The notes beneath the pieces were generated by a model, which did no database searches, was not told the origin of the DNA, and saw nothing but the letters and a program-made list of their open reading frames with translations. DNA of 62,883 nt, filler included, from Lenisia limosa (Eukaryota; Protista; Breviatea), in NCBI GenBank assembly GCA_001655205.1. It is 14 parts of 14 records of this genome, joined end to end, with 100 filler letters (N's around TTAATTAATTAA, not from the genome) between each part and the next. Parts side by side here need not be neighbours in the genome. Positions count along the whole stretch, not along the records: positions 26,168 to 29,650 come from LPNZ01003071.1; 13 more parts are not named here. The stretch is one strand, 5' to 3'. Positions 1-62,883 of this stretch are shown piece after piece. Position 1 is the first letter of the stretch; each line of letters starts with the position of its first letter. The translations under genes were made by a program, and so were the position numbers.

Positions 1-57
1 TTCATAATTTTTGATATATTACACATACTACATACTGTAATATGATATGCTCCCTTA

Positions 58-3000
58 CCCTCAAGCGATGGCCCCAAGGAACCACCATTTTTGTGATGTC
101 AACTTTCGGACAAGGTGAATTCCCAAGTCATGGTGGGAGGTGGGAGATTGGTTTGGTTATCCACAAGTAAAGGATAAAGTTGAACTATATATGAGCGGAG
201 TTGGTGTATCTCGATGTTATTGTTTAGGAATCCAGTTCAAGGATTGGTTGGGAAGAAGTCATGCTCGCCACCATTTGAGGCATGTCAAGTGGGGGGTGAC
301 CGTTGGAGCTTTTCCGTTTTAATACCTTGTTTTTTCTCTTTTGTGGATATATGAGCACCAAGCTGCCTTCACGACACAGGTATTCCATCTTCGGCCTAGG
401 GTCCTCGGACTTCGGCTCAATGTTCAACGCTGCGGCCAAGCTCCTGGATGACGCCCTGCTCAAGGTATGGGGGGTATTGAGGGGTGGGGGGGCTTCTCAA
501 AACGCAGAGAACGAAATTCTATCGAGTCTTATGAAATATTATCAAATCATCATCTGTACCGTTGTTACTAAGACCACTTTTATTGTAATGCACCACCTGA
601 ACCACAACAACTTGCAACAACTTGCAACACCATTTATTGTACTATTGGGGAATCACTTTTTTACTCCTCTTCCTCACCCTCCAGGCGGGCGCTGTTCGAG
701 TGACGGAAACAGGGCTTGGAGACCAGCAGGCTGCCGGAGGGTTGGCTGCGCTGATTACTCTTCAATGCAAAAAATAAGTCTTTAAAATGAAATTCACATA
801 CCTGACCTGTTAGATACGAGGAAACCTTTGAGAATTGGTCCGGGACTCTGTGGAGCGCGATGGGACAGGATATCACCACCGTGTCTCTGAAGGTTGGAAG
901 ACTGGGGGGATGATGCTATTCTGGAAGATGATTCTGACACCCTTGTAGGAACCTCCGAAGAAGATTGTCTCTCNNNNNNNNNNNNNNNNNNNNNNNNNNN
1001 NNNNNNNNNNNNNNNNNNNNNNNNNNNNNNNNNNNNNNNNNNNNNNNNNNNNNNNNNNNNNNNNNNNNNNNNNNNNNNNNNNNNNNNNNNNNNNNNNTCT
1101 TGTAATGAAACCTCTGGCCGCCATATACCGTGCTGCAGTTCCCTCTGACCGTCCAGTTGACACGTCCTCAAGTGGACTCCAACCATCACCTTCCACACAG
1201 GCCACTTTCTCGGTAACGGGATCATATTCCTTCTCAATCTTGGTTTATGTAGGGATGATATACATGTATATATATTATGGTATGTAAATTACGTCATCGT
1301 AAAAGGACGTCCGTTGAACTCATAGTTGGTAAAGAGACCGAATTTCTTACATTTAATAAACAACGAGACAGTCGTTCGTGTCTGGACCGAAGTCAAGCCC
1401 GAGTAACCTTCCTCAGATAACAGCCAATGTGCAGCACGCGTCCAAGCCTGATGAAGTGACCATCACATGCACTCTTGAAAAGGCGTTCTACCACTTCTTT
1501 ATGGCCGACCTCATTAGCATCTGGCCGGAAAACTCTGACGCGTATGTGTATAGCGGCTTGTTCACTTTATTGAATTTAAAAATATGGCTCTGTTGTTTTG
1601 ACAAAATATGGCTCTGTTGTTTTGACCAGAATGATGTGAGACGTTGAGATGTTAAAAATGGTCTCTTATTGTGTTAGGAACGTATCACGTCTGCTAAAGG
1701 TCATCAAGGGTGACACGTCCAAGCCCATCTTCATCATATCAACCCAGGGCTCTGGTGGGGAGACTGGGGGCTATTGTTGGTGTCAGCATTACTGCAATGA
1801 AATATTCAATCGATTCGTTCTCTTTTTTTGGAACGAAGTATCACCCAGGTTAGAAGTTGTTCACCCCCCCCCCCCCTCCCCGTNNNNNNNNNNNNNNNNN
1901 NNNNNNNNNNNNNNNNNNNNNNNNNNNNNNNNNNNNNNNNNNNNNNNNNNNNNNNNNNNNNNNNNNNNNNNNNNNNNNNNNNNNNNNNNNNNNNNNNNNN
2001 NNNNNNNNNNNNNNNNNNNNNNNNNNNNNNNNNNNNNNNNNNNNNNNNNNNNNNNNNNNNNNNNNNNNNNNNNNNNNNNNNNNNNNNNNNNNNNNNNNCA
2101 CTTAAATCGAATAGGCCAGCAAACAAAGCCTCAGGAAACTAGCCTACTTCGCCAATGAAAAGGACCGATCACTTCTCCTCGATATGGCCTCGGTGAGAGA
2201 TGCACGTTTCTTCAGAGTGCTAAAACTGGGTGTCTTTAAATTGGAAACTCAGGCACCTTGCATCTCATATTGTAGACGAAATACCAGGAGCGAGTATTGG
2301 ACCAGCACCTGACCATCATTGACGTCCTTGAGAACTGGCCTTCTTGCGGTTGGCGGCTTGTGGACTGGGCGTTTGTTGGCAAGATTCAAATGAAAGATTG
2401 CACTGCACTTTTCTGATGTTATTCAGTACCCCCCCTTGACCATTTGCTCATGATATTCCCTGCGCTCAAGCCGCGAATCTTCACCATTGTTGAAGTGATT
2501 GACGAAACTTCCTTCGTGGTAAGAACTGTGCCGTTCTCCATGGTTTCAAGCAGGGTTTAAAAATGTTGTCTCGACGCTCGTTCATTATTGCGCGTCATAT
2601 TGAACGTGAATCACGCCACTTTTGCCACTTTTACTCCTTTTCAACATCGAGCTATTATCAATACAAAATAGAATCATACATAAATCGCTCCAAGAAGGCC
2701 GATTCTTCGACAATCTGCTTGAGACCTTTTCCATTTGAAACCCTGTTTTTAGTTTTTCAACCATAGTTTCTCCATTATACCTCCCCCCNNNNNNNNNNNN
2801 NNNNNNNNNNNNNNNNNNNNNNNNNNNNNNNNNNNNNNNNNNNNNNNNNNNNNNNNNNNNNNNNNNNNNNNNNNNNNNNTACAGAACCAACGCTGGGATC
2901 AAGGTGGGATGGTGGTGGTCTTTTTTCACAATATTTCCATCTGCAATACACTTGGGTCTTTGAAGTGTTATCCAGCACAGGTCAAGGGTCTTTGCAGCAA

Positions 3001-3079
3001 TATGCTTGCCTCTGCCAAGACCGGAACTCAGTTCTTCATGGTTCCTTCGAAGACCCATTCGGATGAAACCTGGTGCTAG
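58..3079 (+). CDS. Multi-exon diflavin-type oxidoreductase (flavodoxin + FAD-binding domains; cytochrome P450 reductase/NDOR1-like), 5'-partial
   Basis: Spliced exons (to 132, 228-288, 380-464, 685-~740, ~814 onward) read TIFVMSTFGQGEFPSHGIQFKDWLGRSHARHHLRHVKYSIFGLGSSDFGSMFNAAAKLLDDALLKAGAVRVTETGLGDQQAAGGYEETFENWSGTLW, which carries the flavodoxin motifs. Later exons give ADLISIWPENS, YQERVLDQHLTIIDVLENWPS, FPALKPRIFTI and KGLCSNML, matching the FAD domain. Confidence 0.8.
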
Positions 3080-3238
3080 TTCGCCTTTTTTATTTTTATG
3101 TTAAGGTAGACTTGTATAGTATTTTCCTATGTGTGTAATTGTTTTTGTGTTAGTTGTTTGTATTGTTTATACTAATGGTTAGATGTAATATGCTGTGATC
3201 CCTGACATAGAGTATTTCAAATAATGAAAGAAATGGGA

Positions 3239-6200
3239 CTATATTGTCCTGTCAAAACAAAACAACTCAAAAGAAATAACAAAAATGGTTTCAAAATGCG
3301 TGTCTACAGGGGAGGAGCTGAAATGGTGAGAATTCAGACGTGTACGACAGATTATCGGAATTATCATTACCTGAAGGCTGGGGGTCTCCACTCGCTGCAG
3401 TTCCAGGCCGTGACACTTCCCCGGGCACTTCGGGGTAAAGACCGTCATTGTTTTCTGGGGGGTTAGAAGATGTTATACAGCATTGAACCATCTGCCTAAT
3501 TATTGAGAAGAGTCTTGTCTGCTGTTATTTACAAAGTACTTAATAATATGACTAATCATATTGGGCAATCGCGAACCGAAAGTCTGGTATGTCGGCGGCG
3601 GGGCGTCGAAAGCCACCGGCTCGGCCTTTGTCGGCGTGTTATCCATAGGCGGTGTATCGAGATGTCCTCCCTCCTTGGGACTGCAGGGGTCAGGAGAATG
3701 TGGTCAAGATGTTACAAGTACAAAGAGGGATTTGAAGCCGTCATGGTTTTAGGTACAAGGCAATGTTTGAACTCCTCTCCCCTTACTGGAAATCACCCTC
3801 ATCAGGGGTGTTGTAATTGTCATCGTTACCTTGGCTGGAGAGTTAGAGAAGGAGCATTATTAGAAATGAAACATGGAGTATCGGCTGAAGCTACTATGAC
3901 TGTTCAATGCCTACTAAGAATCATCCCGGTTGGATGGCGGGGGAAGGTCGTCGTCATAGTCATCGCTCATGGGGGGGTCATCGGGAGTGGCCAGGTCCAT
4001 GGGGGGGACCACAGCTTGGAGCTGCTGATCTCCATATGGGTCATCCAGTTGTTTCTAAGAGGATAAGCCTCAGATAAGGCTGTTTTCCCGGTTAAATCTT
4101 GGTAACATTTCACTCCGTAATTGGTCTTCAAAGGATTCGCATGCAGCATACTCGCCCCTCCCCACCTTGAGTTGGACGTTCTCACGGTGGTTAAGCACAT
4201 TGAACTTCTTGTAGCCGTGGATGCCAAGGAAAGTGGCGACGAAGAGGAAAATACCAGCCAGAATCAATGCACTCAGCATCGTGTCAATGGCACTCCTGGA
4301 CAATNNNNNNNNNNNNNNNNNNNNNNNNNNNNNNNNNNNNNNNNNNNNNNNNNNNNNNNNNNNNNNNNNNNNNNNNNNNNNNNNNNNNNNNNNNNNNNNN
4401 NNNNNNNNNNNNNNNNNNNNNNNNNNNNNNNNNNNNNNNAAATAGTTATACTTCAGTCCCTTTAGCAGGCGTGTGGGTATAACACAGTGCGGTGAAGTCA
4501 GTATTTACCCACAGAAGTTCGTTGCACAGGGCGTCATGCATTTTGCCCATAGCGTCGTACACAAAACCACATTGCGCAAGCTCGAAAATCTTCTCCTTCA
4601 GACGGCTGTGGGAGGGGTAAAAGTTGAGATGGTGGAACAAAAAACAGGTGACGAGGGTATCATCAATTGTAATAACAATATTGGAAGATATGAAAAAAAG
4701 GGGGGGNNNNNNNNNNNNNNNNNNNNNNNNNNNNNNNNNNNNNNNNNNNNNNNNNNNNNNNNNNNNNNNNNNNNNNNNNNNNNNNNNNNNNNNNNNNTAG
4801 AAGGGTCAAATCAAAGAGAGCGCACGTGTATATCTAGCAATGAGAAATAAAAAAAAGGGTTGTATCTAACCGAAGTTTATAAGAGATATTGAATTATAGT
4901 ATAATATTAATTCACCCAATTATTTGCCTTATAACTACAGCATGTATGTGTACAGCTTTCTGCGTGCTTCAGCATACTTGTAGTCATCAATGATGCTAAT
5001 CTTCTGGAACACATCAATAGTAGCAGTATCGGTACTGATGGTAGTGAAACCGTTGTTGTTGAGGTCGGAAGTCAACGTGCCATCGGTAACAGTAGTCATT
5101 GTCACATTCTGAACCGTCACACTAATTGCACAAGTTACACATCAACCTAGTTCATATTAATAAACTACAAACAAAACGAATAAACACTCGAGACATCACG
5201 TATTGTAATCAACAGAGTGGATGCATACGGTATTTTCCATTCCCGGGAGGTGTTGCAAGCCAGACTGGATGCCGGCAAGGGCCTTGCCTTCTCCACCTTG
5301 GCGGTAAAAGAAGAGCGAGAATCGGAATAAGTATGGTGCAAGATGAACAATAAACTGTGGACAAGAGAAGAACTTGACCAAGAAAAGATGAGCCCACTTA
5401 CTTTCAATTTGGTCTCTCAGGCCTTGAAGATCATCGGGGTCGATACACTGCACAAAATCGGCAAGGTATGAAGTACTGTTGGTGGGATTTTCAAGATACA
5501 GCTCAACCTGAGATATGAGATAGACCCAATATGATGACAAAGGCACTCTTGTCAAACAGATAGGATGCCTACCTCGAGGCACGTATCAGTGAAAATGATT
5601 GAGATCGGCAGATGAATGGCCACAACAATCCAAACAAGGAAGAGAAGAAGGAAGCCACTCAGACCAGTGAAGTATGACATCTGACAGGTGTGATAATCGT
5701 TTTTGACAATGCAACGGAATATATGTATATATAGTATCATATATAGTAGTATATGTATATACATATTATGAGACAGTACAGAAGTTTTGGGAGATTTAAC
5801 CAACCCCGATACGTACAAATATGAATGGACATATAACGAAATACTTTTGAAACGCCAAACTCCAACCCACGAGGTTGATGCCGAGAATGGCAGCGACCAG
5901 TAGCAACACAGCCATAATGCCGACAATGACGTACACAACTGCCGGGTCAAACACAACAGGATTGAACATAACAAAGAATATTGGGGGAAGTCAAATGTGT
6001 GAAAAGCGTTAGCTAATATACAATGCAAAAGTATGTTTATAATACTCAACCATAAGCGTTAAGAAAACCGAGAGCTTACAGTACATGAAGGGGTTTCTCT
6101 GCTCATCGAAGATATCGGCCCAATCCCAGCCGGTGTTGACAAGGTCCCATCCCTGAGCATGTGATAAATATTGATATTTTGTTGCCTCCGTAAATATGTC

Positions 6201-8279
6201 AGAGACAGATGTCATACTAGGAAAACATGAAGCACTTCCCTATAGTCCGAAAAGACCGGGTATTTTCCAGTTTGGCTATATTAGTTTGTTTGGGATTGTA
6301 GGGGTAGGAAAGCCCTTATAGCATTTGATAATATGTGAGAACAATCAGTGTGCCCCCCCCCCCCTCTCCCACTTTGTCGAAAACGTCATAAATCGGGTTC
6401 AAAGTATCCGCCAAGCTGGTGTCCACGATACCGCTGCCTGAAAGGTTATTGTGAGAAAATAATATACTATATCATATCATATATTATAGTAAATATATCA
6501 TACTATTATGTAGAGTTGTAAATAAATGACAAGAGCTATGAAGCTTCAAGATACAAATTACACACCCAAATAATAAATAGTAGTGCTGAAGGAATGTTGC
6601 GCACTTTGGCCCCCTACCAAGTTTGAACTCCATAATTTGAAGGTCATTGTGAAGGTCAGCAACAATGGAACGAACCTGGTAAGGGGGGGGGGGNNNNNNN
6701 NNNNNNNNNNNNNNNNNNNNNNNNNNNNNAAATATTGGATACCGTGGATGGATAATACACACGTTAGAGATTAATTCAAAACTCATCGGATGGAGGCAAG
6801 AAAACAGCAACTGAAAGTCCACCCACATCGTCAATAACAGTCAGAATGTCCTCGAAAACGCCGTCGAGAGCTGACGAAAACGCGTTGTTGCCAGCAACAC
6901 CGACCATGAAGCAAAGGCTGCCAAGTCAGTATCAGGAGGGGGAAAGAATATCGAATAATTATTCATGGAGCCTCAGCTTAGTTGAATGAATCAAGGGTCC
7001 GCGGCTTACATGAGCAGAACGGAAAAGATAATCGTACAAAGCTTGGTCCTAAAGCGTGGTGCCACGGCGTAGCCCTTCAAAGTCAATACTATCATGAGTA
7101 ACAATGGGCCCATGCATTATCCTAAGTGCTTCACTTTGGTTCGTAAAAAACCAGGAAAATATCGATAGTTTTCAAGGATTTATGGAGAAATTCAGTCTTT
7201 TTTTGAACCGAAGCGAAGCCCTAGTTATCATGTTCTAAAGCGTACCTCTTCATGGGTGCAGCCTCGACCTCCACAGCAGTTACAGCAGCAACGACACTGG
7301 GGGGGGGGGGGTCNNNNNNNNNNNNNNNNNNNNNNNNNNNNNNNNNNNNNNNNNNNNNNNNNNNNNNNNNNNNNNNNNNNNNNNNNNNNAAATTCATATT
7401 TTGGTGTACTCTTGGTTATTTTTGGTGCCTGAAAAAAGAAGACTAAATTTCTTGATAAATCAGAAGGGGAAACTGAGTGCCTTCGCTGATGATTGGCAAA
7501 TCAGTAAAAGCTCTAATACATCTCTTTACTAGTCCAATTGAAACTACGAAGACCTGACAACAAGATTTGCCAAAAACTTCAACTTTGGAGCGATTCCGTT
7601 CAACTTTCAGGAGTTTGCTCGTTTGAAGGCCAAAAGAGGTGATGCAATACCAAAAATTCCCCCCAACCAGCATGAACAGGAAGGCAAAAATCAAGGTCAG
7701 GAAGGCCAGAATGAGGGGTGGTGCTGCCATTAGTCCTAAAACACTGTAAAAACTATCTCCACAAAGAAACAGTGATGATGTACTGGACTACACTAAATCG
7801 TAACACAGTGCAATGAAAATACCTCACCGCAATAACAAAGAGCAGTAATCTGCGGTAATAGTATGAGAATAGTTTGTTTGTTGTTGCTTCGGGTGACCAT
7901 TTCAGACTTAATGCCCCGCATACCAACACCAATTAGATAGTCCTGGTTCTCAGGATCGAATCGCTTGGGGGCATCCTCACCATCAAGGGTCTTTCTAGGC
8001 AACTACAAATGTAAGCCTTGAGTGAAGCAGAAAAGAGGCCAGCAAAGATGAGACACATACCGTTTCTTTGACAAAGTCAATAAAAATAGTTGCTATGTTG
8101 TTTGAAGTGCTCTAAAAGTGTATTAGAATTGCTCTAAAGTGAAATAGAAGGGCATACAAGATCCGCCTCTTTGTCTGTTTCCTGGGCAAAGGCGCCAGCC
8201 AAGCATAAAAATGCTATAATCTACAATTCATGAAAAGGCGCGGGAATAGGGAAGCACTTACAAGGAATAGCAACTTCAT
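3239..8279 (-). CDS. Tweety/prominin-like multipass membrane protein, about 17 exons (3' end approximate)
   Basis: ATG at 8279 (MKLLFL). Exons encode RFDPENQDYLI, a TM segment PPLILAFLTLIFAFLFML, a Cys cluster CRCCCNCC, GVAGNNAFSSALDGV, LVWIVVAIHLPISIIFTDTCLE, LADFVQCID, QCGFVYDAMGKMHDALCNELLW, a final TM ALILAGIFLFVATFLGIHGYKKF and a Pro/acidic tail. This order matches Tweety-family topology. Confidence 0.75.
7125..7221. mobile_element. MITE family A copy
   Basis: TA|AGTGCTTCACTTTGGTTCG ... TTTGAACCGAAGCGAAGCCC|TA, in an intron of the Tweety-like gene. Confidence 0.8.
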
Positions 8280-8546
8280 GCTAACCAAAGTAGGACAATT
8301 AATCTACTTATTCTTCGTTTTTTGTGCTTGATAATATCAATAAAATTCCTCCCGAGCACTCTCTCCTCTTAATTTTATACCTCTTTTTTCTCATTTCACT
8401 TACTTTCAAATCCGATATTTATTTATCGATATTTATATCGAGTATTTAATTTTTGAAATTTTGAAATCTCTAAAAATCTAAACATCTAAACGTAAGAACC
8501 ATCTAAAAAGACGTACAGTCTAGTATATTTTGGTTGGTAGATCAGA

Positions 8547-9613
<1,067 letters not shown>

Positions 9614-9962
9614 NNNNNNNNNNNNNNNNNNNNNNNNNNNNNNNNNNNNNNNNNNNNNNNNNNNNNNNNNNNNNNNNNNNNNNNNNNNNNNNNNNNNNNN
9701 NNNNNNNNNNNNNNNNNNNNNNNNNNNNNNNNNNNNNNNNNNNNNNNNNNNNNNNNNNNNNNNNNNNNNNNNNNNNNNNNNNTTCTTTTTTATCAGTGAT
9801 AAGGCAAAAAGGAAGTAGAATGACTGCACTGTCTCATGTCATATTTACGCTACTTTTTTTTGGGGGTCTGTTCCCGTTTGTTTATATACTATATCATATA
9901 TATACTATATCATATAGTNNNNNNNNNNNNNNNNNNNNNNNNNNNNNNNNNNNNNNNNNNNN

Positions 9963-9974
9963 TTAATTAATTAA
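9963..9974. other. Artificial contig-joining spacer (TTAATTAATTAA, stop codons in all six frames, inside a 100-nt N block). It recurs at 12747, 17095, 19465, 26112, 29695, 32755, 35802, 45821, 51406, 54548, 57590 and 60297.
   Basis: An identical 12-mer occurs 13 times, flanked by 44 N on each side in the copies counted (17051-17150, 29651-29750, 32711-32810). Genes are cut off at these points. Confidence 0.97.
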
Positions 9975-10254
9975 NNNNNNNNNNNNNNNNNNNNNNNNNN
10001 NNNNNNNNNNNNNNNNNNGGGGGGGGGGGTAACTCAATCTATTCTAGTAACAAAAAGAACCGTAGTATGTGTTGGAAGGGAGGATGACTATTTTTCCATC
10101 ATAGTAACGAGTTGTTTTGGGGAAAACACTAACGATCTGAGTCCTCTACCACGATGCTAAAGCTACTCCCAACATTATTCATCTACTTACGAGCTTAGCA
10201 TATAATCAGCCCAGTCAGTCCCTTTGGCTCTGCAAAAGCGATCCACTCACCCGA

Positions 10255-12620
10255 TTGTTGCAGGCTTCAAAGGAGGCATCGTTAGTCCACTCCTCCGGAC
10301 CTTCTGTCGTTATAGTAATCAGTCAGTGTGACACCTTTAATAGTTTGCTCGCCTTTAACTCATGATTAGAGCATGATAGAGGCAAAAAAAGCACAAAAAC
10401 GCGCATCCGAGTTTGATATGATCCTCAGATCTTGTAAAAAAACAAAGTACAACTAACCTAGTGATCAATCAGGAATCACTGAGACTCCTCGACTCCATAA
10501 AGCAAATGATACAAAGAAAATGTGCGACACACCTCCAAACTAGACTTAGCAATGTAATAAATATTAATGATTACGAGATACAACTATCAACATAAGGGCT
10601 TAGACTGGGGAAATGGTGATGTTGAGGGACTGCACTTCCATTGTCTGTGCCCAATTGATGCCCCAACCGTCAGCCGCGTAAAGCCAAATTGTCAGCGGAA
10701 GGTCCTGTATGGTGAGCCCGATTACAATACCTTGCGCTGGGGAGGGAAAAGACTGGATAAATAGTGAAATTTATCGAGTTGATATCAAGAAATTCAGTCT
10801 TTTTGGGAAAGTAGAGCAGGAAAGCCAACACCACTTGGTATATTGTTCTAGATATTGTTATTGTCTATGAATTTATATATTTCGTGAATGGACTAAAAAA
10901 TATTTCGTTTTTTTGGGAAATTTAGTGAACTAAATTCCCAAAAAAGAATACAAAGAGCCGCTGTACTTTTTTGGTTATTGGAAGTTCAAAGCTGTGGTCG
11001 ATCCATCCGGTGGTGGTCTAAATTCGTAAATATGTAATATGCATGGGGAAATGTAAAACAAAACAAGGATCCTGGGGGAAACAAGGTTTATTTGAGTGCA
11101 AATAGTATAATACATGTGTAATGTTTGATGATAGAATAATCATAATTTCCCAATCATTGGCTTCGCTTTTGGCGTTAATTGATAACAAGTAAATATGATA
11201 GAGCTTAATTTTTGTTAGAGAGATGAAACAAGGTGCATCTGACCGAGGCCTTCGACTTCATAACGCTTCTACGAGATATTGAATTATTGTTATTTTCCCA
11301 GTTACTTTCCTGACAACTCTGTGTACACACTGCGTGCCTCCCCAGAATAGTATAATGAACTATGTTGAGATAATCGGTTCGAAAAGACGGAATTTCTCGA
11401 TATCGATATTTTGCTGGTTCTTTTTCGAACAGTGAAGCCCTACACATACCTGATACAGATCAGCTGGGGCGTTATACTCATGTAGGAGAAGATTTCCTTC
11501 GCTGTCGAAAATTTTGAATGTGCCACAATTGACGGTCACAGTAGAACCTAAATTGCATTACTTAGGGATCGGTGAAATGAAATTATTTGGAGAAATAAAT
11601 CACAAATTTGACAACGAAATCTGTTTACAGTTTGTGCCACTTCAAATTTTGCAACTAATTGTTTGAAACCAAAAAAAATGTGACATGTCATACATCACTG
11701 CTGCTTGTTCACATGAAATCATTAATCTCATTTTAGTAGGGCGTCAGTGCGGTCCAAAAAAGATACTTAAACTATCGAAATATATCAATGATTTATTGGG
11801 TTATTCAGTCATTTTCCGGATCGAAGTGAAGCCCTACCTTTACCCCCACCCCCCACTAGCAGTGCCTGATGTCAGCCTGATATGTACAGCCACGCTCAAG
11901 ATGAAATCATTTGTGAGAATAGCCACGTCATTCGTGAAGGTGCCATATAGTCCTAAAGTAGGCGTCAGTGAGGCAAAGGGTACGTTTCGACCCCAAAAAG
12001 GCCATTTTTTTATTTTCTCTGACGTCAGCAGGGTTGTGAGTTAGAATCAGGAAGAATACATGGGAAATACATAGTTTCTATATTTTGTGACAACCAAATT
12101 AGTCCCAAGTAATATTATATTCGCGAGGGTTGAGAACAAACAACAACACAAACAAAACCCAAGCCGCTTCTACAGCACCGCATCCAGTAATTCCAGCGTA
12201 AAAAGGGTATTCAAAAAAAAAGGGGGGGGGGNNNNNNNNNNNNNNNNNNNNNNNNNNNNNNNNNNNNNNNNNNNNNNNNNNNNNNNNNNNNNNNNNNNNN
12301 NNNNNNNNNNNNNNNNNNNNNNNNNNNNNNNNNNNNNNNNNNNNNNNNNNTCACTTTCACTCTTATTATAAGACTGAAATTACGATAAATTACCTATAAA
12401 TATCGATATTTCATCTGTCTTTTAGAACCAAAAATGAAGGTCTTGTCATGGTGCCGCAGACACGCCAATTATGACGATATTTTCCATATGATCTGAACCT
12501 GTTCAACATATGTACATAATCTGCTGCCCGCTCTCATGCCACTCCCCTTACTAACCTGTTACAGGAGTTCCACTGCTGAATGAGGTAATTTCCTTGACTT
12601 GAATAGTGGGGATGCCATCA
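10255..12620 (-). CDS. Hypothetical multi-exon protein (partial)
   Basis: GT-AG-bounded open exons: CSNTVVDGIPTIQVKEITSF, GLYGTFTNDVAILTNDFILSVAVHI, TVNCGTFKIFDSEGNLLLHEYNAPADLYQ, KRYEVEGLGQMHL and QGIVIGLTIQDLPLTIWLYAADGWGINWAQT. No family recognised. Confidence 0.45.
11739..11834. mobile_element. MITE family A copy
   Basis: TA|GGGCGTCAGTGCGGTCCAAAAA ... TTTTCCGGATCGAAGTGAAGCCC|TA. Confidence 0.8.
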
Positions 12621-12884
12621 ACCACCGTATTAGAGCACTATTTCATATTACGAGAAATTCTTTGAGAATTCAAAGGAGAGGAAATACTAGGGGGGGGGGG
12701 GGNNNNNNNNNNNNNNNNNNNNNNNNNNNNNNNNNNNNNNNNNNNNTTAATTAATTAANNNNNNNNNNNNNNNNNNNNNNNNNNNNNNNNNNNNNNNNNN
12801 NNGGGGGGGGGCTATGTGAGTAAAAATGGAAAATTTATGAAAAAAGTGAAAGGGAGGGGCCACTTATCCAGCACAAAGTGAAGC

Positions 12885-15800
12885 CCTCATCGTACTGCCA
12901 TATCCCACTTACCCCAATCGTAATGACGTAGACTCGGATGTCGTCATATCCCAAAACCATTGAGCGGATATCAAGAACCTCTTGTGTGAGCAGAAATTTG
13001 GGTAATGCATGATATAAGCGTTAATGCAGGGCTACACAGAACGCTGCAGCTGAGTTTCCTCCATTGTCATGGTGCAAAATTGATATAATACATACATACC
13101 ATATATCATATGTACATATGTACATATGATTTCTATACTATTAATAAAAAGAAAAGTCCCCGTTAACTAACCTGTTCTAAGGCAGACTGAGCAATCGAAA
13201 TCATTTCATCCATCTAGAAAGGTCATCCTAAACCAAGCCACAAGAACCGCGATGGCGCCACTTTGAGTGCGCGCAACGAGTTGTGTTGATAACATCATTT
13301 AGTGAATTCTCTTGATTCCAGAAAGAATCGTGTTTTCAGTAAAGCTCATTTATTTGAACAAGACCCATATTACATATCATATATATGTATATATAAACCC
13401 TTAAGACAATTTTAAGGCCCAATATGAAAACTTTGCATTGACAAAAGAAGGAAGTTTCAAGTTTGGTTCAAAACAGAAAAAGAAAAAACGGGTACAATTT
13501 CAGAATCTAAAGGAATATTTAAGTCTATTTAAGACAAGACGACCCACTCACCACGGAGGTGATATCCGCCGGGAAGGTGACTGAAATATCGGGGTCACTT
13601 TCGATTTCGGTAATAACTTCGGTCACAATAACAGACATTTCTTTGGTTGTGTTCCTAGGGGGGGGGGGGGGNNNNNNNNNNNNNNNNNNNNNNNNNNNNN
13701 NNNNNNNNNNNNNNNNNNNNNNNNNNNNNNNNNNNNNNNNNNNNNNNNNGATTGAGCTACGTGCGAAATGAATTGGAAAGACCTTGATTTTCAAGATTCT
13801 TATTAAATTAAGAGGCAAAACCGCTGAGAAAATATAATTGTCATATTGAATGATATAACAAAGGAATACTACGGAGAAAACACATAATGATACAAATTTG
13901 AACAGGTAAGGTAACACATAGATGGAAGACCCCCGCAAACAAAACAGTTTCTGTCCCAAAAATTACGCCGGAGAACACGCCAGACACTCCACTGTGGAAC
14001 TCCAGATTGTATGCTATACCCTGGGAAGAATAAAGGATACGAAACAATAATTTGAATCATCTCTCAACTTATATTTTTCGGCAATACCACCTAATATTCA
14101 AATTGTGAGAAGATTAGAAAGGGATGAAACGATGCAAACTACCATCCCAATATTCCAAGAAAATGGTGTGGGTAACCCAACCTACAGTTACCATTGCAAA
14201 GTAAACAACAAGCGTGATAAGGACTATGAGCACCTGAGGTGTCAGATTACTAATAAATAGTATATAATAGCAATGAAAAATAAAAAATGAGGTTGTATCT
14301 GGCCGAAGCCATCCACACTATGGCGCTAATAAGAGTATATTAGGCACATGAATGATCTGTCCTGCTTTCACGGATAAAACCCCCCTTGAAACCCCTCAAA
14401 AATTCAGTTAAAGTTTAGTTATGATTACTAATGCAGAAATACTCGAATCTAGGGGGTTGAGAGGTAGACGGCTCCATATAATAAATGGAAATTGCCTAAA
14501 TCCAGGCTTGCTTATAACGATTAACTATTTCATGCTCACCTGATGACATGTGATTGACTTTGCAGAGTATTCCTTTTTCTTCTTGTGCTTTTTCCGACAA
14601 CAACAGAGAACACAGGGCAAACAGAGCACCTGAGTTGTGATATGGTGCTGGTCTTCAAATTTCACAGAGTGAATGTCTTGCTTAAAAAAGAATGATATTC
14701 AAAACACGCATCACTACCAGTACAAATGTCCCACCTTCATGAAGCATTTGCAGAGCCTCGCGAAGACGTAGATCAGCCCGCCAAGAAGACAAAGGACTGC
14801 CATCACCTGAAGGAATGAGTTCCGGGCCTTGCCAACGGTTCCAAAAAGAGGGCTTCCTACAGTCCAAAAAACCCAGTCAAGTAGGGGCACTTATCGACGG
14901 TGTTGAGAAATTCAGTCTTATCCGGAACCAATGTGAAACCCTATCAATAGAAATAATAATTGGGAAGTCTCACACCATAAAACAGCAACATCAACAATCC
15001 AATCTTAAAGTGAGGTTTCATTTCATTCCCAAAGTCTAATATCATAGCATATGCAAAATCTAACTCAAGTAATCTGTAAAATGAGAAATGAATTGAAAAT
15101 ATGATTAATATTTCGAAATGAGAAATAAAACAAGGGAGTATCTGGCCGAAGCTGTACACACATCAACATGATTATGACACACGACTATGACACACGATCG
15201 ATTATAAGAAACACTGGTAGTTAATAATCATAATCACAATAATATATTGAATATTTAATAAAATATTCATTCTTGGCCAATTTACCCAAGGTATTTATTA
15301 GATGAATAAGAAAGACTGATTATAAGCGGACTAGTAATGAGTTTTGATGACATTATTAGCTCGCATGTGCGAAAAATCGGTTCCACAGAAGAGCACAAAA
15401 GCCCCACTTACTGCGCCAGGAAGGGCCAATTTGATCATATGGTAGCCATACGCTGGAACCTGGAATGTTAAGGATGCAATACGTCAAATGAAGCAACACT
15501 GACTTCACATACAAAGCGCCACATCATCGGATAGTTTCAATAAATTCAACATTAAATTTTCCACTGAGAAGAAAAAGAACCAGCCATAATGAGGCAATGC
15601 ATATTATGCCTATAATATTTTGTTGCTCCCCACAAACGTCGATGTACTGGTCATCGGCAGCTGGTTCATCAAACGCAATGCCTGATCGGTAGGTTCTGAC
15701 ATTAGGATTATCTCGGTTTTCGACCTAAATTTCGGTTAAAAATACTCCTAAATACTAGGTAACAATAATTTAAGAGCTTAAAGCACAGACGGTAGCCAGC

Positions 15801-16086
15801 TACATACCTCAATACCGAGGGCTGCCTTTTGTAAATCAGTTAGCTCCTCCTCTTCTTCGCGAAGTATATTACTTTTGAATGTAGATTCAAGAGAAGGTGG
15901 ATACTTCTCAATTAGAAGCACCTGCGAAGCCGCATCGAAGAGTGGGCGAGTTTCTTCAATTATAGGCCCAATTGAATCGCCAGAATGAGCTAGAATTACA
16001 TCATTATGAACTGATTGAAGGGAGAGAGCTGATAGAACGGGTAAAAGGAAGAATAACAGAGTAAATAAGAGCTCAAGTAATCTCAT
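12885..16086 (-). CDS. Second Tweety/prominin-like membrane protein (signal peptide, TM-Cys loop-TM), 3'-partial
   Basis: ATG at 16086 (MRLLELLFTLLFFLLPVLSALS, a signal peptide). Then VMAVLCLLGGLIYVFARLCKCFMK, VLCLPCVLCCCRKKHKKKK, VLIVLITLVVYFAMVTVGG and a long luminal segment. The layout matches the gene at 3239-8279. Confidence 0.55.
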
Positions 16087-16745
16087 TAGTTCAACCTCTT
16101 TCTACATTTTTACATTAATATTACTTTTTAGACATGATTTTCATTTTGACGGGTATTTATTTTTTCCCATTGTTTGCTAGCCCGGTACGGGGAATTTGAC
16201 TGAAATGTTTATCTTCCTGATTGTATATCATTATCTCATAGAGATATCTGATATCCTGAGATCAGGCTTGTATCAGGCACATCAGGGTTCTTTATTTCTT
16301 GGTTTCTTGGTCCTGGCAACTAAGCACGACTACAAAATTTCAGACTAATTCATACTCTATACCTTGCCACATACACTATATTTGGTCTAAATCTACCTCT
16401 CCTCAAACTCAAACAACTCTTGATGATTTAAGGATAAAGGATGTGGATTGCCTCCTCGCTGGATTGATTAATTATATATACCTTCTGAGGGGAAGATAAC
16501 AATTGCTAATTATTCATCGTGCACTCAAAATGTTAATAATAGTGATTATCAAACAAATATGTGTTGTGTAATGGATAAGTGCCAATGATATTAAAGGTGG
16601 TGGTTGTAATTTGAATGTCTTTACAAAAGCATAACAGTTGTCCGCATGAAACCATTCAAAAATTAGATAAATACAACATCGAAACAAGTACAACCTCTCT
16701 GTACAGGAAAACTATAATAACAATCAAAAACCAAAAGGAGCAAGC

Positions 16746-17050
16746 CTAGAAAAGGAAGGCAATGAGGAACATGGTAAAGCCAGCAATAACAGCGGCGGCA
16801 GGGCTGTTGGGAAGAGACTTGCTGGAGGTACCAAGNNNNNNNNNNCAGAAAAGAAGCCATTAGCTCACCTTAGGGTCCCAGGTGAATTTTCCGTTAGTGG
16901 TCTTGAAAGTAGCGTAGAACTTCTGGGTCTGAGAGTGTAAGATGAGACAAAGAGGAAGGACAAAAGGGACACGACAAGACCTGGCTTACATTGGAGTATT
17001 CACGCTTCTCGTCATCCTCGTCCTTGTCAGTGTCCTTGACAGTGTTGGAA
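16746..17050 (-). CDS. C-terminal exons of a probable GPI-anchored surface protein (5'-partial)
   Basis: Exons read ...DEKREYSN|TQKFYATFKTTNGKFTWDPK|...GTSSKSLPNSPAAAVIAGFTMFLIAFLF*. Small residues followed by a terminal hydrophobic stretch fit a GPI signal. Confidence 0.5.
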
Positions 17051-17828
17051 NNNNNNNNNNNNNNNNNNNNNNNNNNNNNNNNNNNNNNNNNNNNTTAATT
17101 AATTAANNNNNNNNNNNNNNNNNNNNNNNNNNNNNNNNNNNNNNNNNNNNGGATCAATTCCCTATTAATGTGAAATTGTAAGAGGAAACAAAAATTGTTG
17201 AGATCCTATGTCAGTCAATAACAATACCCTGAACACTTGCAAGAGAGGCAAGCGTAGCCAATATTATCATCCATATCCAACGTTGCTCCAACAGAGTTTT
17301 TTTTGGTTTATTTGACTTCTTATTTACCCCCCCCCCCCNNNNNNNNNNNNNNNNNNNNNNNNNNNNNNNNNNNNNNNNNNNNNNNNNNNNNNNNNNNNNN
17401 NNNNNNNNNNNNNNNNNNNNNNNNNNNNNNNNNNNNNNNNNNNNNNNNNNNNNNNNNNNNNNNNNNNNNNNNNNNNNNNNNNNNNNNNNNNNNNNNNNNN
17501 NNNNNNNNNNNNNNNNNNNNNNNNNNNNNNNNNNNNCTTTCTTGGCATTTTCTACAGGGTTACAACAAATAGTGGGACTAATTAATTGAAAAAAATAATA
17601 ATTTTCATAACAAGATCCCCATTTGAGACTTTTTATTGTCAGATTGTATTAACTATTTCTTCATAAAATAAGGAGTCCTATTAAACAGGAGAAAGGTGAA
17701 GAAGAGTAGTGTCTCATAACATCAATCACAGAAAGAACTTGACTGTTTATCCTAGGAAGAAATTTTATGTTATGTATACATATATACAGTGACCGGGATA
17801 AGTCTTGACCGATTTGCTATGTGATATA

Positions 17829-17906
17829 CAGTGACCGGGAAAAGTCTTGACCGATTTGCAATGTGATTTCCCAAGGAAAATGGGTCAATGCTTATCCGGG
17901 TCAGTG
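17829..17906. mobile_element. MITE family B (~75-78 bp, Tc1-like CAGTG termini, TA flanks)
   Basis: TA|CAGTGACCGGGA ... TCCGGGTCAGTG|TA, preceded by a 42-bp duplicate of its left end (17787-17828). The homologue at 45571-45645 is in the opposite orientation. Confidence 0.75.
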
Positions 17907-18439
17907 TACATATCTGTATTATATATTCTTCCTTGGTTTACCGATTTTTTTCGTTCCCTCCAACCTCAAATGTGAACTGGCGGGAATACTCCATAAAATG
18001 TCAGGTAATANNNNNNNNNNNNNNNNNNNNNNNNNNNNNNNNNNNNNNNNNNNNNNNNNNNNNNNNNNNNNNNNNNNNNNNNNNNNNNNNNNNNNNNNNN
18101 NNNNNNNNNNNNNNNNNNNNNNNATAATAAGAATACACTAACTACTACACACAGCAACACTGCTGCTGCAGCCACAGTTCGAAATTCTCTGTAGTACCAG
18201 TGTCTAGTATCATATAAATCCAGAATAATTAAAATTTGGACCCGGGATACTAGAGGGAAAGCAACAAACACCTCCAATATCACGAAAAAAAAAAAACTAG
18301 GATATGACAACGCTCAATCCGAGGTTCCACTGGTTTATCAGCCTGACGAATGGAAAGTCAACAAGTATATTTCACCACTTCCACAATGATGAACAAAACA
18401 TGAAGCAAACAGAGATCACTTAACATAGATTACATAGAT

Positions 18440-19373
18440 CTACCAGTGGACGAATTGGTTGGTCTTGAGCATTTTGGCGTTGTCAGTACAGCGGCGGCCG
18501 ACTTGCTTGCAATAGGCAGAGTTGAGCATGTTATCTGAGGAGGAGGAGGGGGGGTAAATTGGAAAATTTATGAAACAAAAAAAAAGCCCAAATACTCTGT
18601 GAACACATGGGGGTTGAGAACAACAAAACAAACAAAGCTCAGGCCAGTCTCTTCTGCAGCACTGTATCCATCTCGCGTAAAGAGGTGGGGGAAGTAAAAT
18701 GAAGGACATAAAACATAGGCAATTTCAAAATATTTACATGAAGGTACTGAGATATAATTGGGGCCTCCCTAACGGTCCAAAAAACCCGTCAAAATATCGA
18801 TATTTATCGAGGATTGATTGAGAAAAGGATTCTGTTTAAATGGGGGAGGGGGGAGTAACATTCGATAATATGAGTAAAGCATATTATCTGGGGTTGTTTC
18901 CCTCCAACTTCCAGCACCCTCCCATTGGCCAGACTTGACCTGGCTGATGAAGTTCTTCCACTTGGCTACGCCAGCTTGGCCGACTAGGGGGGGGGGGGGT
19001 AAAACGAAGGAAANNNNNNNNNNNNNNNNNNNNNNNNNNNNNNNNNNNNNNNNNNNNNNNNNNNNNNNNNNNNNNNNNNNNNNNNNNNNNNNNNNNNNNN
19101 NNNNNNNNNNNNNNNNNNNNNNNNNNNNNNNNNNNNNNNNNNNNNNNNNNNNNNAAACAAGCAATAACAAACACGAGCAACCAACGCCAAAACTTGACAA
19201 AGCCAGATGACAAAAACGTAGGGCATAATAGGAAAATTTAAGAAACAAAGAAGCCAAAATCAACCCCGTTGGCTAGTGCACACGAGGGTTGATAACACAA
19301 AACAAACAACGCCCAGGCCAGTCGCTTCGTGCAAGGCGGTTCCACATCGCTTACGGTTGTAGGTGAAGTCGAT
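18440..19373 (-). CDS. Phage T4-type (GH24) lysozyme, C-terminal three exons
   Basis: Exons 19373-19355, 18983-18909 and 18534-18440 join in phase to IDFTYNLGQAGVAKWKNFISQVKSGQWEGAGNNMLNSAYCKQVGRRCTDNAKMLKTNQFVHW*. This matches the GH24 C-lobe pattern (FN.G..G...F.......W..A...L.S.W..Q...R). Confidence 0.8.
18984..19354 (-). repeat. Dispersed intronic repeat family C, copy filling a whole lysozyme intron
   Basis: The intron begins GTAAGCGATG...GAAGCGACTGGCCTGGG, continues CCAACGGGGTTGATTTTGG...GCGTTGGTTGCTCGTGTTTGTTATTGC and ends TTCCTTCGTTTTAC(C)nTAG. All of these modules recur elsewhere in the window. Confidence 0.8.
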
Positions 19374-19536
19374 CTAAGCAAGTTAGAAACTCAGAGAGAG
19401 AAAAAAAACAAAAAAAAAAANNNNNNNNNNNNNNNNNNNNNNNNNNNNNNNNNNNNNNNNNNNNTTAATTAATTAANNNNNNNNNNNNNNNNNNNNNNNN
19501 NNNNNNNNNNNNNNNNNNNNCCCCCCCCCCCCCCAC

Positions 19537-20420
19537 TGAGAACCGGCGTCACCGTAGGCAATCCAGCCGGCAGTTGAAGCCACCGGATCAATGGTGACGG
19601 GGTATACAAGGTCGCGGTCGCTGGTTACCTCAATAGACTGGCCTGTGGGGGTAATTAAAAAACAACAACAAAAAGCAACTCAACTGGTTAAGGGTTTCAA
19701 CAAAGAATATAATGATAAATACGACCTTTGGTTACAAAATATATATGTACGATCTGCATCAACTATGTTGAGCTTCTTCCTCTTATCTCTCCTCCATCCA
19801 CAATCCCTAACATAAAGATGTTGAAAACTGAAATATATATCAAAAACGGTACTCATAATATTCAGCAATCTCTAACATGAAAGCCAAACAATTCCAAACA
19901 CCGCAGCCAACCATTGGACCAGCTGAACTTGACTTCGAGAGGTCCCTTCTTGTCAAAGGCAATAAGGCCGGAATACTCCGCAACTACAACACCGCCGGTA
20001 GTAACGCACTCCAAACTCGCCCATTTGAACTGCCAAACACAGTCTGAGCCTTCAGCCTCCACAATAATCGGCAAAGAAACCGAGTCGGCAGCAGCTCCTG
20101 AGAAGTTGTCTGTTACTTCCCACCAATGCTCAGGCCCTTCAGCTTCAGTATGATGCTTGGATTTTCCAACGAATTCAGTAACGCTGTTTTTATCACATCG
20201 ACGTTGTTGACCGTGGTGGCGATGTGACCAGCGGCTAAATGTGTTACATTATTTAAGACAATACAAATGCAACTAACCTGCAAGCGAAGGGAGAAGAGAG
20301 GTCAAGAGAAGCTGATTGGAAAGTAAAAGTTACTCCAGAAGGCTGAATCTCCAATGACGCGTTCACAATAACAGCAAACAGGCCTAAGATAGTTGGTATT
20401 CACAATGAATAGCAAAAGAA
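19537..20420 (-). CDS. Protein with a bacterial-type 'YPxTIDP' domain, probably followed by FG-GAP repeats (partial)
   Basis: Exons read NSVTEF...EGPEHWWEV...VVAEYSGLIAFDKKGPLEVKFSWSNG|QSIEVTSDRDLVYPVTIDPVASTAGWIAYGDAGSQ. This resembles the segment that precedes FG-GAP repeats in many bacterial secreted proteins (recognised from memory, not by search). Confidence 0.6.
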
Positions 20421-20799
20421 GTGGCAGAAAGTCACAACCCTTTCTTACAAAGCAGCAGCGTCGCGTAGACGGGTGCAACTCTGGCCTGCATAGTGCTGTG
20501 TCCGTAAATAAAACGCTATATAGGTCGTAAGGGTCTTCTTGTAAAACACTAAATTTTCTCCTCTCAGAGGATGACTCTTTTTCAAGTGATATACTTCCTC
20601 TGCTCTTAAAATAATAAATAAACAGTGATTTGAAAAAAAAACAATTCACCCTTCGGAATGAGTGTGCCGCCGCACCTCTATTTAACAGCTTTTTTTCGCT
20701 ACTTCGCCCAGACTTCGCCTACCACAGTCATCATCTACTTTCTTTAATTGACTTTGTGGAGCTAACGTACCTTATTTATCGTTCACTTTAAAAAGCATA

Positions 20800-23226
20800 A
20801 TGGTATTGCTGCCGGTAGCTTTGCTCTGTCTCGCATTGCATGCACTAAATCATGTCTACAAAAGTTTGTTTGCCAAGGATCTCAAAAATCAAGTGGTTAG
20901 TTTTGGTTCTCTTCTGTCGTCCTCTCCTGGTCCATACATACGCGTAATAATGTATTTGTTATTATAAAAATTGAAAATAATTAGTGATGTGACGTCTGAT
21001 CCTTCCCTTTTTTGAAATTACTAGGTTCTTATCACTGGTGGAGCAAGTGGTATTGGCCGTTTAATGGCGCTAAGGTTCGCATCCAAAGCTGTCAGAGCAG
21101 TTGTAATTTGGGACTTGAACAAGGAAGGCCTCCGCAAGATCAGTGAGTGGAACCGAATCATACTATATATCTGATTCTTTTTTAAAACCTTCAGAGGAGG
21201 AGATTGAAGCCTTGGACATCAAGTGTTTCACCGATATTGTGGACATCAGCTCAGCCCAGGCGGTCAAGGCGGCTGCTACTACGGTTGGGAGGGGGGGGGG
21301 GATTNNNNNNNNNNNNNNNNNNNNNNNNNNNNNNNNNNNNNNNNNNNNNNNNNNNNNNNNNNNNNNNNNNNNNNNNNNNNNNNNNNNNNNNNNNNNNNNN
21401 NNNNNNNNNNNNNNNNNNNNNNNNNNNNNNNNNNNNNNNNNNNNNNNNNNNNNNNNNNNNNNNNNNNNNNNNNNNNNNNNNNNNNNNNNNNNNNNNNNNN
21501 NNNNNNNNNNNNNNNNNNNNNNNNNNNNNNNNNNNNNNNNNNNNNNNNNNGCCAGCAACCATAGTCACACCCCAGGTTTTTGCAGAGATCGGAAAAGTCG
21601 ACATTCTCATCAATAACGCTGGAATTGTGGCTGGCAAGAAGTTCATGGAAATGAGGTGGGTTGATTGATATTGAATTCATAAGAGCCTTGCATGTTGAGG
21701 TCATTTTGTGCGTGGGAATTAGGGCTTCACTTCAGTGCACTTCAGTTCGAAAAAAGACAGAATTTCTCGATAAATCCTCGAAAAAAAAAAAAAAAAAANN
21801 NNNNNNNNNNNNNNNNNNNNNNNNNNNNNNNNNNNNNNNNNNNNNNNNNNNNNNNNNNNNNNNNNNNNNNNNNNNNNNNNNNNNNNNNNNNNNNNNNGTT
21901 GGTTTCGATGGTAAAATCACATAAATTGCTCATAATTGACAAAGTAGAACCGTTCCGAACTATCAGTATTGTGTTATTCTACTGTAGCTTATAACTTTAT
22001 AGTGATGAAATGGTGCGTAAGACGTTTGAGGTCAATAGCATGTCTCTATTTTGGACCACCAGACAATTCCTTCCCGAAATGATTAAGGACCAATGTGGAC
22101 ATATTGTTACTATTGGTGGGTGAGGGTATTCCGATTAGATAGTTAAATAGTGACTCGGTTTGATAGTACACTGTATGGGCGTACACCTAAATACAAACTC
22201 TCATAACGTTCTTGTTTTGTGCATGGCTTGTTCAATGTTATTTTCACCTTACATATCCGTTGCTAACCAACCCAGCCTCAGCTGCCGGTCTGATTGGTGT
22301 CCGAGGCCTCTCTGCCTACAGTGCCTCAAAATTTGCTGCAGTATGTCCACTTGCAATGGGATCACCTTTATTAGTGTCATTTTTTTCTCTTTTATATTAA
22401 ACTCTCAGCATCCAAGAATACAACATTATTCTCTTGCTCGCTATTACATATGCATACACAATACTCAGGTATTTCTTATTTTTACTTGAAATTTACTCAG
22501 CAATTTGAGGCGTCATAATTAAGGTCGGATTTGACGAGGCGTTGCGCATGGAACTTCGTAGAAGCTGCTCAGGAGTCAAGACAACCTGTGTCCAGCCGTT
22601 CTTTATCAACACCGGCATGTTTGATGTGAGTGGTGTGTGTCATGGGGTGTTTGATGGAAGAAGTGTACAGGGTGTTAGTGAGATGAATGGGGTGTGCTTT
22701 TTATCTTTCCGTTAACTGGTTTGTAGGGTGTGACAACCCGTTTCCCCCTTCTTTTGCCTATTTTGGACCAGCACTACGTGGCAAATGAGATCGTCAGAGC
22801 TGGTATGATTCAATATTTTGGTGTTTCTATTGGTGATATGCTATGCTTATTCTGAATTGAATTGATGTGAAAACGAGGTCCAGTGTTACTTTGTAGTTGA
22901 GATGGGGACTGATGTTCTTCGTCTGCCGTTCTTGGTGAAAACCGTGACTCTTCTCCGCTTCCTCCTTCCTTCCGGTACATCAAGGGGGAACGAAAAGCTT
23001 TTATACTGGCGTCTTTGCATTTCTAGCGTCTTTGCATTTTCCAACGATTTTGACACAATTTATTACTGCTCTGATAGCTTCCACCGCTTACTTCCACCGC
23101 TACCATCCTCCCCGTACCGGACGCCATCTTACTTTCACTATTGCAGGGCTTTTCGACTTTGTTGCTGAGATTCTCGGTATTAACGCCAGCATGGAGCACT
23201 TTGTTGGCAGAAAGAAGACCGAATAG
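20800..23226 (+). CDS. Short-chain dehydrogenase/reductase, SDR16C family (RDH10/SDR16C5/HSD17B11-like), complete, 10 exons
   Basis: N-terminal hydrophobic anchor, VLITGGASGIG (NAD(P) binding), ILINNAG, YSASK catalytic motif, TTCVQPFFINTGMF and a C-terminal GINASMEHFVGRKKTE*. Confidence 0.95.
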
Positions 23227-23599
23227 ACTGTCCTCTATTTTCCCTTTCAATATCGATAAGCATACAATTTATTTCCCTACTTCTCCGCCCCCCCCCCTAA
23301 AAATGTGCTGTGATCAAATTCATCATGTTTTACTCGGACTCAGCAGCTGACTCAGCATTCTCCCAAGGCTACATCAAATCAGTCTCGGAAACAGTGTTGA
23401 AATAATAGAAAAAAAAAAAAAGGAAAAAGAAANNNNNNNNNNNNNNNNNNNNNNNNNNNNNNNNNNNNNNNNNNNNNNNNNNNNNNNNNNNNNNNNNNNN
23501 NNNNNNNNNNNNAGAATTGCGATGCCTGAATCCTAAAAATGCTGCTTTAGGTTAAGATCAGACAGTGAATTTGACAATAGTCTCAGGCAGGAATAGTGA

Positions 23600-25540
23600 T
23601 AGATTAGAATCACCTTCTTAACAATAGGCAGGGAAGGCTCGGATTGCTGTGCAGTTGGGTCCACAGAATCATCAACTTCCGCCACTCCATCAATTTCGTC
23701 ATTCTGTGGTGAATAACTTAAAATCCTCTTATTCAGGGGGGGGGGGGGNNNNNNNNNNNNNNNNNNNNNNNNNNNNNNNNNNNNNNNNNNNNNNNNNNNN
23801 NNNNNNNNNNNNNNNNNNNNNNNNNNNNNNNNNNNNNNNNNNNNNNNNNNNNNNNNNNNNNNNNNNNNCTCACCACTCACCTCCAGCATGTCAACAACTT
23901 GCTGAATGGTTTCCTTTGGGGGACTCACGGGCTTGCGTAAGTTAGCAAGGCCCTTTAAGATGAGAAAAGATAGGAAGAAAGTCGGCATATTGCAATCACT
24001 TTCAATCAAAAATGACAAAAGGAACACATTGTCACTTTCTGTTTTTCTGATACCAAAGAGACAAAACAGCCAATACGCACCCCAAACCGATCCTGAAGGG
24101 GGTCGCCATTCTAAAATAATTAACATATCAGGTCAGTTGATACTAGGCTTTTAAGTGCAGACAAAACATGACAATAGAAATTAGGAAGCCATGACATTCG
24201 ATTGGTATTTAAGATGGTAATTATGTCGAAGAAGTAAATTAGCCATCCAAATGTCAATGCTCACCGTTTTCAGATAGATTAAGGTTGGATTCAGCTTGCC
24301 AGGAAGGAATGGTTGGGATTGGTGTCTGGAGGTGGGGTTAAGGAACTCCAAATGACCCCTAATGTTAACTTTCTTCACCATTTCTACTCGTAAGTTAGTC
24401 ATACAATCTTATTACGAATGTCTTACCCAGCCAAAATTCCTATTTCAAACACTTGCATACCCCCCATCAAGCAGAACTCCCCCCCCCTCCCTCCCACGGT
24501 GTCAGCCTCAAATTGAGCCACAAGAGCCGAGGAAGGGGGGCGCATTGTGGATGCCGCGGGGTCGGATGAATTATTTAGTAGTGTGGTCTGGGGGAGTAAA
24601 ACTGGAAATGTTATTGAAACAAAAAAAAACCCAAATCAACTCTGCATAAACTGAAAGTACTGATTCGACCATCACTAGTCTTAACCTGCTTTCTGGGTTC
24701 CTCCTCCCAATAGTATGATGATAAATAAAAATGTAGTATCTAGAGAAGCGTCCACCCCATCACGTTTACATTCGCAAAATAGTAATAATAAAAGGGCTAC
24801 AAAAAGACTCACCTGTAGAGACGCCAGTTCTTTCCTAAGAAGGGCTATTTCATCTTGAACAGACTGGTACTTGTACCCTAGTGAGTCAATTTGATAATAG
24901 AAACAAAATAGGATGAACACCCCCCTCTTGGTGGTGGCTCTAAAACCAAAGCAATCACGTTTGAAATAGCTCACCTTGAGTGGTGGTCATTTCTTGCAGT
25001 CTTGAGGCACCGGCTTGGGAAGAATCCACTGCTTGGCTCTGGGGGGGGGGGGGGNNNNNNNNNNNNNNNNNNNNNNNNNNNNNNNNNNNNNNNNNNNNNN
25101 NNNNNNNNNNNNNNNNNNNNNNNNNNNNNNNNNNNNNNNNNNNNNNNNNNNNNNNNNNNNNNNNNNNNNNNNNNNNNNNNNNNNNNNNNNNNNNNNNNNN
25201 NNNNNNNNNNNNNATGGTGAAGGTAATCACGAACCGAATAATCTGAAACTCCAAACAAACAAATATCATGCAATAACAAACACGTACAACCAACGCTAAA
25301 ACTAGACAAAATAAGATGACAAAAACACAAAAGGGGGGTAAAAAGGAACTTTTTATGAAACAAAAGAGACTTAAAATCAACTCTGTTGGTGAAGCATAAA
25401 GGCAATTCTTGAGATAAAACCCTCGAATCATCTTCCTCAAAAAGAGAGAATAAAGCTCAAGCCAACCATCTCAGTAATTTCCGTCCTGAGTTCACTAATT
25501 TGTTTGTTCAGCTCCAGTAAAGACTGTGAATACGTCGTTA
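23600..25540 (-). CDS. Hypothetical protein with a coiled-coil segment and low-complexity tail (partial)
   Basis: Exons TTYSQSLLELNKQISELRTEITE, IDSLGYKYQSVQDEIALLRKELASLQ, TTLLNNSSDPAASTMRPPSSALVAQFEADT and NDEIDGVAEVDDSVDPTAQQ, with GT-AG boundaries. Confidence 0.5.
25039..25395 (-). repeat. Family C long copy ending at an acceptor
   Basis: CCAACAGAGTTGATTTT...GCGTTGGTTGTACGTGTTTGTTATTGC...GGAGTTTCAGATTATTCGGTTCGTGATTA...(gap)(C)nAG|exon. Confidence 0.75.
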
Positions 25541-26167
25541 GACCTAAATAGCTAAGATGTCGAGATATGAGGGCTCAATCGTAAATAAAAAATGTATTCA
25601 ACAAGAAACCGTCAATATTAGAATCTACAATAATTGCAATCAAAAGCAACATTGTAATTTAAGGGTTTCTTTGAAAACCAAGCTTTACTTTCCGTTCCAA
25701 ATATCGAAAGTTATACTTTTGGAACATAAAATGAAGCAGCATTTGAAACCCCTCTAACATTCCTCAATAGAAGGCTTGTCACTTGAGACGAACAGAGCTT
25801 TCACCCACGGGATTTTTTCCTAAATATAAGAGAGTGTACGATTACTACACAACCATGGACGAAAATGACCCAATAACTTATCATAGCTAATACCAGAAAA
25901 GTAATCATTATATCACTTTCATCTGGCGTGTACTGACAAATTGCAAATGTCGTATGCATAAAGTAATTGAGCAGTAAAAAAGGCTGAAATGAACAAAGAG
26001 AAATGATGAGCAGGAAATAGGATCCCACAAACATACCTTGAGAGAGAAGAGCGCAATTCCAGTTGCANNNNNNNNNNNNNNNNNNNNNNNNNNNNNNNNN
26101 NNNNNNNNNNNTTAATTAATTAANNNNNNNNNNNNNNNNNNNNNNNNNNNNNNNNNNNNNNNNNNNN

Positions 26168-29100
26168 CGGACGAATTGCATCCGCCGCAGCAAGCCTTGG
26201 AAAGCTGCCTGACTTCACTGACATTGCGAGTCTTCTACGTCTTCCAGCTGCCTCACCAGATATGCCAAGTTATGAAGGGTACTGGGATATTCCAGGTGGA
26301 GATATTCTTGGTGATTTAAGTAGTGCAATTCCAGACATTCCCAGTCTATCGGAGATGTCAGCTTCTCTATTAGAGGGTGCTCCGTCGTAAGTTGCCTTAA
26401 TTTTTGTTACATTTTAGTCTCGGTATTGAAATTCCAACAAATGATATTGAAGCTCCTGATTTCTTGGATATTGTCCAGGATGATCCTTTCAAAATGTAAA
26501 GAAGCATTTAAATTGGTCTTATATTTAATTCAGGGTGAACAGTATTAAGGTGCCGTTGAATCTAAGGGCTGGAATTTCTTACGGAAGTGTGAGTCTCTTT
26601 TTTGTTAATGACAACAAAGGTTGAATTCTCGTCGTCGTCATCAGTTCCATTCATTCGAATTCCAAGTGTAAACTGAATATATAATTGTATTATTTTTTTA
26701 GGACACTCCACCAGCGGCTGTGTTTCATCTGTTGCATAGAATATGGAACGTAAATGAACCTCAAGTTTGTAAATACAAAAACATCATTCCCTTTAGTTGT
26801 TAATCTCTCTCATTGGCCCGATGGTTGACTTATTTGATGTGATGGATAGTGAAACACTTGTGAGTTTAGTTTCTTTGCTTTCATTACCTCTTATTAGACT
26901 CGCCTTCAAACAATCTTTTCTTTGAGCATGGTCAAATCTGCTTCCGATATGGGTTCTGCGTTTATGACATCGTGGGTGGTGAGTATCAGCACTAACTGTA
27001 GTTTAAATATTCAATACTGGGTGGGTTGATATGATTATTGTACCTAAATATTATTGGGTTGCCAAGTATTATGAACAATATCTCTTATTAGTGTGATGGT
27101 TAGGATGGCTTTGTACTGATACTCATTTTCCATATGCCATTTCAACATTAATAACGTGCTTTTTCTCAAACTTCTTTCCCATCACGACCTAGGGGTCTTG
27201 AAGCAGGACCAGCTCTAATGGCAGGTGACTCACTTCATGATAGAGTTGAGTCAATCACGTCAATCGGGTAAGAAAATGATAAGATTTGTTGTTCCTAATT
27301 ATTAGTGTTGTGCCTTCTTCACGACTTGCTGGAATTGAGAAATTTAGAGGAAAAAACAGCAAGGTATGTTTTCTCTTTGATTTTATCAACTTATCTTTTT
27401 AGGTTGACTACCGCTTAATAAACCCATCAGGAGATCAGTATTTTATTTTATTTAACATAAGACTGAGACTTGAATCCAGGCACAGTCACTTCATTATTGT
27501 GGATTCTCCTGGGTCTTCAGATTTAACTCTCAAATTCAGGCAGTCCTTGGAACATGTAATTCACTTTTTGCTCATCTTTTTAGTTCTACTCGTCTTTTAT
27601 TCCATTTGTTGTAGTAGTTATTGCTGCTGATTATTTCTCTGTAAAATATTTGAAAGGCCACGTTCAAAACTGTTAGGAACTCCTCTTTGTTTATTGTTCA
27701 AGGTCATCCTGTATTGGTATTCAAAGGAATCGACTCACTTGCCGATAATATTTGTACAAGATATTGCGACAATGTTTGTGAATTTACTAGATTTATTCAT
27801 TTTAGACTGCCTTCCTTGAGAAAAAACGGAAGGCAACAGTCAAAAAGGCTCTCAACAAAGGAGAAACATTTGTGATTGAGCCGAAACCCGAAGAAGGTAT
27901 GTGTAATGCCGTTATTGTTATTTTTAGAAAAACCAATCAAGTGGGCTGAGCATCGTGGTGCAAAATCATTAAATTCCCAAAAGGATAGCAGCATGAAGAT
28001 TGTTGAAATCACTGATGATGAGTAAGTTTGTCTTTTTCGTTCACCTTGCAGAATGGAAGTTATCGAAAGTACAATCTTTACCAACCCTGTGTGCTCTTCT
28101 CCCGACTCTCAAGATGATGAACCACTCTTCGGAAGCGACAGTGAAAGTGATTGTGAAACAGAGGAGGAGCGGCACCAAAGAATTTCAATGGAAGTTGGTT
28201 CTTTGTTTTCCTTTGATGAACATCAAGGTTGATCTTATGGAAATCACTTCTTCGGGCAATCTCTATATTTTCAGCATATCAGAAGCCGAGGGAGTTTATG
28301 ACATTGAAAACTCAGTAAGTGGGGAACGCTCAGCATATTTTCGCGCTTGTACGATCAATTTAAGATGGTACTTTTCTCAAATTTGCTTTTCAGGAATATT
28401 CAATAATTCTAATTCAATTTTCATTTAGTAATTACATGTCTCCTAAAAAGGTTTTGATGGTGTAGGCGGAAGAGCTGACACAGTATGTCCGGTCATTGCT
28501 CAGTGCGACAATGCTGAGAAAAACAGGGCAGGTCGAGAACGACGATGATGAACTTCTGATGCAAGTTGGCTGTCATATTTTCTCATCACTTGTTAGATCT
28601 GGCTGATGTTCGCGGTTTATGTCTTCAATGCTAAAAGTCACAAAAAAGCGGGTCAAAGATTAATGGTCATAATGCTCATACTCAGTTGGTTTGGATGTTT
28701 TGATTTTATATCTTTTGATTTTGATCAGTTCTTTTGAAATTATTCTCGCAATTTCATACAATTAGTATAGTTTTGAATTAATCCATCTCCAGCTGCTGTT
28801 GCAACTTTGGTCTCAGTTCTTCATGCAACTGCTCAACAGGAAGAATACTCCTCAAGTATCACGTTTTGGACCCGTGTCGCTATTGTCAGTAGGCTCACCC
28901 TTTGTATTATCATGGTTTAGTCTTGCCTCTTCTGCTTGGCGTATTCTCAGCTGCATCCAGTAAATTCAATCATTCTGGAAAGGTTTTTTAGCTCTCTAAT
29001 CTAGTGGCTCTTTTTGAGGGCAGCAGGAGAAGCCATTTTGAGTGAAATTTATCGATATCGTTGCTGCGAGGGAAGATATGCGGTTGCTGGAGCTGAAAGG

Positions 29101-29455
29101 TGAGCAATGCCAGATTAGTCATATTTTTTGTCTAATAAAAGTCTTTATATCATCAATTTGTGAAAAAGGAAATAATGGGATATTCATTGATATCTTACAA
29201 ACTTGGAAGGAGCCTTCATTTCTCACTTCTGCAGTCAAACTCGTTTGACCCAACGCATTGCCGGAATCCGAAAATCGCTCCTTGCCTCCAACGTCACCAC
29301 CTCGGCTTTGAAGCAGGTCTGCAACACTGGAAGGATATTGGCTGTTTTTGTTAATATGGATCCTTTTATCTCCAATAATGTTTATCTTCATTCAGCCCTC
29401 ACCTGGAGGCGTGAGGAAGATATTCTCATCAAGACTGGGCCCTCAAGAATTTGAG
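26168..29455 (+). CDS. TRPM-type SLOG (LSDAT) domain fused to a SLATT/DUF4231-like two-TM domain; more than 20 exons, partial at both ends
   Basis: SLOG: GSVEFSSSSSVPFIRIPSDTPPAAVFHLLHRIWNVNEPQLLISLIGP...RLQTIFSLSMVKSASDMGSAFMTSG...SIGVVP...LESRHSHFIIVDSPG...KFRQSLEH...IPFVVVVI...HPVLVFKGIDSLADNIC, collinear with the TRPM N-terminal SLOG domain. SLATT: IWLMFAVYVFNAKSHKKAGQRLMVIMLILTAVATLVSVL...RVAIVILPLLLGVFSAASSKFNHSGKWLFLRAAGEAILSEIYRYR...GRY. Confidence 0.85.
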
Positions 29456-30029
29456 GTGAGACCTGAAATTTGTCCAAGATCCAAAAGGTGTTGTTTGTGT
29501 AATTGAACGTTGAACCGCAATGCTGAGGATACCATATGAGTATTATTTATAATGATATCATATTATGTATTTTGAAAGCATATCATCAAGTAGGTGACCC
29601 CACATAACCGTACCCAGCCACATAACCGTACCCACTTTTTAAAAATGGTCNNNNNNNNNNNNNNNNNNNNNNNNNNNNNNNNNNNNNNNNNNNNTTAATT
29701 AATTAANNNNNNNNNNNNNNNNNNNNNNNNNNNNNNNNNNNNNNNNNNNNTAAGAGGTATTGGATTAGTATAATTTTAATTCACCCATCATTTGCCTTAC
29801 AACTCCGTGCACGATATCGATATTAAGTTGTCTTTTCGGAAAAAAGTGAAGCTGACCTAATGGTCCCCTCTTACTCAGTTTTAACAGGCTCTGGAGGGGT
29901 AGGAGCAGGCCCCACAATTGCACTGAAAAAATGAGGTCAAGCGACATGCAAACGCACTAACTCTGATCCCAAACAGACAAAAGACTCCTCAATCAATGAT
30001 TTTTTTTGTTTCATAAAAATTCTCCCTCC

Positions 30030-31524
30030 TCAACCTAATAAATCCGACGGGTGTTTCTCGTTCCGGCTGTGGCGGCGATGTNNNNNNNNNNNNNNNNNNN
30101 NNNNNNNNNNNNNNNNNNNNNNNNNNNNNNNNNNNNNNNNNNNNNNNNNNNNNNNNNNNNNNNNNNNNNNNNNNNNNNNNNNNNNNNNNNNNNNNNNNNN
30201 NNNNNNNNNNNNNNNNNNNNNNNNNNNNNNNNNNNNNNNNNNNNNNNNNNNAAACGAAGGAAATTTCGATGAAGAATATTGGTGTACGTTATTGATAAAA
30301 ATGTTAATATCATTAAACAGAAAAAAAAAAACAAACAACTGAGCCGTGTGGATACAAAACATTATTTGAAGAAGGTATTTGGACCAGGTACACATAATAT
30401 AGTAGAATGTACATTTAGACAATATATAAAGCTCATATACTACATATATATCGATATATAAATGTGATATGTGTATATGAGATGAGAAAATAGAACAAGG
30501 TTGCATCCAGCTGAAGCCGTCCACACCATCACGCTAAGAGATTGGATTGAAGTAAAATATTAATTCACTGCCTTACAGCTCTGCGTACATAGCTTTCTGC
30601 GTCTATATAGTATACCTATATGAACTAAAAAAAAGCACATAGCGAGAAACACAGTCTTCAGCCCTAAGAACAAAAAGAGAATGTAATTTAGTAAGACTAT
30701 TGATATTAGCAAAATTATTGATGTGTGTTGAGATTTTACCAAATTCAATCTTTTACTGATGACCAACACTGCTATTTCCAAAATAAGACCCACTTTCTCG
30801 ATAAATCTCAAGAATTCACAGGTCTTTTCGGGAGCTACTCATGACAAACCCACATATCTTTTCACCGTTAAAAATTCCTGTAACAGCAGTCCTGAGACCC
30901 ATGTTACCAAAGCCCTCCAAACTAATCCTTCCCCTACACCACTGCCCAAAATCCCCCTGCATTAAAGAATGTTATAAATGGGGAGAGGGATAGTAGCTTG
31001 AAGAACCAAATAAATCAATATAGCCACAGAAACAAACAGTCCGATATGCACGTGTTCACGGCATTCCATTCCTCATGTGCACCCCCATCTAACCTAGCAA
31101 TGGACGGAGGCGCACCAACAACCGTCGGAGTTTGCTGGGCCATCATCGGCATTGGCATCATAAAAGGGTTGATTGGTGCTATCATCGGGTTGTAAGCTGG
31201 GATCATTTGAGGGACATACGAGAGGCCGATCGGGGAAGGCCAAGGGTCGAGCGGGCTGAGGGCAGGTGGGGAAATTATGGAAGGAAACGACATTGGGTTG
31301 TGAATTGGAGGATTGAGAGGAGTGATAGGAGGCATGGCGACTGGGTAAGGGTTCGGATTTAGAAAGCTGTTCGCTACTGACTGCATTTGCGGTTGAAAGA
31401 CTAAAGAGATTATTTTATTATTGTTAAGCATGTAGTTTCGGAAGAGCAAAGACACATAGCTGCACAGAGTGCCACCTGATCATGACCCGGGCGAACCTTG
31501 CTGTCCAGGCGTGTGAGCTGCCAT
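30030..31524 (-). CDS. Hypothetical protein with a Pro/Met-rich N-terminus (3'-partial)
   Basis: ATG at 31524. MAAHTPGQQ|VFQPQMQSVANSFLNPNPYPVAMPPITP...WNAVNT|LEGFGNMGLRTAVTGIFN splices in phase. Confidence 0.45.
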
Positions 31525-31875
31525 TATATATAAATTTTGGTAAGAAGATAGAGTATTTCAGTGGCCTCTTAGCAAGCTAACTTGCAATCTTTATATTGAT
31601 TCACCTAACTCCTATCTAACCGTCTGAATAAAGTGTTTAAAAGTCAAAGAAGTTATTACTACGCTAGAAAGAGGATTTCACTTCTACATTTCTTTATTTT
31701 TTATTGCTTTTATAGTATATAACAGGCAGTATTTATATGTGCATCCTTTTGGATTTTTCTTTCGGGTTTTTTGGGGTGTTTCCTAAAGATATCAGTTGCT
31801 TTTGGTATATATTGTCTTAACTTGTAATCTTTTTGTTATTTAGTACAGTTGTTGTTTTTTTAGTTTAGCTTTAAG

Positions 31876-32248
31876 ATGCCTCCTAGGGATTCCCTTGTCA
31901 AATATGACCACCCTATTCAAGTTTCAGGAGTATCAGACAAAAAAAGCAAAAGTTTGTGATGTTTTTCATTTCCCTTCTTCCCTTTGCCCCTCCGTCTTTA
32001 CTCTCTCAAGCAAAAGGCAAGGATTCATCAAAGCCACAACAAATCAGCCAAACAGAGGCGATCTTAAACTCTGTTCTCCCTCCACGGTACTGGACGCCCA
32101 CCTTTTACTCTTTTGTTTCCTTGTTTTAAACGACCCATTTTTCTCTATCACATACTGATTTTCAAGTAAATGGACCGAAGATGGCCTTTCTTGGGAAGAG
32201 CGAGTTTCCCCCACGCCGGCAACTCGTCTTGAAGTGATCAACCTTCAG
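31876..32248 (+). CDS. DNALI1: Axonemal inner-arm dynein light intermediate chain p28 (DNALI1/IDA4), first three exons
   Basis: Exons 31876-31951, 32011-32086 and 32167-32248 give MPPRDSLVKYDHPIQVS...SQTEAILNSVLPPRKWTEDGLSWEERVSPTPATRLEVINLQ, the diagnostic p28 motifs. Confidence 0.9.
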
Positions 32249-32995
32249 GTAGGAAGATGGGCAAATGGGGGACTCCTCAAAGGTCGAGTGTGGAGATGGT
32301 TGTGAATCCTTGCTTTCCAGAGAGGGCACTTTTCTCTTTCATGAGAACTGATTAATAAGGGCTGAATACCAAATTCTGCTTTTCGCGGATATTGATATCA
32401 AAGGCACCAGCGCATCATACAGAAGAAACGGCATATCGTTACTTTTTTTTATTATTATTATTGAACTAATTCCTTTTATACAGTTAGGGTTTTGGATATT
32501 TTTTTGGTTTCTTAAGTCCCCCCCCCCCCTTCCTCTTTGATTTTGTTTTTGTTTTTGTTTTGCAGGGTTTTTATTTTTGTTTCATCTGCAGTGATGAGAT
32601 GCAGCACTGCAAAAGCAACTGACTTTTATTGTTTTGTTGTTTCCAACCCTTTTATCTTCCCCAATGTTAACCAATAGTTGATTCTGGCTATTTTTCCATT
32701 CCCACCCCCCNNNNNNNNNNNNNNNNNNNNNNNNNNNNNNNNNNNNNNNNNNNNTTAATTAATTAANNNNNNNNNNNNNNNNNNNNNNNNNNNNNNNNNN
32801 NNNNNNNNNNTTGTATAAAAGGGTGGTGCTATTGGAACTTCACACCAGCAATATATCGATGGTTTTTAGGTGTAAAATGTTGTCTTGGGGGAGAAGGGAG
32901 GAATTTGTGGTATCATGGCTATTTGGGGGAGGAAGGGAGGGCATAATATATAGGCTATATATGGGGCATTTAATGTCTTTTTTTGTTTCATCATC

Positions 32996-35739
32996 ATGTC
33001 AGGTTGTACTGAGGACCCACCCCGTGACCCTGACCACCCCAATTATCGAGTCGCTATCTGGGGCTACAAACGTGTTTTTCATGACCTCTGGTGGGGGCTT
33101 GTTATCTTTTAGTGTCTTGTATTTATAGTAAATTACATTATTTTGCATTAATAGTTTCAAATAACTGTATATACATGTAGTATTAAAACTATTTTGTAAA
33201 CAAGGCATATCATATGATATTATATTAAATGTAATATTACTTTTACATAATTAATATGATATAAATTGAATCTATAGTATTAAGCTGTATTTTGTCCAAA
33301 TATCGAGTCAATCTGGGGTAGGGTTTCACTTCGTTTCGAAAAATACAGGTAAAAATATCGATTGTTTTCGAGGATTCTCCGAAATTCAATCTTTTTTCGA
33401 ACCGAAGTGAAGCCCTAATCTGGGCCTCGAGCGTTCTTCTTGATCTGGTGGGAGCTAACATAGTAATTATCTCCAGTGAGTTTTTAAAGACCTCTGGTGG
33501 TGGTTTTTGTCTTATATTCTCTTGTATTTATACTAACAAGTCACATATGCTGGGGAAGCACAAAGATAGCTGTGTAAGGCAAATGATTGGGTGAATTAAA
33601 ATGCGGGGGGAGGCATGTCGAAAGATGTGTGCACAGAGTTGTAAGACAAATGACTTGGCATTTTTTTTTGTTTCATAAATTTTCTAATCGCCTCTCCCCC
33701 TTCAGCTGGCCGCATCTTAGCTGGAGGGTATGCAAGCTTGAACCATGCCCGAGATGGGCTGTTACAGGTACTGAGATGAATAGAATTACACTTATTCATA
33801 TGTAATTATTAGGGCTTCCCTGCGGTCCCAAAAAAGACCGAAATCTTCGATAAATATCGATATGTCTATTTCGGACCGTAGGGCTAGTAATTATATACTT
33901 TATCATAGCATATGTTAAAACCATGATGAGTTGGTTGCTAAGGTATATAATATAGGGCANNNNNNNNNNNNNNNNNNNNNNNNNNNNNNNNNNNNNNNNN
34001 NNNNNNNNNNNNNNNNNNNNNNNNNNNNNNNNNNNNNNNNNNNNNNCTGTAACTAACCAGGCATTTTACGGAATTTCATTTTTCAAACAAAAGCAAGGAT
34101 TATTCTATCATGAACTTCATTTTTTTTTATGTCTATCGATATATCTAGATATACTTTTTTTGGGTTCAGCCATACCCCCCCATACCCCATCATATGCATA
34201 TATATTACCTACTATCATATACAATGCCAGATATGACATACCCCTATTCAAATGAAATGTATTTACACATGATATGATATATAAATTTTTCCATGAGACA
34301 AATATGTGCTTTTACTTCAAATATGCTACCATTGGTTTAAAAACAAAATTTATTACGACTGGCGGATCATATCCGCCTCATTAATTTCTTTGATCTGACC
34401 ATCAATAATCTTAAGAGGTACATCAATTATACTTTGAACTTCTTCGAGAGTCATTTTTCCTCTATCAAAAATATGGTAATTTTTGTCTCTTTTTAAAAAA
34501 TAAGGGCAAAATAGATAAATGTGTGTATATACTAGATACATTTTGCTCCCAGACATAGGGACACCCCCCCCCCCCAATGATACATTATATATACATTTGA
34601 ATTATGGCCTGACATACTANNNNNNNNNNNNNNNNNNNNNNNNNNNNNNNNNNNNNNNNNNNNNNNNNNNNNNNNNNNNNNNNNNNNNNNNNNNNNNNNN
34701 NNATACACCCAAATAGCGCAGAGTATATAATATACATGTAGTATGACGTTGACCCTAACACGAGTCGAAATAATATTTCTTGAGAAAAACTATACTATAT
34801 TAGAAATCTAGGGAGGAAAATAAATACATTGGGATACCATAAACAAATTACCATGCCCCTGCTAATTTCTCCCAAAAAAACAAGTTTTTTCGAAATTTAA
34901 TTTCTCTAACAGGGATGGTACGATGCCGCTCACTTTGGTGGCGAAGTAGTGACTCGGATTGAGGGACACTACTACAACATGATGGCTGTAACTGGTGAGG
35001 GGGGAGTAAAATTGGACAATTTATGAAATAAAAAAAAAAGNNNNNNNNNNNNNNNNNNNNNNNNNNNNNNNNNNNNNNNNNNNNNNNNNNNNNNNNNNNN
35101 NNNNNNNNNNNNNNCGTTTCAATATATTCTTGTCTCTTGTTATTGCGAGCCGAAGCAAACAGACAGCGTACCTATTACTGACCCGAAACAGCAGAAGGAA
35201 ATCTCTTGTTGTTATAAACAACAGAAAGAAAGGAAATCTCTACTTATCCTCTTCCCCAAAAAAACAGAATGTATAAATCTCTTTTTATTACTAACCCAAC
35301 CAACAGAAGGAGGAAATGTCTACGCAAGAGGAGATAACGTATATGGTCAGCTCTGCGCTCCCGCTACTGGATACGAGGATCTATTCAAGGTGGGGAGGGG
35401 ATTTTGTGTGTGTGTGTGTGTGTGTGTGTTGTGTGTGTGTATGTAAGTAATATATATCTAGATATATATGTGTGTGTTGTGTGGAGGGATAATGGGGGTA
35501 CAAAGTTTACTATTTCATATTATCCGAGGTACGGTGGAGTGATGGGATGCGGTTCTGCAGGAGCGACTGGCCTGGGTTGTTATCAACCCTTGTTTGTTGT
35601 CAGCCAACAGAGTTGATTTTGGGCTCTTTTTCTTTCTTCTAGATTTCTACCCTTTTACTCCCCCAGGTATCCTTCCCTGCCATCAATGGTCTGGCTATTT
35701 CTGCAATTTCAGGATCCAGAAACTCGGCTATTGTGACCT
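32996..35739 (+). CDS. RCC1/BLIP-II repeat protein (partial)
   Basis: Exons GRILAGGYASLN, GGEVVTRIEGHYYNMMAVT, EGGNVYARGDNVYGQLC and VSFPAINGLAISAISGSRNSAIVT show the RCC1 repeat pattern (G.VY.WG.N..GQL; I..I..G..H...+T). Confidence 0.65.
33321..33415. mobile_element. MITE family A (~95 bp, TIR GGGCTTCACTTCGGTTCGAAAAA, TA target duplication), best-preserved copy
   Basis: TA|GGGTTTCACTTCGTTTCGAAAAA ... TTTTTTCGAACCGAAGTGAAGCCC|TA. Intronic, no ORF. Confidence 0.85.
33812..33884. mobile_element. MITE family A, shorter subfamily (CCCT.CGGTCC ... GGACCGTAGGG ends)
   Basis: TA|GGGCTTCCCTGCGGTCCCAAAAAAGACCG ... TTTCGGACCGTAGGG. Related partial copies near 6234, 18762 and 51045. Confidence 0.65.
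35535..35666 (+). repeat. Family C copy ending at the 3' splice site
   Basis: TGGAGTGATGGGATGCGGTTCTGCAGGAGCGACTGGCCTGGG...CAGCCAACAGAGTTGATTTTGG...TTTTACTCCCCCAG|exon. Confidence 0.85.
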
Positions 35740-36289
35740 GTGAGCGGTTTTTGTTGANNNNNNNNNNNNNNNNNNNNNNNNNNNNNNNNNNNNNNNNNNN
35801 NTTAATTAATTAANNNNNNNNNNNNNNNNNNNNNNNNNNNNNNNNNNNNNNNNNNNNTATGGATTTAGAACGGCGTTTTGATGTTCCTGCGTTTCAAGTT
35901 TGAAGGTAAATTGAGGGTCTTTTTGAATGTTAACGAGCTGGGATCCACCAAAATTGAACTATTGATGATTTATCGAGAAATTCATTCTTTTTCGGACTTA
36001 AATGTTGCCACCTTATTTGAGATTCAAATAATGCTTCGTCAATGACCACAAGGCATCAAAATATAGCTCTAGATTACAAGTTCTCACGAAAAGATCCTCA
36101 TTTACACGTTGTTTTGTATCTTATTTCCACCATTTTTTTCACTCGTGATGATTATCCAATAAGTCTACTCAGATACACTCGGGTTGAACCCTCGTATTGT
36201 CTATGTTTATCATTTTCGACTCTCATATCGGTCATTTGATCATATCAGCAGTGGATTCAACACATCTTATCCCATCATCTCTCACCCCC

Positions 36290-37551
36290 AGGTATTATTA
36301 TGGTGATCATGTTTGTAATCGCCTTTTGTCTCTACCATGGGTTCCTGCTCTACTATGCCAAACACAAGGGGTACCTAGATCGCCTCTTAAACAAACGCAA
36401 GTACCAGGCTATGTGAGTGGGGGGCGGGGGCGGTATCAGGCTATGGTTGTTTCGGATAGAATTTTGGTTTCTTACGCGTCTTTTTACAGCATTATTTTAA
36501 CNNNNNNNNNNNNNNNNNNNNNNNNNNNNNNNNNNNNNNNNNNNNNNNNNNNNNNNNNNNNNNNNNNNNNNNNNNNNNNNNNNNNNNNNNNNNNNNNNNN
36601 NNNNNNNNNNNNNNNNNNNNNNNNNNNNNNNNNNNNNNNNNGTGTGAAGAAACAATGGCAATAAGGATTCAGCTTTATTAGACCTGGAAGAAACGATGGC
36701 AATAATGATTCAGCTTTATTAGACAAAACGAGTAATATATCGATACAGTTTGGACAAAGTAGATACTGTCTCTGGATATATACATATCTAGATATATATG
36801 GACATTGAATGTACTATCGTATGCTATAATCCCCCCAATAATGTACCTTTTATGACTTATTTTTATACTTCAACATATCATAAATAATGCTTTTTTTTTT
36901 CTTTCTTTTATTATCCAGCTCATCTGACGATCCGCTGACCGAAATGTCAGATAATTCCGATAATGAAGTTCAAGATGACTTCTGGTGGGGAGAAGTCTGG
37001 ATATTCAGGATAGTGTTTTTTTTTTATGTTTTTAGATAAAAATGCTGTTTTGATAACTCATCCTTTCATGTGCAGTCCTAGATAGGCTGTTTTGATAACT
37101 CATCCTTCCATGTGCAGTCCTTACTTTGTGTTATATTTTTAGTGGGGGAGCCTCCATGAATTCCCAGGAAATGGACTCATCTTTCCAGCCTATTTCTCTA
37201 GCGTTTGGGGGGAAGGTTTTAACAGGGTTTACTCTGAGCAGGTTACGTAATCACAATCTGGCTCGGATATTCCGGAGCCTATAATGACCATAACTAATGT
37301 TGTATTAGCAACTGTCCAAAAACTTCATTTTATTCTCAGTAACTTTTAAAGGCTTTACTATTCGTTGATTTCTGGTTTTTGTTATATTCACAAATTGCCC
37401 CGCCCCCGCACGTGACCTGTATAGACGCCCTGTCACCCCGGTACGTAGCACTCCCAGGTTGCTGCCCCCCATCAGAGTGCTGGCCTCACCAAGCACCCCG
37501 GGCTCAGCCACGCCTGTCACGCCCACGCCAATATCATCTGCTTCCGTTTGA
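36290..37551 (+). CDS. C-terminal part of a single-pass membrane protein with an acidic, S/T/P-rich tail
   Basis: GIIMVIMFVIAFCLYHGFLLYYAKHKGYLDRLLNKRKYQAM (TM then basic), SSDDPLTEMSDNSDNEVQDD, and a last exon RPVTPVRSTPR...TPTPISSASV*. Confidence 0.4.
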
Positions 37552-38215
37552 GGGCTGCGATGCCCCATGTTACCATTTGAATTTCTTTGGATTTTAAAAT
37601 TATTGGTCAAATATGAAGGATTTGTTGATACCATACTCTCTTTTATACTGGGATGCGGTGTTGCAGAAGCGGCTGGCCTGAACTTTTTTTTTTTTTTTTT
37701 TTNNNNNNNNNNNNNNNNNNNNNNNNNNNNNNNNNNNNNNNNNNNNNNNNNNNNNNNNNNNNNNNNNNNNNNNNNNNNNNNNNNNNNNNNNNNNNNNNNN
37801 NNNNNNNNNNNNNNNNNNNNNNNNNNNNNNNNNNNNNNNNNNNNNNNNNNNNNNNNNNNNNNNNNNNNNNNNNNNNNNNNNNNNNNNNNNNNNNNNNNNA
37901 CATTTCCGCTTCCCTCAATATGTTCGTGGGGATAATGGTGGATTGGTTCTACGACTACTGTTGGTTTTTTGAAGCATAAAACAACGAGAAATTGTCACAA
38001 CAGACAGACACAATACCTCCTTTTAGAGTGAGCCAAGAGGGTGACAATATGATTGGGCTGCTGTAGTATAAGAGGGTCAGTAGGAACTTCTTAAACCTGA
38101 ATAAGGAAATAATTGAGGATTTATCGGTACATTCAACACTGTAACAATAATAGAACCAGATACGGAAAAAACAAACGCCAAACGCCATCATTTTGACTGC
38201 CCTCTTTACCCTTTA

Positions 38216-40610
38216 GAGACAATCCTCCGTACAGTGCCGCTAAGACCGCTGCAGGTGACGGGGGTGTGGGGTTGAGATGTAGAGANNNNNNNNNNTGGTA
38301 GCTTGGCTTGTTCATTATAACCAAATATTCTTCATCGAAATTTCCTTAGTTTTACCCTGTCCCCCTTTGTTTGGTTTGTTGTTCCCAACCCTCAGCCGAC
38401 CTGTTTGATAGGTTCTTAGGGGGTGGGTAATTAATGGGATTGTATACTGTTGAGGGAAAAAGATGTGTTGTCAGCCAACAGAGTTGATTTTGTGTTTTTT
38501 TTTTAATAAATTTTCCAATTTTACCCCCCCCCCCCNNNNNNNNNNNNNNNNNNNNNNNNNNNNNNNNNNNNNNNNNNNNNGGCAGTTATCACGAATCTGT
38601 CAACAGAGCAAGTTGTTGAGCTTCTTTCAGATGTTCTGCTCGAGTTTATGCTCATCCCCTTTCTGGGGCTTTGTTTTGGCATGGTAGGATGGCTGACGAA
38701 CAGCTGCTAGAGTTTAATAGAAAGCTAAACTTAGGATTACGTATTAAACATGATACTAAGGATTACGTATTAAACATGATGCTTAGGATTATGATAATTT
38801 CAAAACTAAGTACCAATATGGTCAACTATTAACATTTATATTTAAAACAAAAGAAAAGTTTAATTTTCAAGTGCAATTGAATTCTTTGACGAAATTTCCT
38901 TTATTATTGCCACATCAGAGTTGCTATTCTGCAACCCCTTTTTCTTTCATATTTCCCCTCCTATTGAATGTCCATCATAGAACATATTTAGTCCACTTCC
39001 GACTCCTCAATTTCACGTTACCTTGTTATTGCTTGTTTTTTTGTTTTTCTTTGTTTGGAGATTCAGATTGTTCGGTTCGTGAGTACCTTTGCNNNNNNNN
39101 NNNNNNNNNNNNNNNNNNNNNNNNNNNNNNNNNNNNNNNNNNNNNNNNNNNNNNNNNNNNNNNNNNNNNNNNNNNNNNNNNNNNNNNNNNNNNNNNNNNN
39201 NNNNNNNNNNNNNNNNNNNNNNNNNTCTCGATTATCATCAGTCAAGTGCTGGCAGCCTCTCCACTTCTTCATGTGAGCATTGGAGGGCTCTAACCTTATG
39301 GGCTTTTCAGATAGGGAGCTGGTACACCCTAGTATCGTAATATCCTTCTCAAATATTTGTCAACAGTGTTACTTTTGCTTTTTGCTTTTGTTTCACCCCC
39401 CCCCCCNNNNNNNNNNNNNNNNNNNNNNNNNNNNNNNNNNNNNNNNNNNNNNNNNNNNNNNNNNNNNNNNNNNNNNNNNNNNNNNNNNNNNNNNNNNNNN
39501 NNNNNNNNNNNNNNNNNNNNNNNNNNNNNNNNNNNNNNNNNNNNNNNNNNNNNNNNNNNNNNNNNNNNNNNNNNNNNNNNNNNNNNNNNNNNNNNNNNNN
39601 NNNNNNNNNNNNNNNNNNNNNNNNNNNNNNNNNNNNNNNNNNNNNNNNNNNNNNNNNNNNNNNNNNNNNNNNNNNNNNNNNNNNNNNNNNNNNNNNNNNN
39701 NNNNNNNNNNNNNNNNCCCTCTTGCTCTGCAACACGCCCTCCACAAGAACGACCGAAACCCTGAGTTCCGCTATGTTGTATGGGGGGGTTAAGAGTTCCA
39801 CTATGTTACAGTTATATGTGATACGATGTTGTAATGAGGGCTGCAACAAGGCAGCTATTTACAATTGTAGCCATAATTCGCTGTCTATTTTCACCTTTAG
39901 CCACCCTATATTTTCCTCCCATTTACGATTTTTAGCCGCGATGGGATGTTGTCTTTGTCATGTGCGAATACATGCTCACACTCCTCCCGTCCGTTCTGCA
40001 GCGATTTGTACTCCTTATTATTCTTCTGATTATTGCCGTATTTGGTAAGGCAATCCTCTTTCATATACATTTCAAATACTTTTACTTTTCAATACATATA
40101 TGTACGTAGTACATTGAAATCTCTTTTTTCATTTCACGATTTAGTTTTTCTTCTTTCCGGTAATTTCTATCTACAACCGTGTCTTGGCAGAGGTAAGATT
40201 ACGCAAAAAAATAACTGGCAATATTAAGAAGGAGTAGAAAACTGTCATTTTGAAGATTTGATATGTGAGGTCTCCAAATATTGGATTCTTCCACGCTGGG
40301 TTCTTTATGTGTATTATTGACTCTCATCTCGAATCAGTACCATATTGTTTCAAAAAACAATAAGGTCTCACGCGAATTAGGCGTGAAGTCCAACCATTGG
40401 CGCAACGCTGGGTTCACAGCGGCACTATGGGCGGCGATATGCAGTCTCATCCTCTACGCCACCAAGCCGGCTGGTCTGACGCTCTGGGTGGCCTTTGTGG
40501 GGTTTTTGCTGACTGCAGCTTGCTTCGCACTCACCAGCATGGCAGTATGGGGAGTTCTGCTTGGGTTGCTTTTGTATTGTGTTGAATATTGCTCTTGCGC
40601 TATCGCTTGA
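38216..40610 (+). CDS. Hypothetical membrane protein (exon joins uncertain)
   Basis: Exon VITNLSTEQVVELLSDVLLEFMLIPFLGLCFGM and a terminal ORF with several hydrophobic helices (NAGFTAALWAAICSLILYA...LWVAFVGFLLTAACFALTSMAVWGVLLGLLLYCV*). Confidence 0.4.
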
Positions 40611-40908
40611 TATGTTATTAAATTGTTATTTATATGTATTTGTGTCGTTTTTTTTGTTTAATTGTTTTATTGCTCTGTTATTATTATATTGTGGTCTAGT
40701 ACTCTGCTTTCGTTGTGAAGTGTTCATGGTTTAACTCCTTTAGCTTTCAATGCGATACTTCAACTACCTTGAAGAAAACTCCATTAATGTTGTCAAAAGT
40801 GGGGAAGGGCTAAATAATGCTTGAAAAAGGGTGGAAATTGCTACATACGCATTTTGACATTGTTTCTCCAGCCAATCTTTCATCCCAATCTTTCACCCCA
40901 AATTTCAG

Positions 40909-43900
40909 CCATTGTCTTACTGCGATATAGCCCTGTCAATTGAGTCTTCCCTGGAACACCAGATCAGAGCAACCAAATCTGTTGCAATGCTCTCCCTCAC
41001 CAGTTGGCGGGTCTTTTACTTCATCGCATATTATTGGAGTGGGATGCGGTGCTGCAGAAGNNNNNNNNNNNNNNNNNNNNNNNNNNNNNNNNNNNNNNNN
41101 NNNNNNNNNNNNNNNNNNNNNNNNNNNNNNNNNNNNNNNNNNNNNNNNNNNNNNNNNNNNNNNNNNNNNNNNNNNNNNNNNNNNNNNNNNNNNNNNNNNN
41201 NNNNNNNNNNNNNNNNNNNNNNNNNNNNNNNNNNNNNNNNNNNNNNNNAACCGTCCTCTCCTCCGTTTCTTGGGCCTTGGCAAACCTGGCATTCGAACGT
41301 GGGATTGGGGTGTTGTGCGATGAGTTTTTTTATTTTTATTATTTCACTCTCGTAATTATAAAGATTGAATTGTGCTTTATGTTCCTTATGTTCCTTATGT
41401 TAACAGGATCTTTATCTGCTTTCATTCCTAAATTAATATCCTCCTCTGGCTTGCTTTTGTTGCAGTTCACTATTTCTGAACTTATCGTATCATTCTCTTG
41501 CTTATTAAAGCGCGAGTCCAATTAATGGTGATTTTAAGGATATTTTCCTCAAACCCCATGTAGTCAACGCTGATAATCATATCACCAACAGAGAGTGAAA
41601 TACACGGGGGATTAGAGACCCAAGAAACGTCCTCTCCTCCGTTTCTTGGCTTCCAGAACGGGAAATCTCTCAGTAGACAGCGTCCCAGGAGCTGCCCTCA
41701 CATCAACCGCTGCCTCAGCTCGGCTGGTAGAGGGACTCGTTCTTCCTGAACAACATTATAAATAGGTATAGAAGGAGCAACACAGATTAAGAAGGATTAT
41801 AAAACCTGTCCAAAGTGACCTCGATATGGTGATGCTGCGCTTCGTAAGTTTCCATCATTCTCATGGACAGATTGAGTAGCTGCGGCATTATAGTTTTCAA
41901 AACTTGGAGGAAAGCTTTTTTTTGGATGCAAAAGACTACAAACATGGTAAAATAATCGGTAAACCTAGGGTGGTGGCGGAACTTCCGGCTGGTTTGCCGA
42001 GATTAAGACCTATTAGAATCCTTAAACCCAAACGTTGATAGCAATAAAAACGTGGAATGGGGATTTCACATTTTTGTATATTTTTTTTAAAAAAAGATCA
42101 TTCAACTCATTCAATACAAGTTCAATGCCGATTGCTGGAACCACCGAACTGCCCGCATAATGCACTTTCCCTGCAAGATACAGTGATATACGGGGAAGCA
42201 AGCTAGGAATATGCAAAGAAAAAAAAGCCGCCTGGTGTATGCCTTGGATGTGTACCCCTCTTCTTGTTCTTAAGGAATTGGTCTGAAGCGTTGGCAGCTA
42301 TTAGAAGGCACTCGTACATCACGGGCAACTTACCAGTAACCTGGACTTTTAACTTAAAGTTATGTAGCAAATGTGTTTTCGCCGGTCAGGTCAATCAGCT
42401 GTTTGGTAGTAGTCCTAAATCGTAGAAACTAGGTTATATAATTTACCCGCTTTAAGCAACCCCCCCCCCTCCCACTCCTCTCTTCCTGTTCCTTCCCCCA
42501 TCTGACTATTCCTCCCTCTTACTAGATTGTAACTGTTTGAGACTTTGCTTTATCCCAGGGTTTTGTTTCTCTTATTTATTAATCTAAAGTGCGTTACCCC
42601 CCCCCTTAGCCTCAGTTCGACAGGTGGTTGTCTCCCACGGCGCTCTTCCGAAGCTCCTTAAATCCCTTCGCGAACCCTGGGACGTGCCGACACTCGTTCG
42701 GCTCCTTCTGCTCTTCTCTAATCTCGTTTTAACAAGTTGGGGGACTTTTTTTATTAGTTCCTCAATTCATATTGGTATTAACACATGCATGAAACGTGAC
42801 ATTCACCCTGTAATTGAACATTTTTCTCTGTTTGGGAAATCCTTTGTTATTTACGTATGAAATAGCTATCTACAACTTTTTTCTCCTCTTTGCTATGTAT
42901 ATTGATATGCACTATGTGATAAAACCGATATGATATTTTATAGTGTATGTATAGTACATACATGGATATTCGCTTAGTATGCACTCCAATTCACCCCCCA
43001 GATGAGACGATTATAGAGGCATGTACCGACTTTGTTGTGGTGAAGCGCCTGGCCCTGATTTGTGACGGCAACTTTGTGACCATTCCTGACCCCCCCGAAC
43101 CCCCAGAATCATCTTCGTCCACCCCGTCTTTGACCGGTCCGGGGAGGGGGGGGATTGCATGGGGTATACATCGCCATCACCACCACCACAATATCGATAC
43201 CTCCAGAAGCCAAGCCAACTTCAATATTTGCATATTTGCTTATAATATATGATACATAAATTGCAAATAATATAACCTCTGGATACATATTAAATCATAT
43301 GACCTTATATGTACATTGCATGAGTGACGGTTTGTGTGAAAGGCTTCAACTATCATATCTCAACGTATTGTCAGAATATCCATAGTATTTTATTATCATT
43401 TTCTAAGATGTTTCAAGCGTTCTCCTAGGATCATGACATTTAGGCGCGGAACGTAGGCGTAGTAGGGCGCTCTCAGCATCTTCAAACGCCATCATGAAGC
43501 AAATCGGCCGTANNNNNNNNNNNNNNNNNNNNNNNNNNNNNNNNNNNNNNNNNNNNNNNNNNNNNNNNNNNNNNNNNNNNNNNNNNNNNNNNNNNNNNNN
43601 NNNNNNNNNNNNNNGAGGGATGGCTAATACACTACATTTATATAAGGAGGGGATGGCTAGTACTACATTTTTATATGGATTGAAGGGGTGTGAGCAGTTC
43701 CAAAAATGTTCAGTTAGTTCTTTGAGTTTGCAAGTTTCTCAAAAGGTTCCCTCCGGAGTGATGGGATGCGGTGCTGCTGTTGTTATCAACCCAAGTGTAT
43801 CAATTATTTTCACATTGTTTCGTTTTGTTATATTTGAATTGGTCCTGAGAAACATTTTGGAAGAGATTACCAAAAAATTCTTCTCATCCATCCATCAAAC

Positions 43901-45460
43901 TAAACAAAAAAAACACTCCTCTCTCTCCCATAAGTGCTGGCAACAACACCATAGGCCAGTAAATGCAGACTTTCATTTTTCCTTTTCCTCCTTGAGCATT
44001 TTCAAGGTGACTGAAAAGTTTTCAGAGAGGATAAAAAAGTTTTCTTCCATTTTTTTACAATTGGAAAACCAGGCCTGGGAATCCAAGAATACAGTGTCTG
44101 GGTTAATTATGTTCAGTTATATATTCCATTTGGCTGAATGGGATAAACAACAGTTTAAACTATTGTTAACACCTCTNNNNNNNNNNNNNNNNNNNNNNNN
44201 NNNNNNNGTTGATTTTGGCCTTTTTTTGTTTCATGTCCAATTTACCCCCCCCCCCCAGCAAGCGAAAAGGACATAGTGCAGCGCAAGGCGAAGTTTTTCT
44301 CTATTTCCGACCAAAACGCCCAACTCAGACGCAACTCTGCCCGGGTGCTTGTGGGAAGGGGAGTGCCGTGTTGTCTGGTTTATTTAGTTCACTTTTACCT
44401 TTGCGTGTATCTTGGACGAAAGGATGGAAGGATGATAGGATGACCCCCCCCCCCCNNNNNNNNNNNNNNNNNNNNNNNNNNNNNNNNNNNNNNNNNNNNN
44501 NNNNNNNNNNNNNNNNNNNNNNNNNNNNNNNNNNCAGAAAAGCGACATTATAGCCACCGGGGCAGTCAGCAGCTTAAGTCGCGCTCTGTTCACTTTCTCT
44601 GTTGGGAATGGGTTACTATTGATTATACATGATAATGAGGCACTTTCCATTTCCCATAGGGGGATCCGATCCGATAAGGCATTTTAGATTTCAGAGAATA
44701 AACATAGAAATCTCTTCAGCATAGGACTATTCGTAAACTTTACAAACTTTTCACTCTGCAGTCGACGGATTTGCATCGATGGGCCCTTGCCGCCCTCAGC
44801 AACCTCGCGTCTGAACGTGGGGAGTGGGGACATCAAGACCATTTCAAATATTAAAAAACGAAGCAATGTAAAAACAAGAATACTTAATATAATACAACTA
44901 CTAAAAACGCCTATTCTTTTGAACGGGCTGGTCTTTCTGTAAATTGAAAAATGAACAGTCTGGTCCCATTATACCTAAATATCTGTTGGGGGTAAGGTAA
45001 CAATAAGATTAATAGTAGAGGGTGGTGGTCTGATTACACTATTTGGCAAAACCCCTTTCTTTTCTTCAACAACTCTCATTTAACCGAGCCGATTACACCT
45101 CAATAGCATTTGTCAGCTTTGTTTTTTCAACTTCCTACAGAGGATTTCATAACCACCATCAGAATTAGCGCGGGAGGAAATAGTCAAGCAAGGCGTTGTA
45201 ATGGCTCTGAAGAAGTTCCTCAGTCCTTCATCATCCGCTGAAATTGTGGAGAGGTGGGGAGATACTTTGAGGGATTCGTTGTCAATATTTTACCCTGCCA
45301 TTCACTTTCCATAAGACAATCCACAATATTGTTCCCTTACCCACCCAATGATTTGCCCACTCACGCCAATATTTTCCCCTTGATTTATCTCGACAGAAGG
45401 ACGGCCGTCCGTTTGGCTGGCCACCTTGGAGTGACTAAGGAGTACCGAAATGTAGGTGGC
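40909..45460 (+). CDS. Armadillo-repeat protein (partial)
   Basis: ARM-like exons: TVLSSVSWALANLAFE, VRQVVVSHGALPKLLKSL, KSDIIATGAVSSLSRAL, DLHRWALAALSNLASE, REEIVKQGVVMALKKFL and RTAVRLAGHLG. Confidence 0.75.
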
Positions 45461-45570
45461 GGCTTCTTTACTCTCATGCAGGTCGATGTACAGTACTGGT
45501 TCGACATGATTGTTATCATATATTATATACCAATATTACATATTGATACATATATATATATATAGCTATA

Positions 45571-45645
45571 CAGTGGCCGGGATGATTCTTAACCCATTTC
45601 CTTGGGAAATCAGAGCAAATCGGTCAAGACCTTTCCCGGTCGCTG
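45571..45645. mobile_element. MITE family B copy
   Basis: TA|CAGTGGCCGGGA ... TCCCGGTCGCTG. The internal AAATCGGTCAAGAC and CCTTGGGAAATC segments match the reverse complement of 17829-17906. Confidence 0.75.
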
Positions 45646-46679
45646 TGCATACCAGATGTATGTGTGTTGCGGATTCATCATGAGTTACATACAATCATAT
45701 CTCCTCAACACCACCCCGCTGGAGTGATGGGATGCGGTGCTGCAGAAGCTGGAGTGATGGGATGCGGTGCTGCAAANNNNNNNNNNNNNNNNNNNNNNNN
45801 NNNNNNNNNNNNNNNNNNNNTTAATTAATTAANNNNNNNNNNNNNNNNNNNNNNNNNNNNNNNNNNNNNNNNNNNNGGGGGGGGGGGGGCAATGGACGGA
45901 ATTTTTTTAAAAAATAATCAAAATAAACGCTGTTGAGAGTTGGAAAACTACACACAAAGCCCAGGTGTCGCTACTCACTCTGGGTTGAGATATAACCAGA
46001 TTAAACGCACCCTTTCTTTTGTTAACAGTGAAACTTTGTACTGAATTTGGCACAGATAATCAATGTTAATGGCCCTCCAATCAATCTATTCAACATATCT
46101 TCTTGCTTTTAATAAGCCACCCCACCTCCAATCTAAGCCACCCCACCTCCAATCCTGTTGTACGTTTGAAATGTCATGGGTATGGCTTTGGAGTTAACTA
46201 CATTTGATTAGTACTAGACTTCTGCCAAGTTTGGAAAATAAGTCATTAAGGTTCCAAACACACATATCGATACTTATCGAGTGTTTATTTAACTATGAGT
46301 TTTTTGAGGATTTTCCAAGAAAATTGGCTTTTTGGTTGAGACAACGTTGTCAGCTAAATGACACTACGTGTAATAATATTAGACATGCAACCATTATCGC
46401 CTATGTAGATGCACACTCTCCCACACACGGTACTACACAATAGTGATATAATATAGCAGTATTATATTATATAAAATATGTTGAAATGAGACCCAATAAC
46501 AAATCAGCCGTTCATTCTATCAAGCTTTTAGCTGATTTATGATATTGAAATTATGATATGAATTTATCATTCAATATGAAGGATATGCATATTTAGAAAT
46601 ATCATATGTAGATTAAAGTACCTCTACTACTGCAGAAATGAGAAATAAAATAAGTACCTTTCTTTTACCCCCCCAACTT

Positions 46680-48285
46680 GGTACAGCTTGAGCCATCATG
46701 GAACTTGGCAACGGCTGCTGTCGATTCTGAATAGTCAGCAAAGGACAAAAAAAAAGGTCTTATGCCTAATATGCAATATGCACATTTGTTTTTTTGTTTA
46801 AAGAAAGGACGAAACAATTTTGGAGAATTATTTTCAGTATATGTATACCTAATTGTGACTTGACCCCACCCTCTGACTGAAAAGAGGAATGAATGCTCTT
46901 AATGTTCAAATAACACATGTTAATAGCGGGTAAGATAACAGTGAAGATCAAATAACACATGCTAATAGCGGGCAAGATAACAGTGAAGATCAAATAACAC
47001 ATGTTAATAGCGGGCAAGATAACAGTGAAGATCAAATAACACATGCTAATAGCGGGCAAGATAACAGTGAAGATCAAATAACACATGTTAATAGCGGGCA
47101 AGATAACAGTGAAGATCAACTAACACATGCTAAGAGCGGGCAAGATAACAGTGAAGATCAAATAACACATGTTAATAGCGGGTAAGATAGCAGTGAAGAT
47201 CAAATAACAAAAAGGAGTTCCCAATCCAAAAGGGAAAAAGTTTTGCTTAATCCAAGATACTGAAATGAATAGTAATGCAGAACTTAATCTCCCTCATATA
47301 TGTATGGAGTTGAACAAGGAGCCAATTCATATGCGGCGCTTCACTTCGGTCCAAAAATACTACATTTTACGATAAATCATCCTATATTATCGATATTATA
47401 CCAGTGTTTTTGGACTGAAGCGAAGACCCAGTTATACAAATGTAAAGCTGGTTATTGGGACATTGTTCAACTTGTTGAGGTTTTAAATTGGATATGTGAA
47501 TGGCTCCATCCCAGACATTTTGGTTCTTTCTTTCAGAAAATAAATAACTACATGTGTTCAATAGTTATGAAAAAACCATCAAGCTGAAGTGTAAAAATAT
47601 GATAGTAGACATTCAGTAAGACGTTTTAGAAATCCAATATCATATGCTATGAGATATATAAAACATGATGAATTATTGAATAATTTCAAAAATATGATAA
47701 GACAGGCTGTTAAATTAGGCATGTTATTCAGAATGGACACTTTCAAACACCACTCTTTAATTGCAATCTCCGGTTATTATCACATATCGATATACTATTA
47801 AACATAAAGAAGCACACAAATGTTTAGTTAGTCCTGCGAAAGGAGAGAAAAGAGGGAAAACACAGTCCACCCTATTAAGAGTGAAAACTTTTAAAACTAC
47901 AACATTGAAAGGTATTCTGTATTTACTTCGTGTTCAATGTTGATTTTTATGTTACGCGGCCTGTTTTAGTGATTATATTATACACAATAAAAATATTATG
48001 TAATAGTTTATTTCTCTTGTTTTTCTTTGCACCATTTTTAATTTTATCTATGACTCCTTTATTATTTTTAGTGAGAAAGTGAACTAATATGGCAAATCAA
48101 AATCGCCAACCAAGCTTGGGGCACCACGTCGTTGGACATCCATCTCCTTGCGCAACAAAATGTTGCTCTGTAGCCTGTTGCTCTGTCCTGTTGACGGCTC
48201 CGGCGAGAGCGATGGTGTTGGAGACTGTGATAGCGAGTCCGATCGATACACTGACATTGCTGAGGCTAGAACGTGGAAACGGGGA
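46680..48285 (-). CDS. Hypothetical multi-exon protein, possibly secreted
   Basis: Exon SLSNVSVSIGLAITVSNTIALAGAVNRTEQQATEQHFVAQGDGCPTTWCPKL with AG/GT ends, and downstream exon ESTAAVAKFHDGSSCTK. Confidence 0.35.
46908..47209. repeat. 42-bp minisatellite, about 7 copies
   Basis: Unit AAATAACACATG(T/C)TAATAGCGGG(C/T)AAGATAACAGTGAAGATC, no spacers. Confidence 0.95.
47335..47429. mobile_element. MITE family A copy
   Basis: GCGCTTCACTTCGGTCCAAAAA ... TTTTTGGACTGAAGCGAAGACCC. Further partial copies at ~11375-11440, 21722-21781, 52180-52258 and 62194-62276. Confidence 0.75.
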
Positions 48286-48595
48286 GGGTCGATCTACTCA
48301 ACAGCAAGTAGAACGGAAACTGACAGAGCTGTCTCGGTTTTCGGGGAACTACGGAAAGTCTCTTTTCTATTTCTACATATTAGCTTCTTCACGCTAGCAT
48401 TATGGGAGGGGAAATAGATGATGGAGAAGAATTTATTTTGGAGTTGTGTTATTACGGCGCCGCCATATAAAATAGTAGAATTCCCCTAAAAAAATTCCCT
48501 ATTAGCACACATAGATGGGAGATTCACTCGCATTAAGGTACTTCATGACTAGTTAGACAGAGGCAGCGAGACAACACCTCGAGGATTTGGTCACA

Positions 48596-51030
48596 ATGGC
48601 CGAAGTAGTGTCTACAACGGACTCCCCGTCCCTTCTCTTCATTGTTTACACCATCTTACTCGGCCTGCTCATCCTATTCTTCATCTTCTTCTCCAACAGA
48701 GTCTTCGCATGGTTTGCCCGGGGGATCTTCTTGGGTGGTTGTATAATGAACCTTACAAATTACAAAGTATTGTCGAAGAGCTTTATTAGGTGGAGAATGG
48801 CAGTATATTCAATTTGCATATGTTAAAAAACAGTAAAATGTTTTTATATTAGATGCTGTCATATCGTATGTTGTAATGATTCTTGCCATATTTATTATGC
48901 AATCTTAGCAGTTCTTCATTTATATAATACCATGATCTAACGTATCAGGGTCTTAACACTGATTCTGAACCTTTTCGCCATGGGAAGAGAGCACTACATC
49001 AAAATCGGTGAGAGTTACTAAACGGTGATAAGACTGATGGTGGTAGCGGTTATGGTAGTGTTGTTGATGATGATAAAATAGTGATTATATTATGATGATT
49101 GTATTGATGATGGTGGTGGAGTAATTGATAGTGATGATATGGATGGTAATAATGATAACGATGATATTTCAGCGTTATTGACTTTACAAATATGCTTAAA
49201 AGTTGACAACAACCCATCTAGACATGGTTTAACAGGGTATATTGATCATGTAAAGCACGTATTATGAAACAGCCTTATGTACATGTACTATATGGTATAG
49301 AGTACACGTACATCATCCTCGTCACTTACAATTTCTGACATTCAACAAGACTATTGCAATAAGACTAATTTATTAATAAGTTTCCCAACTTTAGTTTTTC
49401 TCTGGGATTGGTGCTTTGATTCAGACAATAGGATAACAATTATTAAAAAAAGGTTGTTTTGTGTTCCAGTTCTATTAGTACTAGTAGTGGCCCAATAGCA
49501 ACTATAAATTTTTATGCGCTATTATATTATTTGGACGATTCCTTAGTATGTCAGTTTCCTCCCAACGGTAGAATTAGGGAAATTTGATACTCTGTAATAA
49601 GTAATTTAGATGGTTTCTTTGAATGCTAGTTTTCGAAATTAAAGGCAGTGAAATTTGTGATAGTTTAGTGGATATAATGGATAATTCCATAGATAAAATT
49701 GATAAAATGGATAATTTCGTTGATGCATGGATAATTTCGTTGATGCATGGATAATTTCGTTGATGCATGGATAATTTCGTTGATGCATGAATAATTTCGT
49801 TGATGCATGAATAATTTCGTTGATGCATGAATAATTTCGTTGATGCATGGATAATTTCGTTCAGATTCAGTGCAACTGGCGATAGTGGGCGGGCGATTGA
49901 TTATACACAAAGTCCGCTACTTCACCAAAAACACTTGCCTAAGGGTCCAGGTAGGGGTGTATTGAAAGGAGTTGGGTAGAGGTGTATAATGTTTTGGTGG
50001 TGTCGGGAAGGGAGACACTCACAAATACATAGGTTGGAAGTTCCAATTGAAAACAAACTGCTGGTTTTTAATATTTTGCCTAGGTATCAAGTATTCTTAC
50101 CGAGCATGCACATATAAGATCTGTCAAGCATATTGCCTATTTTTACCTTTAGTTACAAATATTGCCTTTTACCCGGTAGGATGCAGTCATCATCGTGAGG
50201 TGGTATCGAAAGGAGGTTTCTGACCCGACCAAATCTTGTGAGGCGTTTTGGTGTTTATTCGGAGGGCATGTTTAAGAGGGGGGGTCGAAGGGAGATACTG
50301 TAAATGTATATGTATGTACATGTATATGTAGCACATTATTCTTAAACCACCAGTTAGTTCCTCTCTTCACCACTCCATCAGTATCCCTGTTCACCACTCC
50401 AGCGCTGCAACTGCCGTGTCGGTTGGAGATCCGCCTGGATGGTCTTGAGTACCTTATCTACAATAACTCATATCATGTAAGGGGAGTGTCTCATCTATAA
50501 TGTGTCTTCTATAATGTGACAAATGTTATTCGACCGATTCACACTGATACCTTTGTTCATCATTTCGACTCGAAAGTCGGTCAAATGATCTTATCACTAG
50601 TGGATATGGGTTAAAACATGTATTATGTTTCATAAATTGTTCATTTTACCGCCCCTTCAGGTTGACAAGCTTCATTCGGCCAAGTCGAAGAGGTCAAACC
50701 CCCTACTCAACCACCCTGGAATTGCTGGTTCGTGGGATTTCTTTTTTGGAAACATTTGATTTTTTTGCGTTTGCGTCATATTTCTTTTGCACGTGTAACC
50801 CCCAAAACACAACAATATAAGATCATATGATATAGTATATATATAACATAACGCAAAAAAACGAATGTTTCTTTTGCGTTGTGTGTTATCTAGTTTCAAT
50901 ATTGTTCGCATAACCCCTCAGGAGCTGCAACCGACAGCAAGGCTAAAGAAGCAGCCAGACACACCGCGGAGAACATCAACCCCATCTTCTACCGAATCTT
51001 CCCAGCGGTTTCTATCAACATCAATAAGGG
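48596..51030 (+). CDS. BLTP1: Bridge-like lipid transfer protein 1 (BLTP1/KIAA1109/Tweek/Csf1), N-terminal exons
   Basis: TM anchor then FFSNRVFAW|VLTLILNLFAMGREHYIKI|DSVQLAIVGGRLIIHKVRYFTKNTCLRVQ|DAVIIVRWYRK...|LPCRLEIRLDGLEYLIYNNSY, collinear with the conserved Csf1/BLTP1 N-terminus. Confidence 0.9.
49709..49860. repeat. 20-bp minisatellite (~7.6 copies) abutting a BLTP1 3' splice site
   Basis: Unit G(G/A)ATAATTTCGTTGATGCAT. The last partial unit runs into TCAG|exon at 49865. Confidence 0.95.
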
Positions 51031-51544
51031 TGGGAATATCCTTCCCTACGGTCCCCTAAAAGACCGAACTTCCCGATAAATCCTCGAATAACATCATTAT
51101 TATACCCGACTTTTTCGGACCTAGGTAACCCTGTCAGCATCAATATGGGTGGGGAATGTGACAGGTGTTGGGGTAATCCCAAAACCAATTAAAGGGGGTA
51201 TTAAGGGCTATTCTAAAAAGGTCTGTGTTAAAACAATAAAAAGGGAGGAAAGTGTATTTTTATGAAAAAAAAATTAAAAATTCTAGATTATAGGTTATTT
51301 TTGTAACTACAGACTTTTTTTTAAAGAGCCACCCTATTTTTGGACAAGCCGTAATAAGGTTNNNNNNNNNNNNNNNNNNNNNNNNNNNNNNNNNNNNNNN
51401 NNNNNTTAATTAATTAANNNNNNNNNNNNNNNNNNNNNNNNNNNNNNNNNNNNNNNNNNNNCATAATTAAGCAGGGATATCCCCCATGTTCTAATATAAT
51501 ACCCCCATAGCCCTCACAGGAAGTTGTTTTTGATTTGTCTGTCA

Positions 51545-54300
51545 ACCACTCGGGCGAACTGGCTCACCGACTCCACCACCTACACAGTTTAGTGAAATAA
51601 CACCAAAATTAGAGTTTCATTTTAATAATACAAAAATGCTTCATTAACACAAAAAAGAGACAATCTGAGGTGTTCACATAAAAAAAATTGTGATTAAAAA
51701 AACTCAGGATAAAACTCAACCTACGCACCTTCTCTGGGACTTTGTTGTAGAAGTCAGCGGAAAGATCCAACTAAATTACGTTATTAACACCTCAACTCCT
51801 CCCCCCCCCCCNNNNNNNNNNNNNNNNNNNNNNNNNNNNNNNNNNNNNNNNNNNNNNNNNNNNNNNNNNNNNNNNNNNNNNNNNNNNNNNNNNNNCCAAC
51901 GCAGCATTTTTAAATTCTACATTTAAAACCACGTTTATAAACATCTATGGATCTAAACCCCCGACATTTTGAAATATCAAGATCTAAATCCCCCACGTTT
52001 ATAAACAGCTATAGATATTAACCCCCACGTTTATAAACAGCTATAGATATTAACCCCCACGTTTATAAACAGGACGGTGATGTCGTTGAAGGATTCCACT
52101 GTCAGTCCTGAAGGCCCCTCCTGGATAGTAAGATCACATTGAAGAGCAAAATAGATACGGTGTTGCTTCAATCTGATAAAAGACTGAATATCTCGATAAA
52201 TCCTCGACACATCCTCGATAAATACAGTAGATATTCTATCAGTCTTTTTCGGACCTGAATGTTTGATATCATAAGATCATATTTCGGTATATTTTCAAGT
52301 ATGTTTCCATTGATCCTAAGATCATAATGATGCATATTATCTGCCTACACACAGGCACACAGGGCTATCCTTTTATCATATTCACAAAGGTCTCTCAGAT
52401 CATAGCGATCCGGCGTTTAACTGTAAAACAAAAATTTAGGGCAATATACTTCCTGTGATCATATTCAGGCTCAGATGGTGGAGTCATAAGCAGAAGGTAT
52501 GAAAACTGGCTTTCAAATCGAGACGAAAACCTGCTATAAGCCCCTCTCCCCATATCCTTCAAATCCACCCACATGGTTGCTGGTGTGTTATTGCATTTTT
52601 TTTGTTGTTTTTTGGAGTTTCAGATTATTCGGTTCGNNNNNNNNNNNNNNNNNNNNNNNNNNNNNNNNNNNNNNNNNTATTCGGTTCGTGATTAGTCCAA
52701 TATTCATCATCGATATTTCCTTCGTTTTACCCCCCCCCCCCCACCGTTCTCAGCACCTGCAGGATATGGGCTGGAAGCATGGCACTGACCAGCGATTCTG
52801 GGGAGGTAATGTTATGTATGCCCAAAAACAGTCCAAAATCAACTCTGTTGGCTGACAACACACAGGGGTATATAACAACACAACAAACAAAGCCCAGTCA
52901 GTCGCTTCTGCAGCACCGCATCCCACCCTCCAGCTTCTGCAGCACCGCATCCCATCACTCCAGCACGGTAATTATTATGTATTTATGCCCCCCCTCCTCC
53001 AACCGATTTTTGCAGTTTCCGTAGCAAGCTGATGTTGAACCAAAACCCGCCTCTGAGGAAATTAGTTTTGTTGAGAGGAATAAAGAGAGGCAGGGTAAAA
53101 TATTCCAAGAAATCAACGCTGATTAAAAAAATAAGCTCAACAAGTACAAAGGGATAACTTAAACAAAATGTTCACTCTACTACCGATTTATTTTCAATAA
53201 AAAACTGAAACTATTGATAAATTTATACTAAATCTTCCATCCCGCTCCCTCCCACAGATCTTAGCGTCTTTCTCTGTTTTGGGATAACCACATAGGCCAC
53301 GAAGAGGCCCAAAAGCATCATATAAGGCAGGCTGTGGAGTGAAGGATATAGAGGGTAGAGAGAAGCATCATATAGCGCAGGCTGTGGAGTGGGAGGAGAG
53401 GGGAAATGGCAAAATTATGAAAGGGAATAAAAGCAGCACATACAAGTAGATACAGAAATCTAAGGCTGGGATGAGTAAAGTGTCAGTAAAATTCATATCT
53501 AACTCCATCTCTCCTCTCTCCCCTTTATTACACCCATATATANNNNNNNNNNNNNNNNNNNNNNNNNNNNNNATACGGCTGCATGGCCTCCTCAGCCACG
53601 ACGAAGAAGGTAAAGAAGGTCCATGAGAAGGTCTCGATTGTGAACAGCATTCGTCGAGGCAGCGTTTCGAAGGCAACTGGGGGAGGGGGGGTAATATCAC
53701 TACGTAAAAAATTAGAAATTAAGGATCTGGAATGGAGCTGCCTCTACAATTGCCCCGCTTGAAGATTCAACTAATTTCATCATAAATTGCCCGAATTCCT
53801 AAAGAAACATGAAACAATGGTGAATATAGAGCAATGAGAAATAAAAAATAAGATTGTTTTTCTGCATCACACTTATAAGAGATAGTATAATATTAATTCA
53901 CCCAATCATTTGCCTTACAACTCTGTGGACAAAGCTCTCTGCGTGCCTCCCCAGAATACCAATGGTAAATAGTAAAAGGGTGTATCAGGCTGTAGCCGTC
54001 CACATCATCACGCCTATTCATACGAAGAGAAACACCACCTTACCATTTACGGTTGTGATGGTGAGGAGAAATGCGGGCGCATACTCCGTGGCATATCCAA
54101 TGCTAAATTATCAGTGGAAGAATCGGAAACTGTCAGAGTATATTATAAACTAGGGATAACCCTCGTTTTCCGTCCATCATTTCGACTTGAACGTCGGCTA
54201 TATGATTATATCAATAGTGGATATGGGTTGAAATTCCTATTATCTTCCAACCTTGGGAGGCTTGAGAGAAGTACTAGGATGGCAGCGGCTCGTATTGTCA
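51545..54300 (-). CDS. Hypothetical multi-exon gene (frames not resolved)
   Basis: A series of AG/GT-bounded, more GC-rich blocks on the minus strand (e.g. LDLSADFYNKVPEK|VVESVSQFARV; 53260-53330; 53575-53678). No family recognised. Confidence 0.3.
51925..52070. repeat. Degenerate ~33-bp tandem repeat
   Basis: CCACGTTTATAAACA(G/T)CTAT(A/G)GAT(A/C)T(T)AA repeated about 4 times. Confidence 0.8.
52798..52963 (-). repeat. Family C copy with a duplicated 5' module, ending at an acceptor
   Basis: Two tandem CTGGAG(T/G)G(A)TGGGATGCGGTGCTGCAGAAG modules, then the family body and TTACCTCCCCAG. Confidence 0.8.
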
Positions 54301-54385
54301 CCAAAAATCCTAGAGTAACAAATTAGAACGAAACTGAAAATTTCGGCTAAAAAGCTCGCCTGCCATTCATAAATACAAACCGCAA

Positions 54386-54503
54386 ATAGTATATAGCAAT
54401 GAGAAATCAAAAAGAAGTTTGTATCTGGCCGAAGCCGTCCACACCAGCACGCTGACAAGAAATATTGAATTAGAGTATAATAGTAATTCACCCAATCATT
54501 TGC
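54386..54503 (+). repeat. Dispersed repeat family D (AATTCACCCAATCATTTGCC core)
   Basis: AATAGTATATAGCAATGAGAAAT...GTATCTGGCCGAAGCCGTCCACACC...GTATAATA.TAATTCACCCAATCATTTGC. Homologous pieces at ~4830-4972, 11312-11352, 14256-14340, 15118-15170, 29751-29815, 30480-30612, 53830-53950 and, inverted, 33546-33655. Confidence 0.8.
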
Positions 54504-54679
54504 NNNNNNNNNNNNNNNNNNNNNNNNNNNNNNNNNNNNNNNNNNNNTTAATTAATTAANNNNNNNNNNNNNNNNNNNNNNNNNNNNNNNNNNNNNNNNN
54601 NNNACAACACCTACAAAACACACAAATAAGCCCCCGACCCATAATCAAGACCATAATCAAAAGATCAAAAGATTACTAG

Positions 54680-55650
54680 AGCGCCGGCATGGGGGCCATG
54701 GAAGTTGGGCCGCCGGTGTTGGCCGGAATGTGAACGTTGCTGTCTTTTTTTGGTCCGGAGCCGCGAACCATTCGTTTGGCGAAGGACGAGCGCGACTGGG
54801 GGGGGGGNNNNNNNNNNAAACTTAAAAATAGGAAAACTCAATGATAATTGAGACATTCAAATTTACGACTTAGGTAGATGACTGAAGTCTAAGGTCTAGT
54901 GTGTGGGACGCATTAAAAATTTCTGATTTTAGCACGCTATTGAACACGACATGAAGCAGAAGCGAAGAATGGTCGTTTTGTAGAATCAATCTGTGTTGTA
55001 AGCAGGAAGACGATACTTGACCTATAATATTCACCTTTGGCATTGCTCACCACTACTTGTGGAACTTCCACGCAGCATATGCTGAAGGTGAGGGTTGTGA
55101 TTTCTCACCGGGAAGCCTTAAAAATATTGGCAAATTGGATGTTTTTTGCGGTTTTCTTAGCGTTCTGTTGTTGAAAAAAAGGGAAGAAATCCCTTAAAAT
55201 GAACAGTCGAAGTGTGTGTTTCATCTTTGTCTTCTTCAACTGCTCTGTTGTTGAAAAAAATGGAAGAAATCCATAAATATGCAATCAACCGTTCTGTTGT
55301 TGAAAAAAAAGGGAAGAAATCCCTAAATATCAGCTGTCGGAACGTTGTGTTTCTTTGTTGTCTTCTTCAAATGCTCTGTTGTTGAAAAAAATGGAAGAAA
55401 CCCATGATTCACAAAAACTAAACCTTAGGTTTTGGGGTTTATATACATGTACATGTATGTATACATCATCCGGCGGTTCTCGCGGGCGGGTGCACTTGCG
55501 GTACAAGCCAGCTGGTAGATGTGATGTTTTTACTTTTTTTTTCTTCACTGCCGGCCTAACCCTCCAGTCAGCAACTCCCACTGACTTGTTCGATACTTGG
55601 CTGTGATATGTGGCATCCGTGGGGTGACTATAGGGTGGACTTTTTTTTTG
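54680..55650 (-). CDS. Hypothetical gene fragments downstream of the complex repeat array
   Basis: Exon-like blocks preceded by C-run+AG acceptors (e.g. SRSSFAKRMVRGSGPKKDSNVHIPANTGGPTSMAPMPAL). Confidence 0.3.
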
Positions 55651-57032
55651 ACCCAGATAGCTTCTGGTACCGAGGCTAACATATCTACCAAGGATAGTGG
55701 TAAGGCAATGGTCAAGGAGGACGGAAGAGCTACAAAAAAAAAATAGCTCTTCACTCTAGTTTTTAAAGGCATGTTAAATATCAATATTCCTTTATGTTGT
55801 TGTTTTGTTTTTTAAAAAAAACTACTTCCAATCATCATTATATGTATATGGTTGCCTCCCGCTCTTCTTCTCTAGCGTTCTGTTGTTGAAAAAAAGGGAA
55901 GAAATCCCTAAATATCAGCTGTCGGAACGTTGTGTTTCTTTTTTTCTTCCTCAAATGCTCTGTTGTTGAAAAAAATGGAAGGAACCCATGATTCACAAAA
56001 ACTAAACCTGGTTTGGGGTTTAAATATATATATCTTGTTGATTTGTTGATGGTTTTAGAAGAAGACATACATCCCTCATCCTAAAACACGTTCTTTCTCG
56101 CTCTTCTTCTCAGCGTTTTGTTGTTGAAAAAAAGGGAACAAATCCCTAAATATCAACTGTCGGAACGTTGTGTTTCTTTTTTTCTTCCTCAAATGCTCTG
56201 TTGTTGAAAAAAATGGAAGGAACCCATGATTCACAAAAACTAAACCTGGTTTGGGGTTTAAATATATATATCTTGTTGATTTGTTGATGGTTTTAGAAGA
56301 AGACATACATCCCTCATCCTAAAACACGTTCTTTCTCGCTCTTCTTCTCAGCGTTCTGTTGTTGAAAAAAAGGGAAGAAATCCTTCATTAAATATCAACT
56401 CTTCTTTAAAATCTTTGGGAAAATATTGTTATCAAGAAGGCGGAGTTATCTCAAAGTGCTCTATTTATTAACTTTGTGATGTTACAATCCTATCTGGCTC
56501 TTTTTCGCTCCTTTTCTCAAGTGTTCTGCTGTTGAAAAAAATGGAAGAAATCCCAAGAGCTACAAAAAAATAGCTCTTCACTCTAGCTTTTAAAGGCATG
56601 TTAAATATCAATATTCCTTTATGTTTTTGTTTTGTTTTTTGAATTACTTCCAATCATCATAATTCATTATATGTATATGGTTGCTTCCTGCTCTTCTTCT
56701 CTTGCGTTCTGTTGTTGAAAACAAGGGCAGAAATCCCTAAATATCAGCTGTCGGAACGTTGTGTTTCTTTTTTTCTTCTTCAAATGCTCTGTTGTTGAAA
56801 AAAATGGAAGGAACCCATGATTCACAAAAACTAAACCTGAGGTTTGGGGTTTAAATATATATATCTTGTTGATTTGTTGATGGTTTTAGAAGAAGACATA
56901 CATCCGTTCTTTCTCGCTCTTCTTCTCAGCGTTCTGTTGTTGAAAAAAAGGGAAGAAATCCCTAAATATCAACTGTCGGAACGTTGTGTTTCTTTTTTTC
57001 TTCTTCAAATGCTCTGTTGTTGAAAAAAATGG
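55160..57032. repeat. Complex higher-order tandem array (238-bp unit built from an ~80-bp-spaced CTGTTGTTGAAAAAAA(G/T)GGAAG sub-motif, with larger duplicated blocks)
   Basis: ORFs at 55838 and 56076 are near-identical and offset by 238 bp. There are about 14 copies of the core motif. The block AGAGCTACAAAAAAAATAGCTCTTCACTCTAG...TCAATATTCCTTTATG occurs at ~55727 and ~56556. Confidence 0.9.
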
Positions 57033-57645
57033 NNNNNNNNNNTGGGGTTTAAATATACTGTATCTTCTTAATTAGTTGATGTTTTTTTTTGGTTTTAGGA
57101 GAAGACATAAGTCGTACCTGAGTGCGAACACCCACCTGAGTGCGACAGAAATAACAAAAATATCCCAATTTTGACTAAAATTTGTGGAGAATTTACCAAA
57201 ATGTATGCCTTGAGACTGAAGCACTGAAATAATATCGTAAATTTATGAACTGAACTAAACTGAAATGGGTTATTTAAGCAGAGTTCCCTTTTCACTGAAA
57301 CCTTCTTGTATTTTAAGATAGTCGAGGGGTTATGCTTCCATCTATGACTCAAAGGAGCTTGGATCGAGCCCGGAGTAAGCTGATTTTTTAACAAAAGTGA
57401 GTTCAGGGCATTTATTGTTCCATCCAGTTTCTCATACATCAACATTTCTCAGATCGACTTAGAGTTGACTCAACAGAGCAGCTAATGTTGATAGTTTCCG
57501 TGGTACTTTTGTTGTTGTTGTATGCGTTACTTTAAGTCTGCCGAGNNNNNNNNNNNNNNNNNNNNNNNNNNNNNNNNNNNNNNNNNNNNTTAATTAATTA
57601 ANNNNNNNNNNNNNNNNNNNNNNNNNNNNNNNNNNNNNNNNNNNN

Positions 57646-60082
57646 GAAGAAGCGGAGATATTCCCGGAGTCGTCTCACTCGGAATCCTCAGCCGAACAAC
57701 TTCCGTCTACCTGGAAGAGTGGGAGGGAGACAGAAAGAGAGAGAAGTGTGTGTGTGCTTTCCCCCCATAAGTTCCAATTTTTCTCCACCCACCCCCTCTC
57801 CCTCGCATTTTACCCCCTAGTGGACGGAACAGAGATGACAACAACTTGAGAAAGAGAGGAGTGTTTAGATGTTTCGGAGTTTCAGATGGCTTGTTTTGGG
57901 TTTTTTTTCTTAGTCTAGAATTATTATGTTTATGTATACTTGACAATTCTCAAAAAAGGAACATGTTCGAGTTTTATGGGAATATTATGGTATGCTGGGT
58001 ATGCAGAAAGCTGAGTTGAAAAGCTGAATTAAGATTTCCGAGCCAGCCTTTAGCTCGGCTATTGCATAAAGCCATCCAGAAGAGATTATGACCTTTTAAA
58101 GATCACAAAACCGAAAAAAGTGTGCATAACTTATGAGAGGGGGGGGGGTGGTTCATTGTGATTCACATCTACTGCCCGTGTCTATTGTCAGAGCTGCATA
58201 TATATCTGGTGTACGAAGTGATTTCATCACGCCGTGCTGACCGTGAAAAGTTTGTCCAATCTCGTGTGGAATTTACTTTACTGAGAGACAAGGCGACACA
58301 TTTTAAGTCAAGGAGTAAATTTACCAGATACAATTCCCTTAATTTGGGAACATTTCATTACATGGGATTCCCATGTAGAACTCCCACGTTTTAACCTTGG
58401 ATATTGATTACACCCTTTCAATAGTGGATGGCAGACCGAAAAGCAAAATACCATACAAACATAAATTAAACCTGGGAGACCTATTGACCATCACCATCAC
58501 CATCACCATTGATTACCTTGAACAACACGAGGGTTGATGAAGATGAGAGAGTTACGCCGAGATCAAGAAGATCCTTGCAAATAGGCTCCATCACACTGAT
58601 GCCCGATTCTGGGGAGTAAAATGGGAAATTGTATGAAACAACCCAAATCAACTCTGTTGGACAGCACATGAGGGTTGAGAACAACAAAACAAACACAGCC
58701 CAGGCCAGTCGCCTCTACAGCACCGCATCCCATCACTCGAGAAAGCATTTAGGGTGGATCCATCGTATAAAACACCACGCCCCTCCCACAAAAACCAACT
58801 CAATCAAAGCCCCCGCCGCCCACCATCAGGGGTGAATTCCTCCATATCAGCCGCTTTGCTATAGGACTTTAACAGGTCTTCCACCCTCTCGTCAAGTTCG
58901 GCACTCTTCTTTTCATTGTATCTGGGAGAAGGGGGGGGGGGGGAGNNNNNNNNNNNNNNNNNNNNNNNNNNNNNNNNNNNNNNNNNNNNNNNNNNNNNNN
59001 NNNNNNNNNNNNNNNNNNNNNNNNNNNNNNNNNNNNNNNNNNNNNNNNNNNNNNNNNNNNNNNNNNNNNNNNNNNNNNNNNNNNNNNNNNNNNNNNNNNN
59101 NNNNNNNNNNNNNNNNNNNNNNNNNNNNNNNNNNNNNNNNNNNNNNNNNNNNNNNNNNNNCAAACAAGCAATAATAAACATGGAGTCCCACCATCGCTCG
59201 AACACGGGGGAGGGGGGATAAAATAGAGTATGACACAAAACCAATTATCTGGGGTGGGTGTAAATTAAAGAAGACTAATACATCTCAGATCAATAGATAC
59301 TACTATCAAATTCCTCCCAAATCCGGAAGTTGTCATTACTGTTTCAAAGGGTATAATCAGCTTTCAACTTAGCAGGTTAACCAATACTTCCTATTTTAGA
59401 GAAAAAAAAACGTCCATTGAAATCTCAATTATTGACCACACTGCCTTATAATAGTAGCACGTTATCAATATAAAGGAGACACCAATATCATTGAATGTAA
59501 CCAACCGCCAAGTCCCCCACTCACTCACTCCTTGTTTTATAATATATTATCAAATGAATATCGTATCGTATAGTAATGTGATAGTACATATTATATGTAT
59601 ACCCCTGCTTACTCCTCGCAAATTCTGAAGCCGTTGGTGTACCATTCCTTCAAGGCGGCATGGGAGGGGGTCACAGCCACTTCAACTCGGAGGGGACAGT
59701 GCTGGGGTGGTGGTGTCAGCAAAGGAAAAGGATCTAATTTTTGTAGCATAAACTCTTTTCAGATTCGAGAGACTTATCGGGAAATTCATTGTTTTTTTGG
59801 AGCATTATTATGTCACTTCTAGTTAATCTAAAAATCCCGTCTGTTAACTCTTACTTTTCCCTTCCCCCCACTCCCAGTCACGTTAACAATTCCCCCCTCC
59901 ATACGCTCACATTGACCAGGACGGTCCCCTCCACTAACCTTGGCCAGGACTGGGCGCACAAGGCCGTCCACAAACGGCACCAATAACTTCTTGTGCTTGA
60001 CCCTCTTATCAATGCATATTACGGAAATGAACAGTACTGGCATTTCCGAGGTAGCATTCAGGGAGTACATAGCGAACCTGGG
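57646..60082 (-). CDS. Hypothetical multi-exon protein (partial)
   Basis: Exons VRYVLPECYLGNAQYCSF, HCPLRVEVAVTPSHAALKEWYTNGFRICE|DNDNFRIWEEFD|RYNEKKSAELDERVEDLLKSYSKAADMEEFTPD|ESGISVMEPICKDLLDLGVTLSSSSTLVLFK. The central joins are in phase. Confidence 0.5.
58609..58739 (-). repeat. Family C copy ending at the 3' splice site
   Basis: Minus strand: GAGTGATGGGATGCGGTGCTGTAGAGGCGACTGGCCTGGG...CCAACAGAGTTGATTTGGG...TTTTACTCCCCAG|exon. Confidence 0.85.
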
Positions 60083-60352
60083 GAGGGGGGGAGGATTAAA
60101 TTATGACAAGAATATTAGCATTTTACTTATGAATCACAGAGGAATAAAGGCAGCGATTTACCTACCCAGAAAGAGGACGTTTCTTTGAAGATGATGTCAA
60201 AATGGCACAGGACTTTGGGGAGGGGTGCGGCCAGATCTAAGGGGGGGGGGGGNNNNNNNNNNNNNNNNNNNNNNNNNNNNNNNNNNNNNNNNNNNNTTAA
60301 TTAATTAANNNNNNNNNNNNNNNNNNNNNNNNNNNNNNNNNNNNNNNNNNNN

Positions 60353-61690
60353 CTGTTGCTGGCCATGTTGCTGTTGTTATTGACGCTAAAGGGAGTTAAT
60401 ATAAGGCCATATATTACGGAATAACCTACTTCTGCTTTGTAGCTCACTCCCTGAAGGTCCGTTCTAATGTTCTCTTGAAAAAAAAAGTATAACTTTAAAA
60501 CGTTCAAAATCAAAGTAAAGAGAGGTCTATTTTTCAAAAAAAATAAAGCTGATAAAGGAATTGGATGACCAAAGTTCGGTTCAAAATTAGTCTCTTAAAT
60601 ATTATTTTCTAATCTGATTTAAAATACTCTCAGGATTAAAACGCTACATATTATGTCAAAAATGCTTGTGTTTTTGGGATTTTAGGGATTTTATAATGAA
60701 AAAACACTACTTCCTGATCGCATTCATACTGGTGATCGCATTCATACTGGTGATCGCATTCAGACCGGGGTACTTATTATTTTTTTTTGATAGATTTTTG
60801 TTCTGTGTTCTATTTTTGTTCTCTTTTCGCAGCACAAGTTCCCAAATTCCCCCATTTGCATTTGTATTGACTTTTTGTAGCTGCCTGAGCCTGACTATTC
60901 CCAAGGTATGCCATCGTTATTATTTTTTGGGCAAGAAATACTATAGCTACCTGAAAAACCGAGGGAAAGATTCAAGATAAAAGTGAACATAATATCCCAA
61001 AAAAAACAAGTGGTAGAAATATGTGTTCTATTCATTTACAATCCATACACCCTATGATAGTAGCTATTTCAATCTTCATTAACACTTCATAACTTTTTTG
61101 ATAAATATCGATAGTTTTCCGTTTCTACATCCCGACTTCTACATCATATAGCTATCCCTATTTCACCCCGGCATTGCTGCATTCTGGTCGGGATCTTTTC
61201 AAGATAAAAGTAGAGAATGTCGATATTTAACCTTCCACTTTTCAAAAATGTAGTGGAAATAATTTTCCATTTCTCCTTCCAATTCTCACCTCCAAGCCAA
61301 CAAAGGAGATTATAGTGAGGAGAGCATGGCCAACCCCATGATGTCGCGTCCGCGTGTGTTGCGCTCATCGCATGGCAACAGGCCGCCACAACCCCAGGTC
61401 AGATGAATATTTTCGGGGTTGATCATTGAGAATTATTACTGTTTTTTTATTGATGATGACGGTGTGATGATTTTAATTTTGATTTATTGTTAAAAGATTT
61501 TGGTGGGGTTTTGTGTTAGATTAATTGATAAATGGTTTTGGTAAATTTTTGGTTATGTTAAGTGAAATACCAAATCAATTCTCCAATTAATCCTCTTCAT
61601 CATTTCTGCGTTACTCTCTCACCTTGCCTTAGTTTTCTCCGAGCCCTCTCCCATCGGAAACAACCTCTCCAGTCCAAACACAAGTAAGAG
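60353..61690 (-). CDS. Hypothetical gene fragments
   Basis: Short exon-like blocks (ENIRTDLQGVSYKAE; ...ATSWGWPCSPHYNLLCWLG). Frames not secure. Confidence 0.3.
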
Positions 61691-62340
61691 ACACCTTTGG
61701 GGTTTCCATTAAGATTGAAAAAAAGCATTTGGTGTTTCCATTAGATTGAAAGAGCATATGAATCTGATATGATGATACGTTGAACTCTGGTCATTTAATA
61801 GCCTTTTTTAGGATTATTGTTTTAATAAATATATACACTGACTTTGTCCTGACACGATTAATTCAAGAGAAAGCGCAATATATGTGTCAGGACTTATCAC
61901 GGTCAGTGTCTATATCATATAATAGTAGATTTATTATAATTTTTAGTAGGATTTTTCAACTGTTACTCTTTTTTTATCCTTCGTTTTTGACCAAATTAGT
62001 CTCCACAGCCCCAAGCATCCCCACAACCCACAGAAAAGGTGGGATGCGGTGCTCCTGAAGCGACTGGCATGGGCTTTGTTTGTTTNNNNNNNNNNNNNNN
62101 NNNNNNNNNNNNNNNNNNNNNNNNNNNNNNNNNNNNNNNNNNNNNNNNNNNNNNNNNNNNNNNNNNNNNNNNNNNNNNNNNNNNNNNNNNNNNAAAAACT
62201 GAATTTGTCGATAAATCCTCGAAAACTATCGATAATTTTATGGTGACTGGGCAATTTTGAACCGAAGTGAACCCCAATAGATGCTGGTCAAACAAACTTG
62301 GATTCATAAATACATAAGATATGGTTACATACAACACATA

Positions 62341-62610
62341 CAGTGCGAAGCAAAATTATTGCACCGTTTGTTTTTTTTTTTGTGTTTTTCACTATTTTGG
62401 GTTTTTTATTTAGGCTGAGTAGCCAGATTAGTATGACTTATTTGGAATCCAACTTTAAAAGTCTCCCCTGGGTGCCCAATCCCAAGATTTAAACCCAATT
62501 GAACAAATTGGCACCCGTGTGGAAACGTGAGCAATATTCCAACTTTCTGGACCAAATGAAAGCATGAAAAGCGGAATGAAACACCTTTCCAGTGGATGGG
62601 CGGAGCTTTG
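62341..62610 (+). mobile_element. Possible decayed, internally deleted Tc1/IS630-like element
   Basis: TA|CAGTGCGAAGCAAAATTATTGCACC resembles Tc1-family left TIRs. Frameshifted YLESNFKSLPW / AQSQDLNPIEQI resembles the DDE motif WP.QSPDLNPIE. No convincing right TIR, and an overlapping minus-strand ORF exists. Confidence 0.35.
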
Positions 62611-62883
62611 AGGACCCACATATACGCATTCAAAATTACATGGATAAGGATAACCAGACCTATCTCTCATGGTTTCGACAACACAAATTTCCATTTCCCA
62701 TTTGACTGGATTAAGCGCTCCGAAAGTCGAGCAGAAGAACCCCAGCCCATTGGTATGAGGAATACACCTTGGATTTCACAACGTTTTATATATTATACTA
62801 TATCGCATCACTGTTTATACTGTATATGATATATGTGATGGGACAAAACATGAATCACGGGACAAAACTGTGAATCAGGGACA

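Follow-up and report, generated by a model that had tools for sequence, protein, structure and literature searches.

A transcribed, intron-rich gene of Lenisia limosa predicted to encode a diverged homologue of bacterial SLOG–SLATT proteins

Gene structure and transcription

The window analysed was a stretch of 62,883 nucleotides from Lenisia limosa (Breviatea; GenBank assembly GCA_001655205.1), and the locus described here lies in the part derived from LPNZ01003071.1 (26168–29650). It is a transcribed nuclear eukaryotic gene with very short introns. The gene is located on the + strand and was modelled with 23 exons; the frame was unbroken over 26169–29506, and none of the three stop codons occurs in frame within about 1000 codons. 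In a polyA metatranscriptome (run X1), RNA contigs crossed eight GT..AG introns of this strand, at 26589–26619, 26668–26701, 26765–26796, 26972–27192, 27268–27305, 28565–28596, 28685–28792, and 28889–28920. Introns of 108–221 nt were thus present within the gene according to the RNA contigs. Since spliced polyA-RNA contigs cross these eight introns and the G+C content of exons is 43.1% vs. 30.8% in introns, we consider the locus to be eukaryotic and expressed. A further 14 introns were inferred from the frame, GT..AG ends, and homology. Overall, the eukaryotic copy contains at least 22 spliceosomal introns, eight of them confirmed by RNA and 14 inferred. No RNA contigs were found over 27455–28390; from the frame and the collinearity described below, we infer one transcript across the SLOG and SLATT halves. 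The final gene model was obtained by splicing guided by RNA and homology, which replaced the wrong model produced by a longest-ORF splice search.

The 5′ part of the gene (26169–26495, + strand; exons 26169–26386 and 26418–26495) encodes the C-terminal portion of a long extension at the N-terminus, in which Leu, Pro, Ala, and Ser are abundant, and an RNA contig covered 26203–26361 within it. The first-pass annotation began at 26168, where the frame is open. The same contig in another assembly (locus L001) was identical over 3478 nt and extended 913 nt further upstream as a single open frame, adding approximately 303 leucine/proline-rich, low-complexity codons. This locus was found by exact-product look-up of one antisense ORF of the window; the look-ups of two other window ORFs gave no matches. 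Altogether, the low-complexity extension comprises at least 400 residues. A 377-residue N-terminal frame had no Pfam match, no homologue, and no meaningful neighbour in the ESM Atlas, where its model had a pLDDT of 0.48. At the opposite end of the contig, an 18-nt unit (CCACATAACCGTACCCAG/C) occurs twice, at 29600–29635 (no strand assigned). The summed contig depth was 1275 at this repeat vs. 41 over the gene; the assembly breaks at this high-copy repeat.

Domain organisation of the predicted protein

The spliced product was compared with a local profile of 91 bacterial proteins with the domains LSDAT_prok, DUF4231, and SLATT_1 (643 positions; LSDAT_prok was present in each protein, with E-values down to 1e-46). 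The match scored 167 bits (conditional E-value 3e-52) and consisted of one collinear alignment between profile positions 10–417 (408 of 643) and model residues 114–666. This span takes in, within a single chain, SLOG, the bridge to SLATT, the two-helix DUF4231/SLATT module, and a post-SLATT helix. The best score in the shuffle control (n = 200) was 4 bits. BLASTP against individual members of the family gave E-values from 1e-13 to 1e-17. The first-pass annotation was right about the architecture: the gene is eukaryotic and contains introns, and its product combines a complete SLOG domain of LSDAT type with an acidic linker and a two-helix DUF4231/SLATT unit. All the motifs that it quoted were present and in frame after splicing. 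It had also allowed for the absence of any SLOG or SLATT HMM match; this was not borne out, given the family match and the exon matches to LSDAT_euk and DUF4231 described below.

The SLOG domain (26534–27773, + strand) is encoded by ten exons, namely 26534–26588, 26620–26667, 26702–26764, 26797–26859, 26898–26971, 27193–27267, 27306–27363, 27403–27555, 27584–27640, and 27657–27773. Five of its introns were confirmed by RNA. Within the 167-bit match, the SLOG region aligned to profile positions 10 to ~215, and this profile match over the domain places it in the LSDAT family; Pfam scans were run exon by exon. The HSHF motif is located at 27481–27492 and PVLVFKG..ADNI at 27708–27752 (both + strand). 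In the Pfam scan, the single exon 27403–27558 matched LSDAT_euk as its sole hit (E-value 0.071). An exhaustive phmmer search with this exon retrieved two low-complexity repeat proteins only, a PDB search returned no TRPM, an ESM Atlas search was uninformative, and a metagenome scan was empty. NCBIfam and PADLOC searches with single exons gave nothing. Of the core motifs of the LSDAT family (the HSHF strand, glycine-rich loops, and G.G..AD close to the C-terminus), the residues kept are H145, S146, H147, F148, G95, G99, G105, R111, G119, P122, A211, and D212. At positions at least 85% conserved in the family, D93 is replaced by T, G94 by S, G183 by A, and G208 by D, and R196 is missing. Because these conserved residues, three glycines among them, have been replaced, the domain could bind a ligand differently or not at all.

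After the SLOG domain comes a 109-residue acidic insert with a net charge of −10 (27806–28193, + strand; exons 27806–27896, 27928–28021, and 28052–28193). The exons of the insert lie outside the RNA coverage and were predicted from the frame and GT..AG ends only. It shows as one long insertion relative to the family profile, and the bacterial relatives are without it. A bridging segment conserved in the family, LMEITSSGNLYIFS (28228–28314, + strand), stands between the insert and the SLATT module. It matches LAEIVADGNLHFFN of Chlorohelix and profile positions 219–245, with the conserved E, I, and G all kept.

The DUF4231/SLATT module (28466–29099, + strand) consists of exons 28466–28564, 28597–28684, 28793–28888, 28921–28982, and 29005–29099, with three introns confirmed by RNA, and is collinear with profile positions 256–417. 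Hydropathy analysis revealed two strong hydrophobic helices, TM1 (28660–28824, spanning an intron) and TM2 (28858–28946), both on the + strand; they correspond to model residues 546–564 and 576–594, with hydropathy peaks of 2.46 and 2.10. The helices are followed by the motif KW.FLRA..EAI..EIYRYR.....Y (28980–29079, + strand), the SLATT signature. Two transmembrane helices followed by W..LR..E...E...YR are the arrangement of the SLATT clan, DUF4231 type. In the signature W..LR..E...EI..YR.....Y, nine of nine family-conserved residues are kept (W352, L355, R356, E360, E365, I366, Y369, R370, and Y376, all identical to the family consensus). Exon 29005–29097 alone matched DUF4231 in Pfam (E-value 0.044, profile positions 71–96 of 103). 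The single-exon Pfam matches were weak in general and named LSDAT_euk and DUF4231, and no other family. A tblastn search of 7.3 Gb of plasmids with the 31-residue exon 29005–29097 gave two matches, both annotated as DUF4231 proteins and both carrying LSDAT_prok, DUF4231, and SLATT_1. Downstream of the module, a helix (..TRLTQRIAGIRKSLLASNVTTSALKQ; 29235–29316, + strand) aligned to profile positions 380–417, with the family consensus ‘LaerveaIsrrLmqtevnlsalkpy’.

The last segment with homology is a linker and the lead-in of a second SLATT module, SLATT_1 (PSPGG..FSSRLGPQEFEVR; 29396–29461, + strand). The last exon reads RLGPQEFEVR vs. LTPERYLEVR in the bacterial consensus, and the BLASTP alignments to two family members (P0071 and P0040) reach SRLGPQEF, vs. 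SRLSPEQY and KRLTPEEY, respectively. Five of the six conserved residues P425, P426, G436, L440, Y445, and R449 are kept, with Y replaced by F. The suggestion that RLGPQEF begins a second SLATT module thus fits the bacterial relatives, in which SLATT_1 follows at that spacing. A module cut off at this point is plausible, its body lying beyond the contig end or having been lost. SLATT_1 was recorded in 89 of 91 relatives, the contig breaks off in a repeat, as assemblies typically do, and, considering the introns of 108–221 nt in this gene, the next exon may lie past the contig end. The alternative is that the gene ends at a TGA stop (29504–29506), being a one-SLATT version that lost the second module except for its first ten residues. 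Read unspliced past 29461, the frame continues for 14 codons (29462–29503) to this TGA, every simple continuation reaches a stop within ~50 nt, and no SLATT_1 match was obtained in any frame of 29380–29650, where the contig ends. The downstream sequence is A+T-rich and closes in the high-copy repeat, and two relatives (P0090 and P0092) are likewise without SLATT_1. We regard such an ending as somewhat unlikely.

Two of the inferred introns were unusually short, and both lie outside the RNA coverage. The first is a 16-nt intron (GTAAAA..GAAAG; 27641–27656, + strand) between exons 27584–27640 and 27657–27773, inferred because keeping the former exon demands restoration of the frame at this point. 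The aligned domains scored 167.3 bits with this exon vs. 151.6 bits if it was skipped, and the skipping model was rejected with its loss of ~16 bits. Homology thus favours a 16-nt intron, with a sequencing error or a frameshift as the alternatives. The ciliate code (TAA/TAG as Gln) left the frame unrepaired. The second is a predicted 22-nt intron (GTTTTT..TCTAG; 28983–29004, + strand), which homology requires: only a 22-nt excision joins ..FNHSGK to WLFLRA.., as a match to the bacterial FN.G.KW.LLRA. A 59-nt alternative broke the frame and lowered the score to 97 bits.

Relationship to the bacterial LSDAT_prok–DUF4231–SLATT_1 family

By these alignments, the protein is a diverged homologue of the bacterial family in which LSDAT_prok (SLOG), DUF4231, and SLATT_1 form a single protein. 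The bacterial members include WP_341472297.1 from a plasmid of Candidatus Chlorohelix allophototropha and WP_243803067.1 from a plasmid of Hymenobacter tibetensis. They are annotated as ‘DUF4231 domain-containing protein’, and their JGI name is ‘TRPM family ion channel/conflict system pore-forming effector with SLATT domain’. The SLOG domain, the bridge, DUF4231, the helix, a proline-rich linker, and the SLATT_1 lead-in follow in the same order and spacing, and the HSHF and W..LR..E...EI..YR.....Y motifs are common to both. Identity is just 25–34%, and the eukaryotic copy differs in its introns, the N-terminal extension, the acidic insert, the altered SLOG residues, and a second SLATT body that is not seen. 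In the phylogenetic tree, its branch measured 2.4 substitutions per site vs. a median of 0.33, and the tree pointed to no donor clade. A profile search that started from the exons of the gene retrieved no closer relative and none labelled eukaryotic. All 80 of 80 metagenome loci were of bacterial type, contiguous (intronless), and at most 34% identical. No relative was found in IMG/VR with the family patterns.

Among 82 bacterial loci, no conserved signal-making neighbour (TIR, SMODS/CD-NTase, or cyclase) was found; the commonest neighbour was a TPR-S protein (14/82). PADLOC applied to four family members gave one weak ‘2TM effector’ match.

Comparison with known SLOG and SLATT proteins

The definitions of LSDAT and SLATT reportedly originate from Burroughs et al. 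2015. The SLOG family of TRPM gates the animal channel TRPM2 through ADP-ribose. When the SLOG profile of the bacterial family was searched against the PDB, 58 of 59 matches were named TRPM, the best being TRPM2 (1.7e-21). The predicted protein therefore shares its SLOG family with TRPM channels of animals and choanoflagellates (MHR1/2 = LSDAT_euk), especially with TRPM2, the MHR1/2 region of which was reported as an ADP-ribose site (PMC13143021). It differs from them in the absence of MHR3/4, the six-helix pore, the TRP box, and NUDT9H, with a two-helix SLATT module instead. The interpretation in the first-pass annotation stood in part: whole-length collinearity exists with the prokaryotic family, and TRPM shares the SLOG domain only. 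The pairing of TRPM-type sensing with SLATT that it proposed is not new: it has been described for bacteria and is built into the Pfam and JGI names, and similar proteins are present in the ESM Atlas and AlphaFold DB.

The logic of CBASS and of type VII (ThsH) and type I (ThsA) Thoeris systems is alike: a nucleotide-derived signal acts on a sensor, with membrane damage or another lethal output. In ThsA, SLOG is paired with SIR2, and the SLATT protein ThsH is encoded next to a TIR gene, whereas in the eukaryotic copy the sensor and SLATT stand in one chain. In CBASS and type VII Thoeris, SLATT proteins are predicted or assumed to act as the effectors that breach the membrane (bioRxiv 10.64898/2025.12.03.692087; PMC7159879), and the signal of type VII Thoeris is cADPR (bioRxiv 10.64898/2025.12.03.692087). 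No signal-making partner was present in the 4.4-kb contig.

Similar eukaryotic proteins, as yet uncharacterised, are already present in public databases. ESM Atlas clusters of 935–1079 residues contained DUF4231 and SLATT_1, and one of them also LSDAT_prok; 50–80% of the members were Eukaryota, and Haptophyta was the commonest phylum in two clusters. Models of long, automatically annotated proteins in AlphaFold DB (A0A812PM83, A0A813A3B9, and A0A812XZL4) aligned to the bacterial model over the SLOG and SLATT parts; we take the accession blocks of these proteins to be dinoflagellate proteomes. The long proteins of both databases (~740–1080 residues) have the same domain set, which is the basis of the comparison.

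Protists also have an LSDAT-domain protein outside the TRP channels, SPIKE1 of Tetrahymena (TTHERM_000686039), a microtubule-bound structural component of the ciliary tip (bioRxiv 10.1101/2024.12.02.626492). No SLATT module is described for it in that paper.

Possible function of the protein

Our main explanation, which we consider rather probable, is that the gene encodes a homologue of the bacterial family acting as a ligand-responsive membrane effector. SLOG sensors and SLATT effectors serve as the analogy for the proposed mechanism. In the cytosol, the soluble SLOG domain would bind an ADP-ribose-type ligand derived from a nucleotide; the SLATT helices would then pack or oligomerise differently, and this change could perturb or permeabilise a membrane. 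The output might be ion flux, or growth arrest or cell death during stress or infection. A nucleotide-gated pore or a cell-death role would thus be a putative function of this protein.

In bacterial signalling immunity (Thoeris, CBASS), SLOG serves as sensor and SLATT as effector. A transcribed intron-rich gene that retains the bacterial SLOG–SLATT chain shows this design to persist in eukaryotes beyond TRPM, and it offers a concrete candidate for asking whether protists use nucleotide-responsive membrane effectors of the bacterial type. A bolder reading, conceivable but tentative, is that protists kept a bacterial one-protein nucleotide-sensing, membrane-breaching effector for their own stress or antiviral response. 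The present copy, to which an N-terminal repeat region and the acidic insert were added, would then act in a eukaryotic membrane as a ligand-gated SLATT pore, a non-channel sister to the SLOG–pore coupling of TRPM, and its gene would have spliceosomal introns down to 16 and 22 nt.

The gene could also be real while its SLOG domain has lost ligand sensing. The product would then serve as a scaffold or structural protein anchored in the membrane, and its low-complexity N-terminus would do the work. The replaced SLOG residues, including the three glycines, the very long branch, and the restriction of the N-terminal extension and acidic insert to the eukaryotic copy are compatible with such a role, and SPIKE1 provides a ciliate precedent for a non-channel structural LSDAT protein. 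However, both modules retain conserved residues despite a long divergence (in SLOG the HSHF core, the AD pair, and several glycines; in SLATT the complete signature), and this retention speaks for joint selection on the two. The frame, moreover, is open through 23 exons. We therefore regard this role as doubtful and retain the ligand-responsive effector as the preferred reading.

An artefact appears highly improbable, be it contaminating bacterial DNA, an assembly that fuses two genes, or a pseudogene. The contig is short (3.4–4.4 kb) and repeat-flanked, the two assemblies may share reads, and introns of 16 and 22 nt are oddly short, but the spliced RNA contigs exclude a bacterial origin, the segment order matches the bacterial proteins throughout, unlike a chimera, the frame stays open for ~1000 codons, and the bacterial relatives from metagenomes are intronless and distant in sequence.

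Least probable of all, to a degree that makes it hardly credible, is an ordinary TRPM-like channel with a six-helix pore downstream of the contig: its SLOG domain is of the same LSDAT family as MHR1/2 of TRPM and the contig does not supply the gene's 3′ end, but neither a six-helix TRP pore, which had been named beforehand as evidence for such a channel, nor a TRP box occurs within the 1004 modelled residues, where the only two helices of transmembrane strength both belong to SLATT, and the SLOG domain is followed not by MHR3/4 but, after the acidic insert, by the bridge, DUF4231, the helix, and the SLATT_1 lead-in in the bacterial order and spacing, after which SLATT_1 alone follows in the bacterial family.

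Gene structure and transcription

The region 26168–29650 on the + strand (38.5% G+C) contained no long open frame and was composed of short in-frame blocks with GT..AG stretches between them. Two public runs contained the locus, a DNA-like run (3423-nt contig, depth 41) and a polyA metatranscriptome. Relative to the window, the RNA contigs omitted eight intervals, each with GT..AG ends on the + strand: 26589–26619, 26668–26701, 26765–26796, 26972–27192 (221 nt), 27268–27305, 28565–28596, 28685–28792 (108 nt), and 28889–28920. The locus therefore yields a spliced, polyadenylated eukaryotic transcript, which bears out the intron-containing eukaryotic gene proposed in the first-pass annotation. 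No RNA contig was found over 27455–28390 or past 28975. Within the 221-nt intron, a stretch of ~36 nt (27075–27111) was also present with three differences in two other DNA contigs (37 and 815 nt), which suggests a small dispersed repeat.

The gene model (26169–29506) was based on RNA-confirmed junctions, frame continuity, GT..AG ends, and, added later, homology. It comprised 23 exons and 22 introns with lengths of 31, 38, 31, 34, 32, 38, 221, 38, 39, 28, 16, 32, 31, 30, 34, 151, 32, 108, 32, 22, 135, and 79 nt; the G+C content was 30.8% in introns vs. 43.1% in exons. The spliced product of the window was 701 residues long and had no internal stops. The matching locus of another assembly (L001; ENA ERZ3820729 NODE_3939, 4391 nt) was identical to the window's contig over 3478 nt and added 913 nt upstream, a single open frame throughout. 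This sets a lower bound of 1004 residues for the protein, whose N-terminus lies beyond the sequence in hand. No in-frame TAA, TAG, or TGA occurred in ~1000 codons (26169–29506 and the upstream part of L001); therefore, the organism probably uses the standard genetic code, which argues against a stop-reassigned ciliate code, tiny introns notwithstanding.

Family assignment

Pfam scans were done exon by exon (ten pieces) rather than on the whole spliced protein. Exon 27403–27558 matched LSDAT_euk ("SLOG in TRPM"; E 0.071, profile positions 132–163 of 266) and exon 29005–29097 matched DUF4231 (E 0.044, positions 71–96 of 103); there were no other matches among the ten pieces. When the 31-residue exon 29005–29097 was compared by tblastn with all PLSDB plasmids, exactly two matches were obtained, both inside genes annotated as "DUF4231 domain-containing protein" (625 and 669 residues). 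According to Pfam, both plasmid proteins carried LSDAT_prok (E 8e-34 and 5.5e-46; LSDAT_euk also matched), DUF4231, and SLATT_1, so that a single chain begins with a SLOG domain and continues with a tandem pair of two-helix SLATT-type modules. Used as a query, one of the two retrieved 91 clusters, with SLATT_1 in 89 and DUF4231 and LSDAT_prok in nearly all; the named clusters were from Chloroflexota, Myxococcota, Bacteroidota, and Acidobacteriota. The bacterial family is large.

A local profile of 643 positions was built from 91 family members and used for scoring the spliced model. The model scored 167 bits (conditional E 3e-52) in a single collinear alignment of profile positions 10–417 with model residues 114–666, vs. 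a maximum of 4 bits for shuffled models (n = 200). BLASTP against single family members gave E values of 1e-13 to 1e-17 at 25–32% identity. The family SLOG profile had 59 matches among PDB sequences, the best being TRPM2 (1.7e-21); since 58 of them were named TRPM, the earlier description of the domain as TRPM-like stands. The full-length protein, however, tracks the bacterial LSDAT_prok–DUF4231–SLATT_1 family and not TRPM. The claim of novelty was too strong: the coupling of SLOG to SLATT and the relation to TRPM are already present in Pfam and JGI names, one JGI record being named [quoted passage not shown].

Homology to these bacterial proteins also bears on two very short introns. A putative 22-nt intron at 28983–29004 is required by it, as excision of this interval, and nothing else, fuses FNHSGK to WLFLRA (cf. 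bacterial FN.G.KW.LLRA). The sole alternative was rejected because it breaks the frame. A 16-nt intron at 27641–27656 would be the simplest way of retaining exon 27584–27640, which matches the hydrophobic strand of the family ahead of the GG loop and raises the aligned-domain score to 167.3 bits (151.6 without it); a sequencing error or frameshift at 27641–27656 may be the explanation instead. The other short introns of the gene measured 28–39 nt. Spliceosomal introns of 16 and 22 nt, if real, would be among the shortest known and might give a clue to the host lineage.

Domain anatomy

The N-terminal extension (at least ~415 residues) was rich in Leu, Pro, Ala, and Ser, had no Pfam match or homologue, and was modelled with low confidence in the Atlas. 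The segment encoding IASAAASLGKLPDFTDIA (26168–26234) occurred twice in the N-terminal frame, ~303 codons apart; in L001 (reverse strand) the copies lay in the first ~60 nt and ~909 nt downstream. It was also found in other contigs at a depth of ~276–280 vs. 41 for the gene. This recurrence and high depth suggest a repeat unit that is either arrayed in tandem inside the gene or common to a gene family. The assembly breaks at this segment.

The SLOG domain (26534–27773, + strand) retained HSHF, several glycines, and the AD pair; the family-conserved D93, G94, G183, and G208 (profile numbering) were substituted and R196 was missing. It was followed by an insert of 109 residues with a net charge of −10, absent from the bacterial proteins. 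The conserved bridge LMEITSSGNLYIFS matched bacterial LAEIVADGNLHFFN. The DUF4231 module had two hydrophobic helices (Kyte–Doolittle 2.46 and 2.10), and all nine conserved residues of W..LR..E...EI..YR.....Y were identical to the family consensus. The architecture recognized earlier, a SLOG domain joined to a two-helix SLATT/DUF4231 unit, is confirmed. One more helix came after this module, and the proline-rich linker past it terminated in FSSRLGPQEFEVR.

In the bacterial proteins, SLATT_1 started ~60 residues past the DUF4231 core, where the consensus reads ..DDGFSALTPERYLEVRLEDQLNYYRKK. BLASTP alignments to two single family members, P0071 and P0040, were unbroken from TM2 to SRLGPQEF (vs. 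SRLSPEQY and KRLTPEEY), and the conserved family positions P425, P426, G436, L440, Y445, and R449 were P, P, G, L, F, and R here. The suspicion that a second SLATT module begins at RLGPQEF is thus supported by sequence comparison, for a short stretch only. A sub-profile of the lead-in region alone did not score the motif, and no SLATT_1 match was found in any frame of 29380–29650. The unspliced frame past EVR ran for 14 codons to a TGA at 29504–29506, and the contig terminated in a repeat (depth 1275 vs. 41 for the gene). The rest of the module probably lies in a next exon past the contig end; loss of SLATT_1 is the less likely alternative. The contig end carried two copies of an 18-nt unit (CCACATAACCGTACCCAG/C) at 29600–29635, a high-copy element with a summed depth ~30 times that of the gene.

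Relatives and origin

No close relative was found by exhaustive phmmer with one exon, by a profile search that used every exon as a seed, or in IMG/VR. Metagenome loci (best 80 of 213 matches) were all at most 34% identical and intron-free. In the tree, the protein sat on a very long branch (2.4 substitutions per site; median 0.33) attached at an unresolved base, and the tree thus identifies no donor lineage. ESM Atlas clusters of 935–1079 residues carried DUF4231 and SLATT_1, and in one case LSDAT_prok as well; these clusters were 50–80% eukaryotic, with Haptophyta the commonest phylum in two. AlphaFold DB models of long proteins with the same domains aligned over both the SLOG and SLATT parts. 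The architecture is not confined to bacteria, and long, partly eukaryotic, uncharacterised proteins of this kind are already in databases; what is newly found here is a highly diverged, intron-rich member of the SLOG–SLATT family. Three stand-alone proteins of ~320–400 residues (A0EAB2, W7X7G0, and A0A0V0QZE6), probably from ciliates, matched the bacterial model over its SLOG part; two are named "LSDAT prokaryote domain-containing protein". Eukaryotic SLATT genes received only passing mentions in the open literature: during viral infection, one in Emiliania/Gephyrocapsa reacts to a quorum-sensing signal, and others are present in polinton-like viruses.

Possible function and bacterial genomic context

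The data show the order of the domains, a pair of membrane helices, and spliced expression. Nucleotide derivatives are ligands of SLOG domains: that of Thoeris ThsA binds 3'cADPR (bioRxiv 10.64898/2025.12.03.692087), and MHR1/2 of TRPM2 is reported to form an ADP-ribose site (PMC13143021). In CBASS and in type VII Thoeris, the latter with cADPR as its signal, SLATT proteins are the predicted effectors that breach the membrane (bioRxiv 10.64898/2025.12.03.692087); the membrane-breaching prediction is repeated in PMC7159879. By analogy with this nucleotide-derivative binding and predicted membrane breaching, a self-contained sensor-effector is the likeliest reading. The SLOG domain would take up a ligand in the cytosol, the SLATT helices would then rearrange or oligomerise, and membrane permeability would be altered. 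Two observations weigh against this reading: conserved residues have been lost from the eukaryotic SLOG domain, and the bacterial genes show no recurrent signal-making neighbour. The main rival is a structural or scaffolding role, for which the Tetrahymena LSDAT protein SPIKE1 is a precedent (bioRxiv 10.1101/2024.12.02.626492). As a putative sensor-effector, the gene is a candidate for a bacterial conflict-system effector put to use in a eukaryote, and it merits modest follow-up.

Across 82 bacterial loci carrying family genes, there was no conserved signal-making neighbour and no universal neighbour. Neighbours that recurred among the 82 loci were a TPR-S protein ("sensor" tetratricopeptide; 14 loci), a GH108 lysozyme carrying a peptidoglycan-binding domain (10 loci), the lysozyme inhibitor LprI (10 loci), and a large WD40 protein (8 loci). 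PADLOC barely recognises the family. The Chlorohelix copy was located on a plasmid amid toxin-antitoxin, PIN, and integrase genes.
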